A stretch of DNA of 51,200 bases from a virus (taxonomy: Duplodnaviria > Caudoviricetes). A program made the position numbers and the translations under genes. The stretch is taken from positions 1 through 51,200 of the IMG/VR virus record IMGVR_UViG_3300032278_004255, one strand, 5' to 3'. Of the stretch, positions 1 to 51,200 are shown in pieces. Positions within the stretch are counted from its first letter, which is position 1. The number at the start of each line of letters is the position of its first letter. Under the pieces are notes generated by a model that ran no database searches, was not told the DNA's origin, and was given only the letters and a program-made list of their open reading frames with translations.

Positions 1-205
1 TCAGCGCTCTTCTGGAGGCGTCATTGAGCTGACTGGCCTGATCCCGCACGGTCCGGGGTGAGGGCGAGACTTCAGGACCGTTGGCGTCACGTGTAGCCCG
101 CTCTCGGGCGCCTCGTGATGCGACAATAAAACGAGAGCTACACACGTAGAAGCCAGAGTAGCGGAACGCTTTCGGACGCGGGTTCGACTCCCGCCGCCTC
201 CACTA
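1..205 (+). ncRNA. ssrA: tmRNA, 3' portion (5' part and tag ORF outside window); prophage integration target
   Basis: Typical tmRNA 3' end: CTACACACGTAGAAG...TTTCGGACGCGGGTTCGACTCCCGCCGCCTCCA(CTA), i.e. T-arm GGTTCGACTCC plus Ala-type acceptor strand. Confidence 0.9.
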
Positions 206-1470
206 GAAATACAGGGGTCAATCGCACCCTCGCCACCATTCCCGCCACCATGGGCGGAGGGCGGCGGGGGCTGCGGTTGGCCGCTAGTCGCTTCACGCAC
301 CGCCTCGAGCTCGACCACCGGCGCGCGCTCGAGGCCGAGCCGGAGAGACCCGACCGCCTCCGAGAGCGCGGTCCACTCCCAGTCGGTGTACCCGTCGACG
401 ACGTCCCCGCGCGCGTTGTGCGTGACGCGCTCGAGCACGTCCTTCCGCGCGCCGTCCGAGCGCGCGAGCGAGATGAACGTGTGCCGGAAGGCGTGGCACG
501 CGCGCCCCTTCTTGGCGCCTGGCTCGCGGTGCGGGATCCCGACTCGCTGGAGATCGCGGTAGAGCGCCTTCACCGCCTGGTTCTGGGTCCGCGGCTGCCC
601 GGTCCGGGGGTCGGGGCAGAGCCAGTCGTCCGGGCTCGGATGTCGGCCGTAGAGCTCGGCGAAGCCCTCGCGTCGCCAGCGCTCGAGGATGTCGGCGAGC
701 GCGGGATGCACCGGGACGAGACGCTCCCGCGTGTCCTCGCCGTCGTCGGCCGTCTTGAGCGGCTGGTCGTCGTACTGGCTGTGGACGAGCAGCGCGCCCA
801 GCCCGGACGTGTCCGTGTCGTAGTCCCGCCAGCGCCGTCCGGACGCTTCGCCCAGACGGAGCCCGCCGAGCCCCATGAGCGCGTAGAACACGCGCCGCCA
901 GTCTGGGATCGCCGGGTCGGTGAGCAACTGCCAGAGCTCCTCACGGCTGAACCGCGGCTTCCGCTTCTTCGCCACCCGCGGCAGCCTCCCCCGCGGGAGG
1001 CTCGCCGGGTTCGTGACGATCACCTCCTCGAATCGGGCGAGCTCGAGCATCGAGCGGAGCACGCCGTGCACGTTGCGGATCGTCTTCGCCGCCAGCTCCC
1101 CCCGGAGGTCCCGGACCATCCCGTCGACCATCTTCGGCGTGAGGTCCTCGACGCGGACGCGGCCGAGCCGGGGACGGATGTGGTTGTCGTAGCAGGCCCT
1201 CGCGTCGTCGAGCGAGCGCATCCCCTCGCGCTCCTTCTCGGCGGTCCAGTAGTCCGCGAGCTCGTCCATGAGCATCCGGGCGTGGGGCCCGCCGTGCACG
1301 TAGGTACCGGCCTTCACCTCGGCGAGCCGCTTCTCGCGGAGGCGCTGCGCGGCGCGCATCGTCGTGCCCGCCGGCTCGTACCGGCGGACCCCGTGCTGGT
1401 CGTAGAAGTTGATCTCGAAGACGGTCTTCCCGCCGATCGAGCGCTTCCGGATGCCGGTCGCCTTCGCCAT
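1..1470 (-). CDS. int: Tyrosine integrase (489 aa; C-terminus reads through attL into antisense tmRNA)
   Basis: Catalytic motifs GLRLGEA, PLKT, HAFRH, THNARGDVVDGY; start MAKATG coupled to xis stop (TGATG). Confidence 0.93.
   Translation of the reverse strand: MAKATGIRKRSIGGKTVFEINFYDQHGVRRYEPAGTTMRAAQRLREKRLAEVKAGTYVHGGPHARMLMDELADYWTAEKEREGMRSLDDARACYDNHIRPRLGRVRVEDLTPKMVDGMVRDLRGELAAKTIRNVHGVLRSMLELARFEEVIVTNPASLPRGRLPRVAKKRKPRFSREELWQLLTDPAIPDWRRVFYALMGLGGLRLGEASGRRWRDYDTDTSGLGALLVHSQYDDQPLKTADDGEDTRERLVPVHPALADILERWRREGFAELYGRHPSPDDWLCPDPRTGQPRTQNQAVKALYRDLQRVGIPHREPGAKKGRACHAFRHTFISLARSDGARKDVLERVTHNARGDVVDGYTDWEWTALSEAVGSLRLGLERAPVVELEAVREATSGQPQPPPPSAHGGGNGGEGAIDPCISSGGGGSRTRVRKRSATLASTCVALVLLSHHEAPESGLHVTPTVLKSRPHPGPCGIRPVSSMTPPEER
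180..203 (+). other. Probable attL core (tmRNA T-arm/acceptor)
   Basis: GGGTTCGACTCCCGCCGCCTCCAC at the host/phage junction; tyrosine integrases commonly recombine here; exact limits unknown without attR. Confidence 0.6.
231..251 (+). repeat. Tandem CGCCACCAT x2 (231-239, 243-251), candidate integrase arm-type sites
   Basis: 9-bp direct repeat with 12-bp period about 30 bp from the att core, inside int. Confidence 0.45.
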
Positions 1471-1745
1471 CAGCCTACCTTCCCCCACGCCATGATCTCG
1501 GCCTCGAGGAAGCGGACCTCTTTCCCGCCGAGCTTCCGGTGGGGGAGGCCCTCACGTCGGGCCCACTTCAGCACGGTCTCTTTGCTCACGCCGAGACGTT
1601 GCCCCGCCTCCTCGGCGGTGAGCAACCGGAGCTCGGGGCGCTCGCGCTCCTCGAGGGCCTTCCGCACGGCGCCGTCGATCAGCTCGCGCAGCGTCGTCAC
1701 GTCGGTGATCACGACGCCGTTGTGCAGATGCTCGAGGTCAGCCAT
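1470..1745 (-). CDS. xis: Excisionase-like HTH protein
   Basis: LLTAEEAGQRLGVSKETVLKWARREGLPHRKLGGKEVRF, HTH_17/MerR-like, directly upstream of int. Confidence 0.85.
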   Translation of the reverse strand: MADLEHLHNGVVITDVTTLRELIDGAVRKALEERERPELRLLTAEEAGQRLGVSKETVLKWARREGLPHRKLGGKEVRFLEAEIMAWGKVG

Positions 1746-2748
1746 GGGCCACCTCACCTCCCTCGGGGATCAGCGGGTACTGGATGCCGCGGCATCGCTC
1801 CTCGATCAGCGGCACATAGTCGGGGTTGAGCTCGATCCCGACTCCTCGCCGGCCGAGTCGCAGCGCCTCCTCCAGCGTCGTCCCGCTGCCGGCGAAGGGG
1901 TCGAGCACGACGCCGTCGGGCGGAGCTCCGGCGAGGATGCAACGCGACGCGAGCGCGCGCGGGAACGTGGCGAAGTGCGCCTCGGTGTAGGGCTCCTGGG
2001 CGATCGTCCAGACCGTGCGCGCGTTGGCGCCGACCGGCCGGCCGTCGTCGTCCACGCGCGGTCGCCGCTCCGGGATGTCCTGGGCGAGGTTGTGGGAGGC
2101 GACCTTGCCGAGGCCGTCCGTTCCCTTGCTGCGCCGCCGCGTGCCGTAGGCGGTCAGCGTCTTCGGCTTGAGCGGAGTCCGAATCGCCTCGGCGTCGTAG
2201 TAGTAGCGGCTGCTCTTCGTCAGGAGAAAGACGTACTCGTGATTCCGGGCGGGGCGGTCGCGGACGGACTCCGGCATCGCGTTCGGCTTCCGCCAGATCA
2301 CGTCGGAGCGGAGCCACCACCCGTCGGCCTGCAGCGCCAGGGCCACGCGCCACGGGACTCCGACGAGGTCTTTCGGCTTGAGCCCCGGCGCGGTCCGATG
2401 CCGTCGCCTGCCGCTCGCTATCGCCGCCTCAGCCGCCACGCGGTGGTTGCGCGAGCTCACCACCGACGAGGTTCCGATGCCGCCGCTCCTCCCGCCCATG
2501 TAGGTGTCGCCGAGGTTCATCCAGAGCGTGCCGTCGGGTCGGAGCACTCGCCGGATGTCGGCGAAGACCGCGACGAGCTCGTCGACGAACGCGTCGGGCG
2601 TCGCCTCGAGGCCGATCTGTCCGGCGACCCCGTAGTCGCGCAGGTTCCAGTACGGCGGGCTGGTCACGACCGTCTGCACGGACTCGTCCTCGAGGTCGGC
2701 CAGGCGCTCGCGCACGTCGCCGACGAGGATGCGGAGGCGCTCCGACAT
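1738..2748 (-). CDS. Beta-class N4-cytosine/N6-adenine DNA methyltransferase
   Basis: Motif IV VTSPPYW precedes motif I VLDPFAGSGTT; HFATFP; start MSERLRILVGD. Confidence 0.92.
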   Translation of the reverse strand: MSERLRILVGDVRERLADLEDESVQTVVTSPPYWNLRDYGVAGQIGLEATPDAFVDELVAVFADIRRVLRPDGTLWMNLGDTYMGGRSGGIGTSSVVSSRNHRVAAEAAIASGRRRHRTAPGLKPKDLVGVPWRVALALQADGWWLRSDVIWRKPNAMPESVRDRPARNHEYVFLLTKSSRYYYDAEAIRTPLKPKTLTAYGTRRRSKGTDGLGKVASHNLAQDIPERRPRVDDDGRPVGANARTVWTIAQEPYTEAHFATFPRALASRCILAGAPPDGVVLDPFAGSGTTLEEALRLGRRGVGIELNPDYVPLIEERCRGIQYPLIPEGGEVAHG

Positions 2749-3458
2749 CACCCCGCCTCGGCCTGGATGCGCTGCATCGTCTCGAGCCAGGTCGTGACGA
2801 CGCTGCTCGCCGCCACCTCGACGCCGTTGGCGTAGAGCACCACCCGCAGCGCTGACATGCTGCTGGTCTCCGGCGCCCGAGGCTTGGTCGGCGCCGCCCG
2901 CGACGGCTTCGCCTTCCGCGCGCGCTTCCGCGCTCCGCCGACGTTCTTCGGCGTGCTCACCGCCTTCTCGGGGCTCATGCGCTTCAGCCGGTAGTAGAGG
3001 GTCGACTCGGTGAGCCCGAGCGCTTTCGCTTCGGGCAGCTCGAGCAGCTCCGCGGCGGTGAGCTCGCGGCCCTTGTACGGGTAGGTCCTTCTCGTCTTCG
3101 GCATCCTCGCCTCCTCGCGCCGATCGGCGCTCTCGTCGGTCTCCGGGGAGGGGCCCGCCTCGGGCTCCTGGTGCTGCTCGGCGGGCTGGTCGGTGGGCTG
3201 CTCCGCACCGCCGAGCAGCATCGAACCGCCGGGGGCGAACCCGCCGGCGAGCTCCACGAGCTCGACGTCCGGCGTCTCCCCGCGGGCGTGAGCCGCGCCG
3301 ATCGGGCAGTCGGTGCAGCCGGCGGCGGCGAGGTGCCTCTGGCCCTTCGCGCCCCGGCCGCCGGCCTCCTTCCGCGCGCGCCGGAAGCGCTGGGTGCAGC
3401 TCGTCCTCGTGAGCTTCGTCGCCAGCCGCTCGCACCGGAACAGCTCGAGTTCAGCCAT
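2748..3458 (-). CDS. Hypothetical protein, N-terminal Cys cluster and C-terminal HTH-like domain
   Basis: C-x11-C...CTDC; C-terminal YKGRELTAAELLELPEAKALGLTESTLYYRLKRMSPEKAV. Confidence 0.7.
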   Translation of the reverse strand: MAELELFRCERLATKLTRTSCTQRFRRARKEAGGRGAKGQRHLAAAGCTDCPIGAAHARGETPDVELVELAGGFAPGGSMLLGGAEQPTDQPAEQHQEPEAGPSPETDESADRREEARMPKTRRTYPYKGRELTAAELLELPEAKALGLTESTLYYRLKRMSPEKAVSTPKNVGGARKRARKAKPSRAAPTKPRAPETSSMSALRVVLYANGVEVAASSVVTTWLETMQRIQAEAG

Positions 3459-4056
3459 GGTGCGCTCCCCCGTCGTCGCCCCAGGTGCACGCCGCGCGGA
3501 TCACTTCCGCCTCAAACCGGCGCCACGCCGGGAGGTCCTCACGCACGACCCAGGCGGTCGAGCCGTCGGCGAGCCATCGCACCGGCCAGTGACATCCCGG
3601 GGCGCTCAGGTCGACCGTCACGCCGTCGACGTGGGCGATGACCCTGCGCACGGTCGCGCCCGGCCAGCGGCGCTCGGCCTCGACGCGGGCCTGCAGCCTG
3701 GCCTCGGCGCGTCGCGCGCGGTCGGCCTTGCGGGCCGCCACGATGTCCGCGGCGTCGGGCGCGCACTCCGAGCACCAGACCCGATCGGCGTCGTCGACGT
3801 CGCCGCCGTCGCAGAGGTCGGCCTCGTCGACCTGCGCGCTGCACCCGTCGCAGGAGAGCCACCAGCCGTGCTCGAGGATGAGCGCGCGATTCGTCCAGCC
3901 GGCGTCGAACTCGGGCGCGCGCCGAACGTCGAGGCCTTCCCCCTCGGGCTCACCGTCGAGCTCCAGCCCGCCGGCTCGGCGCGCCTCCGCCTCGGACGCC
4001 GCGCGCACGATGCACGAGAACTCGTCTGCGCTCACCACCCATGCAGGCTCACCCAC
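3451..4056 (-). CDS. Hypothetical Zn-binding phage protein
   Basis: CDGC and CSEC pairs; coupled to neighbours. Confidence 0.7.
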   Translation of the reverse strand: MGEPAWVVSADEFSCIVRAASEAEARRAGGLELDGEPEGEGLDVRRAPEFDAGWTNRALILEHGWWLSCDGCSAQVDEADLCDGGDVDDADRVWCSECAPDAADIVAARKADRARRAEARLQARVEAERRWPGATVRRVIAHVDGVTVDLSAPGCHWPVRWLADGSTAWVVREDLPAWRRFEAEVIRAACTWGDDGGAHHG

Positions 4057-4204
4057 GGCGCCCTCCTCTCGGCTGCTCGCTCGCCGCCAGGTGCCGCGCC
4101 GCGTCTCGCAGGATCGCCAGCCGCGTACGGCAGTCGCCGTCGCGCCACGCCGCGCGGGCGTGCAGGCCGAGGCGAAGCGCCTTCCCGATGAACGCGCGGA
4201 TCAC
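4049..4204 (-). CDS. Small hypothetical protein (51 aa)
   Basis: GTGA overlap start, fills operon gap. Confidence 0.45.
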   Translation of the reverse strand: MIRAFIGKALRLGLHARAAWRDGDCRTRLAILRDAARHLAASEQPRGGRRG

Positions 4205-4455
4205 GCCGGCCTCCGGTAGTAGCGCCGCGCGAGCTGCGAGCCGCGATGCTCGCTCGGCGGGACGAGGCGCGACGCGAGCTCGCCGTCGACCTCCATGCGG
4301 CGGAGCACGTGACCGACGAAGGTCACCGCCCCGTGACGGCGCGGGTAGGGGGACTCCGGCCACGCGTCGACGACGTCGCCGGACCAGACCTCGGCGTCCT
4401 CCTCGAGGAGCTTGAGCGCGATGCGCCGCACGTCCTGGCGGTGGTCTTCACGCAT
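4201..4455 (-). CDS. Small winged-helix-like protein
   Basis: MREDHRQDVRRIALKLL...VLRRMEVDGELASR...ARRYYR, PadR-like wing. Confidence 0.6.
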   Translation of the reverse strand: MREDHRQDVRRIALKLLEEDAEVWSGDVVDAWPESPYPRRHGAVTFVGHVLRRMEVDGELASRLVPPSEHRGSQLARRYYRRPA

Positions 4456-4810
4456 GGTCCGCCTCGTCGGTCTCGCGGCGGAGCCGCTCGAGCACGCCAT
4501 CCGCGGCCTCGGCTCGGCGTCGCAGGCAGTCGTCGTCCTCGTCGCGGTCCTCTCTCTCTTCGTGGTCGAAGGCCCAGCGGTCGACCTCACGCTCGGCCCG
4601 GGTGAGCGCGCTTCCGACGCGGGCGCCGAGGGCGCCGACCTTGTCGGCCACCTCGTATCCCCAGGTGACGGCGTCCGCGCGCGGTGGCTCGTCCGGTCCC
4701 CCGCGCAGCTCGGCCGCGAGGGCGCGCAGCTGGTCGGGCAACGTGTCGGCGAGCGCCTCCAGCGCGGCAGCCGTCGAGCCGAGGCCCGTCCGGTCGTCAG
4801 CGCGGCCCAT
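4448..4810 (-). CDS. Hypothetical helical protein
   Basis: Start MGRADD, overlaps both neighbours. Confidence 0.6.
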   Translation of the reverse strand: MGRADDRTGLGSTAAALEALADTLPDQLRALAAELRGGPDEPPRADAVTWGYEVADKVGALGARVGSALTRAEREVDRWAFDHEEREDRDEDDDCLRRRAEAADGVLERLRRETDEADHA

Positions 4811-5402
4811 GCGCCACCTCGCCCTTGAGTGCCTCGAAGAGCAGCGGGAGGAGCGCGTCTTTGACCACGCCGAAGCTGTGCGGCTTGCGGTAGACCGCGC
4901 TCTCCCAGTAGTCGTCGGCGATGACCCGGTGCAGGTCCTCGTCGGCGAGAGCCTCCTGGAGGAGGAGGTCGGCCGGCGCCGATGAGTCGAGCTCGTCGAG
5001 GGCTCTCCACGCGGCGCGCGCCTCGTCGCGGGTGAGACCACCGCTCCGGCGGCCCTCGAGCACCTCCGCGCGCCAGTCCTTCACGGTCGCCGGCCCGTCG
5101 AACTCCTCCGGCACGCCAACGAAGAGCTTGCGGGCGACGTAGTCCGCGCCGAACCCCCCGAGGAGCGCGTCCGAGAGGTTCTGCGACTCGCAGAGCCAGG
5201 GACCGCGCCCCCACCGGTGCGACCACGTCCCCCAGTCCGAGACGAGCGCGAGGGTGCCGTGGGTGTCGTCCACGTAGAACGCCGCCCAGCCGCGGCCGGC
5301 GCCCGGCACCTCGATGCCGTCGAAGCGGTAGGCCCGGAGCGAGTCGGCCCGGGCGGCCCGAAGGTCGGCGCGCTCGGGCGCTTCGGCACGGACTTCACGC
5401 AT
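4797..5402 (-). CDS. Hypothetical phage protein
   Basis: Globular-looking ORF (GTLALVSDWGTWSHRW), coupled. Confidence 0.7.
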   Translation of the reverse strand: MREVRAEAPERADLRAARADSLRAYRFDGIEVPGAGRGWAAFYVDDTHGTLALVSDWGTWSHRWGRGPWLCESQNLSDALLGGFGADYVARKLFVGVPEEFDGPATVKDWRAEVLEGRRSGGLTRDEARAAWRALDELDSSAPADLLLQEALADEDLHRVIADDYWESAVYRKPHSFGVVKDALLPLLFEALKGEVAHGPR

Positions 5403-5832
5403 CCGACGGCTCCGCGCTCGACGCGATCGGCGCGGCGATCGAGACGCGCGCCCCCGCAGACTGAGGCACCCACTTCGCCAGGGCCTCGATGCCGGTGTCG
5501 GTGAAGCAGGCTGACCAGCCGTCCCCCTCCCCGACGAACTTCGCGAACCCGCGCGCGACGAGGTCTCGGAAGTCGGGGACGAGGAACGGGTTGGTGAGCC
5601 AGCCCATCGAGTCGGCGTGGTTCTCGAGGACCGCCTGGAGCTCCGCGGAGTCGACCCGGGCCCAGAAGTCGCCCTTGTCCCGGAGCGCGAGCAGCATCCA
5701 GCCGGCGGCCGCCTCGACCTCGGCCCGCCCCATCGTCCCGATGAGCGGAACGTGGGGCATCAGGACCACGTCCGAAGGCCTGAACGGCGGGGCCTCCGTG
5801 ACACCTTCCCGCGCACCATCTTCATTCGCCAT
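5395..5832 (-). CDS. Hypothetical protein
   Basis: Start MANEDG after GAGGAGGGG RBS; its 3' end carries one copy of the 48-bp inverted repeat. Confidence 0.7.
   Translation of the reverse strand: MANEDGAREGVTEAPPFRPSDVVLMPHVPLIGTMGRAEVEAAAGWMLLALRDKGDFWARVDSAELQAVLENHADSMGWLTNPFLVPDFRDLVARGFAKFVGEGDGWSACFTDTGIEALAKWVPQSAGARVSIAAPIASSAEPSDA
5413..5460. repeat. 48-bp inverted repeat, left copy
   Basis: Reverse complement matches 14910-14957 at 45/48, with 27 bp perfect. Confidence 0.9.
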
Positions 5833-6114
5833 GAACCCCTCCTCGGCGCCCTCGCTCGGCGCCAGTGATACGAGCGGCCGAAATCGGCTGATTCGCACGC
5901 AAATCGGGTGCGGCGTTGCATCTCGTCGTGTTGTCCGAGCGGAGCAGGGTCGAAACCCCGGAAACAGGCCCAGAAGACACGCGGGGCCGCGGATTTGAAA
6001 TCCCGCGACGTCTACACTCCATATCACGAAACGTTGTCCCCAAACTCATTCCTGATCCGAGCGCCAATTTCGGCCGATCACTCGCGCCGGATTCCGTCAA
6101 CTTCGCTGATCCGG

Positions 6115-6609
6115 TCACGCCGACGCCTCCTCGGCGCAGACGGCCAGCGGCGCGACGACCATCAGCCACCCGTCGCCACGCGCGACGAGGACCCGGAGCG
6201 GGTCCATCCCGGCGTCCATCGCCCCAGCCGCGACGCTCCGATCGCCCGAGAGCTGTCCGACGACACCGATGTGCGCGGCGAGCCTGGCGTCGACCAGGAC
6301 GCCGGCCAGGGTCAGCCGTCCGTCCCTCCCCGGGCGCTCCGCCGCCTTCCGGATCAGCGCCCTCGAGCGGAGCCGTCGAGGCAGCTCCGCGGCCGCGGCG
6401 CGCTCGAGGAAGGGCGGGAGGTTCGCCGGGACGTCGGAGAGGTGGTCGTGCTGTTGCGCGCTCGCGAGGACCGGGGCCACGAACGCCTGATCGGCGGCCG
6501 CGCGCATTGCCCACTCGCGAGCGCGCCCCCAGAGGTAGACCGTCTCGCCTTCGACTCCGATCGCGAACGGCACCGCGACCTCGAGGCCCTTGAGGCTGCC
6601 GTTCGTCAT
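6115..6609 (-). CDS. Hypothetical protein
   Basis: ATGA-coupled to upstream gene. Confidence 0.6.
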   Translation of the reverse strand: MTNGSLKGLEVAVPFAIGVEGETVYLWGRAREWAMRAAADQAFVAPVLASAQQHDHLSDVPANLPPFLERAAAAELPRRLRSRALIRKAAERPGRDGRLTLAGVLVDARLAAHIGVVGQLSGDRSVAAGAMDAGMDPLRVLVARGDGWLMVVAPLAVCAEEASA

Positions 6610-7229
6610 CCGCCGCTCCCCCGCCGACGAAGCGGCCGAGGCGGCGTCCGCACCGCGCGCGAGACCTCCCAGCCGTACTTCACGAGCCGGACGTAGATGG
6701 TGCTCGCCGCCGCGCGCGCCTCGGGGAGCCGAGCGAGCTGGCCGATCGAGTAGAGCTCGTCGTCCTCCCAGCGCCAGACGAGCGCACTCTGACGGCCGCG
6801 CGCGCCGCGGCCGATGCTGGCGCGCGCCGGGAGCGCCGAGGCCTCGCCAGGCTCGCGTCGCTGGGTGACGCGCTCACCGCGCGGAGCGTGGTCGGGCCGC
6901 ATGGGGCCACGCCCAGCGAGCCAGGCACCCACGAGCTCGGGCGCTTCACCCTCGGCGTGGCCGAAGCGCCCGGCGAGCGCGTCGAGCGCGTCCTCGCCGA
7001 CCGCGACCCGCAGTCGACGGGCGAAGGTCCGGAGCGCGTCGGTTTCGATCTGCCGGATCCTCTCACGCGTCACGCCGAACGCGGCCGCGACGTCCTCGAG
7101 GGCCGCCCCGTCCGGCCAGTTCGATCGGAGCATCTGACAGCGAGCGTCCTCGGCGTACGGGGTCTCGAAGTCGAGGAACGGCTCGTCGGCCTGCTCGTCG
7201 TGCGCGAGCGCTTCGGTTCGGGAGCTCAT
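6606..7229 (-). CDS. Sigma70 region-4 HTH domain protein with a second C-terminal HTH-like domain
   Basis: LEDVAAAFGVTRERIRQIETDAL matches RpoD region 4.2; no region 2; start MSSRTE overlaps recombinase stop. Confidence 0.8.
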   Translation of the reverse strand: MSSRTEALAHDEQADEPFLDFETPYAEDARCQMLRSNWPDGAALEDVAAAFGVTRERIRQIETDALRTFARRLRVAVGEDALDALAGRFGHAEGEAPELVGAWLAGRGPMRPDHAPRGERVTQRREPGEASALPARASIGRGARGRQSALVWRWEDDELYSIGQLARLPEARAAASTIYVRLVKYGWEVSRAVRTPPRPLRRRGSGG

Positions 7230-8494
7230 GAGGTCACCTCCGACAGCTCGGGGATGGCGCGGTCCATGTCGGCCAGGTCGCCGAGGCCGAGCTCGGCGAC
7301 GAGCCTGGCGGCGCGCCGGTAGCGGTTGATCATCGCGCTCGAGCGGTGGCCGGTGCGGTCGGCGACCCAGGTCTCGGTCTTCTCGTTCGCGAGCGCGATC
7401 GTGATGAAGGTCGCGCGGAGGTCGTGGAGCCGGATCGGCTGCCGCGTCGCGCTCCGCTCGTAGAGCTCGGGCCGATCGATCCCGGCGCTCCGGAGCTGCT
7501 CGCGAAACCGCGGCGTTGCACGGCCGTCGCCGCGGGTGATCAGCGGCTCGCCCGCCTCGTCGACGAAGACGCGGCCGTCGCCACCGCGGCGCGCGCGCCA
7601 GGCCCGGAGCGCGCGGGCGCAGTCCGGGCGCAGCGCCCAGGCCCGCGGTTCCCGGGTCTTGTTCTCGACCAGGGCGACCGCGCCGCGCTCGAGGTCCACG
7701 TCCGCCCAGGCCAGGTCGGAGGCCTCGCTCCGCCGCATCCCCTCCCGCGACATGAAGCCGTACAGCAGTCGGAAGTGCAGCGGGATCGAGCGGCAGCCGA
7801 GGAGCGCGCGGTCCTCGTCGGGGTAGAGGAACGTGTAGGCCTTCTCGTCGGTCAGCTTCGGCAGGAACCCCTTGGGCAGCGGGTTCGCCGTGATCACGCG
7901 CGCGGGGAAGTGCGCGAGCGTCAACACGCGCGCCATCACCTGCGCGACGTGTCGGCGCGACGCGGGCGCGAGGTGGGCGGGGAGGCGCTCCATGACGGTG
8001 AGCGCGTGGTCGAGCGTGATCTCCTCGAGAGGGATCGTCCCGATGATCGGGTAGACGTGATTCTCGAGGCGCCGCGCGTCCTGCGTCGCGGTCTTCTTCT
8101 TCTTGATGTGGTCCGGGTACCGGCTCCGCAGCTCGCCGCTCGTCCACGCGTAGCCGAACTCGGCGAAGGTCATCGACGCGACGGGCGGCGGCGCCGCCTC
8201 GCCGGTGCTGAGACGGCGGATCGCCTCGAGCGGGCGCTCGTGCCGGTCATCGCTCCCGCCGAGCAGCTGGAGCAGCGTCCTCGCGAGCTCCGCGCCGACG
8301 GGCTTCTCGGCGTCGCGGAGGAGGCAGGCCTGCTCGGCGAGCAGGCGCGCCCGGGAGCGGGCCTTCTCCTCGTCCTCGACCTCCCGCGGGCAGGTGGTGA
8401 GCTGGACCGTGCACCGCGAGCTCCCGCGGAGGGTCACGATCGCGCGCCAGCATCCGCCGTAGTAGCGGATCGATCCCGTCGCTTGCCGGCTCAC
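7226..8494 (-). CDS. Second tyrosine recombinase/integrase (422 aa)
   Basis: REGMRRSEA, ENKT, HDLRATF, TGHRSSAMINRY: complete R-K-H-R-H-Y set. Confidence 0.92.
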   Translation of the reverse strand: MSRQATGSIRYYGGCWRAIVTLRGSSRCTVQLTTCPREVEDEEKARSRARLLAEQACLLRDAEKPVGAELARTLLQLLGGSDDRHERPLEAIRRLSTGEAAPPPVASMTFAEFGYAWTSGELRSRYPDHIKKKKTATQDARRLENHVYPIIGTIPLEEITLDHALTVMERLPAHLAPASRRHVAQVMARVLTLAHFPARVITANPLPKGFLPKLTDEKAYTFLYPDEDRALLGCRSIPLHFRLLYGFMSREGMRRSEASDLAWADVDLERGAVALVENKTREPRAWALRPDCARALRAWRARRGGDGRVFVDEAGEPLITRGDGRATPRFREQLRSAGIDRPELYERSATRQPIRLHDLRATFITIALANEKTETWVADRTGHRSSAMINRYRRAARLVAELGLGDLADMDRAIPELSEVTS

Positions 8495-8835
8495 TTGGCC
8501 GCGCTCCCGGGCACGCAGCCCTGCTCGAGGAGGAGGCGGTCCACGTCGTCGAGCTCCGCGGCGTTCGGCACGCGCTGAGCTCGCCGCGACGCCCCGGACT
8601 CGTCGCCCAGCCGGGCGAGGTAGGCCATCAGCGCCGTGCGCTCGACCATGCGGGTCTTGCCGAGCTTCGACACGTGCGGCGCCCCGTCCCGACGCAGCAG
8701 CTCGAGGAACTTCCGCTTGCTGAGCCCGAGCAGGTGGCAGTTGTCCTGCGTGTAGTAGTCCGGGTGCGCCTCGGGCAGGTCCGAGCGCCGGATCTGCACG
8801 CGGGCATCCGCCTCGATGAAGCCGTCCTCAGGCAT
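8491..8835 (-). CDS. Excisionase-like DNA-binding protein paired with second recombinase
   Basis: LLGLSKRKFLELLRRDGAPHVSKLGKTRMVERTALMAYL HTH-wing pattern; GTGA coupling. Confidence 0.6.
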   Translation of the reverse strand: MPEDGFIEADARVQIRRSDLPEAHPDYYTQDNCHLLGLSKRKFLELLRRDGAPHVSKLGKTRMVERTALMAYLARLGDESGASRRAQRVPNAAELDDVDRLLLEQGCVPGSAAK

Positions 8836-9205
8836 CGGTCGGCGTCTCCGGCAGCGATGCGACGAGCCGCTCTCGAGCTTCCCGGTAGCGGAGGGTCGCC
8901 TTGTCCCGCTCCTTCGCGGCTGTCCCGCGCTCGCTCCGCGCGCGCTGCAGGGCGGCCTCGGCCTCCGCCTCGAGCTCGGCGATCCGCGCCGCGAGTCGCT
9001 GGTCGAGCGCCTCGATCTCGGCGTCTCGCTCCGCGCGCGCGGCGTCTCGCGCCACGTCGAGCAGCCTCCCGCGCTCCGCCTCCTCGCGCTCCGCCTCGGC
9101 GAAGCGGCGCGCCGCTGCGTCGATGGCGGAGAGCGCCTCGTTGACCTCGGCGACGCGCGCGGCGCGCCGCTTCGCCTCCCGGGCGATGTCGACCTCGGCG
9201 CCCAT
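8828..9205 (-). CDS. Coiled-coil protein
   Basis: A/E/R-rich heptads. Confidence 0.65.
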   Translation of the reverse strand: MGAEVDIAREAKRRAARVAEVNEALSAIDAAARRFAEAEREEAERGRLLDVARDAARAERDAEIEALDQRLAARIAELEAEAEAALQRARSERGTAAKERDKATLRYREARERLVASLPETPTDA

Positions 9206-9564
9206 CAGCCCAGCGCCTTTCGGAGGGTGCTGCGCAGCTCCTCGAGCTCGGCCTCGAGGCGCATGCGCTCCTCGACCAGTCGCTCGACCTGCGAGGGGAC
9301 GTCAGCGAGCGACTTGGCGCCGATGAGCTCGGCGATGCACTCCAGCGTCGAGGGCTCGCCCTTCCCCTCGTCCTCGTCGGCGACCGCGAGCGGGCAGGGC
9401 GAACCGAGCTGGACGCCCGGGGGTACCTGCCAGACGACGCGCGCGCCGCCCTCCTCGTCCTGCTCGACGTGGAGCGTGAGGCATCGGTTGCGGCCGATCT
9501 CCTTGACGATGGCTTCGGCCTTCCGCTCGCTCTCGCTTCGGTAGATGTCTCGCGCTTCCATCAC
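9205..9564 (-). CDS. Hypothetical protein
   Basis: Coupled ORF with C-terminal coiled coil. Confidence 0.6.
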   Translation of the reverse strand: MMEARDIYRSESERKAEAIVKEIGRNRCLTLHVEQDEEGGARVVWQVPPGVQLGSPCPLAVADEDEGKGEPSTLECIAELIGAKSLADVPSQVERLVEERMRLEAELEELRSTLRKALG

Positions 9565-10244
9565 TTCCGTGCCTCCCGGCCGCCGAGCTGGCGGGCCTCT
9601 TCTTCACGCAGGCGCGCCATCTCGGCGGCCATCTCCCGGTCGACCTCGGCGCGTGCCACCTCCGCGACGCTCATCCGGTGCCGGGCGCCCGTGCGCATCG
9701 CCCGGGCGAGGAGCTCGGTCTCGTCGAGGCGCTCGAGGTCCGAGATTCGCTGGGCGATGCGCGCGCGGCGCGGGCGCTTGGCGACGGCCCCGAACTCCAC
9801 GAGCCGCGCGCGGAAGCCAACGCGCCGCGCGAGCTCCTCCGGAACGGTCCAGAGCCCCTGCCGCCCGCGGCACTCGAGCGGCGGGATCGGGATCACGCGC
9901 TCGAGCACCCAGCCGATGCACCCGGGAATGAACCAGCCGGACTCGCCGGCCGCGCGCGCCGCGGCGTCGTCCAGGTCGCCGGCGAAGTCGAACCCGCCGG
10001 CGCCGCTGACGCGAATCCACCCACGGAGCCGCGCGACCCCGACGATCCCGGTGGGGCTGTCCTCGCTCAGCCGGGGTCGGTCGCCCTCGGGCCAGACCGA
10101 GTCGGCGTCGAAGCGCTGCCCGGCGTGGATGGCGAACATGCAGCCGATGGCGGCGGCGGGCGGGCGCCATGTGCGGTTCTCGACCCGCTTCGTGCTGTGC
10201 ACGATCGCGTCGGACCACGGGCGGTGGAGGGTGAGGGCCTTCAC
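9561..10244 (-). CDS. ASCH domain protein
   Basis: (M)KALTLHRPWSDAIVHSTKRVENRTW...FAIHAG...GIVGVARL...CRGRQGLW. Confidence 0.85.
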   Translation of the reverse strand: MKALTLHRPWSDAIVHSTKRVENRTWRPPAAAIGCMFAIHAGQRFDADSVWPEGDRPRLSEDSPTGIVGVARLRGWIRVSGAGGFDFAGDLDDAAARAAGESGWFIPGCIGWVLERVIPIPPLECRGRQGLWTVPEELARRVGFRARLVEFGAVAKRPRRARIAQRISDLERLDETELLARAMRTGARHRMSVAEVARAEVDREMAAEMARLREEEARQLGGREARK

Positions 10245-11299
10245 GCTCGACCTCCGAACGCGTGCGGGAACTCGCGCACGCGCAGGTCCTCCGGCCACTC
10301 GTCCATTGCGCCGCCCTTGCGGTCGCGAGTGCGCAACGCGACGCGCTCGGGGTCGAGGTCTTCTCCATCCAGGCCCTCGTGTAGATCGAACGGGTCGACT
10401 CCGAGCAGCTTTGCGAGAGAGTCCGAGCTGACGTAGGGCCTCGCCCCGAGCTGCTTCACGAACACCGGCACGCCGGCCTCGCGCGCCTGCTCGATCGCCT
10501 GCCGAGCCCAGGCCAGGTCGAACGGTCGCGCCCCCGGCCCGCTCTCTCCGCCGACCACGATCCAGTCGAGGCCGTGCGGCTTGGGGCCGGAGCCCAGATG
10601 AACGGGGGTCAGCCAGTTGTAGTCGCACCCTGAGCGCCACCGGACAGGCCCCAGCGCCGGTTCGTAGCTCACCCAGCGGACAGCTGCGGGGACGCCGAGC
10701 AGCACGGGGATCCGCTCGTTCGCGGTAGCCTGGTCCTCGACGCTCACGCCGATCCAGACGTTCGGCAGGGGCCAGGCTTCGGCACACCCGAGGTACCTCA
10801 GCGCCAGGCCGAGCCCGCCTGCGCTCACGGTGTCGAGCGCATCCGCGGCGGCTCGACGGCACCTCCGAAGCGCATCCCCCGGCGACAGGTGGCCGCCCTC
10901 GGCCGCCCACGCGAAGAACTCGGCCGCCCGCTCGGGCCGCTTCGTGAGCACCTGGAAGGTGTGCTGCGGCGCCGCCGCCATCACCCCGAAGACGGCCGCG
11001 ATGTACTCGAACGGCACCGACTCGTGGAAGAGGTCGCTCATCGAGTTGACAAACACCATCCGCGGCTTGCGCCACCGCAGCGGGTCCCCGAGGTGCTCCG
11101 GGACCTGGCGCACCGTGCCGTTCCACCGCGCGCGCGGCTTGCCCTCAGCGGTGAGGCGCACGAGGCCCTCGTACGGCTTCCCCGGACCTGCGAAACGCCG
11201 CGCGACCACCTCTGCGTAGCAGTGCCGGCAGCCCTCCGAGACGCGCGAGCAGCCGCGGAGAGGGTTCCACGTGGCGTCCGTCCACTCGATCTTGCTCAC
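10241..11299 (-). CDS. DUF5131 / phage Gp37Gp68 radical-SAM-like protein
   Basis: SKIEWTDATWNPLRGCSRVSEGCRHCYA; FVNSMSDLFH; WIVVGGESGPGARP. Confidence 0.92.
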   Translation of the reverse strand: MSKIEWTDATWNPLRGCSRVSEGCRHCYAEVVARRFAGPGKPYEGLVRLTAEGKPRARWNGTVRQVPEHLGDPLRWRKPRMVFVNSMSDLFHESVPFEYIAAVFGVMAAAPQHTFQVLTKRPERAAEFFAWAAEGGHLSPGDALRRCRRAAADALDTVSAGGLGLALRYLGCAEAWPLPNVWIGVSVEDQATANERIPVLLGVPAAVRWVSYEPALGPVRWRSGCDYNWLTPVHLGSGPKPHGLDWIVVGGESGPGARPFDLAWARQAIEQAREAGVPVFVKQLGARPYVSSDSLAKLLGVDPFDLHEGLDGEDLDPERVALRTRDRKGGAMDEWPEDLRVREFPHAFGGRA

Positions 11300-11853
11300 C
11301 TCGACCTCCGCTCCGGACGAGGGCGTCCGGCGTCGCGGCGCGCGGCCGCGAAGATTTCGCGGTGCAGCCGGAGGCGGCGCCGCTCGTTGCTGGGTGTCCG
11401 CGGGTCCTCGAGGCGGGCGTCGATGGCGCGCACCACGATCGCCCGGCCGCGCCGGACCCACTGGTAGAGGGCGTCGAGGCTGGGGGCTTCGAGCCCGTAC
11501 TCGTCGGCGAGCTGCGCCTCGATCTCGGCCGAGGGCAGCCGGAGGATGCGGCGCTTCATCGCCGCTCGAGCTCGGCGGCGCGCGGCGAGCCGGCGGCCGG
11601 CGTCGCGGCGCGAGTAGAGCAAGAAGACGAGCTGGTCGAGCCAGAGCATCTCCGGGTCCGCGCCGGCCCGGGTCCGGGAGATGTCGCGGAGGAACGCGCG
11701 CGCCTCCTTCGACTCGGGCAGGGGCGTCGAGATCCGCGCGCGGCGGACCGGGGCGCTCGAGGAGTCCCCCGCGTCCCCGCGTGGGGGGGAGCACGACGGG
11801 GGCGCAGAGGACTCCTCCAGCGCCGCGGCGGCGGCGTGGTCGTGACGGCTCAC
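11296..11853 (-). CDS. Hypothetical HTH-type regulator
   Basis: LPSAEIEAQLADEYGLEAPSLDALYQWVRRGR; GTGA coupling. Confidence 0.55.
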   Translation of the reverse strand: MSRHDHAAAAALEESSAPPSCSPPRGDAGDSSSAPVRRARISTPLPESKEARAFLRDISRTRAGADPEMLWLDQLVFLLYSRRDAGRRLAARRRARAAMKRRILRLPSAEIEAQLADEYGLEAPSLDALYQWVRRGRAIVVRAIDARLEDPRTPSNERRRLRLHREIFAAARRDAGRPRPERRSR

Positions 11854-12395
11854 CGGGACACCTCGCGGGCGCCGCCGGTGCGGAACCACTCGACCAAGAG
11901 CTCGACCTGGCGATCCGAGAAGAAGGCGCGGGTCTGCCCGGCCGTGATCCCGGGCAGGTGCCCGTGGTCGTGGAAGTGGCCGTGGTGCTCGCGGCAGAGC
12001 GGGACGGTCCGGTAGTCGTGGACTTTCTGCGAGACGCCGCGCCGGGGAGCCCAGTGGTGCGCCTCGATCCCGGATCGCCTGCCGCAGTGGCAGCACGGGA
12101 GGCTGGCGACCCAGCGGAGGTAGGCCGCGTCGCGGGCGGGGCCCTTGGGCCGGGGCTGCGGGCGGAGCTCCGGCCTCGCGAGCTCGGGCGGCGACGGGAG
12201 GGCGCCCGGCGACGACGCGCGCCGCTCGAGCGGCGAGACGCTGTCGAGGGCCACGCGGCGGGGCTTCGCCTTGCCGTCCGGCACGACGTAGGCCTCCCCC
12301 GCGCCCGCGGTGACCTGCGTGACCCGGCCCTGGTAGAGCCGGCGCCCGCCCATGCCGCGCACCTGGACGCGGTCCCCCTCGCGCAGCTCCTTCAC
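11850..12395 (-). CDS. DUF968-like HNH/Zn nuclease with N-terminal SH3/KOW-like domain
   Basis: YLRWVASLPCCHCG...EAHH...DYRTVPLCREHHGHFH; N-terminus LREGDRVQVRG. Confidence 0.8.
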   Translation of the reverse strand: MKELREGDRVQVRGMGGRRLYQGRVTQVTAGAGEAYVVPDGKAKPRRVALDSVSPLERRASSPGALPSPPELARPELRPQPRPKGPARDAAYLRWVASLPCCHCGRRSGIEAHHWAPRRGVSQKVHDYRTVPLCREHHGHFHDHGHLPGITAGQTRAFFSDRQVELLVEWFRTGGAREVSR

Positions 12396-12730
12396 GCCGC
12401 ACCTCGCGCGCCGGTGATCGCCCTGACGACGAGCCGGCCGACTCGCGTCTCCGGAATCCAGTCGATCACACAGGCGGTCGAGAGGCCCAGCTCGGCAAGG
12501 CGCGACAGCGTGCGGCGAACGTAACGCTCCGCGCCGGCCGCGGTGGATTCCCGGGCGCAACAGAGCGGGCGGTGGTTCACTCCCACGCAGCCCAGCTCGC
12601 TGCGGTAGCGCTCGGGGACGGCGCCGTGGTCCCAGGCGATGGCCCAGCCCGCCACGTCCTCGCGAATCGACACGCGCACGGGGGTGATCACCGGCTTGAG
12701 TGCCGCGGTGCGGTAGGTGCACCCGCTCAC
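12392..12730 (-). CDS. Hypothetical protein
   Basis: GTGA-coupled at both ends. Confidence 0.55.
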   Translation of the reverse strand: MSGCTYRTAALKPVITPVRVSIREDVAGWAIAWDHGAVPERYRSELGCVGVNHRPLCCARESTAAGAERYVRRTLSRLAELGLSTACVIDWIPETRVGRLVVRAITGARGAA

Positions 12731-12915
12731 GCCGCGTCCCTCCGGACGATGCGGAGCCGGCGAGCGGCGCGGGCGGACCGCTGGCGGACGCGCAGGGCGC
12801 AGAAGCAGCAGACGAACGCCCACGGACCACCGGGCCAGAGGGGGCGGTCCTCGACGGCGGGGCGCTGGACGCCCCGGTGAGCGCAGGGCTCGCAGAGCTG
12901 GTCCGCGCCGATCAC
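12727..12915 (-). CDS. Small Cys-rich protein
   Basis: CEPC...CCFC, 62 aa, GTGA-coupled. Confidence 0.5.
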   Translation of the reverse strand: MIGADQLCEPCAHRGVQRPAVEDRPLWPGGPWAFVCCFCALRVRQRSARAARRLRIVRRDAA

Positions 12916-13298
12916 CCGCACACCTCGGGCTGCTCGTAGACGACGGTCGCGCGGGCGAGGAGCCACTCCAGGCCGGCGCACCAGTCGACCCCGGCCCAGC
13001 GCTTCCGGGTCGTGTCGGTCCAGGTCCAGGGCCGCTCGCCGCCGCTGATCACCACCACGGGGAGGCGGCGCTCGGCAGCCCACGCCACCACGGTGCTCCC
13101 GCACCCGGGGCGGAGGTTCCAGTCGGTGATGACCGCGTCGAAGGCTCGGTGCTCCACGGAGGGCAGGAGAGCGAGCCTGGTCAGCGTCTCCACCTCTACG
13201 GCGTACCCGCGCCCACTCGCGGCACGGTGGAGGGCCTTGCGGACGGCGGAGGCCTTCAAGAACTCGTCCTCGACGTGAAGGATGCGGAGGGTGATCAC
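12912..13298 (-). CDS. Stand-alone response-regulator receiver (CheY-like) protein
   Basis: RILHVEDE, FDAVITDWNL (phosphoacceptor Asp), LPVVVISG. Confidence 0.8.
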   Translation of the reverse strand: MITLRILHVEDEFLKASAVRKALHRAASGRGYAVEVETLTRLALLPSVEHRAFDAVITDWNLRPGCGSTVVAWAAERRLPVVVISGGERPWTWTDTTRKRWAGVDWCAGLEWLLARATVVYEQPEVCG

Positions 13299-13897
13299 GC
13301 GCCCGCCTCCCGGTTGAGGCGCGAGACGATGGCGCTCGCGGTCGCGGCGTCGCAGTCCAGCGCGCCCACGCGCCGTCCATCGGCGAGCAGCTCCACGTCG
13401 CCGCCGCTGACCGGCTGCAGGCTGTAGAGCGGCGCCGACTGGTCGGTGGGGTCCTCGTCGCACCCCTGGCAGATGGTGACGCCCTCGTCGTCGCTCCACG
13501 CCTCCTGGCCGGGAGCGATCCAGCCCTCGCACCCCTCGCACCGGAGCGCGCCGGCCTCGCGGGCGTGGTCGGGGCACAGCGGCTCGTCCTCGACCTCGAC
13601 GACCGCGGCGATCAGGATGCGCCCGTCGTCGTCGTCGCAGGCCGCGCAGCGCTGGACGGTGTCGGCGTCGGGTCGGGCCCGGCACCGATCCCGAATCTCG
13701 GCCTCGACGACGAGCGGCGCCCCTATCTCGGCCGCGAGCCGGACCGCACCGATGTAGCCCTCCTCGTCGATCGGACCGGTGTGGCGGAAGAAGATCCCGT
13801 CGCTCGTCTCGAGAGCGAAGACGGCGTCCTCGCAGCTCTCCGCCGCGTACTCGCGCGCGTACCAGACGCGCGCGACTCGAAGAGACCCGCTCACCAT
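13295..13897 (-). CDS. Zn-finger-like hypothetical protein
   Basis: CAAC, CPDH, CEGC, CQGC. Confidence 0.7.
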   Translation of the reverse strand: MVSGSLRVARVWYAREYAAESCEDAVFALETSDGIFFRHTGPIDEEGYIGAVRLAAEIGAPLVVEAEIRDRCRARPDADTVQRCAACDDDDGRILIAAVVEVEDEPLCPDHAREAGALRCEGCEGWIAPGQEAWSDDEGVTICQGCDEDPTDQSAPLYSLQPVSGGDVELLADGRRVGALDCDAATASAIVSRLNREAGA

Positions 13898-14376
13898 CAC
13901 GCGACCTCGGCGAGGCGCTCGGCCTCGATCAGGAGCTCGGTGACCCGGCGGGCCGCGAAGTCCGCGTGGTAGCAGTAGGCGCGCTCGGCGCCCGACTCGT
14001 CCCAAGCGCGGAAGTAGCCGCGCTCCGGGCCGTGCTGGATGGTCCAGCCCTCGTGCTCGAGCTCGGCGTCCCGCGGGAGGTCGTGGAGCCGGGCGGCGAG
14101 GGGACCGCTCAGCTCGCGCATGAGCTCGTCGTCGTACTCGACGCGGACGTAGGTGTTGCCGCCGAGGAGGATCTCGCCGGTCATCTCGTCGCGCGAGAAC
14201 TGCTCGAACTGCCGAGCCACGGTCTCGACCTCGCTCTTGCGCACGTCGGCGCGACGGATCGTGACGTAGAGCGACGAGTCCGTGGTGCACCGGTCGGAGC
14301 GGACCGAGACGGCGCGGGCGTTCCACCCGCGGGCCTTGAGCTCGGCGCGGAGGCGCTGGGCGCGAGCGGCGCTCAT
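13897..14376 (-). CDS. Early phage protein, LPD29-like
   Basis: LRAELKARG...VSVRS...RDEMTGEILLGGNTYVRVEY resembles the LPD29-like family (from recall). Confidence 0.55.
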   Translation of the reverse strand: MSAARAQRLRAELKARGWNARAVSVRSDRCTTDSSLYVTIRRADVRKSEVETVARQFEQFSRDEMTGEILLGGNTYVRVEYDDELMRELSGPLAARLHDLPRDAELEHEGWTIQHGPERGYFRAWDESGAERAYCYHADFAARRVTELLIEAERLAEVA

Positions 14377-14735
14377 CAGGCGACCTCGCAGAAGAGGGTG
14401 CCGACGATGAGGTGCTCACCGCTCTCGTCGAGGAGGTCGCCCTCGAGCTCGTCGGGGAGGCCGCTGTCGAGCGTGACGTCGCCCGTGGGGAAGACGCCCC
14501 CGTGCTCGCGCCGCATGTGGCGGAGTCGGGTGACCTCCCCCGAGTCCTGCAGGGCGGTGAGCTGCTCGCCCCGGTCGATGACCAGAGCCACGTCGGCGCC
14601 GGCGTCGGTGAGCTCGCCGCGGATGCGGCACGCGACCAGGCCGCGGCACACCTGCACTTCGACCTCCACGCCACCTACGACCACCAGCCCGGTCGCGTTT
14701 CGTTCCGTTCCGTCGTGTCCCTGCTCGCTTCGCAT
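14376..14735 (-). CDS. Hypothetical protein, first gene of leftward operon
   Basis: GGAGG RBS upstream; follows leftward promoter. Confidence 0.65.
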   Translation of the reverse strand: MRSEQGHDGTERNATGLVVVGGVEVEVQVCRGLVACRIRGELTDAGADVALVIDRGEQLTALQDSGEVTRLRHMRREHGGVFPTGDVTLDSGLPDELEGDLLDESGEHLIVGTLFCEVA

Positions 14736-14752
14736 CGTCGTGACCTCCGTTG

Positions 14753-14800
14753 CGTACAGATGTACGCGCAGCCGCGAGCGATGTCAAATACAAAAGTACG
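14753..14800 (-). promoter_or_regulatory. Leftward early promoter with two operators
   Basis: Minus-strand TTGACA (14787-14782)-17 bp-TACATC; operators CGTACAGATGTACG (14753-14766) and AATACAAAAGTACG (14787-14800). Confidence 0.75.
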
Positions 14801-14812
14801 CGTTCGAGAGAA

Positions 14813-15484
14813 TCAAGAGCAGTCCGCGAAGACGTCGATGCTCGCCAGGGAGATGACGCGGGCGAACCCCGGCTCGAAGACGGGCCACGCGCGCACCCCG
14901 CCGCACGACTCCGCGGGGGCGCGCGTCTCGATCGCCGCGTCGATCGCGTCGAGCTCGTCACGGGTCGGGCGGCGGTGGGGCCAGCGCTGCCCGGGAGTCA
15001 CGATGGAGTAGGGCCGGCGCGAACCGCTGGGGGTCTCGCAGTCCCACACCCAGGCGACGCCAGGCATGATGCTGACGAGGCGTCGGACGAGGGCCTCATG
15101 AGAGGCCCAAGGGTGCAAGGCCTTCAGCGCGAAGAGGCAGCCTCCCGTTCGGCGCATGTCCCGCGTGAAGTCGATCCGTGGGAGAAGCAGGCACGAAGCG
15201 ATCCCGTCACACACGCGTTCTGTCTGCGAAGCGTGGGGAATCCCCTCCAGGTCGCACAGGTAGTGTGCGCACTCATGAGCGACGGTGAAGCCCTGGCGCT
15301 CGAGGCGGTCGCGAGGGTTCACGAAGATCCGGTCGCCGATGAGGCAGCCTGCCTTGAGCGAGGCGGGACCGGTGCGGACCTCGAGGCTCAGCGCCCACGC
15401 GAGCATCCAGGGGTCGACGGGGACTGGTATTCCGCAGGAATCTAGGAGTTCGTTGGCCAGTCCTTCGCAGTCTTCCCAGTCCAC
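14813..15484 (-). CDS. ImmA/IrrE-family Zn metallopeptidase (antirepressor protease); start uncertain
   Basis: VPVDP...RQGFTVAHECAH...ERVCDGIASCLLLP; directly downstream of XRE repressor. Confidence 0.88.
   Translation of the reverse strand: MDWEDCEGLANELLDSCGIPVPVDPWMLAWALSLEVRTGPASLKAGCLIGDRIFVNPRDRLERQGFTVAHECAHYLCDLEGIPHASQTERVCDGIASCLLLPRIDFTRDMRRTGGCLFALKALHPWASHEALVRRLVSIMPGVAWVWDCETPSGSRRPYSIVTPGQRWPHRRPTRDELDAIDAAIETRAPAESCGGVRAWPVFEPGFARVISLASIDVFADCS
14910..14957. repeat. 48-bp inverted repeat, right copy (inside ImmA gene)
   Basis: 45/48 identity to reverse complement of 5413-5460. Confidence 0.9.
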
Positions 15485-15530
15485 GAGGACCCGGACGGAA
15501 GGCGCCTGGCTGAACTGACGCTCCTTGCGA

Positions 15531-16046
15531 TCATTCTGAACGTTCTTTGCGGAATCGGCGCACGCCCTGCGAGGCGGCCTCGTCCGAGACGTCGCGCACG
15601 ACCTGGCCGCCGTCGTCCAGGAGGCGCCGAGCGATGTCGAAGTACACGCCCGGCTCACTCGGAGGGCCGCCCCGGAACTTGAGGTTCGCGAGCTGCTCGA
15701 TCTGAGCCTCGGTGAGCTCATCGAAACGGGCGAAGTCGCGCTGGAACGCCTCGAAGGCCGCCGGCCTGGTCTTCGCCCGGCCGCGGACGTGGTTGGTGTA
15801 GTGCGGCTCTCCGAGGCTCTCGTCGTGGAAGAACCTGGCCTCGAGGTGCATGCGGTCCCGAACCTTCTTCAGCGTCGCCGCGCTCACCCCGGTTCGTGAG
15901 CCGTCGACGTACTTCCGCACCGATGACAACGACAGCCCCGTGCGCTCGGCGACTCGTCCGGGCCATCCGCGTGCCCGATCGCACTCGTCCGCAAGCTGCT
16001 CGATGAGGAGGAGAAGTCGTCTGACTTCGATGGGTTGCGCCGCCAT
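15531..16046 (-). CDS. XRE-family immunity repressor
   Basis: RVAERTGLSLSSVRKYVDG HTH; divergent from Cro; no S24 peptidase domain, consistent with ImmA cleavage. Confidence 0.8.
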   Translation of the reverse strand: MAAQPIEVRRLLLLIEQLADECDRARGWPGRVAERTGLSLSSVRKYVDGSRTGVSAATLKKVRDRMHLEARFFHDESLGEPHYTNHVRGRAKTRPAAFEAFQRDFARFDELTEAQIEQLANLKFRGGPPSEPGVYFDIARRLLDDGGQVVRDVSDEAASQGVRRFRKERSE

Positions 16047-16131
16047 ACGGACAAATGTGTCACGTAGAACGCGTACATTGGTACGGATTCCCTTTGCGTC
16101 TGAAACGTCGTTCGCGTACATCTGTGTCACC
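16047..16131. promoter_or_regulatory. Repressor/Cro switch with three operators and rightward promoter
   Basis: CGGACAAATGTGTC (16048-61), CGTACATTGGTACG (16072-85), CGTACATCTGTGTC (16115-28); TTGCGT(16094-99)-17 bp-TACATC(16117-22). Confidence 0.75.
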
Positions 16132-16404
16132 ATGTCTGCGACGCCCCCCACCGCGGTCGAGCGCTTCAATGCGTGGCTCTCCGACAAGGAGATGTCCTCG
16201 GCAAAGGCTGCGGAGCTCCTCGGATGCTCCGTGTCCATGGTGCAAAAGGTCCGGCAAGGGGACCGTGTGCCTGGTCTCGCGCTGGCGCTTGCGATCAAGC
16301 GCGAGTCGAGCGCCTGGAGCCCAGGACCGATTCAGCCTTCGGAGTGGGTGCTCCCGGCGAAGTCGGCGGCTCTCGCCCCGACCGGCTCGGATTCACCCCG
16401 ATGA
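16132..16404 (+). CDS. Cro-like HTH protein
   Basis: MSSAKAAELLGCSVSMVQKVRQGDRVPGLALALAI...IQPSEW. Confidence 0.85.
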   Translation: MSATPPTAVERFNAWLSDKEMSSAKAAELLGCSVSMVQKVRQGDRVPGLALALAIKRESSAWSPGPIQPSEWVLPAKSAALAPTGSDSPR

Positions 16405-16481
16405 CCAGCACGGTAACCAGCCGCCCCGGCGGCGAAACTGATCCGCCGTTCAGCACTCTGCACACCGCTTCTGGCGTGCCG

Positions 16482-17027
16482 CTACTGTCGGAGCGCGTCT
16501 CGCACGAGGGTGCTGTTGGGCGGCTGCGCCCACCACAGTCCGGAGCACGCGCGTCGCGCTTCGGACTCCAGCACGGCGGCGGCGTCGAGATGGGTGACCT
16601 CGAGTCGCCGCTCGACCACGGTCCCGTCGTCGAGCACGTGCTCCTCGTTCGTGACGCACTGAGCGAGCGCGCGAGCGCCGAAGCGATCGTCGCAGGCCTC
16701 ATCGATCGCCGTCGTTCCCTCGAGAGGCTCGAGACTCGGTGCCTGCCAGTCGCCGGCGAGAGTCGCGGGCGGCAGGAAGGTCGCCTCGATGGCGATGCAC
16801 TCGACCACGCGGCCGGCGCGGCTGCGCGTGACGTGCAGCGCACGTGTGACCTCCTGGGGGCCGTCGGGCGCCAGCGCCGCCGTCGGTCCACCCCCGACCT
16901 CGACCTGAGGCTGCTCGGCATGCGGCGGCGCCGGCGTGGCCCGTGGTGGCGGCGGCCAGTCCCCGCCACAGGCGAGGGTCAGCGCCAGGAGAAGTGCCGC
17001 GGACAGGGTGAGTCGAGTTGCGCGCAT
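16482..17027 (-). CDS. Lipoprotein (moron-like; possible superinfection exclusion)
   Basis: MRATRLTLSAALLLALTLA|C lipobox; opposite strand to neighbours. Confidence 0.7.
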   Translation of the reverse strand: MRATRLTLSAALLLALTLACGGDWPPPPRATPAPPHAEQPQVEVGGGPTAALAPDGPQEVTRALHVTRSRAGRVVECIAIEATFLPPATLAGDWQAPSLEPLEGTTAIDEACDDRFGARALAQCVTNEEHVLDDGTVVERRLEVTHLDAAAVLESEARRACSGLWWAQPPNSTLVRDALRQ

Positions 17028-17077
17028 CTGTCGATTCTACACGCGATCGGCGCGGGGCGGACCGGGAGGGCCAACTG

Positions 17078-17431
17078 ATGCAGACGCTTGTCTTCGACCC
17101 GAAACCGGGGAGCCCCAAGGCGGTCGCTGCGGGCTGCACCCGCCCTCGCGCGGACAACGCGCACGGCGCGGGCGTCGGCTCGCCGCCCCGCTTCTTCATG
17201 TCCGGCGCGTGCCCGGTTCACGCCGTTCGGGAGCGGGAGCCCGACGACTGGGCCACGCGGACCGCCGTGGCCTACGTGAGCGACCTGCGCCCGACGCCTT
17301 CGGACGTCGACGGCGCGATCGCTCGGCTCGCCACCGTGCTGCGCGAGGTCGCCTGCGACTGCCCGATGGCGTCGCCGATGGTGCGGCCCGAGCTCGTCGA
17401 ACCGAGCGAGGGATCCGCCGCCGACCGATGA
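17078..17431 (+). CDS. Conserved-type phage hypothetical protein
   Basis: PKPGSPKAVAAGCT...DNAHGAG...CPVH motif; GGGAGG RBS. Confidence 0.65.
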   Translation: MQTLVFDPKPGSPKAVAAGCTRPRADNAHGAGVGSPPRFFMSGACPVHAVREREPDDWATRTAVAYVSDLRPTPSDVDGAIARLATVLREVACDCPMASPMVRPELVEPSEGSAADR

Positions 17432-17464
17432 ACGCCCGGCACGGAGCCGGGCCGAGGAGGGATC

Positions 17465-17860
17465 ATGGACGAGGACTTCGAGGAGGAGGGCGCGCGCAGC
17501 TTCACGCGTGCGCTGGAGATGATCGCGGACGGTGACCTGGTCATCGACGCCAGCGCGGAGCTCTACGAGCTGAACCAGGCGCTTCGCCGGGAGGCGCGCA
17601 TCAGGCGCACGGCGGTGAAGGGGACCTTCACGCTGAAGCTCCAGCTGATGGTCGAGCCCAACGGGCCGGTGGAGATCCGCCCGTCGATCACGACCAAGCG
17701 CGCCGATCGCAAGGCAGCGCGCGGGCTCCTGTGGCTGACGCCGAGCGGCAACCTGACCGCGGAGAACCCGCGTCAACAGAACCTGCCACTGCGCGAGGTG
17801 GCGATGGTCGACGACGAGCCGCGTGACGTGGGCTCCGACCGCAACGTGAGGGAGGTCTGA
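17465..17860 (+). CDS. Hypothetical partner of DUF2303 protein
   Basis: KGTFTLKLQL...LWLTPSGNLTAENPRQQNLPL, the usual upstream neighbour of YfdQ-like genes. Confidence 0.75.
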   Translation: MDEDFEEEGARSFTRALEMIADGDLVIDASAELYELNQALRREARIRRTAVKGTFTLKLQLMVEPNGPVEIRPSITTKRADRKAARGLLWLTPSGNLTAENPRQQNLPLREVAMVDDEPRDVGSDRNVREV

Positions 17861-17861
17861 G

Positions 17862-18764
17862 ATGGACTACGAGAACGAGAGCCGCGGCGACGCCGCCGCC
17901 ATCATCGAAGAGGTTCGCCGGCACGTCGACCCGCGGATCATGCAGACCCAGGACGGCACCAGTTTCTTGGTCTTGCCCGATGGCCTGAGCGCCGAGAGCC
18001 TCAAGCGCTTCGAGGACGAACGTCGTCCGAACCCCGAGCGCCGTCGCGGTACGGCGACTCTGACGACGTTGCAGAGCTTCGCCGACCACGTCTCGCGGTT
18101 CGCCGACGACCACTCGGCCGTCTTCGCCAGCGACGACCGCGAGCGTCCCGAGCTCCTCGCGGTGCTGGACTACCACCAGCAGGGCGCCCTCGGTCAGCCT
18201 CGGTTCGGTGAGCATCGCTCGCTGTACCGCTTCCCGCTGTCCGACGAGTGGCGGGCCTGGAGCGCGCTCGCGGGCAAGAGCCTCGATCAGGCGACGCTCG
18301 CGAACCACCTCGAGGATCACCTGGACGACGTCCTCTCCCCGGAGTCTGTGGGCGAGACGGTCAAGGAGTTCGCGGAGCGGCACGGAATCGCCTTGGCGGG
18401 GCCGCTGCGGCTTCAGGAGCTCGCTCGCGGGCTGAGCGTCCGCGTCGACCGGAAGGTCACCAACCTCCAGAACCCCTCCACCGGCGAGGCACGGATCCAC
18501 TTCGAGGAGACTCACGCGGGCGAGGACGGCGGCGAGTTGAAGGTGCCCGGAGGTTTCGCCCTTGGGATCCCGGTCTTCCGCGGGGGCGACCTCTACCAGG
18601 TCCCCGCGCGGCTTCGCTACCGGGTCTCGAAGGGGCTGATCCTGTGGTCGATCGCGCTGCATCGGACGGACCGCGTCTTCGACCACGCTTTCGAGCAGGC
18701 CTGCCGCCTCGTCGAGGAGGCCACGGGACTGCCGATCTTCCAGGGCAAACCGGAGCACTGCTGA
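17862..18764 (+). CDS. DUF2303 / YfdQ-family protein
   Basis: PERRRGTATLTTLQSF...AVLDYH...GIPVFRGG...ARLRYR. Confidence 0.88.
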   Translation: MDYENESRGDAAAIIEEVRRHVDPRIMQTQDGTSFLVLPDGLSAESLKRFEDERRPNPERRRGTATLTTLQSFADHVSRFADDHSAVFASDDRERPELLAVLDYHQQGALGQPRFGEHRSLYRFPLSDEWRAWSALAGKSLDQATLANHLEDHLDDVLSPESVGETVKEFAERHGIALAGPLRLQELARGLSVRVDRKVTNLQNPSTGEARIHFEETHAGEDGGELKVPGGFALGIPVFRGGDLYQVPARLRYRVSKGLILWSIALHRTDRVFDHAFEQACRLVEEATGLPIFQGKPEHC

Positions 18765-18767
18765 ACG

Positions 18768-18801
18768 ACCGGGCGCAGCGGCGTTGGCCGCTGCGCCCGG
18801 T
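18768..18801 (+). terminator. Perfect 15-bp hairpin (terminator-like, weak U-tail)
   Basis: ACCGGGCGCAGCGGC-GTTG-GCCGCTGCGCCCGGT right after stop codon. Confidence 0.55.
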
Positions 18802-18823
18802 TCCGCTCGAGAGGGAGGACTGG

Positions 18824-19339
18824 ATGATGCTGGCCTGGATCCTTGGAGGCTTCGCCGTGGTCGCGGCGCTGCCGTTCGTGCTGCTCGCCCGCGGCGCGCG
18901 CGTAGGCGATGACGAGCTCCTGCTCGAGCGCCACCCCGAGGCGGCTCCGGAGGTGCGCGCGCCGCGCCGCCCGCCGCCGCTGTGGGCCCCGCCTCCGGTG
19001 CCCCCGCAGGACTCCGAGTCCTGGCCCGGCGCGCTCGGTGCCGTCCTGCACACGGACGGCTACCGCGGCCCTCGAGACGCGGATGAGCGCCGGCCGACGA
19101 CGCACTACGCGCTCGCGTTCTGCGCCACGCGTCCCGCTTCCGACCCCGAGAGCGCCGAGCACGTCGTCACGGCGACGCGGTGCGGGGTTGTGGAGGATGC
19201 GGACTCGTTCGCTCTCGACACGTTCAGCGACCGGATCGACTGCGAGGACTGCCGGGCCGCGCTCGGCCGCAACGACCTCGCCACCATCCGCGTCTGGCAC
19301 CTCCGCGCCGGCCGGGTGATTGGGGGCGGCGATGCGTAG
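18824..19339 (+). CDS. Membrane-anchored hypothetical protein
   Basis: N-terminal TM; H...CG...CEDC; GGGAGG RBS. Confidence 0.6.
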   Translation: MMLAWILGGFAVVAALPFVLLARGARVGDDELLLERHPEAAPEVRAPRRPPPLWAPPPVPPQDSESWPGALGAVLHTDGYRGPRDADERRPTTHYALAFCATRPASDPESAEHVVTATRCGVVEDADSFALDTFSDRIDCEDCRAALGRNDLATIRVWHLRAGRVIGGGDA

Positions 19340-19901
19340 GCTCGCTGGCTCCGCCTTCCGCGGCCTGGTGCTGCTCGGCCTGCTCGCGCTTTACGCGGGG
19401 ATCCTGTCGGGCAGGGTCAGCGCGTCCGGTGCGCCGCGTCCCGTGGACGCCGAGGCATGCGCCCGCGTCTCGGTCGGCGAGGCGGGCTGGGATCCGGCTA
19501 CCGGGGACGCGGCCGCGATCACCAACGTGCTGCGTCGCCGCGCCGAGCGCCGGGGCGTGTCGATCTCGCGGATGGCGCGCCTCTACTCCACCGGGCACTT
19601 CGACGGGGCGCGCAGCCGACGCCGTTGGATCGCGGGCCTCACGCTCGCCGCGTCTCGCCCCTCCGGGTGGCCGGCGCAGCTCGCCTGGCGCGGTGACTAC
19701 CGCGCGCGCTGGCTGGCGATGGTCGAACACGTGCGCTCTGTGCTCCGGGGCGAGGTCCCGGATCCGTGCCCTGGCGCAGACCACTGGGGAGGCCCGATGG
19801 ACGACTGGCGAGCGGAGCGCGCCGGCTGGGCGCGCGTCGAGTGCCGAAGTCCGACGCGCAATCGCTTCTGGCGTTCCGGAAGAGTCCGGGGCGCATCGTA
19901 G
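19332..19901 (+). CDS. SleB/Hydrolase_2-like cell-wall hydrolase with N-terminal signal/anchor
   Basis: ARVSVGEAG (catalytic Glu pattern), AITNVLRRR, DPCPGADHW, NRFW. Confidence 0.55.
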   Translation: MRRLAGSAFRGLVLLGLLALYAGILSGRVSASGAPRPVDAEACARVSVGEAGWDPATGDAAAITNVLRRRAERRGVSISRMARLYSTGHFDGARSRRRWIAGLTLAASRPSGWPAQLAWRGDYRARWLAMVEHVRSVLRGEVPDPCPGADHWGGPMDDWRAERAGWARVECRSPTRNRFWRSGRVRGAS

Positions 19902-19932
19902 CCAATGTATCTGTCAACGGAGAACGCATATC

Positions 19933-20202
19933 ATGAACGAGAGTAAGCAGGTCGAGTCGAGGCAGGCGTCCGGCCCGAGCATCGAGGACGAGCACGGGGC
20001 CGAGTTCCTCGACGTAGACGGACGCCCCGTCTACCTCACCCACGACACCGTCATGAGCGCGCGCCCGAACGACCGGGCGCTGCTCGAGAACGGGGAGTCG
20101 TACGTGACGCTCGTGTGGCTGAAGGGCCATCGGCGTCCGGTCGCGCTCCAGAGCACCTGGGCGGAGTTCCGCTCCTGGCGCTTCAGCCGGAACGCGGCGT
20201 GA
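19933..20202 (+). CDS. Hypothetical protein
   Basis: 89 aa, GGAG RBS. Confidence 0.6.
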   Translation: MNESKQVESRQASGPSIEDEHGAEFLDVDGRPVYLTHDTVMSARPNDRALLENGESYVTLVWLKGHRRPVALQSTWAEFRSWRFSRNAA

Positions 20203-20203
20203 G

Positions 20204-20341
20204 ATGAACGACCAGCGTCGACGAAGGCGCCGAGTGCGGCGTCACCACCGAACGCGCAGCCGACGGGCGGCGCTTCGGAGGCAGATGCGAGACGCGCTCG
20301 GCGCCCTCGTCGGCGTGCTCCTCTGGAGCCGCAGCCGATGA
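20204..20341 (+). CDS. Small Arg-rich peptide (45 aa)
   Basis: MNDQRRRRRRVRRHHRTRSRR...LGALVGVLLW; ATGA overlap with next gene. Confidence 0.4.
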   Translation: MNDQRRRRRRVRRHHRTRSRRAALRRQMRDALGALVGVLLWSRSR

Positions 20342-21588
20342 AGATTGCAGGCTACGAGACACACCCCGCCGCGGACCTCTTCCCGATGATGGAGGAGGAG
20401 GAGCTCCGCGAGCTCGCGAGCGACATCAAGCGAACCGGCCAGCGGCACGCCGTCGTCGTCATCGGGTCGAAGATCCTCGACGGCCGGAACCGTGTGCGCG
20501 CCTGCGAGATGGTCGGCGTCGAGCCGCGATTCAGCCAGTACGAGGGCCCGAAGGATGTCGCATCCATCCTCGACTACGTCGTCTCGCTGAACCTGTCGCG
20601 CCGGCATCTCTCGGCGAGCCAGCGCGCCTGGCTCGGCGCGCTGCTCGAGGAGAGGTACGCGGAGGCAGGGATCGAGAAGAAGCGCGAGGGGGGCCGCAGG
20701 GGCGGGCAGGCGGCCAAGCATCGGGCCGATCGGCCAAATGCTTCCGAGTCGGACAGTTCCCACCGTTCTCGCGACCGCGCCGCCGCGGCCGTCGGGTCCA
20801 GCGGCAGGTCAGTACAGAAGGCCAAGGCGGTGCGGGAGAAGGCGGCCGACGAGGTTCAGCGGGCCGTCGCGGCCGGCGACCTGACCGTCGACGCCGCGAG
20901 CGAGCTCGCGAAGATCGACGACCACGACACGCAGCGCGAGATCCTCGAGCGGAGCAACGGGAAGCCCGGGAACATCCGCGCCCACATCCGCCAGCACCAG
21001 CAGCGCGAGATCGCGAAGGAGCTCGAGAAGGCGCCGCCCCCGCCTCCGAGCGGGCCGTACCGGGTGATCGTCGCCGACCCGCCGTGGAAGTACGACCTTC
21101 GCGCCACAGACGCGACGCACCGCGGGAACCTCCCGTACCCGCCGATGACCACGGACGCGATCTGCGCGCTCCCGGTGGGTGACCTCGCCGAGGAGGGGTC
21201 GGTGCTCTGGATGTGGGTGACGAACGGTCACCTCCTGGGCTCGGGCGGCGTCAGCGACGGGCTCCGCGTGGTGCACGCCTGGGGCTTCGAGCCGAAGGCG
21301 CTGCTGACGTGGGCGAAGCCGAAGCTCGGCCTCGGGCACTACCTGCGCAACGTGACGGAGCACTGCATCCTCGCGGTGCGCGGCAAGCCGACCATCGTCC
21401 TCGACAACGAGACGACGCTGCTCGAGGCGCCGGTGCGGGAGCACTCGCGGAAGCCCGACGAATTCTACTCGCTCGTCGAGAAGCTCACCCCCGGCTCCAA
21501 GATCGAGCTGTTCGCGCGCGAGCCGCGGGAGGGCTGGGCGGCCTGGGGCGCCGAGGTCGACAAGTTCGCGGGGATGACGTCGCGATGA
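20338..21588 (+). CDS. ParB-like N-domain fused to MT-A70 family N6-adenine methyltransferase
   Basis: HPAADLFP...ILDGRNR...NLSRRHLSASQRA; IVADPPW, EHCILAVRG, HSRKPD, IELFAR. Confidence 0.92.
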   Translation: MKIAGYETHPAADLFPMMEEEELRELASDIKRTGQRHAVVVIGSKILDGRNRVRACEMVGVEPRFSQYEGPKDVASILDYVVSLNLSRRHLSASQRAWLGALLEERYAEAGIEKKREGGRRGGQAAKHRADRPNASESDSSHRSRDRAAAAVGSSGRSVQKAKAVREKAADEVQRAVAAGDLTVDAASELAKIDDHDTQREILERSNGKPGNIRAHIRQHQQREIAKELEKAPPPPPSGPYRVIVADPPWKYDLRATDATHRGNLPYPPMTTDAICALPVGDLAEEGSVLWMWVTNGHLLGSGGVSDGLRVVHAWGFEPKALLTWAKPKLGLGHYLRNVTEHCILAVRGKPTIVLDNETTLLEAPVREHSRKPDEFYSLVEKLTPGSKIELFAREPREGWAAWGAEVDKFAGMTSR

Positions 21589-21779
21589 GCGATCGCGAGG
21601 TCGAGATCAGGCGCGAGCTCGAGCGCGTGCGCTCGCAGATCGACGAGGCGTACTGGCTGTTCACGCGCACCGCGCGCGGCCTCCCGCCGTCGATGGCTCG
21701 CCCAGACCTCTACGCGCGTCGCCGCGCGCTACGGCGGGAGCTCGTTCAGCTGCGGGAGGTCCGCCGGTGCGGGTGCTGA
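21585..21779 (+). CDS. Small hypothetical protein
   Basis: ATGA-coupled, 64 aa. Confidence 0.5.
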   Translation: MSDREVEIRRELERVRSQIDEAYWLFTRTARGLPPSMARPDLYARRRALRRELVQLREVRRCGC

Positions 21780-22756
21780 TCCCAGGGTGGCTCGCCTCGA
21801 TGCGTGGCCCGGGCCTCGGCCCGAAAGTCGTGTTCGGAACGACGTCTGGAGACACCGGCTTCCTCAGCTGCGCTGCGCTCGCGCGTGACCTGGGGACGTC
21901 GGAGCGGAGCGTCCGGCGCTGGGCCGAGGAGCTGGCCGACCGCGGGCTCTGGGAGCTGAACCAGGCCGGGCGGCAGGGGTTCGAGTTTGTACTACTCGTG
22001 GACAGGAAATCCGGACAGCCTGTCCGGACGAGCGAGACCGGTCGTCCGGACAATCTGTCCGGACGAGGCCTCCCCGATACCCGGACAGACTGTCCGGATG
22101 AGTCGACCGGACAATCTGTCCGGACAACCGCCACCGAAATCCGGACAGCCTGTCCGGACGAGCGACCCGCGGAAACGCCTCGACCGGACAGCCTGTCCGG
22201 ATATCCGCCCGGCGGCGGCGGGGGCGGCGCCGCGCCCACCTCTTCCCTAGATCAGGATCCTTCGGATCCTCCCCCCCCTATAGTCCCCCCCCTCCCCGCC
22301 GAGGCCGCTGCGGAGCGGAGCCGTGGTGGTGGTGGCGAGGTCGACTTCGATGCCGCAGCAGCCGAGCGAGACCGGCTCGCGCTGGCGTCGAAGTCGGCGA
22401 TGAAGCGGGTCATCGAGGCTCGGGGCGGCGAGTACCAGCGGGACGACCGCGAGCAGCACCTCGAGGTCGGCACCACCGCGGCGGCCTACGCGGAGAAGCA
22501 CGGGCTCGAGCTGCGCGAGGTCCTCGACGTCTGGGCGAAGCGCTGGATCGAGACCGTCAAGGTCCGTAGCGCGAGGTCATGGGCGACGTTCGTCGCCGCT
22601 GAGGTGAGCGGGGCGCCGTGGCGGAAGCAGCGTGGTCGGGAGGATGGCTACCAGCGCGCCCCTGCCCCGGCGCACTGGCAGACGGGAGACAGGGATTTCG
22701 GAGACGGGGACATCCCGGCTTCCGAGGAGGACCAACGGGTGATCAAGTATGGATGA
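21767..22756 (+). CDS. Replication initiator (lambda O-like architecture)
   Basis: N-terminal HTH LARDLGTSERSVRRWAEELADRG, internal iterons, followed by loader ATPase. Confidence 0.75.
   Translation: MRVLIPGWLASMRGPGLGPKVVFGTTSGDTGFLSCAALARDLGTSERSVRRWAEELADRGLWELNQAGRQGFEFVLLVDRKSGQPVRTSETGRPDNLSGRGLPDTRTDCPDESTGQSVRTTATEIRTACPDERPAETPRPDSLSGYPPGGGGGGAAPTSSLDQDPSDPPPPIVPPLPAEAAAERSRGGGGEVDFDAAAAERDRLALASKSAMKRVIEARGGEYQRDDREQHLEVGTTAAAYAEKHGLELREVLDVWAKRWIETVKVRSARSWATFVAAEVSGAPWRKQRGREDGYQRAPAPAHWQTGDRDFGDGDIPASEEDQRVIKYG
22011..22200. repeat. Six palindromic 17-bp iterons CCGGACA-N3-TGTCCGG, probable replication origin
   Basis: Copies start at 22011, 22046, 22081, 22107, 22141, 22184. 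Confidence 0.85.
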
Positions 22757-23411
22757 GCCGCAGGACATCAGCGATGCGCTCCAGCGCGTCCTCGCTCGAG
22801 GTCGAGAGACGCTCGCCAGCGAGGAGGAGATCAGAGCGTGGGAGCTTCACCAGGACCGAAGGGACCGGCGCGACCGGCTCGCCGCCTCGGGCGTCGATGA
22901 GCGCCTCGATGCTGCCGGCGCGGCGGCTCTACTCGACGACCGCATGTGGGACACACGCGCCCTCCGGCTGGTTCGTGCCTGGATCGCCTCACCCCGTCCG
23001 GCACTCATGCTCCTCGGAGACCCGGGGCAGGGAAAGACCGTCGCTGCGGCCTGGGCCCTGTCGCGCTGTGCCGGTCGCTACATTCGAGCCAACGAGCTGT
23101 GCGAGCTCAGAGCTTCTCGGTGGCGAGGCCGCGACCGCTACCAGAAGCACCTGACGACCGAGCTGCTCGTCATCGACGAGCTCGGCACCGAGGCCGACAT
23201 CTCGCTTGCTGCTCCCACTCTGCAGGATGTCATCGACGCGCGGCAGCGTCTCCCGCGGCGAACCCTGCTCCTGGGCAACGACCTCGACCTGGTGGCTCGC
23301 TACGACGCGCGCACTCTCGACCGCCTCGGCATCGAGGGGGACGACCACGGGATCGCCATCCTTCGCACCCTCCGCGGCCCATCGCTTCGTGTGGGGGCCC
23401 GTGCCCGCTGA
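22749..23411 (+). CDS. DnaC/IstB-like AAA+ ATPase (helicase loader)
   Basis: Walker A GDPGQGKT, Walker B LLVIDELG, RYDARTLDRL. Confidence 0.85.
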   Translation: MDEPQDISDALQRVLARGRETLASEEEIRAWELHQDRRDRRDRLAASGVDERLDAAGAAALLDDRMWDTRALRLVRAWIASPRPALMLLGDPGQGKTVAAAWALSRCAGRYIRANELCELRASRWRGRDRYQKHLTTELLVIDELGTEADISLAAPTLQDVIDARQRLPRRTLLLGNDLDLVARYDARTLDRLGIEGDDHGIAILRTLRGPSLRVGARAR

Positions 23412-23775
23412 CTTCCCCTACGAGCGCCACGTGGACGCTGCCGAGCAGGAGCGCTACCGCCGGGCCGGCAGGTCGGCCGGCCAGCCCGAGCGACTCCGGC
23501 AGCTCCTCGCTCGCGGCAGTGAGCTCGCGTCCGACGCCCACGCGCCGCCCGGTCGGCCGGTGCAGAGCGGGTCCGCGTGGCTCGACCGGCGGCACCTCTC
23601 CGAGGACCACGAGCGGCTCTCGCCCTGGGTCCCGGCGAACGAGCGCGAGCTGAAGTCGGGCGCGCACCTTGGCGAGGTGACCGGGGGTTGGGTGTGCCTC
23701 GCGCGCAACCTCGAGACCGGCCCCCGCGAGCTCGTGCTCGCGCTCGAGTACGCCGGCCGCGCGGAGGTCGCGTGA
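23401..23775 (+). CDS. Hypothetical protein
   Basis: GTG start overlapping previous gene. Confidence 0.5.
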   Translation: MPADFPYERHVDAAEQERYRRAGRSAGQPERLRQLLARGSELASDAHAPPGRPVQSGSAWLDRRHLSEDHERLSPWVPANERELKSGAHLGEVTGGWVCLARNLETGPRELVLALEYAGRAEVA

Positions 23776-24020
23776 ACACCGACTCGGTCACTCGGACCCT
23801 GGTGTCCCGACTCCGTGCGCTCGAGTACCTGGCGTCCGTCGAGACCAGCCGAGGCGTCGAGGTGGTCGCCGTGCGTCACCCGCAGACGCGCGTCCACGGT
23901 GAGCCCTGGCTGGTCGCCCTCATCTCCACCGCGGACTGGTCGGTCGACTACGCCGTGCCGGTCTACCGGTCTGCCATCGAGGGGGCCGTCGCCGGTGTGC
24001 TGGACGGGGGACGCCGGTGA
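23772..24020 (+). CDS. Hypothetical protein
   Basis: GTGA coupling, GGAGG RBS. Confidence 0.55.
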   Translation: MNTDSVTRTLVSRLRALEYLASVETSRGVEVVAVRHPQTRVHGEPWLVALISTADWSVDYAVPVYRSAIEGAVAGVLDGGRR

Positions 24021-24253
24021 GGCCTGCACCGCCGATCATCGTGAGTCTTGAGCAGGGGCTCGTCGTGGTCCGCATCGGAGTCCTCAGCCTCCACATGTGC
24101 CCGAAGAAGGCGATGGAGGTCGCGAGCTCCATCGCGCACATCAGCTCGGCGGCGCTGGCGGAGGCCGAGGAGCACGCCAGGCTCGCCAAGGAGATCGCAG
24201 CGACGGCCCTCCACGATGCGGTACGGGCGCGCGGCGACGCGGAGGACGAGTAG
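24017..24253 (+). CDS. Hypothetical protein
   Basis: GTGA coupling. Confidence 0.5.
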   Translation: MRPAPPIIVSLEQGLVVVRIGVLSLHMCPKKAMEVASSIAHISSAALAEAEEHARLAKEIAATALHDAVRARGDAEDE

Positions 24254-24901
24254 GTGATCTTCCTGACGGCGGTCGAGGAGCTCCAGGCGTGCCTCTCGGG
24301 GGAGCTCGAGGGGTGGATGGGCGCGCGCTCGTGGCTGGGCGCCTACGTCGACTATGGAGCGGGCGGCGCCCCATCGGGTGGGGACGACAACACCGAGCCG
24401 ACCGCGGCCGCCCTACATGCGGCGCGCGTCATGGACCTCGTCGAGCGCACCCTGCGCGCGCTCCCTCGGTCGCAGGCGGAGATCCTCGTGGAGCGCTACC
24501 GGCCCCGCGGGCCCTACGCGCCCCTGGGGCTTCGCCAGCACTTCGGCGAGCTCGCGCCTGTTGTGGTCCTGCTCGCCTCGCACGCCGAACTCGCCGCGGC
24601 GCTCCTCGAGCACGTCGAGGATGAGGACCTGAGGCGCTGGATGCGCCCCAAGCGAGGTCAGACGTCGAGGGAGGGGCTCGACGCCCTCGGGGGCGCCGAG
24701 CTGCTGCGATTCGTCGTGCGTGGAGCCACGTCCTCGCGTGACCTGCGGCGCCTCGTGAAGTCCGTCCACGGTCACGCAGGGGCCGCTCTCCAAGATGCGC
24801 TCGTGGCCTACCGTGAAGAGCACGAACGCCAGCGCCGAGAGGGTAGGGAGCGGACGCCCTCACGTGCGGCACGTCTCCGAGCGGCCCTGGGGGTCGGGTG
24901 A
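24254..24901 (+). CDS. Hypothetical protein, possible late-gene regulator
   Basis: VERTLRALPRSQAEILVERY; position before late operon. Confidence 0.5.
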   Translation: MIFLTAVEELQACLSGELEGWMGARSWLGAYVDYGAGGAPSGGDDNTEPTAAALHAARVMDLVERTLRALPRSQAEILVERYRPRGPYAPLGLRQHFGELAPVVVLLASHAELAAALLEHVEDEDLRRWMRPKRGQTSREGLDALGGAELLRFVVRGATSSRDLRRLVKSVHGHAGAALQDALVAYREEHERQRREGRERTPSRAARLRAALGVG

Positions 24902-25254
24902 AGGCCTCAGCGGAAAGGGTAGCGGTCGCGGAGGCCGTGGAGATGCTCGGGGCGCCCGACGCGCGCTGGCTGCGCAGGGTCTTGCGGCGGCGGGCGCGGA
25001 CGTGTGGCGCGGAACTCCTGATCAACGAGACTCCCGCGGCCGCTCGGCCGACGTACGTGGTCGACATGGATGCCGTGAGCCAGCACTGCCCCGACCTGAT
25101 CAGCGTCGAGTTCCGCGTCGCTCGCGCGTTGCGGTCGGAGGCGCTCTCGAACCGCACGCAGCTGCGCGCCATCGAGGGCCGTCTCGAGGCGATGCAGGAG
25201 CAGCTCAACATCCTGACCGAGTGCGTCCGGCAGATGCGCCATAGCCCCCGGTGA
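24898..25254 (+). CDS. HTH plus coiled-coil protein
   Basis: VAVAEAVEMLG...WLRRVL; C-terminal heptads. Confidence 0.55.
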   Translation: MKASAERVAVAEAVEMLGAPDARWLRRVLRRRARTCGAELLINETPAAARPTYVVDMDAVSQHCPDLISVEFRVARALRSEALSNRTQLRAIEGRLEAMQEQLNILTECVRQMRHSPR

Positions 25255-25379
25255 ACGACCACCAGCGATTTCTGGCGATCTTTCTACGGCCCGGAAATCA
25301 CGGGGCTTTCGCCTCTATCCGTAGCGGGTGAAGGGCCAAAATGGTCCTTCTGTGGCCCATCGCTGCACCATAAGGGTAG

Positions 25380-26102
25380 ATGCGCTTCACCGTGGACACG
25401 AGCGAGCTCGCTCACCTCGAAGCTGCGCTGGGGCAGCTCTCTCGGAGGGCAATCCCCTACGCGGCGCGAAACACGCTCAACGCGGCCGCCTTCGAGGGGC
25501 GCCGAGCGTGGGTCGCCCAGGTCGAGAAGTCGTTCACGCTGCGGAACAAGTGGACGGCTCGGTCTCTTCGAGTGGTGAAGGCTCGCGGGACCACCATGCG
25601 GGCGATGAGGGCTACGCTCGGCAGCGTGGCCCCCTACATGGCCACCCAGGAGAAGGGCGGCGTGCTGCGCCGCACCGGAAAGCACGGCGTCTCGATCCCG
25701 ACATCCGTGGCGTCTGGAGAGGGCCGCGGCGCCCGCCCGCGCCGCCGGCTGGTTCGGAGGCCGAATCGTCTGCCGAACATTCAGCTCGGCGCCCGAGGGC
25801 TGAGCACGATGTCGAAGCGACAGCGCAACGCGGTCGCAATCTCGCTCGCTCAGCGTGCGGGGAGGAAGTTCGTCTTCCTCGAGTTGGAGAAGCGGAGGGG
25901 CATCTTCCGGATCTCCGGCGGGAAGCGCCGGCCGCGGTTGGACCTCGTCTGGGATCTCACCCACCCCACCGTGCGCATCCCCGAAAGCAACACGCTCGAG
26001 CGCAGCTTGCGCTCGATTCTCCCCACCCTCCCGCGGCTTCAGGAGAAGGCCCTGATGGACCAGATCGCCTTCGTCATGAAGCTGCGCTCGGGCCGCCGGT
26101 AG
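25380..26102 (+). CDS. Basic virion morphogenesis protein (gpZ/tail-completion-like)
   Basis: AIPYAARNTLNAAAF; very Arg-rich; precedes terminase. Confidence 0.6.
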   Translation: MRFTVDTSELAHLEAALGQLSRRAIPYAARNTLNAAAFEGRRAWVAQVEKSFTLRNKWTARSLRVVKARGTTMRAMRATLGSVAPYMATQEKGGVLRRTGKHGVSIPTSVASGEGRGARPRRRLVRRPNRLPNIQLGARGLSTMSKRQRNAVAISLAQRAGRKFVFLELEKRRGIFRISGGKRRPRLDLVWDLTHPTVRIPESNTLERSLRSILPTLPRLQEKALMDQIAFVMKLRSGRR

Positions 26103-26218
26103 GTCTGCATCCCTCGCACGCGTCTCGTCGCGCCGGCCTGACTGGCCGCACTCGCGGTCTTTCGCCGCCTCCCACCCACCCCCCTGCCCAGCGCGCTACA
26201 GTCGGAGCGGATGTCAAC

Positions 26219-26265
26219 GGGTCCTGTGGGATACCCCTCCCCCACCGCGGTTTATTTTCACCACC
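26219..26265 (+). other. Candidate cos site (lambda cosQ heptamer GGGTCCT)
   Basis: ACGGGTCCT then CCGCGGTTTATTTT in the intergenic region just upstream of small terminase, paralleling lambda cos. Confidence 0.55.
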
Positions 26266-26336
26266 GCCGCCCTCGCACAAACTCTGATCGTTGAACCGAA
26301 TTGAACCTTCGGCCGGGCGGGGGTTGAACCGCCGCC

Positions 26337-27038
26337 ATGCCCCGTCTGGTCACCCGCTCCGAACTCGCGCGCATCGCTGGCGTCTCGCCGGCCGCCATCA
26401 CCAAGGCCTGCAAGGCGAGCCTGAGCGAGGGGTGTGTCGGCAAGCGGATCGACCTCGATCACCCGGTGGTCGTCAAGTACCTCCGGAAGAAGGGCGTCGC
26501 GCCGACCTCGGACACGGTTTCGGCGCCGGCGGCGCGGTCGAAGCCGACGAAGCGCCGACCTCGATCAGCCAAGAAGCCAGCCGGGAAGAAGCCGCCCCAG
26601 CGACCGCCGAAGAAGAAGAGCTCCGCCAGCGCGGCCTCTCCGACCGACGTTCCCGACGTCACGGACGACGACATCGAGGCCTACGCCCACATGTCGCTCG
26701 ACGAGCTCGTGGAGCGCTTCGGGACGGCGACGGCGTTCAAGGACTGGCTCGACTCTCGGAAAACCATCGAGGACATCCGGCAGAAGACGCTGAAGAACAA
26801 CGAGATCGATGGGCGACTCATCAGCCGGGACCTCGTCCGAGCTCACGTCTTCGGCGCCATCGAGTCCGGAAACCGTCGGCTGCTGGGCGACTCCCCGAAG
26901 ACCATCGCCCGTCGTCTCTACGCGCTCGCGAAGAACGGCACGCCCGTCGAAGAGGCCGAGGCCATCGTGCGCGAGATCATCTCCAGCCAGCTCGCGCCGG
27001 TGAAGGCGCAGGCGGCGCGGGCGCTGCGGAATGCTTGA
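26337..27038 (+). CDS. Terminase small subunit
   Basis: N-terminal wHTH VTRSELARIAGVSPAAITKA; coiled coil; overlaps large subunit. Confidence 0.8.
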   Translation: MPRLVTRSELARIAGVSPAAITKACKASLSEGCVGKRIDLDHPVVVKYLRKKGVAPTSDTVSAPAARSKPTKRRPRSAKKPAGKKPPQRPPKKKSSASAASPTDVPDVTDDDIEAYAHMSLDELVERFGTATAFKDWLDSRKTIEDIRQKTLKNNEIDGRLISRDLVRAHVFGAIESGNRRLLGDSPKTIARRLYALAKNGTPVEEAEAIVREIISSQLAPVKAQAARALRNA

Positions 27039-29034
27039 CCTGGACATCGACGAGGGCGGCGAGAAGCTGTCCGACGAGGAGTGGCTGGCGCGGCAGTTCG
27101 AGGAGCTCACCACCGAGCTCGAGGTGCTCACGCCGTCCCAGTGGGCCGAGAAGAAGCGCTACCTCCCCTCGGAGGTCACGCCGCTGCCGGGCTACTACCG
27201 CTTCGAGGTCGCGCCCTACCTGCGCGAGGTCGTGGATTGCCTCGGGGTCGACTCGCCCGTACGCGAGCTCGCCTTCATGAAGGGCGTCCAAATCTGCGCC
27301 ACCGTCGGGGTGCTCGAGAACGCCATCGGCTACTTCATCGACCACGTGAAGACGGCGCCGGTGATGCTGGTCACCGCCGACGCCGAGCTCGTGAAGCTCC
27401 GGATGGAGAGCTACGTGATGCCGATGCTCCGGTACTCGGGGCTCGACCACCTCATCCGCAGCAACGACGAGAGGAACCCTCGGAAGACCGGTCGGACCGA
27501 CAAGAAGATCGAGTGGATGGGCGGCGGGTTCCTGATCCCGTTCGGCGCGCAGAACGCCAACAAGCTCCGCTCTGTGTCGATCCAGGTGCTCCTCAGGGAC
27601 GAGATCGACGGGTGGCCGGACATCGTCGGCAAGGACGGCGACCCGGTGAAGCTCAGCGGAGACCGGACGGCGTCCTTCGAGTCCTCGCGGAAGATCGCCG
27701 ACATCTCCACCCCGCTCATCAAGGGGCAGTCGAAGATCTCGGAGCGGTTCGCGCGCGGAGATCAGCGGCGGTACTTCGTCTGCTGCCTGAGCTGCGGATT
27801 CCCGCAGGTTCTTCGCTGGCGGCGCGAGGACCCAGAGACGGGTGAGCTCAGCGGCATCGTCTGGGAGATGAACGGCGGCCGGCTGGTCGCCGACTCGGTT
27901 CGCTACCGCTGCGCGAACTGCGGGCACGACCACGTCAACGACGACAAGACGAAGCTGCTCTCGCCGGACTACGGCGCGGAGTGGCGCCCGACCGCGGAAC
28001 CGGTGAGCCCGCAGGTGCGGAGCTACCACCTGTCCGCGCTCTACTCGCCGGTCGGCATGCAGACCTGGGCCGCCTGCGTTCAGAAGTGGCTCGACGCATG
28101 GGACGAGGAGCGCGGCCGGCCGCGGGACCTCGGCAAGCTCCAGGTCTTCTACAACAACGTCCTCGGCGAGCCGTTCGAGCTCCGCGGGGACAAGCTGCGG
28201 TTCGAGGCTGTCTCGAGCCACCGCCGTGCGGAGTACCGGTTCGGGCAGATCCCCAACCGCTTCGCCGCGACCTACGCAGGGAGTGAGATCGCGCTGCTCA
28301 CCTGCACGGTCGACGTCCACAAGCACGAGCTGCCCGTCGCGGTGATCGGCTGGACGCGAGGCGGGCGGGCGATCCTCGTCGATTACTGGCGCTTCGAGGG
28401 CGACACCGAGCAGCTCGACAACCCCGACACCTGGGGGCGGCTCCGGAAGCTGATCGAGACTCCGGGCCTGTACGTCGCCGACGACGGCAAGCGGTACAGC
28501 ATCGCGTGCACCCTCATCGACTCCGGCTACCGCACCGACGTCGTCTACCGGTTCTGCTCGGAGTACCAGGCCGGCGTGGCTCCCGTGAAGGGCCGCGACT
28601 CGGCGCCCAAGAGCGCCACCATCAAGCACTTCTCCGCCTACACGACGCCCGACGGCGTCACGGGCTACTCGGTCACCGTCGACCTCTACAAGGACCGATG
28701 GCACGGGGCCCTGCGGCGGTCATGGGACCGGCAGTCCCTCCAGCCGGCGCGTCACTTCAACGCGCCCCTCGACGCGACCGACGCCCAGCTGCGCGAGCTC
28801 ACCGTCGAGGTGAAGCAAGAGAAGATCGAGGCTCGCTCCGGTCGTCGCGTCGGGTTCCACTGGCACCGCCCGTCGGGCGCCGCGAACGAGCTGTGGGACC
28901 TGCTGATCTACGGCAGCGCGGCCCTGGACATCGTGGTGATGGAGGTCTGTCGCCACCAGCTCGGCATGGACCTCGCCAACGAGGTCGCCTTCTTCGACCT
29001 CGCCCTCGAGCAGCGGTTGTTCTTCCAGGAGTAG
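27031..29034 (+). CDS. Terminase large subunit, lambda GpA family
   Basis: PSQWAEKKRYL, MKGVQI, LLRDEID, ISTP, LSALYSP, TVDVH, IDSGY, NELWD. Confidence 0.95.
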   Translation: MLDLDIDEGGEKLSDEEWLARQFEELTTELEVLTPSQWAEKKRYLPSEVTPLPGYYRFEVAPYLREVVDCLGVDSPVRELAFMKGVQICATVGVLENAIGYFIDHVKTAPVMLVTADAELVKLRMESYVMPMLRYSGLDHLIRSNDERNPRKTGRTDKKIEWMGGGFLIPFGAQNANKLRSVSIQVLLRDEIDGWPDIVGKDGDPVKLSGDRTASFESSRKIADISTPLIKGQSKISERFARGDQRRYFVCCLSCGFPQVLRWRREDPETGELSGIVWEMNGGRLVADSVRYRCANCGHDHVNDDKTKLLSPDYGAEWRPTAEPVSPQVRSYHLSALYSPVGMQTWAACVQKWLDAWDEERGRPRDLGKLQVFYNNVLGEPFELRGDKLRFEAVSSHRRAEYRFGQIPNRFAATYAGSEIALLTCTVDVHKHELPVAVIGWTRGGRAILVDYWRFEGDTEQLDNPDTWGRLRKLIETPGLYVADDGKRYSIACTLIDSGYRTDVVYRFCSEYQAGVAPVKGRDSAPKSATIKHFSAYTTPDGVTGYSVTVDLYKDRWHGALRRSWDRQSLQPARHFNAPLDATDAQLRELTVEVKQEKIEARSGRRVGFHWHRPSGAANELWDLLIYGSAALDIVVMEVCRHQLGMDLANEVAFFDLALEQRLFFQE

Positions 29035-29036
29035 CG

Positions 29037-29291
29037 ATGCCCGTCGATCGCGAGTGGCTCGACGACCGGATCGAGCGGACCAAGGCGATGATCATCGCGC
29101 ACGAGAACGCCATCGAGGCGCTCTCGGGCGGCGCCCAGATGTACCAGCTGGACACCGGTCAGACCCGGCAGATGGTCACGCGGGCGCAGCTCTCCCAGCT
29201 CCGGATGGCCCTCGACTCGCTCGAGAACCGGCTCTCGACCCTCTACGCGCGCCGCAACGGCGCCGGCCTGCACATCAAACCCGGCTTCTGA
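29037..29291 (+). CDS. Head-tail joining protein (gpW-like)
   Basis: YQLDTGQTRQMVTRAQLSQL; between terminase and portal. Confidence 0.75.
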   Translation: MPVDREWLDDRIERTKAMIIAHENAIEALSGGAQMYQLDTGQTRQMVTRAQLSQLRMALDSLENRLSTLYARRNGAGLHIKPGF

Positions 29292-29294
29292 ACC

Positions 29295-30947
29295 ATGGAC
29301 CCCACCGCCCGCGCCGAGATCCAGCAGCTCGAGGCGCTGGAGGCGGACATCGCGAGGGGGGTCGAGTCCATCTCGGCCCAGCCGCCACGAGTCTCGGTCT
29401 CGGCCCTCGCGCCCTGGACTCCGGCTTGGCACGACGGGGAGAAGTTCTTCGGGGGCTTCGGTCCGACGCAGCTTCTGACCGCGGACTACTGGACGCTGCG
29501 CGCGAGGAGCGCCCAGCTCTTCAGGACCAACCTCTACGCGCGCGGGATCATCCGCCGCTTCATCACGAACGTGATCAACACCGGCCTCCACCTCGAGGCG
29601 GTGCCGGACGAGTCGATCCTCGGAGTCGAGGAGGACGCGCTCTCCGACTGGTCCGAGCTCACGGAGAACCGCTTCGCGATCTGGGAGAAGGCCCGGCACT
29701 GCGATCAGCGAGAGCTGCTCTCCTTCGGCAAGCTCCAAGCCGCGGCGTACCGAGAGGCCCTCGTCGCCGGCGACGTGCTGGCCGTCCTCCGGCAGGACCG
29801 TCGCACCGGGCTGCCCAGGGTGCAGCTGATTCCGGGCAGCGCGGTGCAGAGCCCGCTCGAGTCGCCCCGCCGAGGCAACAGGATCGAGCACGGCGTCGAG
29901 CTCGACGCCTCCGACCGGCAGGTCGCCTACTGGGTCACCCAGCGGGACGGGACGTCGAAGCGACTCCCGGCCTGGGGCGAGAAGTCCGGCCGGCGCATCG
30001 CATGGCTGGTCTACGCCGTGGACAAGCGCCTTGACGACGTTCGAGGGGAGCCGCTGCTGTCGCTCGTCCTGCAGTCGCTCAAGGAGATCGACCGGTACCG
30101 CGACAGCGTCCAGCGCAAGGCCGTCATCAACTCGATGCTGGCCATGTTCATCAAGAAGTCCTCGGACAAGCCCGGGACGATGCCCATGGCCGGCGGAGCC
30201 ATCCGACGAGCCAGCGTGCTGGCGCACGACGCGGCCACGGGAGAGACGCGCAGCTTCAACAGCGCCGACCAGATCCCCGGATTCGTCATCGACGAGCTCC
30301 AGGAGGGCGAGGAACCGAAGTCGTTCGGGTCGCAGGGCACCGACGAGAAGTTCGGCGACTTCGAGGAAGCCATCGTGCAGGGCGTCGCGTGGGCGCTCGA
30401 GGCACCGCCCGAGATCCTCCGCCTCGCGTTCTCGAACAACTACTCGGCGAGCCAGGCCGCGATCAACGAGTTCAAGATGTTCCTCAACCGAGTCCGAACG
30501 GACTTCGGCGAGGACTTCTGCGCACCCGTGTACGAGGAGTGGCTGCTCTCCGAGGCGCTCGCCGGACGCGTCGACGCGCCAGGCCTCATCGAGGCGCGCC
30601 GCGACCCCGCCCAGTTCGACACGTACGGCGCGTGGATCGCGTCGGAGTGGGCGGGCCAGATCAAGCCCGCCGTCGACCTGTCCAAGCTGGTGCGCGGCTA
30701 CAAGGAGCTGCTCGGCGACGGGCTGATCACGAGGGACCGGGCCAGCCGCGAACTCACAGGGATGAAGTTCTCGAAGGTCGCCAAGCGGCTCCGCATCGAG
30801 AACGAGCAGCTGATCACCGCGCTCGCGCCCCTGGCTCCGCTGCTCAGCAACCCAGAGCCGGTCAACGCGCCCGAGCTCGACCCCACCGATGACGAGCCTG
30901 CGGCTGTGGTGCGGCTCCCAGGCGTCGCCGGGACGAGGAATTCATGA
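29295..30947 (+). CDS. Portal protein, lambda family
   Basis: LRARSAQLFRTNLYARG, GVELD, VRGEPLL, NYSASQA. Confidence 0.93.
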   Translation: MDPTARAEIQQLEALEADIARGVESISAQPPRVSVSALAPWTPAWHDGEKFFGGFGPTQLLTADYWTLRARSAQLFRTNLYARGIIRRFITNVINTGLHLEAVPDESILGVEEDALSDWSELTENRFAIWEKARHCDQRELLSFGKLQAAAYREALVAGDVLAVLRQDRRTGLPRVQLIPGSAVQSPLESPRRGNRIEHGVELDASDRQVAYWVTQRDGTSKRLPAWGEKSGRRIAWLVYAVDKRLDDVRGEPLLSLVLQSLKEIDRYRDSVQRKAVINSMLAMFIKKSSDKPGTMPMAGGAIRRASVLAHDAATGETRSFNSADQIPGFVIDELQEGEEPKSFGSQGTDEKFGDFEEAIVQGVAWALEAPPEILRLAFSNNYSASQAAINEFKMFLNRVRTDFGEDFCAPVYEEWLLSEALAGRVDAPGLIEARRDPAQFDTYGAWIASEWAGQIKPAVDLSKLVRGYKELLGDGLITRDRASRELTGMKFSKVAKRLRIENEQLITALAPLAPLLSNPEPVNAPELDPTDDEPAAVVRLPGVAGTRNS

Positions 30948-32095
30948 CCCAACCCAAGCAGATCTTCGCGGTTCGCGGCGAAGGAACCGACACCCTCGAG
31001 CTCGACGTCTACGACGTCGTGGGTGGCTCATGGTGGAGCGACGGCGTCACCGCCAAGGGCGTTCGTAGCGCGCTGAAGAGCAACGCCAACGCGAAGACGA
31101 TCAAGCTGCGCGTGAACTCCCGCGGCGGCGACGTCTTCGAGGGCACCGCGATCTACAACCTCCTCCGCGACCACCCGGCCAACGTGGTGGCCGACGTCGA
31201 CGCGCTCGCGGCGAGCATCGCCTCCGTGATCCTCATGGCGGCCGACGAGATTCGCATCGCGCCGGGCGCGATGGTGATGATCCACAACCCCTGGGCAATC
31301 AGCCTCGGGGAGGCCGACGACCTCCGTTCGACGGCGGACCTTCTCGACAAGGTGCGTGGCCAGATGGCCGACATCTACGCCGCCCGCACCGGGCTCGCCC
31401 ACGAGCGTCTGCTCGAGATGATGGCGGCCGAGACCTGGATGACGCCGGAGGAGGCGAAGGCGAACGGCTTCGCGGACGTGATCAAGAGCGCGTCCCAGGG
31501 AGCGACGAAGGCGCGCGCCCTCGCGGCGCTCGACCTCTCCGGCCTCACCGTTCCGCGGGACTTCAACGCGGCCGTAGAGCGGGCGCGCGCGGAGCTCGCC
31601 ACCCCGCCCAACGAGACCACGCGCGCGGCAACCCCGCCGCCGCCCGACGACGCGCCCGCCGGTGGCGAGCGCCCGAACCGACGCGAAGGCCCCTCGGCGC
31701 CTTCCGAGCCGAGACAGGAGAAGAATTCCATGGAGAAGCTGGACCTCAGGACGCTCCGTTCTCAGCACCCCGACCTCTTCGAGGCGGCCGTGCAGGAGGG
31801 CGTGAAGGAAGAGCGCGACCGCGTCTGCGCCCACCTCACGATGGGCGAGCAGTCGGGCGACCTCAAGACCGCCTTCGGCGCCATCCGGGCGGGCGACGGC
31901 ATGACCCAGACGCTCACCGCCACCTACCTGGCGGCGGGCATGAACCGGGCCGAGCAGACCGCGCGGCAGACCGAGACCGACCAGGCCGGCGACGCGGTGG
32001 CCGGGGCCGAGCCGGCCCCGGAGGAGCAGCCCGACCTCGGCGCCCAGGTGATCGACATCATCGAGGCGCGCCGCGGCAAGAAGGCGGAGGGCTGA
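30944..32095 (+). CDS. ClpP-type head maturation protease with C-terminal scaffold region
   Basis: VNSRGGDVFEG, LAASIASVI, MIHNPW, ETWMTPEEA. Confidence 0.92.
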   Translation: MTQPKQIFAVRGEGTDTLELDVYDVVGGSWWSDGVTAKGVRSALKSNANAKTIKLRVNSRGGDVFEGTAIYNLLRDHPANVVADVDALAASIASVILMAADEIRIAPGAMVMIHNPWAISLGEADDLRSTADLLDKVRGQMADIYAARTGLAHERLLEMMAAETWMTPEEAKANGFADVIKSASQGATKARALAALDLSGLTVPRDFNAAVERARAELATPPNETTRAATPPPPDDAPAGGERPNRREGPSAPSEPRQEKNSMEKLDLRTLRSQHPDLFEAAVQEGVKEERDRVCAHLTMGEQSGDLKTAFGAIRAGDGMTQTLTATYLAAGMNRAEQTARQTETDQAGDAVAGAEPAPEEQPDLGAQVIDIIEARRGKKAEG

Positions 32096-32098
32096 GCC

Positions 32099-32497
32099 GT
32101 GCCCAACATGACGATCACGAACCTCGACAACGGCACGGTCCTCATCGGCGAGGGCGAGTTCAGCGACGAGCTGCTCACCTTCGGCGGGGCCGACACCATC
32201 GCGGAGGGCACCATCCTGGCGCGCGACAGCGGCACCGGGAAGATGGTCCCCTTCGACCCGGACGACGCCGGCGGCGTCGACCACGAGGTCGCCAAGGCGG
32301 TCCTGACCTACCCGGTCACGGCGACCGGCGCCGGCGACGTGGCCATCCGGGCTCTCATCTTCGGGCGCGTCAACGCGGACCGGCTCGTCGTCGACGACGG
32401 CGCGACCGTGACGGCGGCCATCAAGGACCAGCTGCGAGGCTACGGCATCACCCCGGTGAGCGTCAGCCAGCTCTCGCAGCTGGACACCCAGGACTGA
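32099..32497 (+). CDS. Head decoration protein (gpD-like)
   Basis: IAEGTILARDSGTGK, QLRGYGI; position before capsid. Confidence 0.8.
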   Translation: MPNMTITNLDNGTVLIGEGEFSDELLTFGGADTIAEGTILARDSGTGKMVPFDPDDAGGVDHEVAKAVLTYPVTATGAGDVAIRALIFGRVNADRLVVDDGATVTAAIKDQLRGYGITPVSVSQLSQLDTQD

Positions 32498-32508
32498 AAG
32501 GGACCGCC

Positions 32509-33585
32509 ATGAGCGACGCAACGACGAAGCGGATGATCTCGGCGTACATGGACGACGCCGACGCGCCCATGTTCCTGTCGGGCTTCTTCCAGAGCCCGCC
32601 GCGGAACTTCCACACCACCGAGATGGTGGAGATCGACATCGAGCGGGACGACCCCGAGGTGGCGATCGTGGTCACCGACCTGAAGGCCGGCGGCCGGAAG
32701 AACGAGATCGGCCAGTACACCAACAAGGGCTTCACCCCGCCGATCTTCAAGGAGGAGGGCGTCATCACGGCGTTCAACCTCATGAAGCGTCGTCCCGGGC
32801 AGAACCCCTTCCAGGACCCGAACTTCCTCGCGAACGCGACGGAGGAGGCGTTCCGCCTCTTCCGGAAGCTCGAGAAGAAGATCCGGCGCGCCATCGAGCT
32901 CCAGGCCTCGCAGGTCCTCCAGACCGGCGTCCTCACCCTCATCAACGAGGACGGGGTCGCCGCCTACACCCTCGACTTCCAGCCGAAGTCGACGCACTTC
33001 CCGGCGGCCGCGGCCACCTGGGCCGGCGCGAGCGACAAGCTCCTCGACCTGGAGAACCTCGCCGACGTCATCCGGCGCGACGGCAAGTCCCAGCCGCGCC
33101 GGCTGGTCTTCGGGCAGACGGCGCTCCGTCGCTTCCTGGCGGACAGCGCGGTGCAGGCCCGCCTCGACTCTCGCAACATGACGGTCGGCTCCATCGCCCC
33201 CGAGACGCGGGGGCAGGGAGCGACCTTCCAGGGATGGGTCTGGATCGGTCACTACCGGTTCGAGATGTGGACCTACGACGGGTTCTACAAGCACCCCCAG
33301 ACCGGCGTCCTCACCCCCTACGTCGGGACCGACAACGTCATCATGCTGTCGGAGGGCAGTCGCCTCGACCTGACCTACGGCGCCATCCCGATGATCCGCG
33401 GCCCCGAGACCCGCGCGCTGCCCTTCCTCCCCCCGCGGATGAGCGACGGCGGCCTCGGCCTCGACCTCACCACCAACAGCTGGTTCTCGCCCGACGGCGA
33501 GACGCTGAACGTCTCCGCGGGCACGCGCCCCCTCACCATCCCCACGGCGATCGACACCTTCGGGTGCCTCGACACCACCACCTGA
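32509..33585 (+). CDS. Major capsid protein, lambda E family
   Basis: FLSGFF...VEIDIER, FTPPIFK, IELQASQVLQTG, TRPLTIP. Confidence 0.9.
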   Translation: MSDATTKRMISAYMDDADAPMFLSGFFQSPPRNFHTTEMVEIDIERDDPEVAIVVTDLKAGGRKNEIGQYTNKGFTPPIFKEEGVITAFNLMKRRPGQNPFQDPNFLANATEEAFRLFRKLEKKIRRAIELQASQVLQTGVLTLINEDGVAAYTLDFQPKSTHFPAAAATWAGASDKLLDLENLADVIRRDGKSQPRRLVFGQTALRRFLADSAVQARLDSRNMTVGSIAPETRGQGATFQGWVWIGHYRFEMWTYDGFYKHPQTGVLTPYVGTDNVIMLSEGSRLDLTYGAIPMIRGPETRALPFLPPRMSDGGLGLDLTTNSWFSPDGETLNVSAGTRPLTIPTAIDTFGCLDTTT

Positions 33586-33599
33586 TCCAGGAGCGGCTC

Positions 33600-33950
33600 A
33601 TGGCGAAGAACAGCAACAGCAGCAAGGCGTCGGGCGGCGCCGCCGTCTCCGGCGGCGCGGTCCGCTCCAGCGACTCGAGCGAGCCGTCCGGCAAGGGCGA
33701 CGAGCCCAAGCCCAAGGCCCCGCCCGACGAGCGGCTGCCCGAGGAGCAGCCGCGCGAGGGCGCCAAGGCGAGCGCCGACGGGTCGGAGAACGGGAAGACC
33801 AAGGCCCCCTTCACCGTCGCCAAGGGCAAGTCCGTCAGCTCGCGCCGAGGCATCCTCGGACCGGGTGACGAGGTCAGCGCCCGAGACTTCGCCGCCGGCG
33901 CCGAGCGCCTCGACGAGCTCGTGGACGCCGGCGTTCTCGTCAAGGCGTGA
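33600..33950 (+). CDS. FI-like/low-complexity head accessory protein
   Basis: Start MAKNSN; C-terminal GILGPGDEV...LDELVDAGVLVK. Confidence 0.65.
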   Translation: MAKNSNSSKASGGAAVSGGAVRSSDSSEPSGKGDEPKPKAPPDERLPEEQPREGAKASADGSENGKTKAPFTVAKGKSVSSRRGILGPGDEVSARDFAAGAERLDELVDAGVLVKA

Positions 33951-34336
33951 GCCTGCGCGACCAGGCCGCCGCCGACGCGCTCTCGTTCCTCGAGGACGAC
34001 GTCGGCGGCTTCGGCTGCGACATCATCATCACCACGCCCGACGGCGTCGAGCTCGAGCTGAAAGGCTACGCGGCCGACATCGGGCACACGATCGACCCGG
34101 AGACGAGTCAGGCGGTCAGCGGCCGCCGAGCGTCGGTCGCTCTCCCGATCGCGCGCTTCACCGCTGCCGGCGTCGACCTCCCTCGGCACGTCGCCGATCG
34201 CGGCTCGCGCCCATGGGTGGTCCAGGTCGCCGACATCGAAGGGCAGTCGCACACCTACGCGGTGGCCGAAGCGATGCCAGACCGCGCCATCGGCGTCGTG
34301 ACCTGCCTGCTCGAGGCGTACCGCCCGACTCCGTGA
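33947..34336 (+). CDS. Head-tail connector (FII-like)
   Basis: Position; DIGHTIDPET. Confidence 0.65.
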   Translation: MSLRDQAAADALSFLEDDVGGFGCDIIITTPDGVELELKGYAADIGHTIDPETSQAVSGRRASVALPIARFTAAGVDLPRHVADRGSRPWVVQVADIEGQSHTYAVAEAMPDRAIGVVTCLLEAYRPTP

Positions 34337-34342
34337 GGCCAG

Positions 34343-35020
34343 ATGCCCGCCAGACTCACCGACCTGATCGACAAGCGGGACACCTTCGAGGTCCTGCGGG
34401 ATGAGGTCGCGGCGATCCTCGCAGTCGAGATCGCCGAACAGAAGGCCCTCGCGGCCGCGGCCGCGCGCGACCCCGACGAGTGGGACCTCAACGTCTTCGT
34501 CGAGCGCGCTCACCCCTGGGCCGAGTTCATCGACTCGCCGGCGACGGCACCCCCGATCGTCAACGTCTCCTACGACAATCAGAACTTCGACCGCGGCGCA
34601 TCCAATGCCGTCGAGCGGCAGAAGGCCACCGCGGTCTATCACCTCGACTGCTACGGCTACGGGATCGCGAGTTCCGACGGGGCCGGCGGGCACGTCCCGG
34701 GCGACCGCATGGCGGCCGAGGAAGCGCAGCGAGCGGTTCGACTGGTGCGCAACATCCTGATGTCCGGCGCCTACACCTACCTGGGGCTCCGCGGGACTGT
34801 CTGGAGACGGTGGGTGCAGTCCATCACGATGTTCCAGCCGCCCCTCGAGGAGCGAACCGTTCAGCAGGTCGTCGCGGCCCGCATCGCGCTCGAGGTCGAC
34901 TTCAACGAGCTCTCTCCGCAGGTCGCGGGCGACGAGCTCGACCTGGTCTCCGCCACCGTCACGCGGAGCGCCAACGGACAGATCCTGATCAACGCCGACT
35001 ACGAACTCGGCGGCTCCTGA
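34343..35020 (+). CDS. Tail terminator-like protein
   Basis: Position before sheath; YHLDCYG. Confidence 0.65.
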   Translation: MPARLTDLIDKRDTFEVLRDEVAAILAVEIAEQKALAAAAARDPDEWDLNVFVERAHPWAEFIDSPATAPPIVNVSYDNQNFDRGASNAVERQKATAVYHLDCYGYGIASSDGAGGHVPGDRMAAEEAQRAVRLVRNILMSGAYTYLGLRGTVWRRWVQSITMFQPPLEERTVQQVVAARIALEVDFNELSPQVAGDELDLVSATVTRSANGQILINADYELGGS

Positions 35021-35029
35021 GGAGAAGAA

Positions 35030-36796
35030 ATGGGCGTAGACGCATCGGCCGTGGCCAGGGTGCTCGGCATCGAAACCAGCTTCGAGGATCGGCGCGCCGG
35101 CGGCGTGCTGTTCCTCCCGCAGCGCCTCGTCGTGATCGCCCAGGGGGCGAGCGACGCGGTCTACTCCTCGGCCAAGCGCCAGGTCACCGGCGCGCAGGAG
35201 GGTGGCAGCGTCTACGGCTACGGGAGCCCGATCCACCTGACGCTGCGTGAGCTCTTCCCGCTGAACAACGACGGCGTCGGCACCATCCCGGTGACCGTGA
35301 TCCCCCTCAGCGACCACGCGTCCGGGGTCGCGGCGGCGGGGGACATCACGCCGACCGGAAGCCAGACCAGGCAGGCGGCCTACCGGGTGAAGGTGAACAA
35401 CATCCTCTCCGAGGCGTTCGTGATCCCGGTCGGCGCCAGCGTCACCGCGATCTGCGCGGCGATCGGGCAGGCCGTCGCGGCCGTGCTCGAGATGCCCGTG
35501 GCCGTGAGCTACGCCTACGGCTCCATCACGGCGACGCCGGACGGCGGGAACACCGGCGACGGGACGGTGACCGGGCTGTCGGCGAGCGGCACCCCTGTGC
35601 CCGGCGACTACACCCTTGAGTGCACGGCCACGGCGGCAGACGGCGGGACCTTCCGCCTCCTCGGGCCCGACGGCGCCGAGGTCGCCTCGGGCCTGGCCCT
35701 CGCGGGTGGCACGCTCGCGGTGGACGAAGGCGGCCTCGCCTTCACGATCAACGACGGAGCCACCGACTTCGCCGAGGGCGACAGCTTCACCATCGCCGTG
35801 CCCGCCACCGCGGTGAACCTCACGGCGAAGTGGAAGGGCGCCAGCGGGAACGCGCTCTACGTCGAGCTCGAGGGCGAGGACTACGGCGTCACCTTCACGG
35901 TCACCCAGCCGACCGGCGGGCTGGTCAATCCCAGCGTGCAGCCGGCGCTCGATCTCATCGGCGACGTCTGGGAGACGATGGGGCTCAACGCCCTCGACAT
36001 CGCGGACACCACCGCCCTGGACGCGCTCCAGGCGTTCGGCGACGGCCGGTGGGGGGCGCTCGTCCGAAAGCCCATCGTGTTCTTCACGGGGGTCACGGAG
36101 GCCACCGTGGCGGCGGCCACCGCCGTCTCGGCGACTCGGCGTGACGACCGGGTCAACGCCCAGCTCGTCTCGCCGGGCTCGCGGGATCTCCCCTTCGTCG
36201 TGGCGGCGAGGCAGCTCGCGCGCATCGCGGCGGTCGCGAACAACAACCCGCCGACCGACTACGGCTCGCAGCGCGCCACCGGACTCACGCCCGGGGCGGA
36301 CTCGGTGCAGTGGGACTACGTCCAGCGCGACCAGGCCGTGAAGGCGGGGAGCTCCACCGTCGTGGTGAAGAGCGGCGTGGTGAACATCGGGGACGTGGTC
36401 ACGTTCTACCGGCCCGAGGGCGACCCGCTGCCGGCGTACCGGCACGTGGTCGACATCGTCAAGCTCCAGAACGTCATCTTCAACGTCGACCTGATCTTCA
36501 ACCGCGAGGAGTGGGACGGCGCGCCTCTGATCCCCGACGACCAGCCGACGGTGAACCCCAACGCTCGGAAGCCCCTCAGCGCGAAGGCGGCGGTCGGCGA
36601 CAAGCTCGATTCACTCGCGCTCAACGCGATCATCAGCGACGCGAAGACCGCGAAGAAGAACACCGTCGCGGTCATCGACCCCGGCAACCCGAGGCGGCTG
36701 AACGTGACCGTGCCGATCCAGCTCTCGGGCAACACCAACATCATCGACGTCGCGCTGAAGTTCGGCTTCTTCTTCGGCAGCGCGGCGGGCGCCTGA
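35030..36796 (+). CDS. Contractile tail sheath (Mu gpL-like) with inserted beta domain
   Basis: YGYGSPIH, AAAGDIT, LTAKWKGASGN, DVVTFY. Confidence 0.88.
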   Translation: MGVDASAVARVLGIETSFEDRRAGGVLFLPQRLVVIAQGASDAVYSSAKRQVTGAQEGGSVYGYGSPIHLTLRELFPLNNDGVGTIPVTVIPLSDHASGVAAAGDITPTGSQTRQAAYRVKVNNILSEAFVIPVGASVTAICAAIGQAVAAVLEMPVAVSYAYGSITATPDGGNTGDGTVTGLSASGTPVPGDYTLECTATAADGGTFRLLGPDGAEVASGLALAGGTLAVDEGGLAFTINDGATDFAEGDSFTIAVPATAVNLTAKWKGASGNALYVELEGEDYGVTFTVTQPTGGLVNPSVQPALDLIGDVWETMGLNALDIADTTALDALQAFGDGRWGALVRKPIVFFTGVTEATVAAATAVSATRRDDRVNAQLVSPGSRDLPFVVAARQLARIAAVANNNPPTDYGSQRATGLTPGADSVQWDYVQRDQAVKAGSSTVVVKSGVVNIGDVVTFYRPEGDPLPAYRHVVDIVKLQNVIFNVDLIFNREEWDGAPLIPDDQPTVNPNARKPLSAKAAVGDKLDSLALNAIISDAKTAKKNTVAVIDPGNPRRLNVTVPIQLSGNTNIIDVALKFGFFFGSAAGA

Positions 36797-36809
36797 GGAG
36801 GGCTAGTCC

Positions 36810-37193
36810 ATGACGGCAGTAGGCGGATCGATCGAGTCGCTCGGAATCGACGGGCGCATCTTCCCGGTGGCCTCCGACGCGGAGGCGAACCGAAAGCTCG
36901 GCGGCTTCGAGAACGAGGTCCAGGCGAACGGGGACGGGACGGCGCGGATCATCAAGACGCGCGTCCCGTGGTCGCTGGACGGCGTGGTCGTCGAGGTGGA
37001 CGACGCGCGCGGCGACCAGGAGTTCCTCCAGGAGATCGCCGACGCACGCGACTTCGTGCCGATCTCCATCACCTTCGCGTCCGGGCTCACCTACTCGGGC
37101 CGCGGGACCATCACCGGTGAGATCCAGGCCAGCTCGCAGAACGCGACGGCCGGCATCTCGCTCAGTGGCCCAGCCTCGATGGAGCAGCAGTGA
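36810..37193 (+). CDS. Tail tube protein
   Basis: 127 aa beta-rich ORF after sheath. Confidence 0.8.
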   Translation: MTAVGGSIESLGIDGRIFPVASDAEANRKLGGFENEVQANGDGTARIIKTRVPWSLDGVVVEVDDARGDQEFLQEIADARDFVPISITFASGLTYSGRGTITGEIQASSQNATAGISLSGPASMEQQ

Positions 37194-37645
37194 TCGGCGT
37201 CGCGGAGGGGGACGCCCTCGGCCTCGAGGAGGCGGAGGGTGAGACCGAAGAGCGAGTCGCGGACGAGGTCGCGGAGCACGAGTTCACGCGCTTCGTCGAG
37301 GCGATGGATCTCGACCTCGACCCGGAGCACATGAGCGAGGAGGACCGCGCGGGCTTCGAGCAGCAGAGGCGGTACTTCCTCGGCGCCGTGCAGGAGGGCC
37401 GGCTCACCGTCGACGAGCGTGGCCAGCCTGTGTTCCAGCCCTCGAGCGGCGGCGCGCTGAAGTTCCGCGAGCCGAACGGCGCCGCGCTCATGGAGATGGA
37501 CAAGGGCAAGCGCAACGAGAACCAGCGCAAGCTGCACCTGCTCATGGCGGCCATCACCAAGAGCCCGCCGGCACGGTTCGCGAAGATGCCGAAGCGCGAC
37601 CTGAAGGTCTGCACGGCGATCGTCATTTTTTTGATGCAGGGGTAG
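37190..37645 (+). CDS. Tail assembly chaperone (G-like)
   Basis: Between tube and tape measure; slippery T-run near end. Confidence 0.75.
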   Translation: MIGVAEGDALGLEEAEGETEERVADEVAEHEFTRFVEAMDLDLDPEHMSEEDRAGFEQQRRYFLGAVQEGRLTVDERGQPVFQPSSGGALKFREPNGAALMEMDKGKRNENQRKLHLLMAAITKSPPARFAKMPKRDLKVCTAIVIFLMQG

Positions 37646-37908
37646 CCCGCACGCTCCTCGTCCGGCATGGCGAGGACGAGCGGCTACCCGCCGATCGAGA
37701 GACTGGTCGGGCAACGCATCGGATCTCGGTCGTCTACCGAGAGATGCTCCTGCAGGTCGCTCGCGACTACGCCGGCTTGCCCGACCCCCGCACGCTCACC
37801 CTGAGCGAGATCCGCTTCTTCTACGAGGCCCTCCGCCCCGAGCTCAAGAAGCACTCACGTCCCGGCGCGGGACCCAAGCCCCCGCGTCTCCCCTCACTCC
37901 GCAGGTAG
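37630..37908 (+). CDS. -1 frameshift extension of tail chaperone (GT-like)
   Basis: T TTT TTG at 37627-37633; -1 frame open to TAG 37908: ...EMLLQVARDYAGLPDPRTLTLSEIRFFYEALRPEL. Confidence 0.8.
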   Translation, partial: FDAGVARTLLVRHGEDERLPADRETGRATHRISVVYREMLLQVARDYAGLPDPRTLTLSEIRFFYEALRPELKKHSRPGAGPKPPRLPSLRR

Positions 37909-37910
37909 CC

Positions 37911-39947
37911 GTGGCCACCAGCTTCTCCGTCGACGCCGTCTTCCGCGTGGTCGACCGTATGACGCGCCCCATCCGCCGAATGCAAGGCCGGATGGGGCGT
38001 TTCGTCGGTGAGGTGCGCGGAGGCTTCCGCGACCTCGGCCGGTGGGGCGACCGCATCCGGAGCGTCTACCTCGGCGTCGCGGCCGCCGTGCTTGCGGCCA
38101 CCGCCGCCGTGGCCGCCGGACTGCGGCGCGTGATCGAGACCGGGATGGACTTCGACACCGCGATCACCGCGGCCGCCGCGAAGTTCCCAGGAGAGATCCG
38201 TCGAGGCAGCGAGGCCTTCGCCGAGCTCGAGGAGGCGGCCCAGCGCGTGGGGAGCGCGACCGAGTTCACCGCCACCCAGGCGGCCCAGGCGCTCGATTTC
38301 TTGGCCATGGCGGGGTTCAACTCCGAGCAGGCCATCGCGGCCCTGCCGGGCGTGGTCGACCTCGCCACGGCGTCGCAGATGGAGCTCGCCGAGGCGACCG
38401 ACATCGCGTCAGACACTCTCGGCGCGTTCGGCCTGATGACACGGGACACGGCGCAGCTGGGGACCAACCTCGCACGCGTCAACGACGTGCTCGCGCGCAC
38501 TTCGACCTCGGCCAACACCACGGTCGAGCAGATGTTCGAGGCGATCCGCACGGGTGGCGCCGTCGCGCACTCCTCGGGCGCCTCCATCGAGACGTTCAGC
38601 GCGATGCTGGGCGAGCTCGGCAACGCAGGAGTGAAGGGCGCGGAGGCGGGCACGGCGCTGCGGAACGTCTTCCTGCGCCTTCAGAACCCGGCCGCGGCCG
38701 CTCGCCGGCACATCCGCCGGCTGGGGATTCAGACCGTCGACGAGCAAGGGAACTTCCGAGACATCATCGACATCATGGGCCAGTTCGAACAGCGCCTCTC
38801 GGGAATGGGCACTGCGGAGCGCGGGCGCATCCTCGGAGACGTCTTCGGCGCCCGATCGGTGAACGCGGTCAACATCCTGCTCCAGAGCGGCGCTCAGCGC
38901 CTCAACGACTACCGGACCTCCCTCGAGCAGGCGGAGGGAGCCTCGGCCTCGATGGCGGCGACGATGCGCGACACGGCCGGCGGCGACCTCGCGTCGATGA
39001 ACTCGGCGATCGAGGGCTTCTCCCTCCAGGTCTGGGCTCTCATTCGAGGGCCCGTCCGGGGGGTCATCCAGGCCATCACCGAGTGGGTGCGCGCGAACCA
39101 GGACGTGATCTCGAGCGGCATCGAGGACGTGATCCAGTTCCTCACGGCGAACATGCCGACGATCGAGGTGTGGGCTCGGCGAATCGGGATCGCGGTGGCC
39201 ATCGTCGGCACGCTGCTCCTGCTGACGATGGCGGCGTTCGTCGCGGTGATCGTCGCGGTGCCGGCCCTGATCGTCGGCGTCGTGAGTCTCCTGGTGGCCG
39301 CGTGGGAGTGGATCTCCGAAGCCGCGAGCTCGGCGGCTGCGTGGATCGGCGAGGCCTTCGGAGGGGTCTGGGACTCGATTCGAGACTTCGGGATCGCCGT
39401 GCTCGAGTTCGTCGTCGGCTTCTTCGTGCTCCTGCGACGGCAGGCCACGACGCTGCTCCGGCCGGTGATCGACTGGATGGCGGGCGCGGCGGCCTGGATC
39501 GCCGAGCGCTGGCGTCCGATCGGCGCGTTCTTCGGCGCCCTCTGGGCCGGGATCACGACGGCGTTCTCAGGGGCTTGGGACGGGCTGATGAAGCAGGCGG
39601 TGGCCATGTACAGCCGATTCCTCGCCATCTGGCGGCCTCTCCGAGCCTTCTTCGCCAGCCTCTGGAGCGGGGTCGCCCAGCTGTTCGACAGCACCCTCGG
39701 CGGCATCCTCGACCACATCGGCGGGGTGGTCGAGAACGTGCGCGGCGTCGGCCGATCGGAGCTCGACGGTGACGCTCCGCCGCCGTCGGTGGTCAGCCCC
39801 GAGGCGCGCGTCGCGCGCTCCATCTCGGAGAGCACCAGCACCGAGAGGGCCGAGATCACCGTCCGCGCCGGCGACGGTGCTTCGGCCGAGGTGACGCGCC
39901 GCCCGCGAGGCAACACGCTCCTCGTTCCCGCTTCGGGTGCGACGTGA
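37911..39947 (+). CDS. Tape measure protein (TP901 core)
   Basis: TEFTATQAAQALDFLAMAG, GVKGAEAGTALRN; Trp/Phe-periodic repeats. Confidence 0.93.
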   Translation: MATSFSVDAVFRVVDRMTRPIRRMQGRMGRFVGEVRGGFRDLGRWGDRIRSVYLGVAAAVLAATAAVAAGLRRVIETGMDFDTAITAAAAKFPGEIRRGSEAFAELEEAAQRVGSATEFTATQAAQALDFLAMAGFNSEQAIAALPGVVDLATASQMELAEATDIASDTLGAFGLMTRDTAQLGTNLARVNDVLARTSTSANTTVEQMFEAIRTGGAVAHSSGASIETFSAMLGELGNAGVKGAEAGTALRNVFLRLQNPAAAARRHIRRLGIQTVDEQGNFRDIIDIMGQFEQRLSGMGTAERGRILGDVFGARSVNAVNILLQSGAQRLNDYRTSLEQAEGASASMAATMRDTAGGDLASMNSAIEGFSLQVWALIRGPVRGVIQAITEWVRANQDVISSGIEDVIQFLTANMPTIEVWARRIGIAVAIVGTLLLLTMAAFVAVIVAVPALIVGVVSLLVAAWEWISEAASSAAAWIGEAFGGVWDSIRDFGIAVLEFVVGFFVLLRRQATTLLRPVIDWMAGAAAWIAERWRPIGAFFGALWAGITTAFSGAWDGLMKQAVAMYSRFLAIWRPLRAFFASLWSGVAQLFDSTLGGILDHIGGVVENVRGVGRSELDGDAPPPSVVSPEARVARSISESTSTERAEITVRAGDGASAEVTRRPRGNTLLVPASGAT

Positions 39948-41233
39948 GCTGGGAGGACCGGATCCGGGAGGCGGCCTACACGTCTCCGAGCGGAACCCGC
40001 CGCGTCTTCGCCTTCGAGGCCGTCTCCGCCGAGGTCGAGCTCCGAGCGAAGGCCTTTGAGTTCCCCGGGGTCAACGCCACCTACGTCCAAGGCAACGGCC
40101 ACGGGGGGAAGCGCTTCCCGCTGAGGTGCTTCTTCGCTGGCGACGAACACGACCTCGAGGCGGAGGCGTTCGTCGAGGGGCTGCTCGAGCGCGGGGTAGG
40201 GCGGCTCGAGCACCCCTTCTACGGCATCCACGACGTGGTGCCCCTGGGGACGATCACGCGCCGAGACGACCTGAAGGACGCGGCGAACCAGACCGTGATC
40301 GAGGTGACGCTCGCCGTCTCGCTCACCCAGGTCTATCCGACCCTCCGCCCCAGTCGCTCGGCGGAGGTGTCGGCGTCGCTGCGAGCCCTCGACGAGGCCA
40401 GCAGCCAGCAGTTCCAGGACGCGCTGGACCTGAGCACCGCCGCCGCGCGCGCGAGCCAGGAGAGCGCCGTCCGCGCCTCGCTCGCCGCTGCGAGCTCCAC
40501 GCTCGCCGACATCGCGGCCGGCGTCGACGACGTGCGCGACGCGTTCCGAGACGCCCAGGACGCCGTGAACCTCGGCCTCGACGTGCTAATCGGACAGCCG
40601 CTGCAGCTCGCGCAGAGCATCGCCAACCTCGTCCGTGCTCCGGCGCGGTCGGACGTGGCGATCCGTTCCCGGCTCGAGGGATACGGAGACTTCCTCGAGC
40701 GCATCGTCACCGCGCCCTCCGCGCGCCCGGGCGACGCCTTCCTCAGCGGCGTGGTCCTTCCGGGGCGGCGCCGGGTGGTCTCCAACGACTTTCACACCGC
40801 CGTCGTCTTCGCTGTGCAAGGGGTCGCTGGGAGCGTCGAGAGCGTTCTGAATCACCGCTTCCCGGACCGACCCGCCGCCCTGGCAGCGGCGGAGACTCTT
40901 CTCGCGCAGCTCGACCGAGTGGTGCCGTGGATGGAGGAGGGGTTCGGCGAGCTCGCGGAGGCCGGCGCGCCCGCAAGCGTCGACACGGGCGGCACCTACC
41001 AGGCGCTGCAGGAGGCCGTCGCCGTGGCCGCGGGCTTCCTCGTCGACATCTCGTTCACCCTGCTTCCGCAGAGGCGGGTGGTGCTCGACCGACCCCGCAC
41101 GATCATCGACCTCGCGGCCGAGTTCTACGGAGAGGTCGACGCTCGGCTGGACTTCATCCTGCAGACCAACGACCTGAGCGGGGCCGAGATCCTTGAGCTC
41201 CCGCGCGGGCGGGAGTTCGTCTTCTATGCCTGA
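39944..41233 (+). CDS. Mu gpN-like DNA circularisation/baseplate protein
   Basis: SWEDRIREAAY, FEFPG, GRLEHPFYG, C-terminal LysM-like LAAEFYG. Confidence 0.85.
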   Translation: MSWEDRIREAAYTSPSGTRRVFAFEAVSAEVELRAKAFEFPGVNATYVQGNGHGGKRFPLRCFFAGDEHDLEAEAFVEGLLERGVGRLEHPFYGIHDVVPLGTITRRDDLKDAANQTVIEVTLAVSLTQVYPTLRPSRSAEVSASLRALDEASSQQFQDALDLSTAAARASQESAVRASLAAASSTLADIAAGVDDVRDAFRDAQDAVNLGLDVLIGQPLQLAQSIANLVRAPARSDVAIRSRLEGYGDFLERIVTAPSARPGDAFLSGVVLPGRRRVVSNDFHTAVVFAVQGVAGSVESVLNHRFPDRPAALAAAETLLAQLDRVVPWMEEGFGELAEAGAPASVDTGGTYQALQEAVAVAAGFLVDISFTLLPQRRVVLDRPRTIIDLAAEFYGEVDARLDFILQTNDLSGAEILELPRGREFVFYA

Positions 41234-42269
41234 GCGCCTCGAAGAGGTCGCGCTGCGGATCGCCGCTCAGCGCTGGCTGGCCTGGGAGGACTTCGAGCTC
41301 AGCGTCTCCATCGACCGTCCCGCGACCGTGGGATTCGTGTCGCCGTTCGAGCCCGATCGCCCGGGGTTTCGGGAGGCCTTCGCCCCGCTCGCGTTCACAC
41401 CGATCTCCGTCGAGATCGGGGAAGAGGTGGTGTTCAACGGTACGCTCGTGGACATCACGCCGAAGCGCACCCCAGACGAGCGAACGGTGGAGGTGGCAGG
41501 CTACTCGTTCCCCGCGGTCCTCGGTGACTGCGCGCCGCCCGCGAGCGCCTTCCCGCTCGAGCTCAACGGCTTGAAGCTGAGCAGGATCGCCGAGACGCTC
41601 GTCGCCCCGTTCGGGCTGGACGTGGTGATGGACGCCGACGAGGGCGCTGCGTTCCGACGAGTCGCAGCGAAGCCGGACCAGGCGATCTTCAGCTTCCTCA
41701 TGGAGCTCGCGCAGCAGAGAGGGCTGGTGATCGGCGACACGCCTGCCGGGGCCCTGCGCTTCCTGCGGTCGGCGCCGGGCGGCTCACCAGTCGCTGCGTT
41801 CCGCGAGGGCCAGCCCCCGTTGCTCAGCGTCGAGCCGCGGTTCTCGCCGCAGCAGTACTACAGCGAGGTGACGGCGATCGCGAAGACGCGCGCGGGCCGG
41901 ACGGGCCAGAGCTACACGGTCTCGAACCCGTTCCTCGCCAACGAGGTCCGCCCACACACCTTCGTGCTGGGCGACACCGACGACCCGGACCTTCCGACCG
42001 CCGCGCGAGCGAAGCTTGGCCGGATGCTCGGCAACGCGCTCGCCGTCACGCTCGAGCTGCCGACCTGGCGCAACCCGGGCGGCGCGCTGTGGTGGCCGAA
42101 TCAGACGATCCTGCTCGAGGCACCCGGGGCGATGATCTACCGCGAGACCGAGTTCCTGATCCGTGACGTGTCCCTCCGCCAGACCGCGGAGGCGCAGATC
42201 GCCAAGATAGAGGTCGTGCTCCCGGGCGCGTTCTCTGGCGAGGTGCCGGAGTTTCTCCCATGGGTCTGA
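41226..42269 (+). CDS. Mu gpP-like baseplate hub
   Basis: WEDFELSVSID, ELAQQRGL, WRNPGGALWWPN. Confidence 0.85.
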   Translation: MPERLEEVALRIAAQRWLAWEDFELSVSIDRPATVGFVSPFEPDRPGFREAFAPLAFTPISVEIGEEVVFNGTLVDITPKRTPDERTVEVAGYSFPAVLGDCAPPASAFPLELNGLKLSRIAETLVAPFGLDVVMDADEGAAFRRVAAKPDQAIFSFLMELAQQRGLVIGDTPAGALRFLRSAPGGSPVAAFREGQPPLLSVEPRFSPQQYYSEVTAIAKTRAGRTGQSYTVSNPFLANEVRPHTFVLGDTDDPDLPTAARAKLGRMLGNALAVTLELPTWRNPGGALWWPNQTILLEAPGAMIYRETEFLIRDVSLRQTAEAQIAKIEVVLPGAFSGEVPEFLPWV

Positions 42270-42784
42270 TCTCGCAGCTCCTCTCGTTCACACGGTCGCG
42301 CGTCGACGACGCGCACGTCTCCGACGCGAAGATCGACCCGGGCGGCGGCGCGAACGTCACCGCGCACCACTTCGGACCCCCGGGCGACGACTCGGTCCCG
42401 CTGCCCGGTGACTTCGTGGCGACCTCGCCATCGACCGGAACCGGGACCGAGCAGGTCACCGGGTACATCGACCCAGCCAACGAGCCCGAGGCAGAGGCCG
42501 GAGAGAAGCGGCTCTACTCGAGAGACGGCGACGGCGCCGTCGTCGCGGTCGTGTGGCTGAAGAACGACGGCTCGGTGGTCATCGAGAACGGCGCGGGAGC
42601 GGTCGAGCTCGAGGCTGGGGGCAACGTCACGATCAACGGGGTGACGATCGACACCGACGGCAACGTCACTGCGCCGGGCGAGGTGTCGGCCAGGAGTGCA
42701 TCGCCGGCGACGCGGGTCGCGCTGTCGACCCACCTCCACCCAACCGCCATGGGGCCCAGCGACGCCCCCACACCGGGCACCTGA
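42260..42784 (+). CDS. Baseplate spike (Mu gp45/gpV-like)
   Basis: GEKRLYS, beta-helix repeats, terminal THLH metal-binding motif. Confidence 0.8.
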   Translation: MGLISQLLSFTRSRVDDAHVSDAKIDPGGGANVTAHHFGPPGDDSVPLPGDFVATSPSTGTGTEQVTGYIDPANEPEAEAGEKRLYSRDGDGAVVAVVWLKNDGSVVIENGAGAVELEAGGNVTINGVTIDTDGNVTAPGEVSARSASPATRVALSTHLHPTAMGPSDAPTPGT

Positions 42785-43221
42785 TGCCGCTCGATCTCCC
42801 GGCCTTGACCTCGGGGCTCAACGACGTTGCCTCGTCCCCGCCCCCGACGGCGGCGGGGTGCGCGGCATCCTGGGCGAGCGCTGCGCGCGACCACGCGCTT
42901 GGGGTCGCCCCCGCTTCGTCGACCGTCGCCGCGGCCGCAGCCGCGCTCGCGGCGTCGCTCGCGGCTGCGTTCGACAGCGACGACGCTGCGCCCGGCATGG
43001 AGACCGCCTTCGCCGCCTTCGCCGCGACGATCGGCGGCGGCATGGCCGGCTTCGTGCCGACTCCGCCTCCCGGCCCGGTCGGGTTCGCGGCGCAGTTCTC
43101 GGGTCCGAAGCCTGCGACCCACGCGGCCGCGGCCGGCGCCGTCGCGACGCTGATCGACACCTGGATGCGGACCGGGACGGCGACGCCTTCGGGCGGCGGC
43201 GCCCCCGTCGCGTGGAGCTGA
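42784..43221 (+). CDS. Ala-rich hypothetical baseplate-associated protein
   Basis: TGATG coupling to spike gene; ends VAWS. Confidence 0.6.
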   Translation: MPLDLPALTSGLNDVASSPPPTAAGCAASWASAARDHALGVAPASSTVAAAAAALAASLAAAFDSDDAAPGMETAFAAFAATIGGGMAGFVPTPPPGPVGFAAQFSGPKPATHAAAAGAVATLIDTWMRTGTATPSGGGAPVAWS

Positions 43222-43223
43222 GC

Positions 43224-43652
43224 GTGACCGACGTCCTGATGCAGCACACCGCCGATGGCGGCGAGATCACGGTCGAGGGGGGGCGTGTCAGGCTCGACGA
43301 TGGCGTCCGGACGGCCGTCTACCTCTCGATGTTCGGCGGCAACGAGCGCGATGCCGGGACGGGTGCCACCGAGAGCGAGCAGTGGTGGGGGAACCTCCTC
43401 GAGGATCAGCCCGCCCGCCGACTCCGGAGCGAGACGCAGCATCTCCTCCGGGCGCTTCCTGCGATCACCGCCAACGTGCGCAGGGTGGAGGACGCCGCCC
43501 GGCGTGACTTGTCCTGGCTCGAGGAGATCGGCGCGACGGTCTCCGCGACGGCGACGCTGCCGGCGGTCCGACGCATCCGGATCGCAGTCGTCGTCGAGAT
43601 CGACGGCGAGAGAACCGAGCTGCGCTTCGAGGAGGAGTGGGCACCAGTATGA
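43224..43652 (+). CDS. Mu gp46-like baseplate protein
   Basis: TAVYLSMFGG, WWGN, AARRDLSWL. Confidence 0.85.
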   Translation: MTDVLMQHTADGGEITVEGGRVRLDDGVRTAVYLSMFGGNERDAGTGATESEQWWGNLLEDQPARRLRSETQHLLRALPAITANVRRVEDAARRDLSWLEEIGATVSATATLPAVRRIRIAVVVEIDGERTELRFEEEWAPV

Positions 43653-44845
43653 GCCTCGAAACACCCACCACCGGCGAGATCGCCGACAACATCCTCGCGC
43701 AGATCGAGGCGAAGTTCGGCCAGAGCGTCCCGCTGCTCGCCAAGGCTTTCCTTCGGGTACTGCCGCGCGCGCTCGCGGGCGTGTTCACCCTGCTCTACAA
43801 GTACTCCGGGTTCATCTTCCTCCAGCTCTTCGTCTCCACCGCGTCCACGCGAGAGACGGTCGTCAACGGCCAGACCCTAATCCCGCTGGTGGAGTGGGGA
43901 CGCCTGTTCGGCGTGGGCGATCCAGAGCCCGCCACGCGCGCCGAGCTCCTCGTCGTCGTCACTGTCGAGGTTCAGTCCGGCGTCCTGGCGGCCGGGTCTC
44001 AGCTCCTCTTCCCTTCGACCGGCGTCGTCTACGTCACCACGGCGTCCGTCGCGCTCGACGCACCGACGAAGACGGTGACGATCCGCGCGGTCTCGGACCA
44101 GGCGGGCGGCGGCGGCGCCGGGGCGATCGGCAACCTCCAGGCCGGTGACGTGCTGAGCTTTGCCAGCCCGCTCGCGAACGTGGCTCGAGACGCCGTGGTG
44201 GACTCTCAGGTGGTCACGGGAGCGGACGGTGAGTCGTGGGACGCCTACCGCGGCCGCGTGCTCCGGAAGGCCGGGCGGCGCCCTCAGGGCGGCGCCTACT
44301 CCGACTACCGAGACTGGGGTGAGGAGGGCGCCGGGATCCTCAACGTGTACCCCTACACGAGCGCGAGCCCCGGGCAGGTCGACGTCTACGTGGAGGCCAC
44401 GGCAGCGAGCTCGGGGAGTCCCGATGGGATCCCCACGGCGGCGCAGCTGGCCGAGGTGTCCAACCTCATCAACCTCGAGGTCGACGGCCTCGCCAGCCGA
44501 AGGCCGGTGAACGCGGCTGTGAACGTGCTGCCGATCACGCGGAGCCCGTTCGACCTCGAGGTGGGTGGCCTTGCGGCCGACGATGTGCCCGCCGCGCAAG
44601 CGGCGATCGAGGCGGCGGTGGACGAGTACCTGCGTTCGCGAGCTCCGTTCATCGCCGGCCTCTCGGTACTTCCGCGCAGGAACCGGATCACTCAGGCCGC
44701 CCTCTCGGGCGTCGTTGATGAGACGGCGAGCGCGCTCGGCGGAAGCATCACCACGGTCGCGCTCTTGGAGGTCGGCGCTCCGCTCGTGGCGCGAGACCTG
44801 GGACAGGGCGAGACGGCGAAGCTCGGCTCCATCAGCTGGGTGTAG
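43649..44845 (+). CDS. Baseplate J / Mu gp47-like wedge protein
   Basis: GADGESWDAYRGR...PQGGAYSDYRDW...PGQVDVY. Confidence 0.9.
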   Translation: MSLETPTTGEIADNILAQIEAKFGQSVPLLAKAFLRVLPRALAGVFTLLYKYSGFIFLQLFVSTASTRETVVNGQTLIPLVEWGRLFGVGDPEPATRAELLVVVTVEVQSGVLAAGSQLLFPSTGVVYVTTASVALDAPTKTVTIRAVSDQAGGGGAGAIGNLQAGDVLSFASPLANVARDAVVDSQVVTGADGESWDAYRGRVLRKAGRRPQGGAYSDYRDWGEEGAGILNVYPYTSASPGQVDVYVEATAASSGSPDGIPTAAQLAEVSNLINLEVDGLASRRPVNAAVNVLPITRSPFDLEVGGLAADDVPAAQAAIEAAVDEYLRSRAPFIAGLSVLPRRNRITQAALSGVVDETASALGGSITTVALLEVGAPLVARDLGQGETAKLGSISWV

Positions 44846-44853
44846 GAGACAAG

Positions 44854-45642
44854 ATGGCAATCTCACCGCAGGCTGAATATGCCGGGCAGATCGACACGGG
44901 CGATCCGGCCTACCCTCACGGGAAGGCGCGCAACGTGACCACCCCTGGCGACGGTACGGGCACCCCGTTCGAGGAGCGCTGGGTGAACGACCTCTACGGG
45001 TTTCAGCAGGCTCTCTTGGCAGAGGTCGGAGCGGTACCGTCCGGAAACCCGGACGAGGTCGGAGCGTCTCAGTACCTCGACGCGGTGAGGCTGGTCGGCG
45101 GGAGTCATCGGTTCGACGCGAATGGCGAGGTCGAGCTCGTGGACGCGGCCGGCAACCCGGTCACCCTCTCAGGGATCGTGTACGTCGGCGCCAACGGCCT
45201 CATGGTCGACGGCCCGACGACAGAGGTGATCAAGTCCCGGGGCGGCGTCACCCTCGCGGCCGCCAACAAGCTGGCGTGGTGGGACCTCACGCCGCGCCTT
45301 TCGCGGAACTGGACGATCGTCCGCGCCCGTGTCCTGGTGGAGCCGGGAGGAGCGCGCGGCGCGGGCAATCGGGTAGATGCCGTGCTCCAGCACGACGGCT
45401 ACGGCGTCTCCTTTGCCAAGCCGATCTCGGTGACGCAGACAGTCGACGCGTCCGCGAGCGACGACGGCACGGCTGACCGACAGTGGATCACCCTGGCCCC
45501 CGCCGCGCCCGTGGCGGTTGGCGCGGGGGCCATCTGGACGCTCGAGGTGCAGTCGAGCCCATTGGTCACCGGGGCGGGGGACGCGGACACGATTCGCGCC
45601 GCGGTCATCGAGTTCACGACCGGGAAGCTGACGAACATCTAG
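44854..45642 (+). CDS. Tail fibre-like protein
   Basis: GTPFEERWVND...PDEVGASQYLDAV fibre-attachment N-terminus. Confidence 0.7.
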   Translation: MAISPQAEYAGQIDTGDPAYPHGKARNVTTPGDGTGTPFEERWVNDLYGFQQALLAEVGAVPSGNPDEVGASQYLDAVRLVGGSHRFDANGEVELVDAAGNPVTLSGIVYVGANGLMVDGPTTEVIKSRGGVTLAAANKLAWWDLTPRLSRNWTIVRARVLVEPGGARGAGNRVDAVLQHDGYGVSFAKPISVTQTVDASASDDGTADRQWITLAPAAPVAVGAGAIWTLEVQSSPLVTGAGDADTIRAAVIEFTTGKLTNI

Positions 45643-46268
45643 CGGCAGTGCTGGAACCGCATCTCGACGTTGCAGGCGATCGGGTTCCTGAACTCGTGGA
45701 CTTCGCCGCAGGTAGGGATCGGCTCGAACTCCCGGCATTCCCCTGGGGCGGGGTCGACGCAGTAGAGGAACCACCCTCCGCCCGTACCGTCGGGCGCCGA
45801 GGGCGAACAGGTCGCACGGACGGGGTACTGGAGCTCCTCCACGCCGTCGCAGTTCCAGTCGAAGCTACCGTCTCCCCGGTCCACCGTGCGCCAGCCGGGT
45901 GCGTCTGGGTACACGTCTCGGCTGAGGTCGTAGCAGTCCCCGGCGACGTCGACGAAGCCGTCCGGAAGGAAGCCGCGGCAGAAGTAGGGGCGCGTCACCT
46001 CGGGATCGCCGTAGCCATCGCGATCCATGTCTCGGTACGCGATGCAGTCGGGCCCGCCGTCGAGGCCCGAGTCGGTTCCGGCGTCGAGGCCTGAGTCTCG
46101 GGCGAGCTCGCCAGCGTCCTGGCCGCCGTCTTCATCGACCCCCGCGTCCCCGGCGGCGGCGTCGGACGCGCTCGAAGCGTCCTCGTCGGCGCCGGCGTCC
46201 ACCGGCGGCGCCCCGTCGCACGCGACGACGCTCGTCGCGAGGACCAGAGCCCAGATCCAGCGCTCCAT
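45639..46268 (-). CDS. Lipoprotein with putative metal-binding (MopE-like) motif; moron
   Basis: Lipobox VVA|C, DAG repeats, YRDMDRDGYGD...GDCYD...VYPDA...FDWNCDG. Confidence 0.8.
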   Translation of the reverse strand: MERWIWALVLATSVVACDGAPPVDAGADEDASSASDAAAGDAGVDEDGGQDAGELARDSGLDAGTDSGLDGGPDCIAYRDMDRDGYGDPEVTRPYFCRGFLPDGFVDVAGDCYDLSRDVYPDAPGWRTVDRGDGSFDWNCDGVEELQYPVRATCSPSAPDGTGGGWFLYCVDPAPGECREFEPIPTCGEVHEFRNPIACNVEMRFQHCR

Positions 46269-46301
46269 CAGAACCCCCTTCGTCGCCACGGTAGCCACGG
46301 A

Positions 46302-47066
46302 ATGTTCTTTCGCATCCTACAACACCTCCTGCCGGACGGCGCGGCGTGGCGCACCACGGTGCAGAAGCGGCTCCGGACCCTGCTCGAGGCGCTCGCCGAG
46401 GAGCCGGCGGCGGTGCGCGTGTTCGTCGACAAGGTCTATCGGGACCTCTTCCCGGAGAGCACGCGGGAGCTCGCGGCCTGGGAGCGCTTCTTCGTCCTCC
46501 CGGGCAACGGAGACGACACGACCCGCCGCCAGCGCCTGGCCGCTGCGTGGCAGGAAACCGGGGGGCAGGCGCCGCGGTACCTGCAGGACATCGTCCAGGC
46601 CGCTGGCTTCGACCTCTACGTGCACGAGTGGTGGTCATCGGGGCCGCCGTGGGTGGCTCGAGACCCCCGCGCCCACACCCAGGTGCCGCTGATCGGGACG
46701 GTCCAATGCGGCGAGCCGGACGCCCTGTGCGGAGAGGTCAGCGCGCAGTGCAACGCGTTCCTCGCGAACGAGCCCGGCTACCTCGTCAACATCGACCTGA
46801 CCCCGACCGCCCCTCCGCGGGTCCCAGACGACCCGGCCGCCTGGCCCTACTTCGTCTACTTCGGCGGCGCGTCCTTCGGCGACCGGGTGTCCATCACGGT
46901 CGCCCGCCGTCGCGAGCTCGAGGACCTGCTCCTGAAGCTCTGCCCGGCCCAGCACTGGATCGTCCTGATGGTCGACTGGGTGGGCGAGGCGACCACGCGC
47001 GTGACCCTCGCGGGCGACACCCGCACGACCTTGAGCGGAGACACCCGCTTCACCCTCGGACTCTGA
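46302..47066 (+). CDS. Mu gp48/DUF2313-like baseplate protein
   Basis: LQHLLPDGAAW, LAAWERFF, GGQAPRYLQDIVQAAGF, LLKLCPAQ. Confidence 0.8.
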   Translation: MFFRILQHLLPDGAAWRTTVQKRLRTLLEALAEEPAAVRVFVDKVYRDLFPESTRELAAWERFFVLPGNGDDTTRRQRLAAAWQETGGQAPRYLQDIVQAAGFDLYVHEWWSSGPPWVARDPRAHTQVPLIGTVQCGEPDALCGEVSAQCNAFLANEPGYLVNIDLTPTAPPRVPDDPAAWPYFVYFGGASFGDRVSITVARRRELEDLLLKLCPAQHWIVLMVDWVGEATTRVTLAGDTRTTLSGDTRFTLGL

Positions 47067-47073
47067 GGACTCG

Positions 47074-48039
47074 ATGCCGACAACGATCAAGGATCTGCCC
47101 ACCGAGCTGCTCGCGGAGGACATGGACGCGCCCGCGGACTGGCTGGAGGTCGAGGACGTCGACGCGAACGAGACGAAGAAGGTCCACCCGGACGAGCTCG
47201 TCAAGGGCGGCGGCGGACTGCACGACGACGACTTCGCAGGCACCTACGGAGGTGCCCTTGTCCGGATCGGCCCCGGCGCCTACCGCGCCATCCGCCACAA
47301 CCTCTCTGCGATCGCGTCGCCGGCCGCCGGAGACGACGACGCGGACGGCTACGCGGTCGGCTCTCTCTGGGTGAACGTCTCCGCGGACCGAGCGTGGATC
47401 TGCGTCGACGCGTCAACCGGGGCGGCCGTGTGGGCGGAGGCATCGGTCCCCGACCTGCAGGCGGTGCTCGACGCGGGCAGCACGGCGACCGGGAGCATCA
47501 GCCTCGACGGGTCGATCACCCTCGGCGCCGACGCGCTCGGCTTCAAGAGCCTGATCCTCTGGGAATCGGCCACGGGCTCGGAGCCGATCGGCGTGGCGGA
47601 TCGAGGCCGGCTCTACACGACCGAGGACGGCGACACCTTCGAGACCGAGCTGGTCTACCTCGACTCCGCCGGCAACGCCGTCCAGATCACGCGGGGCGGC
47701 GCGCTGAACGTGCCTCCGGTCGACACCCGGCCGACCCCGGTGGCGGACGCGACGACGGCGCGCGCGATGAGCGACGCGGACCACGACCGGATCGTCTACT
47801 TCACGGACGGCGTGGGGCCGTGCGTGGTCACGGTCCCGACCGGGCTCACGCCGGGCACCACGGCGGAGTACGCGCAGGTCTCGAGCGGGCAGGTGCAGAT
47901 CGCCGCCGGCGGCGGGATGACGCTCCTCTACGACTCGGACACCTTCAACCCGTACACCGCCGCGCTCGGCTGCAGCATCGTCGTCACGATCCTTACCAGC
48001 ACGACCGCGCTGCTCCGCGGCGACCTCGAGGCAGTCTGA
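47074..48039 (+). CDS. Tail fibre / receptor-binding-related protein
   Basis: DDDADGYAVGSLWVN...WICVDASTGAAVW fibre motif; C-terminal beta domain. Confidence 0.65.
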   Translation: MPTTIKDLPTELLAEDMDAPADWLEVEDVDANETKKVHPDELVKGGGGLHDDDFAGTYGGALVRIGPGAYRAIRHNLSAIASPAAGDDDADGYAVGSLWVNVSADRAWICVDASTGAAVWAEASVPDLQAVLDAGSTATGSISLDGSITLGADALGFKSLILWESATGSEPIGVADRGRLYTTEDGDTFETELVYLDSAGNAVQITRGGALNVPPVDTRPTPVADATTARAMSDADHDRIVYFTDGVGPCVVTVPTGLTPGTTAEYAQVSSGQVQIAAGGGMTLLYDSDTFNPYTAALGCSIVVTILTSTTALLRGDLEAV

Positions 48040-48803
48040 TGCCGGCGGCGGCCAGAGCGGGGGCGGCGGCGATCCAGGGCGCGCGGCGGACCCGCGTCTC
48101 GAGCTTCGACCCGCTCGGCGCGCAGCTCTACCTCTGGGCGCCGGAGGCGAGCAGCATCACGCTCGACGGCTCGAGCGAGGTCGACGAGTGGGCGAACCTC
48201 GGGGTAGCCGGCTCCGCGCTCGACGCCGTGCGGGTGAGCGGCGCGGTCACCTACGTGCCCGGCTCGCACCTCGTCGTCCCGACCGGCAGCGCGTTCCTCA
48301 GCCGGCTGGCGGCCTCCGCGCTCGACATCCCGGACGCGGGCGTGCTCGACGTGATCGGCGTGGTGAGCACGACGGCGGCGAACGCTCAGCGGTTCCTCGT
48401 CGGCGGCCAGAGCCAGACCCACTTCGCCTTGATCCCGCGGTGGAGCGGCCTGTCCGTCTTCCGCGTCTTCGAGGGCGCCACGACGCTGCAGGCGATCGGC
48501 GCGAGCCTCGCGAACGACGGCACGATCTACTGTCAACGCGGGCGCTTCACCGGCGCCGCCGCACCGAGCAACGACGCAGCCTTCCTCAAGACGAACGACT
48601 CCACGGGCTCGACGGCCAACGCGAACCTCGGGGCGGTGAGCTTCGGCGCCGACAAGCTCGCGCTCTTCTCGGCCAGCGCGAGCGAGTTCGTGGGGCGCTG
48701 CTACGCGATTATCGCGAAGGTCGGCGGCTTCTCGGCCGGCGAACTCGCGGAGCTCACCACGCGCATCAACGCGGCCTTCGGGACCGCACTGGCGGGCGTG
48801 TGA
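48039..48803 (+). CDS. Lectin/LamG-like virion protein
   Basis: FDPLGAQLYLW...SITLDG...VDEWAN; beta-sandwich pattern. Confidence 0.55.
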   Translation: MPAAARAGAAAIQGARRTRVSSFDPLGAQLYLWAPEASSITLDGSSEVDEWANLGVAGSALDAVRVSGAVTYVPGSHLVVPTGSAFLSRLAASALDIPDAGVLDVIGVVSTTAANAQRFLVGGQSQTHFALIPRWSGLSVFRVFEGATTLQAIGASLANDGTIYCQRGRFTGAAAPSNDAAFLKTNDSTGSTANANLGAVSFGADKLALFSASASEFVGRCYAIIAKVGGFSAGELAELTTRINAAFGTALAGV

Positions 48804-49372
48804 TGGCCGGCGTCACCGACAGCTTCGACTCCGAGGACTACGGGCGCCTGCTCGTGGCGTCGGCGAAGGCGCAGGAGGAGTGCCGGCTCGCGACCGAGCG
48901 GCTTGAGGAGCGTCTCGTCGCCCAGGGCGAGCGTGCGCAGGAGCGCGACGAGGCGCGCCAGGCGGAGATGCGCCAGCTCAGCGCGCAGATGACCGCCCTG
49001 CAGGAGGCCCAGGCCGCCGACGACGAGGCGCGGGCAATGCGAACGGCCGCCGAGAAGCGCGACGGCTTCTGGCTCCGCGCGCTCGGCGCCGTGCTGCTGA
49101 TGGTGTCCGGCGGCGCGGCGTCGCTCGCCCTCAGCCACATGAGCCGGATGGATCGGCTCGAGGTACAGGCGGCGGCGCTCCGCCAGGCGGACAGCCGCCT
49201 CGAGGCGGCTCTGGCGCGACACGAGGCCGACCCCGGTCACGAGGGGACTCGGTCGGAGGTCTCGGCGCTCCGGAGCGACGTCCGCGAGCTCGGCGCCACG
49301 GTGCGCGGCACCGCGGCCGTCGTGCGCGAGATGCAGCAGGACGTCCGCGAGCTCCGCCGGAGGGTCCGGTGA
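48803..49372 (+). CDS. Single-TM coiled-coil membrane protein (lysis-module-like)
   Basis: Coiled coil - FWLRALGAVLLMVSGGAASLAL - coiled coil. Confidence 0.6.
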   Translation: MAGVTDSFDSEDYGRLLVASAKAQEECRLATERLEERLVAQGERAQERDEARQAEMRQLSAQMTALQEAQAADDEARAMRTAAEKRDGFWLRALGAVLLMVSGGAASLALSHMSRMDRLEVQAAALRQADSRLEAALARHEADPGHEGTRSEVSALRSDVRELGATVRGTAAVVREMQQDVRELRRRVR

Positions 49373-49689
49373 GACCGCACCTCGTCCGCGCCATGGAGCG
49401 CGTCGCCTCCCACCTCCCGCGGGAGGACGAGGAGGTCATGCGCGCGTGGCGCCTGATCGCGGTCGCTCTGCGCCGCGGTGAGCGCGCGAGCTCCCAGACG
49501 CTCCCCCGGCTCGCCGGCCTGGCCCAGCACGCGGTGCTCGCGCGCGAGCTGCTCGACCAGCTCGTCCCGGCGCTGCCGCCGACCCTCTACGCGACCGCGG
49601 CAGACGCCCGGACGCACATCGTCGCGATCCTCAGCGCGCTGTCGCCGGGGACCGACTCGGAGCCGCCCGAGCGCGGCATGGAGACCTGA
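49369..49689 (+). CDS. Hypothetical protein
   Basis: GTGA-coupled, 106 aa. Confidence 0.55.
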   Translation: MRPHLVRAMERVASHLPREDEEVMRAWRLIAVALRRGERASSQTLPRLAGLAQHAVLARELLDQLVPALPPTLYATAADARTHIVAILSALSPGTDSEPPERGMET

Positions 49690-49691
49690 CC

Positions 49692-50381
49692 ATGACGAAG
49701 ATACTCGAACCGTGGCGGTGGCCGATCGCCGTCGTCCTGAGCGTCGCGCTCGCGTCGCTCGCCGCCCTTTTCCTCGTCGGCCCGCAGATGGGCGTCGATC
49801 CGGAAGTGCTCACGGACCTGAAGCGCTGGGTCTCCGGCGGCGCGGCTGCGCTCGGCGCCCTCCTCCTCCCCGCGCTGAAGGCCTGGCTCACCGCCGACTC
49901 CGACGGCGACGGCCGGCCCGACTGGATCGACCCGACTCCTCGAGGCGGCCCGCCCGACACCCTCGTCGCGCTCCTCGTCGCCGGCGCCATGGTGCTCGGC
50001 GCCGGCCTCCTGCAGGCGTGCGGGTCGAAGGCGGATCAGCATCGGACGCTGAACTGGATCACCCGCGTCGGCGACCCGAGCTACGAGCTCGTCGTCCAGG
50101 CCTGCGACGAGATGCGCGACTACGTAGTCGACCGCGACGGCCACACCGAGGAAGAGGACCGCGAGCTCATGGGCGAGATCAACGGCGTGTGTGACCGCGC
50201 CGTCGCTTCCTTCGAGGTCCTGATCCACACCCAGCACGGCGCGCGGGCCGCGATCGAGGCCGGCGTCGAAGGCGTCGCGGTCGAGGCGGTCGCCCGAGCG
50301 CTGGCCATCTGGCGCGAGCTGCAGGCGGTGGTCGACGGGATCGAGGTCCGCAACGCGCGCACGGCCGGAGGTGAGGCGTGA
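49692..50381 (+). CDS. Multi-TM protein with internal lipobox-like motif (holin/spanin-like)
   Basis: Two TMs, DSDGDGRPDWID, third hydrophobic run ending LLQAC. Confidence 0.65.
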   Translation: MTKILEPWRWPIAVVLSVALASLAALFLVGPQMGVDPEVLTDLKRWVSGGAAALGALLLPALKAWLTADSDGDGRPDWIDPTPRGGPPDTLVALLVAGAMVLGAGLLQACGSKADQHRTLNWITRVGDPSYELVVQACDEMRDYVVDRDGHTEEEDRELMGEINGVCDRAVASFEVLIHTQHGARAAIEAGVEGVAVEAVARALAIWRELQAVVDGIEVRNARTAGGEA

Positions 50382-50794
50382 GCATCAGCGAGCAGGAGAT
50401 TCAGACGGCCGAGGCCGTCGCGCGCATCGCCGGCGCCGTGGCGCCCGACCTCTTCCGGTGGATCGCCGAGCTGTTCCGGCAGGGGCACACCGAGGAGGAG
50501 GTCCTCGAGATCGTGAACATCCAGTCCCGGCGCGAGCGCTACGAGCGGGAGCGGGCCGAGGACGTGGCCGCGCTCGACGCGAAGCACGCCGGCGTCAGCG
50601 TCGTCGTCAACGGGCGGCGCGTCGAGGTCCCGGCCCGCGCGACCTACGAGCAGCTCGTGGCGGCGGCCGGCTCGGCAGGGCAGCCGACGGTCATCGTCCG
50701 AGGCGCGGGCGAGAGCAAGAGCGTCCTGCCGGGGCAGACCACCCACCTCTTCGCCGACGCGATCGTCAACGTCGCGCACACGGGCGACGCGTGA
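50378..50794 (+). CDS. Helical N-domain fused to ubiquitin-like (multi-ubiquitin-type) domain
   Basis: VSVVVNGRRVEVPARATYEQLVAAA...VLPGQTTHLFADAIVNVAHTGDA beta-grasp pattern. Confidence 0.65.
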   Translation: MSISEQEIQTAEAVARIAGAVAPDLFRWIAELFRQGHTEEEVLEIVNIQSRRERYERERAEDVAALDAKHAGVSVVVNGRRVEVPARATYEQLVAAAGSAGQPTVIVRGAGESKSVLPGQTTHLFADAIVNVAHTGDA

Positions 50795-50976
50795 ACACGC
50801 TCCGCGCGGGGCAGGGCGAGCGCGGAGCGCCTCGCCGGCGCCCGATCTGGGTCTCGGGCCCGGACGAGCCGGCGGGGCACCCCCCGCGGCCGCGTGAGCA
50901 CCTCCGCGGGCGCCTGGGCACCCTCGGAGACCTCCTGCAGCTCCGCGCCGATCAGACCCGGGAGCGGCAGACGTGA
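50791..50976 (+). CDS. Small hypothetical protein
   Basis: GTGA-coupled at both ends, 61 aa. Confidence 0.45.
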   Translation: MNTLRAGQGERGAPRRRPIWVSGPDEPAGHPPRPREHLRGRLGTLGDLLQLRADQTRERQT

Positions 50977-51200
50977 CCGCCCTCGTCACCATCCCGCGCG
51001 CCGAGTCGCTCGAGCACGCGGTGGACCAGGGGCCGCGCTGGCGTCCGGTCGCGGACCTCGGGGAGGGCCCCCACCTCTACGGCGACGGCCGGCCGATGCG
51101 CGTGGTCGTCAGCTGTCCGGCCGGGCAGCTCCTCGGCCTGCCGCACGACGTCGGCGACGACGGCCGCGTCAGCCCGTCGATCGTCTGCCGGTGCGGGTGC
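50973..51200 (+). CDS. Cys/His protein, DUF6527-like (truncated by window end)
   Basis: VVVSCPAG...HDVGDDGRVSPSIVCRCGC. Confidence 0.5.
   Translation, partial: MTALVTIPRAESLEHAVDQGPRWRPVADLGEGPHLYGDGRPMRVVVSCPAGQLLGLPHDVGDDGRVSPSIVCRCGC

Follow-up and report, generated by a model that had tools for sequence, protein, structure and literature searches.

The left end of this prophage raises the question of whether an integrase changes its own C-terminus when it integrates. The stretch analyzed here (the window, 51,200 nucleotides) comes from a contractile-tailed prophage whose host is an uncultured marine Myxococcota bacterium, and it forms the left part of that prophage. Its integrase (int) ORF runs through the attachment site and into the antisense strand of the host tmRNA gene. 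The reading favored here, at a probability of roughly 80%, is that the prophage entered the tmRNA 3’ end by means of an Mx8-type tyrosine integrase, that the att site lies inside the int frame, and that the C-terminal tails are swapped on integration. Feature coordinates are listed in Table 1.

The tmRNA 3’ end is a common integration target according to a passage in the Islander paper (PMC4383910). The Rfam tmRNA model RF00023 matches window positions 1-205 on the plus strand with 81.4 bits and an E value of 4.8e-32, covering model positions 150-374 of 374, with the 5’ end cut. ARAGORN makes no tmRNA or tRNA call within the window because the tmRNA gene is truncated. It calls a complete 363-nucleotide tmRNA with the tag ANDNALALAA at the corresponding place in a 98% relative (L012), and a complete tmRNA likewise at the matching place in a second relative (L004).

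The att core was delimited by comparing attL (the window and two independent metagenome-assembled genomes, MAGs G001 and G002), attP (IMG/VR contig G003), and attR (G001 and G002) side by side. The identity block begins after GCGG, GAGT, or GCCT and stops at CCA. It spans the T-loop, the 3’ T-stem, and the 3’ acceptor strand up to the discriminator. Its minus strand encodes Int residues 424-430 (GGGGSRT).

Table 1. Features at the left end of the window (positions in nucleotides; Int residues counted in the prophage form).
Feature	Position	Strand	Basis or remark
3’ part of host tmRNA gene (ssrA)	1..205	+	Rfam; 5’ side cut by record start; last 21 nt are the att core
Integrase ORF, prophage (attL) form, 489 aa	1..1470	-	ATG 1470-1468, alternative GTG 1488, stop TGA 3-1
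Swapped prophage-form C-terminal tail, residues 431-489, 59 aa	4..180	-	Antisense strand of host tmRNA
att core, 21-bp identity block GTTCGACTCCCGCCGCCTCCA	182..202	.	Common to attL, attR, and attP (side-by-side comparison)
Int residues 393-423	203..294	-	Encoded by P’ arm; predicted disordered, atypical codon composition
Two direct copies of CGCCACCAT, 231-239 and 243-251	231..251	+	Candidate arm-type Int sites, P’ arm
Conserved integrase body, residues 1-392	295..1470	-	Alignments, predicted structure, GC3, pN/pS
Small HTH_17 (Xis/AlpA-like) gene	1470..1745	-	Pfam HTH_17 E 2.5e-12; directly upstream of int

The int ORF of the window reads ...PCISSGGGGSRTRVRKRS...TPPEER*. The initial annotation had described it as passing the att junction without a stop, covering about 67 codons of the tmRNA 3’ region, and ending at positions 1-3. 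The TGA and the quoted peptide were confirmed, and a recount agrees on about 67 codons inside 4-205, of which 59 lie beyond the core. A sequencing error hiding a stop was excluded as the cause. The frame is identical and free of indels in G001, G002, and G003, and a 903-nucleotide contig from an independent sequencing run (X2) covers window positions 35-937 with one substitution and no gap.

The catalytic residues had all been placed upstream of the junction, and they do lie there. R205, K239, H326, R329, H351, and Y361, the catalytic set of the tyrosine recombinases, do not vary across alignments of 10, 14, and 15 relatives. The codon of Tyr361 is at 388-390, and every catalytic residue is upstream of the att core. 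The predicted parts of the body are an N-terminal beta-sheet-plus-helix domain, a core-binding domain, and a catalytic domain. The PHROG_1 integrase profile matches residues 11-373 (E 1.6e-42), and Pfam Phage_integrase reaches only 17.8 bits, which is under its cut-off. AlphaFold pLDDT is 80-97 up to residue 380. GC3, measured on a 95%-identical relative, is 0.93-1.0 up to 30 residues past the catalytic Tyr, and pN/pS of the body is 0.11-0.15, indicating purifying selection. Alignments of relatives lose homology about 30 residues past the catalytic Tyr.

Phage-form and attR junctions were found in the three close relatives. G001 is the nearest, with an Int 98% and a terminase 100% identical to those of the window. 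Its attL and attR are on two different contigs of the MAG, so the rebuilding of its attP carries a binning risk. In G002, with an Int 69% identical to that of the window, attL and attR are on the same contig, 60.4 kb apart. G003 has an Int 95% identical to that of the window and carries a single attP-type site. Over 229 nucleotides, the G003 P arm matches the phage arm of the G001 attR at 90% identity; the G003 P’ arm together with int matches the window at 93% over 1,530 nucleotides. G003 shares the integration module and the early region with the window but is mosaic, and it gave no match to the window’s terminase with the query used. It was rejected as a circularly permuted free genome, since its ends are non-adjacent in the gene order of the window (the last 3 kb match window positions 23250-26264 and the first 451 nucleotides match 39604-42251). 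The attP-type junction of G003 could come from a free phage or from a junction between tandem elements.

The attR of the window phage lies outside the record, and its attP is therefore deduced from these relatives. A search of the window for attR gave no second copy of the 23-mer within three mismatches, and no repeat of positions 1-320 longer than 15 nucleotides occurs elsewhere in the 51.2-kb record. The proposal to find attR, rebuild attP, and translate int was carried out for G001 and G002. Contigs of the sequencing runs (Logan) yielded no joints and no recognizable attP or attB contig; they break in the conserved tmRNA 3’ end. The int frame at attR is also open on the host side to the contig ends, but with a GC content this high an open frame carries no information.

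The attL forms (window, G001, and G002) and the attP forms (G003 and the rebuilt G001 and G002) part directly after ...GGGGSRT. The attP-form Int of G003 is 509 aa in length, has the core at codons 424-430, and reads ...GGGGSRT-LGRIVPT...PPRD. Its tail after the core is 79 aa, against 59 aa in the prophage form of the window. The attP-form tails after SRT are 79, 76, and 84 aa in length. The possibility that a rebuilt attP would restore the same C-terminus was checked: the natural attP-type site of G003 gives a different tail, and both rebuilt sites give tails of the G003 kind. The initial annotation had proposed that free-phage and prophage Int differ in their C-terminus. In the relatives this difference is read directly from the two kinds of junction, and the window phage probably shares it. 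The Int tails end in PPRD, GGER, RGRR, PEER, and LSRR, none of which is ssrA-like.

The two forms also differ in their predicted structure. In the prophage form, AlphaFold gives pLDDT below 50 for all of residues 382-489, and the swapped tail scores 28-39 with no predicted secondary structure. In the phage form, residues 381-463 score below 50, and two helices at 465-481 and 485-498 score 61-81. A helical hairpin is thus predicted only in the phage form.

The proposed sequence of events is as follows. The last conserved Int helix ends about 30 codons past Tyr361. Translation would then cross the P’ arm and the 21-bp core at codons 424-430 and go on into the DNA on the far side of the core. In the attP state this DNA is the phage P arm, adding 79 aa in G003 and ending in the predicted helical hairpin. 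In the prophage state the DNA past the core is the antisense strand of tmRNA, adding 59 unrelated residues that are predicted to be disordered. Because the DNA past the core differs between the two states, integration and excision would switch Int between two isoforms that have one catalytic body. If the Mx8 analogy holds, Int in the lysogen may differ in activity or specificity once the phage-form tail is lost.

The layout recurs in relatives. In 11 of 11 related attL-type loci, comprising the window, L004, and nine loci from a set of 18 places found, the ORF ends 49-265 nucleotides inside tmRNA or tRNA-Asp; the locus at tRNA-Asp is L025. The prophage tail varies in length from 16 to 88 codons across loci.

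The alternative that survives best treats the read-through as a harmless by-product. In that case the body of about 390 residues would be the functional Int, and both tails would be junk without regulatory meaning. An open frame past the body would reflect nothing more than the scarcity of stops in GC-rich DNA and a DNA-level constraint on the att arms. This is a serious possibility, held here at somewhat less than even odds, and several observations agree with it. In the window alone, the probability of no stop from Tyr to the tmRNA end is about 0.3-0.5 by shuffling at 68-71% GC, which is not rare, and a spurious 861-aa ORF runs antisense to int. GC3 falls from 0.93-1.0 in the body to 0.40-0.67 in residues 393-423, where pLDDT is below 50. 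The same residues have a pN/pS of 0.33 in the close pair and 0.92-1.08 against G002. For the tails overall the values are 0.33-0.48 in the close pair and 0.92-1.08 against G002, while the body has 0.11; the tails thus evolve nearly neutrally, under little constraint as protein. Short tails occur in four wider relatives (L026, L029, L033, and L037), where a stop comes 25-33 codons past Tyr, and hence not every member depends on a long tail.

The tails, predicted to be disordered, also lack homology across the family. An all-against-all blastp of eight attP-form tails gave matches only among G003, G001, and G002 (E 2e-8 to 7e-42), and the best match of attP-form tails to Mx8 had an E value of 0.04. 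An HMM of the hairpin block, run against 3,526 six-frame ORFs of other loci, gave a best E value of 0.15, outside any int tail. A family-wide conserved C-terminal module was rejected on the tail blastp and the hairpin HMM.

The arms carry repeats at conserved offsets. The offsets of CGCCACCAT from the core, +49 and +61, are identical in the window, G001, G002, and G003, across an Int identity of 69-98%. G003, G001, and G002 also have an inverted pair of CGCCACCAT in the P arm, at offsets -124/-111. The entire window contains four copies only, counting both strands. The CGCCACCAT repeats are candidate sites for arm-type binding of Int. In minus-strand translation, the P’ arm copies yield the ‘conserved’ peptide GGGNGG. 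A second such peptide, MVATRHH within MVA(T/A)RHHLE, comes from the P arm. Both were rejected as evidence of protein-level constraint because they fall on the CGCCACCAT/ATGGTGGCG repeats. The bulk of the tail is probably attP that happens to get translated, with no conserved domain.

Other results count against a mere by-product. In nine non-redundant relatives, with GC contents of 44-71%, the int frame contains no stop in 325 codons, and the other two frames contain 8 and 18. The product of the per-locus P values for the open int frame is 1e-6. Beyond the core, pN/pS in the close pair is 0.48 and not 1, and the helical hairpin is predicted in the phage form only. A passage in a review (PMC6070905) reports a change of specificity on the swap for the homologous Mx8 enzyme.

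A stronger version of the tail swap can be held only tentatively and is rather doubtful. It states that the Myxococcota Mx8-like clade keeps the frame open across attP by selection and that the tail exchange is a conserved integration-state switch. The phage form would carry a helical module on a disordered tether of about 85 residues of translated attP. If so, integration into tmRNA or tRNA-Asp would swap tether and module for arbitrary antisense-encoded sequence. Int would be re-tuned for the lysogen without a dedicated regulator, for example toward less re-integration or an altered site choice.

It is improbable that the P-arm block (MVATRHHLE...) is a separate small gene downstream, which does no more than share the frame of int and brings Int no functional gain. 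The block does begin with an ATG, has a GC3 of 0.80-0.93, and is predicted to form the helical hairpin. Its protein is 100% identical between G003 and G001, with two changes in 34 codons, both synonymous. Against a separate gene, all three attP forms lack a stop between int and the block, and no convincing ribosome-binding site precedes the block. The ATG belongs to an inverted repeat, ATGGTGGC...GCCACCAT, found conserved at the DNA level and at an equal offset in G002, and the block HMM found no counterpart in the six-frame ORFs mentioned above. An assembly or sequencing artefact, or a decaying prophage with its int stop lost, is very improbable. The record does come from a metagenome, as a fragment whose first nucleotides lie within tmRNA. 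However, the frame is repeated in G001, G002, G003, and the contig of run X2, purifying selection acts on the Int body, and the genes for terminase, portal, protease, head, sheath, tape-measure, and baseplate look intact.

The surroundings of int were scanned as well. The stop of the HTH_17 gene overlaps the int start (ATGA). Its protein was considered as a homologue of Mx8 Uoi and rejected, the similarity being weak (E 0.006 over 21 aa). A promoter and terminator scan of window positions 1-2000 found none. A hairpin just past the tmRNA 3’ end was discarded as not robust, with z-scores of -0.09, -3.14, and 0.04 in three relatives. RNA run X14 contains a 215-nucleotide contig identical to positions 1-203 and nothing over 251-1500; such contigs carry no strand, and this one is most simply the tmRNA itself. 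It therefore does not bear on int expression, or on the antisense RNA to tmRNA that int transcription might produce according to the initial annotation.

The tail swap at tmRNA carries an oddity of Mx8, an int gene containing its own att site, beyond the one or two Myxococcus phages in culture and into marine Myxococcota that are uncultured. It adds tmRNA as a second target of Mx8-type integrases, in a layout that recurs in all related attL loci examined. It also gives the arrangement an anatomy: a 21-bp core, translated candidate arm repeats, a predicted disordered linker, and a helical end predicted in the phage form only. Gene callers and island finders should expect such integrase ORFs to overlap tmRNA or tRNA genes. 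In integration vectors built from such integrases, int and attP must travel as one unit. Within the open-access collection of papers that was searched, no description of an Mx8-like integrase reading into tmRNA was listed.

Among known systems, Mx8 is the closest. The initial annotation had offered Mx8 as an analogy, and the relation proves to be one of homology. A tblastn search of 50,697 phage records with the window Int gives Mx8 Int as the best match, at the top of 185 matching records, with 34.1% identity across residues 22-380 and an E value of 1e-41; blastp with the G003 form gives 8e-51. The Mx8 record annotates the crossover core inside intP. In both systems the core lies in the int ORF tens of codons past Tyr (codons 412-421 of 533 in Mx8, 424-430 of 509 here) and corresponds to the antisense strand of a tRNA-like gene at its T-arm/acceptor 3’ end. 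Both also have a small HTH gene overlapping the int start, which is uoi in Mx8. The target is tRNA-Asp in Mx8 and tmRNA in the window phage. The tail beyond the core goes from 79 to 59 aa in the window type, and from 112 aa (computed from the record) to a short tail in Mx8, which was reportedly 13 residues in the 1996 work of Tojo et al. The tails of the two types have no detectable homology. Mx8 is a Myxococcus phage, whereas the host here is an uncultured marine Myxococcota bacterium. In Mx9, attP also lies within int. No Mx9 match appears among the phage-record matches listed for Int. Passages in the review cited above (PMC6070905) state that the attP of Mx8 is within int, that integration creates a new 3’ end and alters Int specificity, and that Mx9 integrates by ‘a similar principle’. 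According to the same review, integration replaces the Int C-terminus in Mx8, as it does here. The Mx8 gene is called intP in the phage and intX in the prophage.

The SSV-type (‘suicidal’) archaeal integrases have attP within the integrase ORF, as one paper describes (PMC7253208), and a passage in the Islander paper (PMC4383910) has both Mx8 and SSV integrases extending across attP. Integration of the SSV type splits int into two separated parts. In the window no such split is present: the prophage keeps the start codon and the whole catalytic body together in one intact ORF, and the exchange affects nothing but the far C-terminal tail.

In the integration-dependent immunity of the BPs type, the gene concerned is the repressor, and the part lost bears an ssrA-like degradation tag. 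The window system interrupts int instead, and neither of its tails ends in an ssrA-like AA-type tag. For mycobacteriophage BPs and its relatives, a published account (PMC4557955) describes attP inside a phage gene and a changed C-terminus and behavior on integration.

The window Int may resemble the lambda-type heterobivalent integrases. An N-terminal three-strand sheet plus helix is predicted for it, and both arms have repeated 9-mers at conserved offsets, which are candidate Int sites. In lambda, attP lies outside int. The attP of the window type spans about 230 bp of P arm and about 70 bp of P’ arm, which is near the roughly 250 bp given for island attP in a passage of the Islander paper (PMC4383910).

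The integrase (Int) ORF was identified by PHROG_1 (E 1.6e-42, residues 11-373), and its residues R205, K239, H326, R329, H351, and Y361, the catalytic tyrosine, are invariant across three alignments of relatives. The initial annotation had this ORF running through the attachment (att) junction into the antisense strand of the tmRNA, and the C-terminus quoted there (...TPPEER*) is identical in the minus-strand ORF. A hidden stop or sequencing error was looked for and none was found. Four assemblies keep the same int frame, and a 903-nucleotide contig of an independent run, covering positions 35-937, shows one substitution and zero gaps. The 861-aa open frame that runs antisense to int and to the xis-like and methyltransferase genes is a spurious ORF, as expected at about 71% GC, and indicates that open frames by themselves mean little at this composition. 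ARAGORN called no RNA gene in the window because the tmRNA gene is cut by the record start; a complete tmRNA of 363 nucleotides with the tag ANDNALALAA was called at the equivalent place in the close relatives L012 and L004.

Coordinates of features in the window
Feature	Position	Strand	Description
tmRNA 3' part	1-205	+	Rfam RF00023, 81.4 bits, E 4.8e-32, model positions 150-374 of 374
att core	182-202		21-bp identity block GTTCGACTCCCGCCGCCTCCA, from side-by-side alignment of sites
Hairpin	203-232	+	immediately past tmRNA 3' end
CGCCACCAT direct copies	231-239, 243-251		+49 and +61 from core
CGCCACCAT inverted pair			-124/-111 from core, in the P arm of G003, G001, and G002
Integrase ORF	ATG 1470 (or GTG 1488) to TGA at 3-1	-	489 aa
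Open frame	250-2835	+	861 aa
Small HTH_17 (Xis-like) gene	1470-1745	-	immediately upstream of int; stop overlaps int start
N6_N4_Mtase gene	1741-2748	-	Pfam E 2.7e-49
Second tyrosine recombinase gene	7226-8491	-	PHROG_1 E 2.4e-28; Pfam Phage_integrase E 1.7e-15
ParB-like/methyltransferase fusion	20338-21585	+	PHROG_359 E 2.9e-60

A second att copy was not found in the whole 51.2-kb record, so the site was mapped using three relatives. G001 is a Myxococcota MAG (Int 98% and terminase 100% identical to the window), G002 is a Polyangia MAG (Int 69% identical), and G003 is a linear IMG/VR contig of 67.6 kb, 96% complete by CheckV (Int 95% identical). By pattern search, G002 contains attL and, on the same contig 60.4 kb downstream, another copy, G001 contains attL and a copy at the end of a different contig of the same MAG, and G003 contains a single copy. 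The core takes in the T-loop, the 3' strand of the T-stem, and the 3' strand of the acceptor stem as far as the discriminator.

At the G003 site, the left arm lacks the tmRNA body and has 90% identity over 229 nucleotides to the phage-side arm of the G001 attR, while the right arm and int have 93% identity over 1,530 nucleotides to the window. With both arms matching phage sides and the tmRNA body absent, the G003 site is therefore in the attP configuration. G003 is a mosaic relative to the window; it may be a free phage genome, or its attP-type junction could join tandem elements. The integration module (int, attP, and early region) is common to G003 (L050, L051), G002, and the window at 75-95% identity, and the window terminase as query gave no match in G003 or G002. 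The P-arm homology between G003 and G001 ends 229 nucleotides from the right end of the core, near the end of the int ORF. It seems that int and attP travel together as a mosaic unit.

The int ORF of G003 crosses the core and runs 79 codons into the P arm for a total of 509 aa, with its stop 42 nucleotides before a convergent 394-aa gene. The attP sites of G001 and G002 were rebuilt by joining the phage arms of attR and attL, and their tails past ...SRT (76 and 84 aa, respectively) are of the same kind as that of G003. In the prophage form the tail is tmRNA antisense, with a length of 59 aa for both the window and G001 and 28 aa for G002. An attP encoding the same C-terminus was sought and a different one was obtained in all three; with no hidden stop in the frame, the proposed exchange of Int ends therefore withstands both objections named in the initial annotation. 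At attR of G001 (L008) and G002 (L007) the int frame likewise stays open into host DNA until the contig ends (47-55 codons), which at this GC content is uninformative; lysogens could contain an orphan ORF with the phage-form tail.

A search of 401 Myxococcota genomes with a cutoff of E <= 1e-40 identified Int homologues in 12, at 18 places in all. An RNA gene lies antisense at the int 3' end in nine of these (ARAGORN; eight tmRNA, one tRNA-Asp). Including the window and L004, all 11 RNA-overlapping ORFs reach the RNA gene without a stop and terminate 49-265 nucleotides within it. Two reading frames occur across the tmRNA end, ...GGGG(S/N)RT... and ...VEAPGVEPGS.... At nine non-redundant loci (44-71% GC), the region from 30 codons past the tyrosine (Tyr+30) to the RNA end contains 0 stops in 325 int-frame codons; the two alternative frames contain 8 and 18. 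Multiplied together, the shuffle probabilities for a stop-free int frame give 1e-6, a statistic that ignores shared ancestry.

Among the other nine places, three run off the available sequence, L028 is fragmentary, and in L026 and L029 the stop comes 25 and 32 codons past the tyrosine. The remaining three, L013 (G050:C13), L019 (G323:C14), and L024 (G050:C2), have long int tails at which no RNA gene was called. These tails contain core-like ...GGGGGNR... or ...WESN... followed by non-tmRNA sequence; the loci may be degraded sites, or junctions of the attP type between tandem elements. Among nine IMG/VR relatives, the stop lies 33 codons past the tyrosine in L033 and 29 in L037; the rest have long tails, several with motifs resembling T-loop antisense. 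The short-tailed relatives and RNA-gene-free loci speak against read-through into an RNA gene as a universal rule.

The best reading of the tail is that it is, for the most part, attP sequence that is translated. GC3 in the int frame is 0.93-1.0 up to Tyr+30; the P' arm and core have 0.40-0.67, and one block of the P arm has 0.80-0.93. Between G003 and G001, pN/pS is 0.11 in the Int body, 0.33 in the P' arm tail, and 0.48 beyond the core; against G002, the values are about 0.5 (saturated), 0.92-1.08, and 0.82-0.95. The seemingly conserved peptide blocks GGGNGG and MVA(T/A)RHHLE both fall on copies of CGCCACCAT. The direct copies and the inverted pair lie at offsets identical in all relatives, and the whole window has just four copies of CGCCACCAT. 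The direct copies and the inverted pair are candidate arm-type Int sites, a reading that fits the predicted N-terminal sheet-plus-helix domain of Int. AlphaFold models the Int body confidently (pLDDT 80-97). The phage form is below 50 at residues 381-463, followed by a helical hairpin (465-498) at 61-81; the alignment has no homologous rows there, so this value reflects that sequence alone. Residues 382-489 of the prophage form are all below 50, without secondary structure. No tail homology was detectable outside the G003/G001/G002 group.

The tmRNA CCA end is not encoded, and the 3' end must therefore be completed post-transcriptionally. The lysogen reads CCTCCA-CTA, and the G001 attR has TCT after CCTCCA, which is probably the native tmRNA trailer. 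The hairpin past the tmRNA end is supplied by the phage and is also present at 1524-1553 of both L004 and L006. Its stem is GGGGATC/GATCCCC in G002 and GGGGT/ACCCC in the others, and it folds better than shuffles in G002 only (z -3.14). Transcription of int could, as proposed in the initial annotation, also yield antisense RNA to tmRNA; an RNA-library contig identical to window positions 1-203 is most simply the tmRNA itself. Positions 1-2000 yielded neither a promoter nor a terminator.

The N6_N4_Mtase gene is immediately upstream of the xis-like gene and int, and the ParB-like fusion is the second DNA methyltransferase gene of the prophage. The second recombinase could be another integrase, a dimer-resolution enzyme, or an invertase. 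Apart from the integration end, the window is that of a contractile-tailed phage, with genes for the large terminase, portal, protease, major head protein, sheath, tape measure, and baseplate.

Loss of the phage-form Int end may have consequences, as stop avoidance across the family and the precedent of phage Mx8 suggest. Against this, the tails evolve near-neutrally, the prophage tail varies from 16 to 88 codons, and short-tailed relatives exist.

Int matches 185 of 50,697 phage records, none with coverage of at least 80% of Int. The best match is Mx8 Int (34% identity, residues 22-380, E 1e-41), with homology stopping at ...KLKLEL / ...SLRLGL, about 20 residues past the tyrosine. In the Mx8 intP record, the recombination core is annotated at nucleotides 2387-2415 of CDS 1154-2755, corresponding to codons 412-421 of 533, and 112 residues follow it. 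A review (PMC6070905) places the Mx8 attP within int, with integration creating a new 3' end that changes the specificity of Int without inactivating it, and describes Mx9 as similar. The Islander paper (PMC4383910) describes the integrases of Mx8 and SSV as extending across attP. The initial annotation is confirmed in its observation and supported at the sequence level in its interpretation. Both the architecture and the swap are real, and both are of the Mx8 kind.

Follow-up and report, generated by a model that had tools for sequence, protein, structure and literature searches.

The late gene string of a temperate phage runs, at the end of the 51,200 nucleotides analysed here (the window; positions 1 to 51,200 of IMG/VR record IMGVR_UViG_3300032278_004255), into a gene for a ubiquitin-like protein (Ubl) of the Bub/Multi_ubiq type and, one small gene further on, a gene for what is, on sequence grounds, a remote and minimal relative of DUF6527/BubE, the Ser/His peptidase of Bub operons. 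Our best reading, to which we assign a probability of about 0.4, is that the two are a late-expressed pair lacking E1 and E2, a deconjugase and a Ubl mimic, acting on host conjugation of the Bub or Bil type. The presence of a Ubl and a protease-like protein without the attaching enzymes, ahead of a gene for cell-wall lysis, suggests a viral device directed against a host ubiquitin-like system.

The late gene string and its ubiquitin-like protein

The phage is a temperate, Mu-like-tailed prophage whose host is a Sandaracinaceae-type myxobacterium. An integrase lies at the left end of the record, and upstream of the cassette considered here the same strand carries genes for terminase gpA, a lambda-type portal, a ClpP protease, capsid E, the tape measure and a baseplate J/gp44-like protein, so that the "phage late operon" of the first-pass annotation is well founded. 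The cassette that follows the tail fibers, compared below with a syntenic locus (L003) in a 67.6-kb relative (96% complete by CheckV), contains the following genes.

48803..49372, + strand: coiled-coil protein of 189 aa with a hydrophobic segment in the middle (91-111), opening the post-tail-fiber cassette (internal start; hydropathy)
49369..49689, + strand: protein of 106 aa, kept in L003 (GC3 0.95)
49692..50381, + strand: membrane protein of 229 aa with strong hydrophobic segments at 8-35 and 88-112 (hydropathy)
50378..50794, + strand: ubiquitin-like protein (Ubl) of 138 aa, GTG start (Pfam PF14452; AlphaFold2 model)
50791..50976, + strand: Arg/Pro-rich ORF of 61 aa between the Ubl and BubE-like genes (GC3 0.92)
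50973..51200, + strand: minimal BubE(DUF6527)-like putative Zn/Ser-His protein, first 76 codons of roughly 103 (the record end cuts the ORF)

The Ubl ORF shares 4-nt overlaps (GTGA) with its neighbours and the string continues in the same way (at 50378, 50791 and 50973), so that the genes form one translationally coupled string, in which the stop of the 229-aa membrane protein gene overlaps the Ubl start. In this membrane protein a lipobox-like LLQAC closes the second hydrophobic segment and its Cys is kept in L003 (TLQGC); we consider it a holin/spanin-like candidate, with a role in lysis suggested by its position. None of the proteins upstream of the pair matched a holin or spanin family in Pfam or PHROG. 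The coiled-coil protein has a syntenic copy in L003 and no match in PHROG, and Pfam and PHROG searches of the 106-aa protein gave nothing significant. The 61-aa ORF, also without a match in Pfam or PHROG, is probably coding, to judge from its comparison with the L003 copy (81% protein identity, with 6, 7 and 17 nucleotide differences at the three codon positions). The spacer between the Ubl and BubE-like genes is this single gene in the window and two genes (65 and 61 aa) in L003. The pair thus sits in a lysis-type cassette, a place that would equally suit a role in lysis or in assembly.

The Ubl ORF ends in TGDA, as first described, and is clearly coding because its GC3 is 0.98 against a GC2 of 0.47. 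Pfam Multi_ubiq (PF14452) matches residues 74-124 of its product at 26.4 bits (cut-off 24.5; E 8.2e-6) and is precomputed on the homologues P0001 and P0003, while the L003 orthologue reaches 21.1 bits only, under the same cut-off. The AlphaFold2 model (pLDDT 80.3) has three helices (5-69) followed by a beta-grasp (72-133; nt 50591-50776), and its five best structural matches in VIA are all Bub 'multi-ubiquitin' proteins (Z 9.7-8.6), namely 9cd2_A (Z 9.7, 2.4 A over 68 residues), 9d59 and 9d5a (both Z 9.1), 8u38 (Z 8.8) and 9d5b (Z 8.6), compared with a Z of about 7.4 for ubiquitin chains. Foldseek also returned 9cd2_A as the best match (E 5.8e-3); a sequence-profile search of the PDB was empty. 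The fold comparison proposed in the first-pass annotation therefore upheld its C-terminal, multi-ubiquitin-type beta-grasp, with the Pfam family above cut-off and a model closest to solved Bub Ubls.

In the alignment of the model with Citrobacter BubA (9ea8_B; residues 72-138 to 155-227), the tail comes within 2 residues of the end that is conjugated. It reads ...AHTGDA, with H134, T135 and the terminal A138 invariant in all six aligned homologues, among which no Gly is conserved within the last 4 residues. A conjugatable terminal Gly, such as G229 of Citrobacter BubA, is thus replaced by a terminal Ala. Taken together, the protein is a Bub/Multi_ubiq-type Ubl with a helical N-domain, a single beta-grasp and a free, conserved 5-residue tail; Ubls made of a coiled coil and one beta-grasp are an architecture described for Bub and Bil. 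In a language-model atlas its nearest clusters are bacterial and not viral, at scores below 0.9 that make them leads only.

The BubE-like protein and its phage relatives

Type II Bub operons encode the Ubl BubA, the E2-E1 fusion BubBD and the DUF6527 peptidase BubE (Ye, Gong, Chambers, Corbett, 10.1101/2024.11.21.623953). BubE is described there as a Ser/His peptidase that takes off Ubl conjugates, including BubA-target conjugates in cells, and no solved homologue is reported for it (10.1101/2024.11.21.623953). Bub operons carry out real protein conjugation, and their biological role is still open. The first-pass annotation had described DUF6527 as co-occurring with bacterial ubiquitination operons, and it does belong there, although as one of the operon's enzymes, with a characterised activity, and not just as an unexplained companion. 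Since BubE removes conjugates, the likely mechanism moves from jamming of E1/E2 alone towards deconjugation.

The CP..H..DG-type protein noticed two genes on from the Ubl is the product of ORF 50973-51200 (...SCPAGQLLGLPHDVGDDGRVSPSIVCRCGC), which is open at the window end. It contains C48, H58, S69 (nt 51177-51179), C72, C74 and C76, so that S69 and C76 of the signature are visible in the window; the partner His, which is H79 in L003, falls outside it. A full-length copy of 103 aa is found in L003 (10874-11185), with 91% identity over the shared 76 residues. The signature PS-x6-C-x2-H has the spacing of S92/C99/H102 in Citrobacter BubE, and the same spacing occurs (PS-x6-CGWH) in a phage protein that passes PF20137. 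Pfam DUF6527 itself (PF20137, gathering score 23.6 bits) matched neither the 76-aa piece nor the 103-aa copy at E<=1, and six-frame searches of the window record and of the L003 record gave nothing at E<=10. The label "DUF6527-like" is therefore one that Pfam does not give, and it holds in the sense of a remote, minimal relative recognised by the motif, by six-frame matches in other phages and by profile comparison. In hhalign, a 50-sequence alignment of the family matched a canonical DUF6527 phage protein of 105 aa (passing the Pfam model at 31.1 bits) with a probability of 79%, E 1.6e-5 and 48% identity over only 25 columns, which span the catalytic motif; against a second canonical phage DUF6527, of 120 aa, the probability was 3.9%.

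The model of the 103-aa protein (pLDDT 87.2, pTM 0.75) had no convincing fold match by VIA among 48,161 PDB representatives (best Z 2.4), the best Foldseek match in BFVD had an E of 0.58, and the PDB sequence-profile search was empty. As BubE itself lacks a solved structure, the missing fold match is uninformative about the novelty of the fold. A word-based search gave two matches, of which P0010 seems to be frameshifted or chimeric beyond residue 43.

The 103-aa protein belongs to what appears to be a compact, previously unannotated Ser/His-Zn domain family of about 70-100 aa, here called mini-BubE, which numbers 219 cluster representatives (E<=1e-3) and has no Pfam label among the 120 database relatives listed. 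The family seems to be mostly phage-borne. In the 50-sequence alignment C48, G64, S69, C76 and H79 are invariant, and in a second one the Ser and His are invariant in 149/149, which makes 199 relatives in which both residues are conserved above any Cys. At family level the putative Zn ligands C48, H58, C72 and C76 vary little or not at all, and a further CxxC is found in 85 of 250 members. When 41 phage records with a family member were searched in six frames with the DUF6527 model, eight matched at E<=1, and in six of these the match coincided with the mini gene (17.2 bits at best, over profile positions 2-57 of 63). Of the weak Pfam matches given by the members, those to DUF6527 were the most frequent (8/50 and 18/149 in the two alignments), and plain Zn-ribbon families were matched weakly too (Lar_restr_allev in 10/149, best 5.6e-4, as well as Zn_ribbon families and TRAF2_zf), which means that part of the DUF6527 similarity could reflect a Zn knuckle. 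In the language-model atlas the nearest clusters are 81-97% viral, and in one such cluster 31% of the members are labelled PF20137 'BubE' (score 0.90).

The genomic settings of mini-BubE genes are mixed, with terminase, portal, prohead protease, methyltransferase and thymidylate synthase genes among their neighbours in PHROG and Pfam scans, and blastp clustering of the neighbours revealed no conserved partner gene across the family loci. An association with terminase genes was dropped, as several of the 'terminase' rows came from one protein.

These features bear on whether the two genes of the cassette have anything to do with each other. They could be unrelated 'moron-like' genes, a non-proteolytic Zn-ribbon protein (for example binding DNA or protein, like Lar or Com) and a beta-grasp adaptor apart from conjugation, as the missing Pfam match of the 103-aa protein, the weak Zn-ribbon matches, the lack of a conserved neighbour and the one or two small genes between the pair would allow. 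We regard this as improbable: a Ser and a His kept throughout the 199 relatives at the exact BubE spacing go beyond the conservation of the Zn ligands, the DUF6527 model lands on the mini gene in six whole-record six-frame searches, hhalign links the family to canonical DUF6527 and, in both readable loci, a Bub-type Ubl near a BubE-like gene is unlikely to have arisen by chance.

The pair and the missing conjugation enzymes

The pairing of a Ubl with a BubE-like gene was seen in two readable loci only, the window and L003. Among 43 further viral loci that carry a family member, none yielded a Ubl of this kind, and Multi_ubiq was absent among the 25 listed of the 32 Pfam families matched by 150 small neighbouring ORFs. 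A PF14452 search over 42 phage records was empty but also missed the known copy in the L003 record, so that it was taken as uninformative. Scans for close relatives of the single proteins in viral and genome contigs gave none, the metagenome scan gave only L003, and none of 50,697 GenBank phage records was matched by tblastn with either protein.

In complex predictions, the beta-grasp of the Ubl with the 103-aa protein and Zn reached ipSAE values of 0.60, 0.60 and 0.58, compared with 0.01 for the best of three controls; partner pLDDT was at least 77 and at least 75% of the contacts agreed between runs. Of 80 solved complexes, 58 attain the mark used for such predictions, as do 2 of 110 mismatched pairs, and scores of 0.60 or below include 7 of the 80 solved complexes together with both mismatches that passed. 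The models thus lend weak support to a direct binding of the two proteins.

Six-frame searches for ThiF/E1, Prok-E2_E and Prok-JAB were empty in the window record, in agreement with the first reading of the window, and also in the 67.6-kb relative. A phage without E1, E2 and JAB cannot conjugate a Ubl by itself. It had been considered that a complete conjugation module (E1, E2 and peptidase) might start here and continue further, the window ending inside the BubE-like gene, and that the downstream genes should be read for E1 and E2. In L003 the very next gene after the BubE-like one is Amidase_2-like (25.3 bits, cut-off 26; E 2.1e-5); beyond it the genes lie on the opposite strand and the G+C drops from 0.75 to 0.64. 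What stands there is hence a probable amidase-type endolysin and then, it appears, the end of the prophage; with the whole 67.6-kb record devoid of the three families, the complete module is scarcely credible.

The same absence weighs on another use of the pair, in prophage defence or superinfection exclusion, in which Bub or Bil enzymes of the host would attach the prophage Ubl to proteins of incoming phages under regulation by the BubE-like enzyme. Two Bub components, the Ubl and the BubE-like protein, are indeed present, and defence genes are common near prophage ends. We find this use very doubtful, because described Bub operons carry E1 and E2 functions together with BubE, no CapW or CapH/CapP regulator was seen nearby and the genes are embedded in a same-strand string of late structural and lysis genes in which no promoter-like break was identified, which argues for expression in the lytic cycle rather than in lysogeny.

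More speaks for a function within the late programme of the phage itself, although we still consider it unlikely. The Ubl and the peptidase would then be a module for tail or virion maturation or for the timing of lysis, with no host immunity involved, in which the peptidase would act on the phage Ubl or on some other protein of the phage, processing or releasing it. In lambda-type tail assembly gpI is ubiquitin-like and gpK is a JAB/NlpC protein, which provides an analogy. The pair lies between tail-fiber-region genes and the endolysin and is coupled to holin/spanin-like membrane proteins, and the complex prediction, far above its best control, speaks for binding between the two products, with the weak support already mentioned. 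Tail-assembly proteins with DUB domains do exist in phages and are described as not understood by Hör et al. (10.1101/2023.09.04.556158). Against such a role, mini-BubE genes are present in 43 or more further viral loci, at unrelated positions and without a detectable Ubl neighbour, a distribution more in keeping with an accessory gene than with a core morphogenetic one, and the atlas clusters nearest to the Ubl, leads only at their scores below 0.9, are bacterial.

Proposed function and comparison with known systems

We return to the reading of the pair as a counter-measure to immunity by Bub/Bil-type Ubl conjugation. The tail of the Ubl would be held in the Ser69/His79 site of the small peptidase, a site that a Zn-binding Cys cluster would keep together, and the enzyme would cut Ubl-Lys isopeptide (or Ubl C-terminal) bonds. 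Made late, alongside virion and lysis proteins, it would free phage proteins of the Ubl that the host has attached to them. The phage Ubl would mimic that of the host and would occupy the E1/E2 of the host or compete for them. The orphan mini-BubE genes of many phages would represent the deconjugase part alone. The idea of a decoy or counter-defence, put forward in the first-pass annotation, is a plausible fit to the data. A wider picture is more tentative, and rather less probable than the reading of the pair itself: phages of many hosts would carry mini-BubE isopeptidases that strip host Ubl marks, the myxobacterial prophage lineage would have added a captured BubA-type mimic occupying host E1/E2, and this combination would be the first counter-defence directed at Ubl conjugation by bacteria. 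Full-text searches of the literature found no paper on a phage-encoded DUF6527/BubE or on an anti-Bub factor.

If true, phages that encode orphan BubE-like peptidases and, in far fewer cases, a BubA-like Ubl would offer a phage-side handle on the role of Bub: Ubl conjugation would be predicted to hurt phages, which would answer by deconjugation. Animal viruses answer in a similar fashion with deISGylases. The combination of captured mimic and mini-isopeptidase would then be indirect evidence for Bub operons as antiphage systems, and the mini-BubE family is directly testable in E. coli with characterised Bub or Bil operons.

The closest known system is the Type II Bub operon, with which the phage genes share a Multi_ubiq-type Ubl with an N-terminal extension near a small putative Zn-binding protein that has the Ser...Cys..His of BubE. 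Unlike that operon, the phage record has no E1/E2, the peptidase is shorter (about 70-100 aa) and is not recognised by the Pfam model, the last residue of the Ubl is Ala instead of Gly, and the genes belong to a late/lysis operon rather than to a defence island. With BubE/PF20137 the family has in common the PS-x6-C-x2-H spacing, a Cys-rich putative Zn site and a small, beta-rich predicted fold without a solved homologue; it differs in being sub-threshold, in its N-terminal knuckle (CPxG[H/Q] or CPxCG, as against the C-x-C-x-C of BubE), in lacking the hydrophobic extension of BubE and in being mostly phage-encoded and standing alone. Like the lambda-type gpI/gpK, the pair consists of a phage Ubl beside a peptidase among late genes without E1/E2, although the peptidase is of another class (no Prok-JAB match), the Ubl is of another family and the genes come after the tail fibers and before the endolysin. 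The Bil system (BilA-D) works with a peptidase of the JAB type and with two-domain Ubls resembling ISG15, and DUB domains of phages have been speculated to counter it (Hör et al., 10.1101/2023.09.04.556158). A deconjugating enzyme made together with tail genes, which could reverse the attachment of host Ubl to virion proteins, would resemble that proposal, with the difference that the DUB domains discussed in that work are parts of tail-assembly proteins, whereas the enzyme described here is free-standing, BubE-like and paired with a Ubl.

A ubiquitin-like gene near the end of the late string

The window is the entire IMG/VR provirus record (51,200 bases, G+C 67-75%). Its plus-strand terminase-to-fibre genes bear out the late operon described in the first-pass annotation, and the genes for the ubiquitin-like protein (Ubl) and the BubE-like protein lie at the extreme end of this string.

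1-27000: early/lysogeny region, with an integrase at the left end, then two HTH_17 proteins, DUF2303, an MT-A70 DNA methyltransferase, DUF968 and Peptidase_M78 (ImmA/IrrE-like)
from ~27 kb, plus: late string in one run, with terminase gpA, lambda-type portal, ClpP-type prohead protease and capsid E; in its later part tape-measure, DNA_circ_N, gp44-like hub, Baseplate_J, a wedge-subunit PHROG and fibre-like proteins
upstream of the Ubl: coiled-coil protein with one hydrophobic segment, then a 106-aa protein
49692-50381, plus: 229-aa membrane protein, its second hydrophobic stretch closing in a lipobox-like LLQAC
50378-50794, plus: Ubl, 138 aa, GTG start, C-terminal end ...NVAHTGDA
50791-50976, plus: 61-aa ORF, GC3 0.92, 81% protein identity to its counterpart in the syntenic viral contig L003
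50973-51200, plus: BubE-like gene truncated by the record end, 76 codons present, reading ...SCPAGQLLGLPHDVGDDGRVSPSIVCRCGC

At 50378, 50791 and 50973 the stop of one gene overlaps the start of the next by 4 nt. The Ubl ORF is coding, since its GC3 is 0.98 versus a GC2 of 0.47, and the 61-aa ORF also looks coding because of its GC3, its identity to the L003 counterpart and the distribution of differences between the two over codon positions (6/7/17). The lipobox-like motif of the membrane protein is kept as TLQGC in L003, and this protein may be a holin fused to, or overlapped by, a spanin-like lipoprotein. Antisense amid the plus-strand baseplate and tail-fibre genes is a further gene (45639-46298, minus strand), whose 219-aa product carries what resembles the signal peptide of a lipoprotein (…LVLATSVVACDG…) and has a body that is rich in Asp and Gly and contains Cys; a moron is a possible reading, e.g. 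a surface or exclusion protein.

The multi-ubiquitin-type beta-grasp ending in TGDA that had been proposed from the sequence is recovered by Pfam, where residues 74-124 match Multi_ubiq above the gathering score (E 8.2e-6, 26.4 bits versus 24.5). In an AlphaFold2 model for which six homologues were used (pLDDT 80.3), residues 5-69 form three helices and residues 72-133 a beta-grasp. The Foldseek comparison suggested at that stage gives as first PDB match 9cd2_A, the Bub Ubl of E. coli ZDHYS365 (E 5.8e-3), and the top five VIA matches are Bub "multi-ubiquitin" entries (Z 9.7, 9.1, 9.1, 8.8 and 8.6; 1.8-2.4 A across 63-68 residues), with ubiquitin chains at Z ~7.4. VIA also aligns Citrobacter BubA(155-229), the Ubl of a Bub operon, with the tail of the model as far as residue 227. 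Taken together, these matches to the predicted structure and to Pfam indicate that the beta-grasp is genuine and belongs specifically to the Bub type. Of 327 candidates, eight are homologues at E<=0.01, and two of these eight are labelled as proteins from Sandaracinaceae MAGs. In the alignment of six sequences the beta-grasp is almost invariant and the tail conserves H134, T135 and the terminal Ala, with no conserved Gly. The nearest clusters in a language-model atlas are bacterial, and are leads only because they score 0.87 and below.

Beyond the end of the record

Synteny with the window was found in one viral contig, L003 (67.6 kb, CheckV 96% complete), and a metagenome scan led to the same contig. 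Its gene order is that of the window, with one additional ORF:

L003 10498-10695, plus: 65-aa Zn-ribbon ORF (CxC...CxxC), preceded by the Ubl and followed by the 61-aa ORF; GC3 0.92; missing in the window

L003 supplies the complete, 103-aa version of the truncated gene (...VSPSIVCRCGCGWHVFGRLEDW...), directly followed by a 298-aa Amidase_2-like protein (E 2.1e-5, 25.3 bits versus a cut-off of 26), beyond which the genes are on the opposite strand and the G+C drops from 0.75 to 0.64. Compared with L003, the window record ends within a gene and lacks ~27 BubE-like codons and the whole putative endolysin gene, so that, on this sequence comparison, the stated prophage boundary is probably ~1 kb too short. 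With tail genes before the pair and an Amidase_2-like gene after it, a Ubl-peptidase role internal to the phage, in assembly or lysis, comes to mind, although we consider it rather unlikely.

Six-frame searches for ThiF, Prok-E2_E and Prok-JAB were empty in both the window record and L003 (control genomes were positive in 14/14 cases for ThiF and 11/14 for JAB), in agreement with the earlier reading that the window holds no E1, E2 or JAB. These searches and the downstream genes of L003 lend no support to a conjugation module running past the window, the second proposal of the first-pass annotation, which now appears very improbable. A prophage defence part would have to rely on host enzymes in trans, and we find this quite doubtful.

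A minimal BubE-like family

The 103-aa protein has no match in Pfam or PHROGs, and its AlphaFold2 model is beta-rich and confident (pLDDT 87.2, pTM 0.75). A full phmmer search of 1.84 billion cluster representatives gave 219 relatives at E<=1e-3, nearly all of 50-140 aa, and a profile search of a 5.8-billion-protein set gave 164 matches, with no Pfam domain on the 120 listed. C48, G64, S69, C76 and H79 are invariant in an alignment of 50 family sequences (G51, H58, V66, P68, C72, L84 and W87 nearly so), and only Gly, Ser and His columns remain so in 149 further sequences. The motif PS..C...C..H is found in 207/250 members, 85 of those 207 also having the upstream CxxC. The nearest atlas clusters are 81-97% viral, one (score 0.90) carrying PF20137 "BubE" on 31% of its members.

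A Bub preprint presents BubE as a protease of the Ser/His kind (S92, H102), in which C57, C59, C61 and C99 make up a C4 zinc site, and which cuts BubA fusions and strips BubA-target conjugates in cells (10.1101/2024.11.21.623953). The Ser-x6-Cys-x2-His spacing is identical in BubE and in this family, which we call mini-BubE. The first-pass annotation called the protein DUF6527-like: the motif spacing and a profile match (see below) favour this, but the DUF6527 model misses the 103-aa protein even at E<=10. Among members, DUF6527 is the most frequent weak Pfam match (8/50, best E 0.0025; 18/149, best 0.0013), followed by Lar_restr_allev (10/149) and other Zn-ribbon models, and individual matches to it are co-linear with the profile (e.g. 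P0157 residues 37-78 to positions 4-56 of 63). A six-frame DUF6527 search of 41 phage records holding a member gave eight matches at E<=1, of which six coincide exactly with the mini gene (17.2 bits at best) and two lie on other genes, above the cut-off. Pfam-confirmed DUF6527 proteins occur in two phages:

L017 5131-6198, plus: row of canonical but Cys-less DUF6527 (120 aa, 24.4 bits, two genes upstream of the mini gene), Cys-rich 136-aa ORF and mini-BubE (79 aa)
L050 8683-8997, minus: canonical DUF6527 gene (105 aa, 31.1 bits; ...LTLSPSIDISQPCGWHGFIRNG) in the 210-kb record G011
L014 5935-6159, plus: mini-BubE gene of G011, ~30 kb from the canonical gene

The family profile aligns by hhalign with the 105-aa protein (probability 79%, E 1.6e-5, 48% identity, over 25 columns only), and with the Cys-less protein at a probability of only 3.9%. 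We conclude that the family of the 103-aa protein is probably a minimal branch with kinship to DUF6527/BubE, carried mostly by phages and outside the Pfam criterion. In the 138-kb phage contig L017 the BubE-like genes are two paralogues, and no Ubl was detected there; G011 is a jumbo phage with terminal repeats holding both a canonical DUF6527 and a mini-BubE, and Pfam found no E1, E2 or Ubl among the five scanned neighbours of the canonical gene.

The pair and its possible role

Mini-BubE members were confirmed at 44 viral loci from 76 pattern matches (one, L004, being the L003 contig again), with G+C from 0.36 to 0.72. The expected co-occurrence holds in the window and L003 but not at the other loci, as a phage-Ubl HMM run against all ORFs of the 44 loci recovered only these two copies, and Multi_ubiq was absent from the 25 listed of 32 Pfam families on 150 small neighbouring ORFs. 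Neighbours are mixed by PHROG and Pfam (terminase, portal, prohead protease, methyltransferase, thymidylate synthase, HNH, ParB and others), blastp clustering revealing none in common. Orphan mini-BubE genes therefore have the character of mobile accessory genes, and the Ubl partner belongs specifically to this prophage lineage. Such scatter would also suit chance neighbours, the 103-aa protein being a non-proteolytic Zn protein, an explanation that we hold to be improbable. When the beta-grasp of the L003 Ubl was modelled in complex with the 103-aa protein and Zn, the outcome was "weak support" (ipSAE 0.60, 0.60 and 0.58; best of three controls 0.01; partner pLDDT at least 77; contacts agreeing by at least 75% between runs). 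The calibration mark was attained by 58/80 solved complexes and 2/110 mismatches, and scores of 0.60 or less comprise only 7 of the 80 solved complexes and both passing mismatches; the predicted complex thus speaks slightly in favour of a functional pair.

For a Bub-type Ubl and a BubE-like Ser/His-Zn protein in a single coupled late string with no E1, E2 or JAB, the most economical reading, to which we assign a probability of roughly 0.4, is a counter-defence directed at conjugation of the Bub/Bil type. The BubE-like peptidase would accept a Ubl tail at its S69/H79 site and cut bonds between Ubl and Lys or at the Ubl C terminus; a host conjugation system would make these bonds, the phage being unable to conjugate, and the phage Ubl would act as a mimic competing for host E1/E2. 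More speculatively, its terminal Ala instead of Gly could render it a poor substrate or a dead end. Hör et al. raised the speculation that phage tail-assembly proteins counter Bil through their DUB domains (10.1101/2023.09.04.556158). A full-text literature search retrieved no paper on phage DUF6527/BubE, and the phage, prophage and viral passages of the Bub preprints do not mention phage-encoded homologues, although their 544 tabulated operons might include prophage-borne or partial ones. Among known systems the Type II Bub operon comes closest: the phage pair shares with it the Ubl type and the BubE motif, but is without an E2-E1 protein, a Pfam-level BubE domain, a terminal Gly and a defence-island setting.
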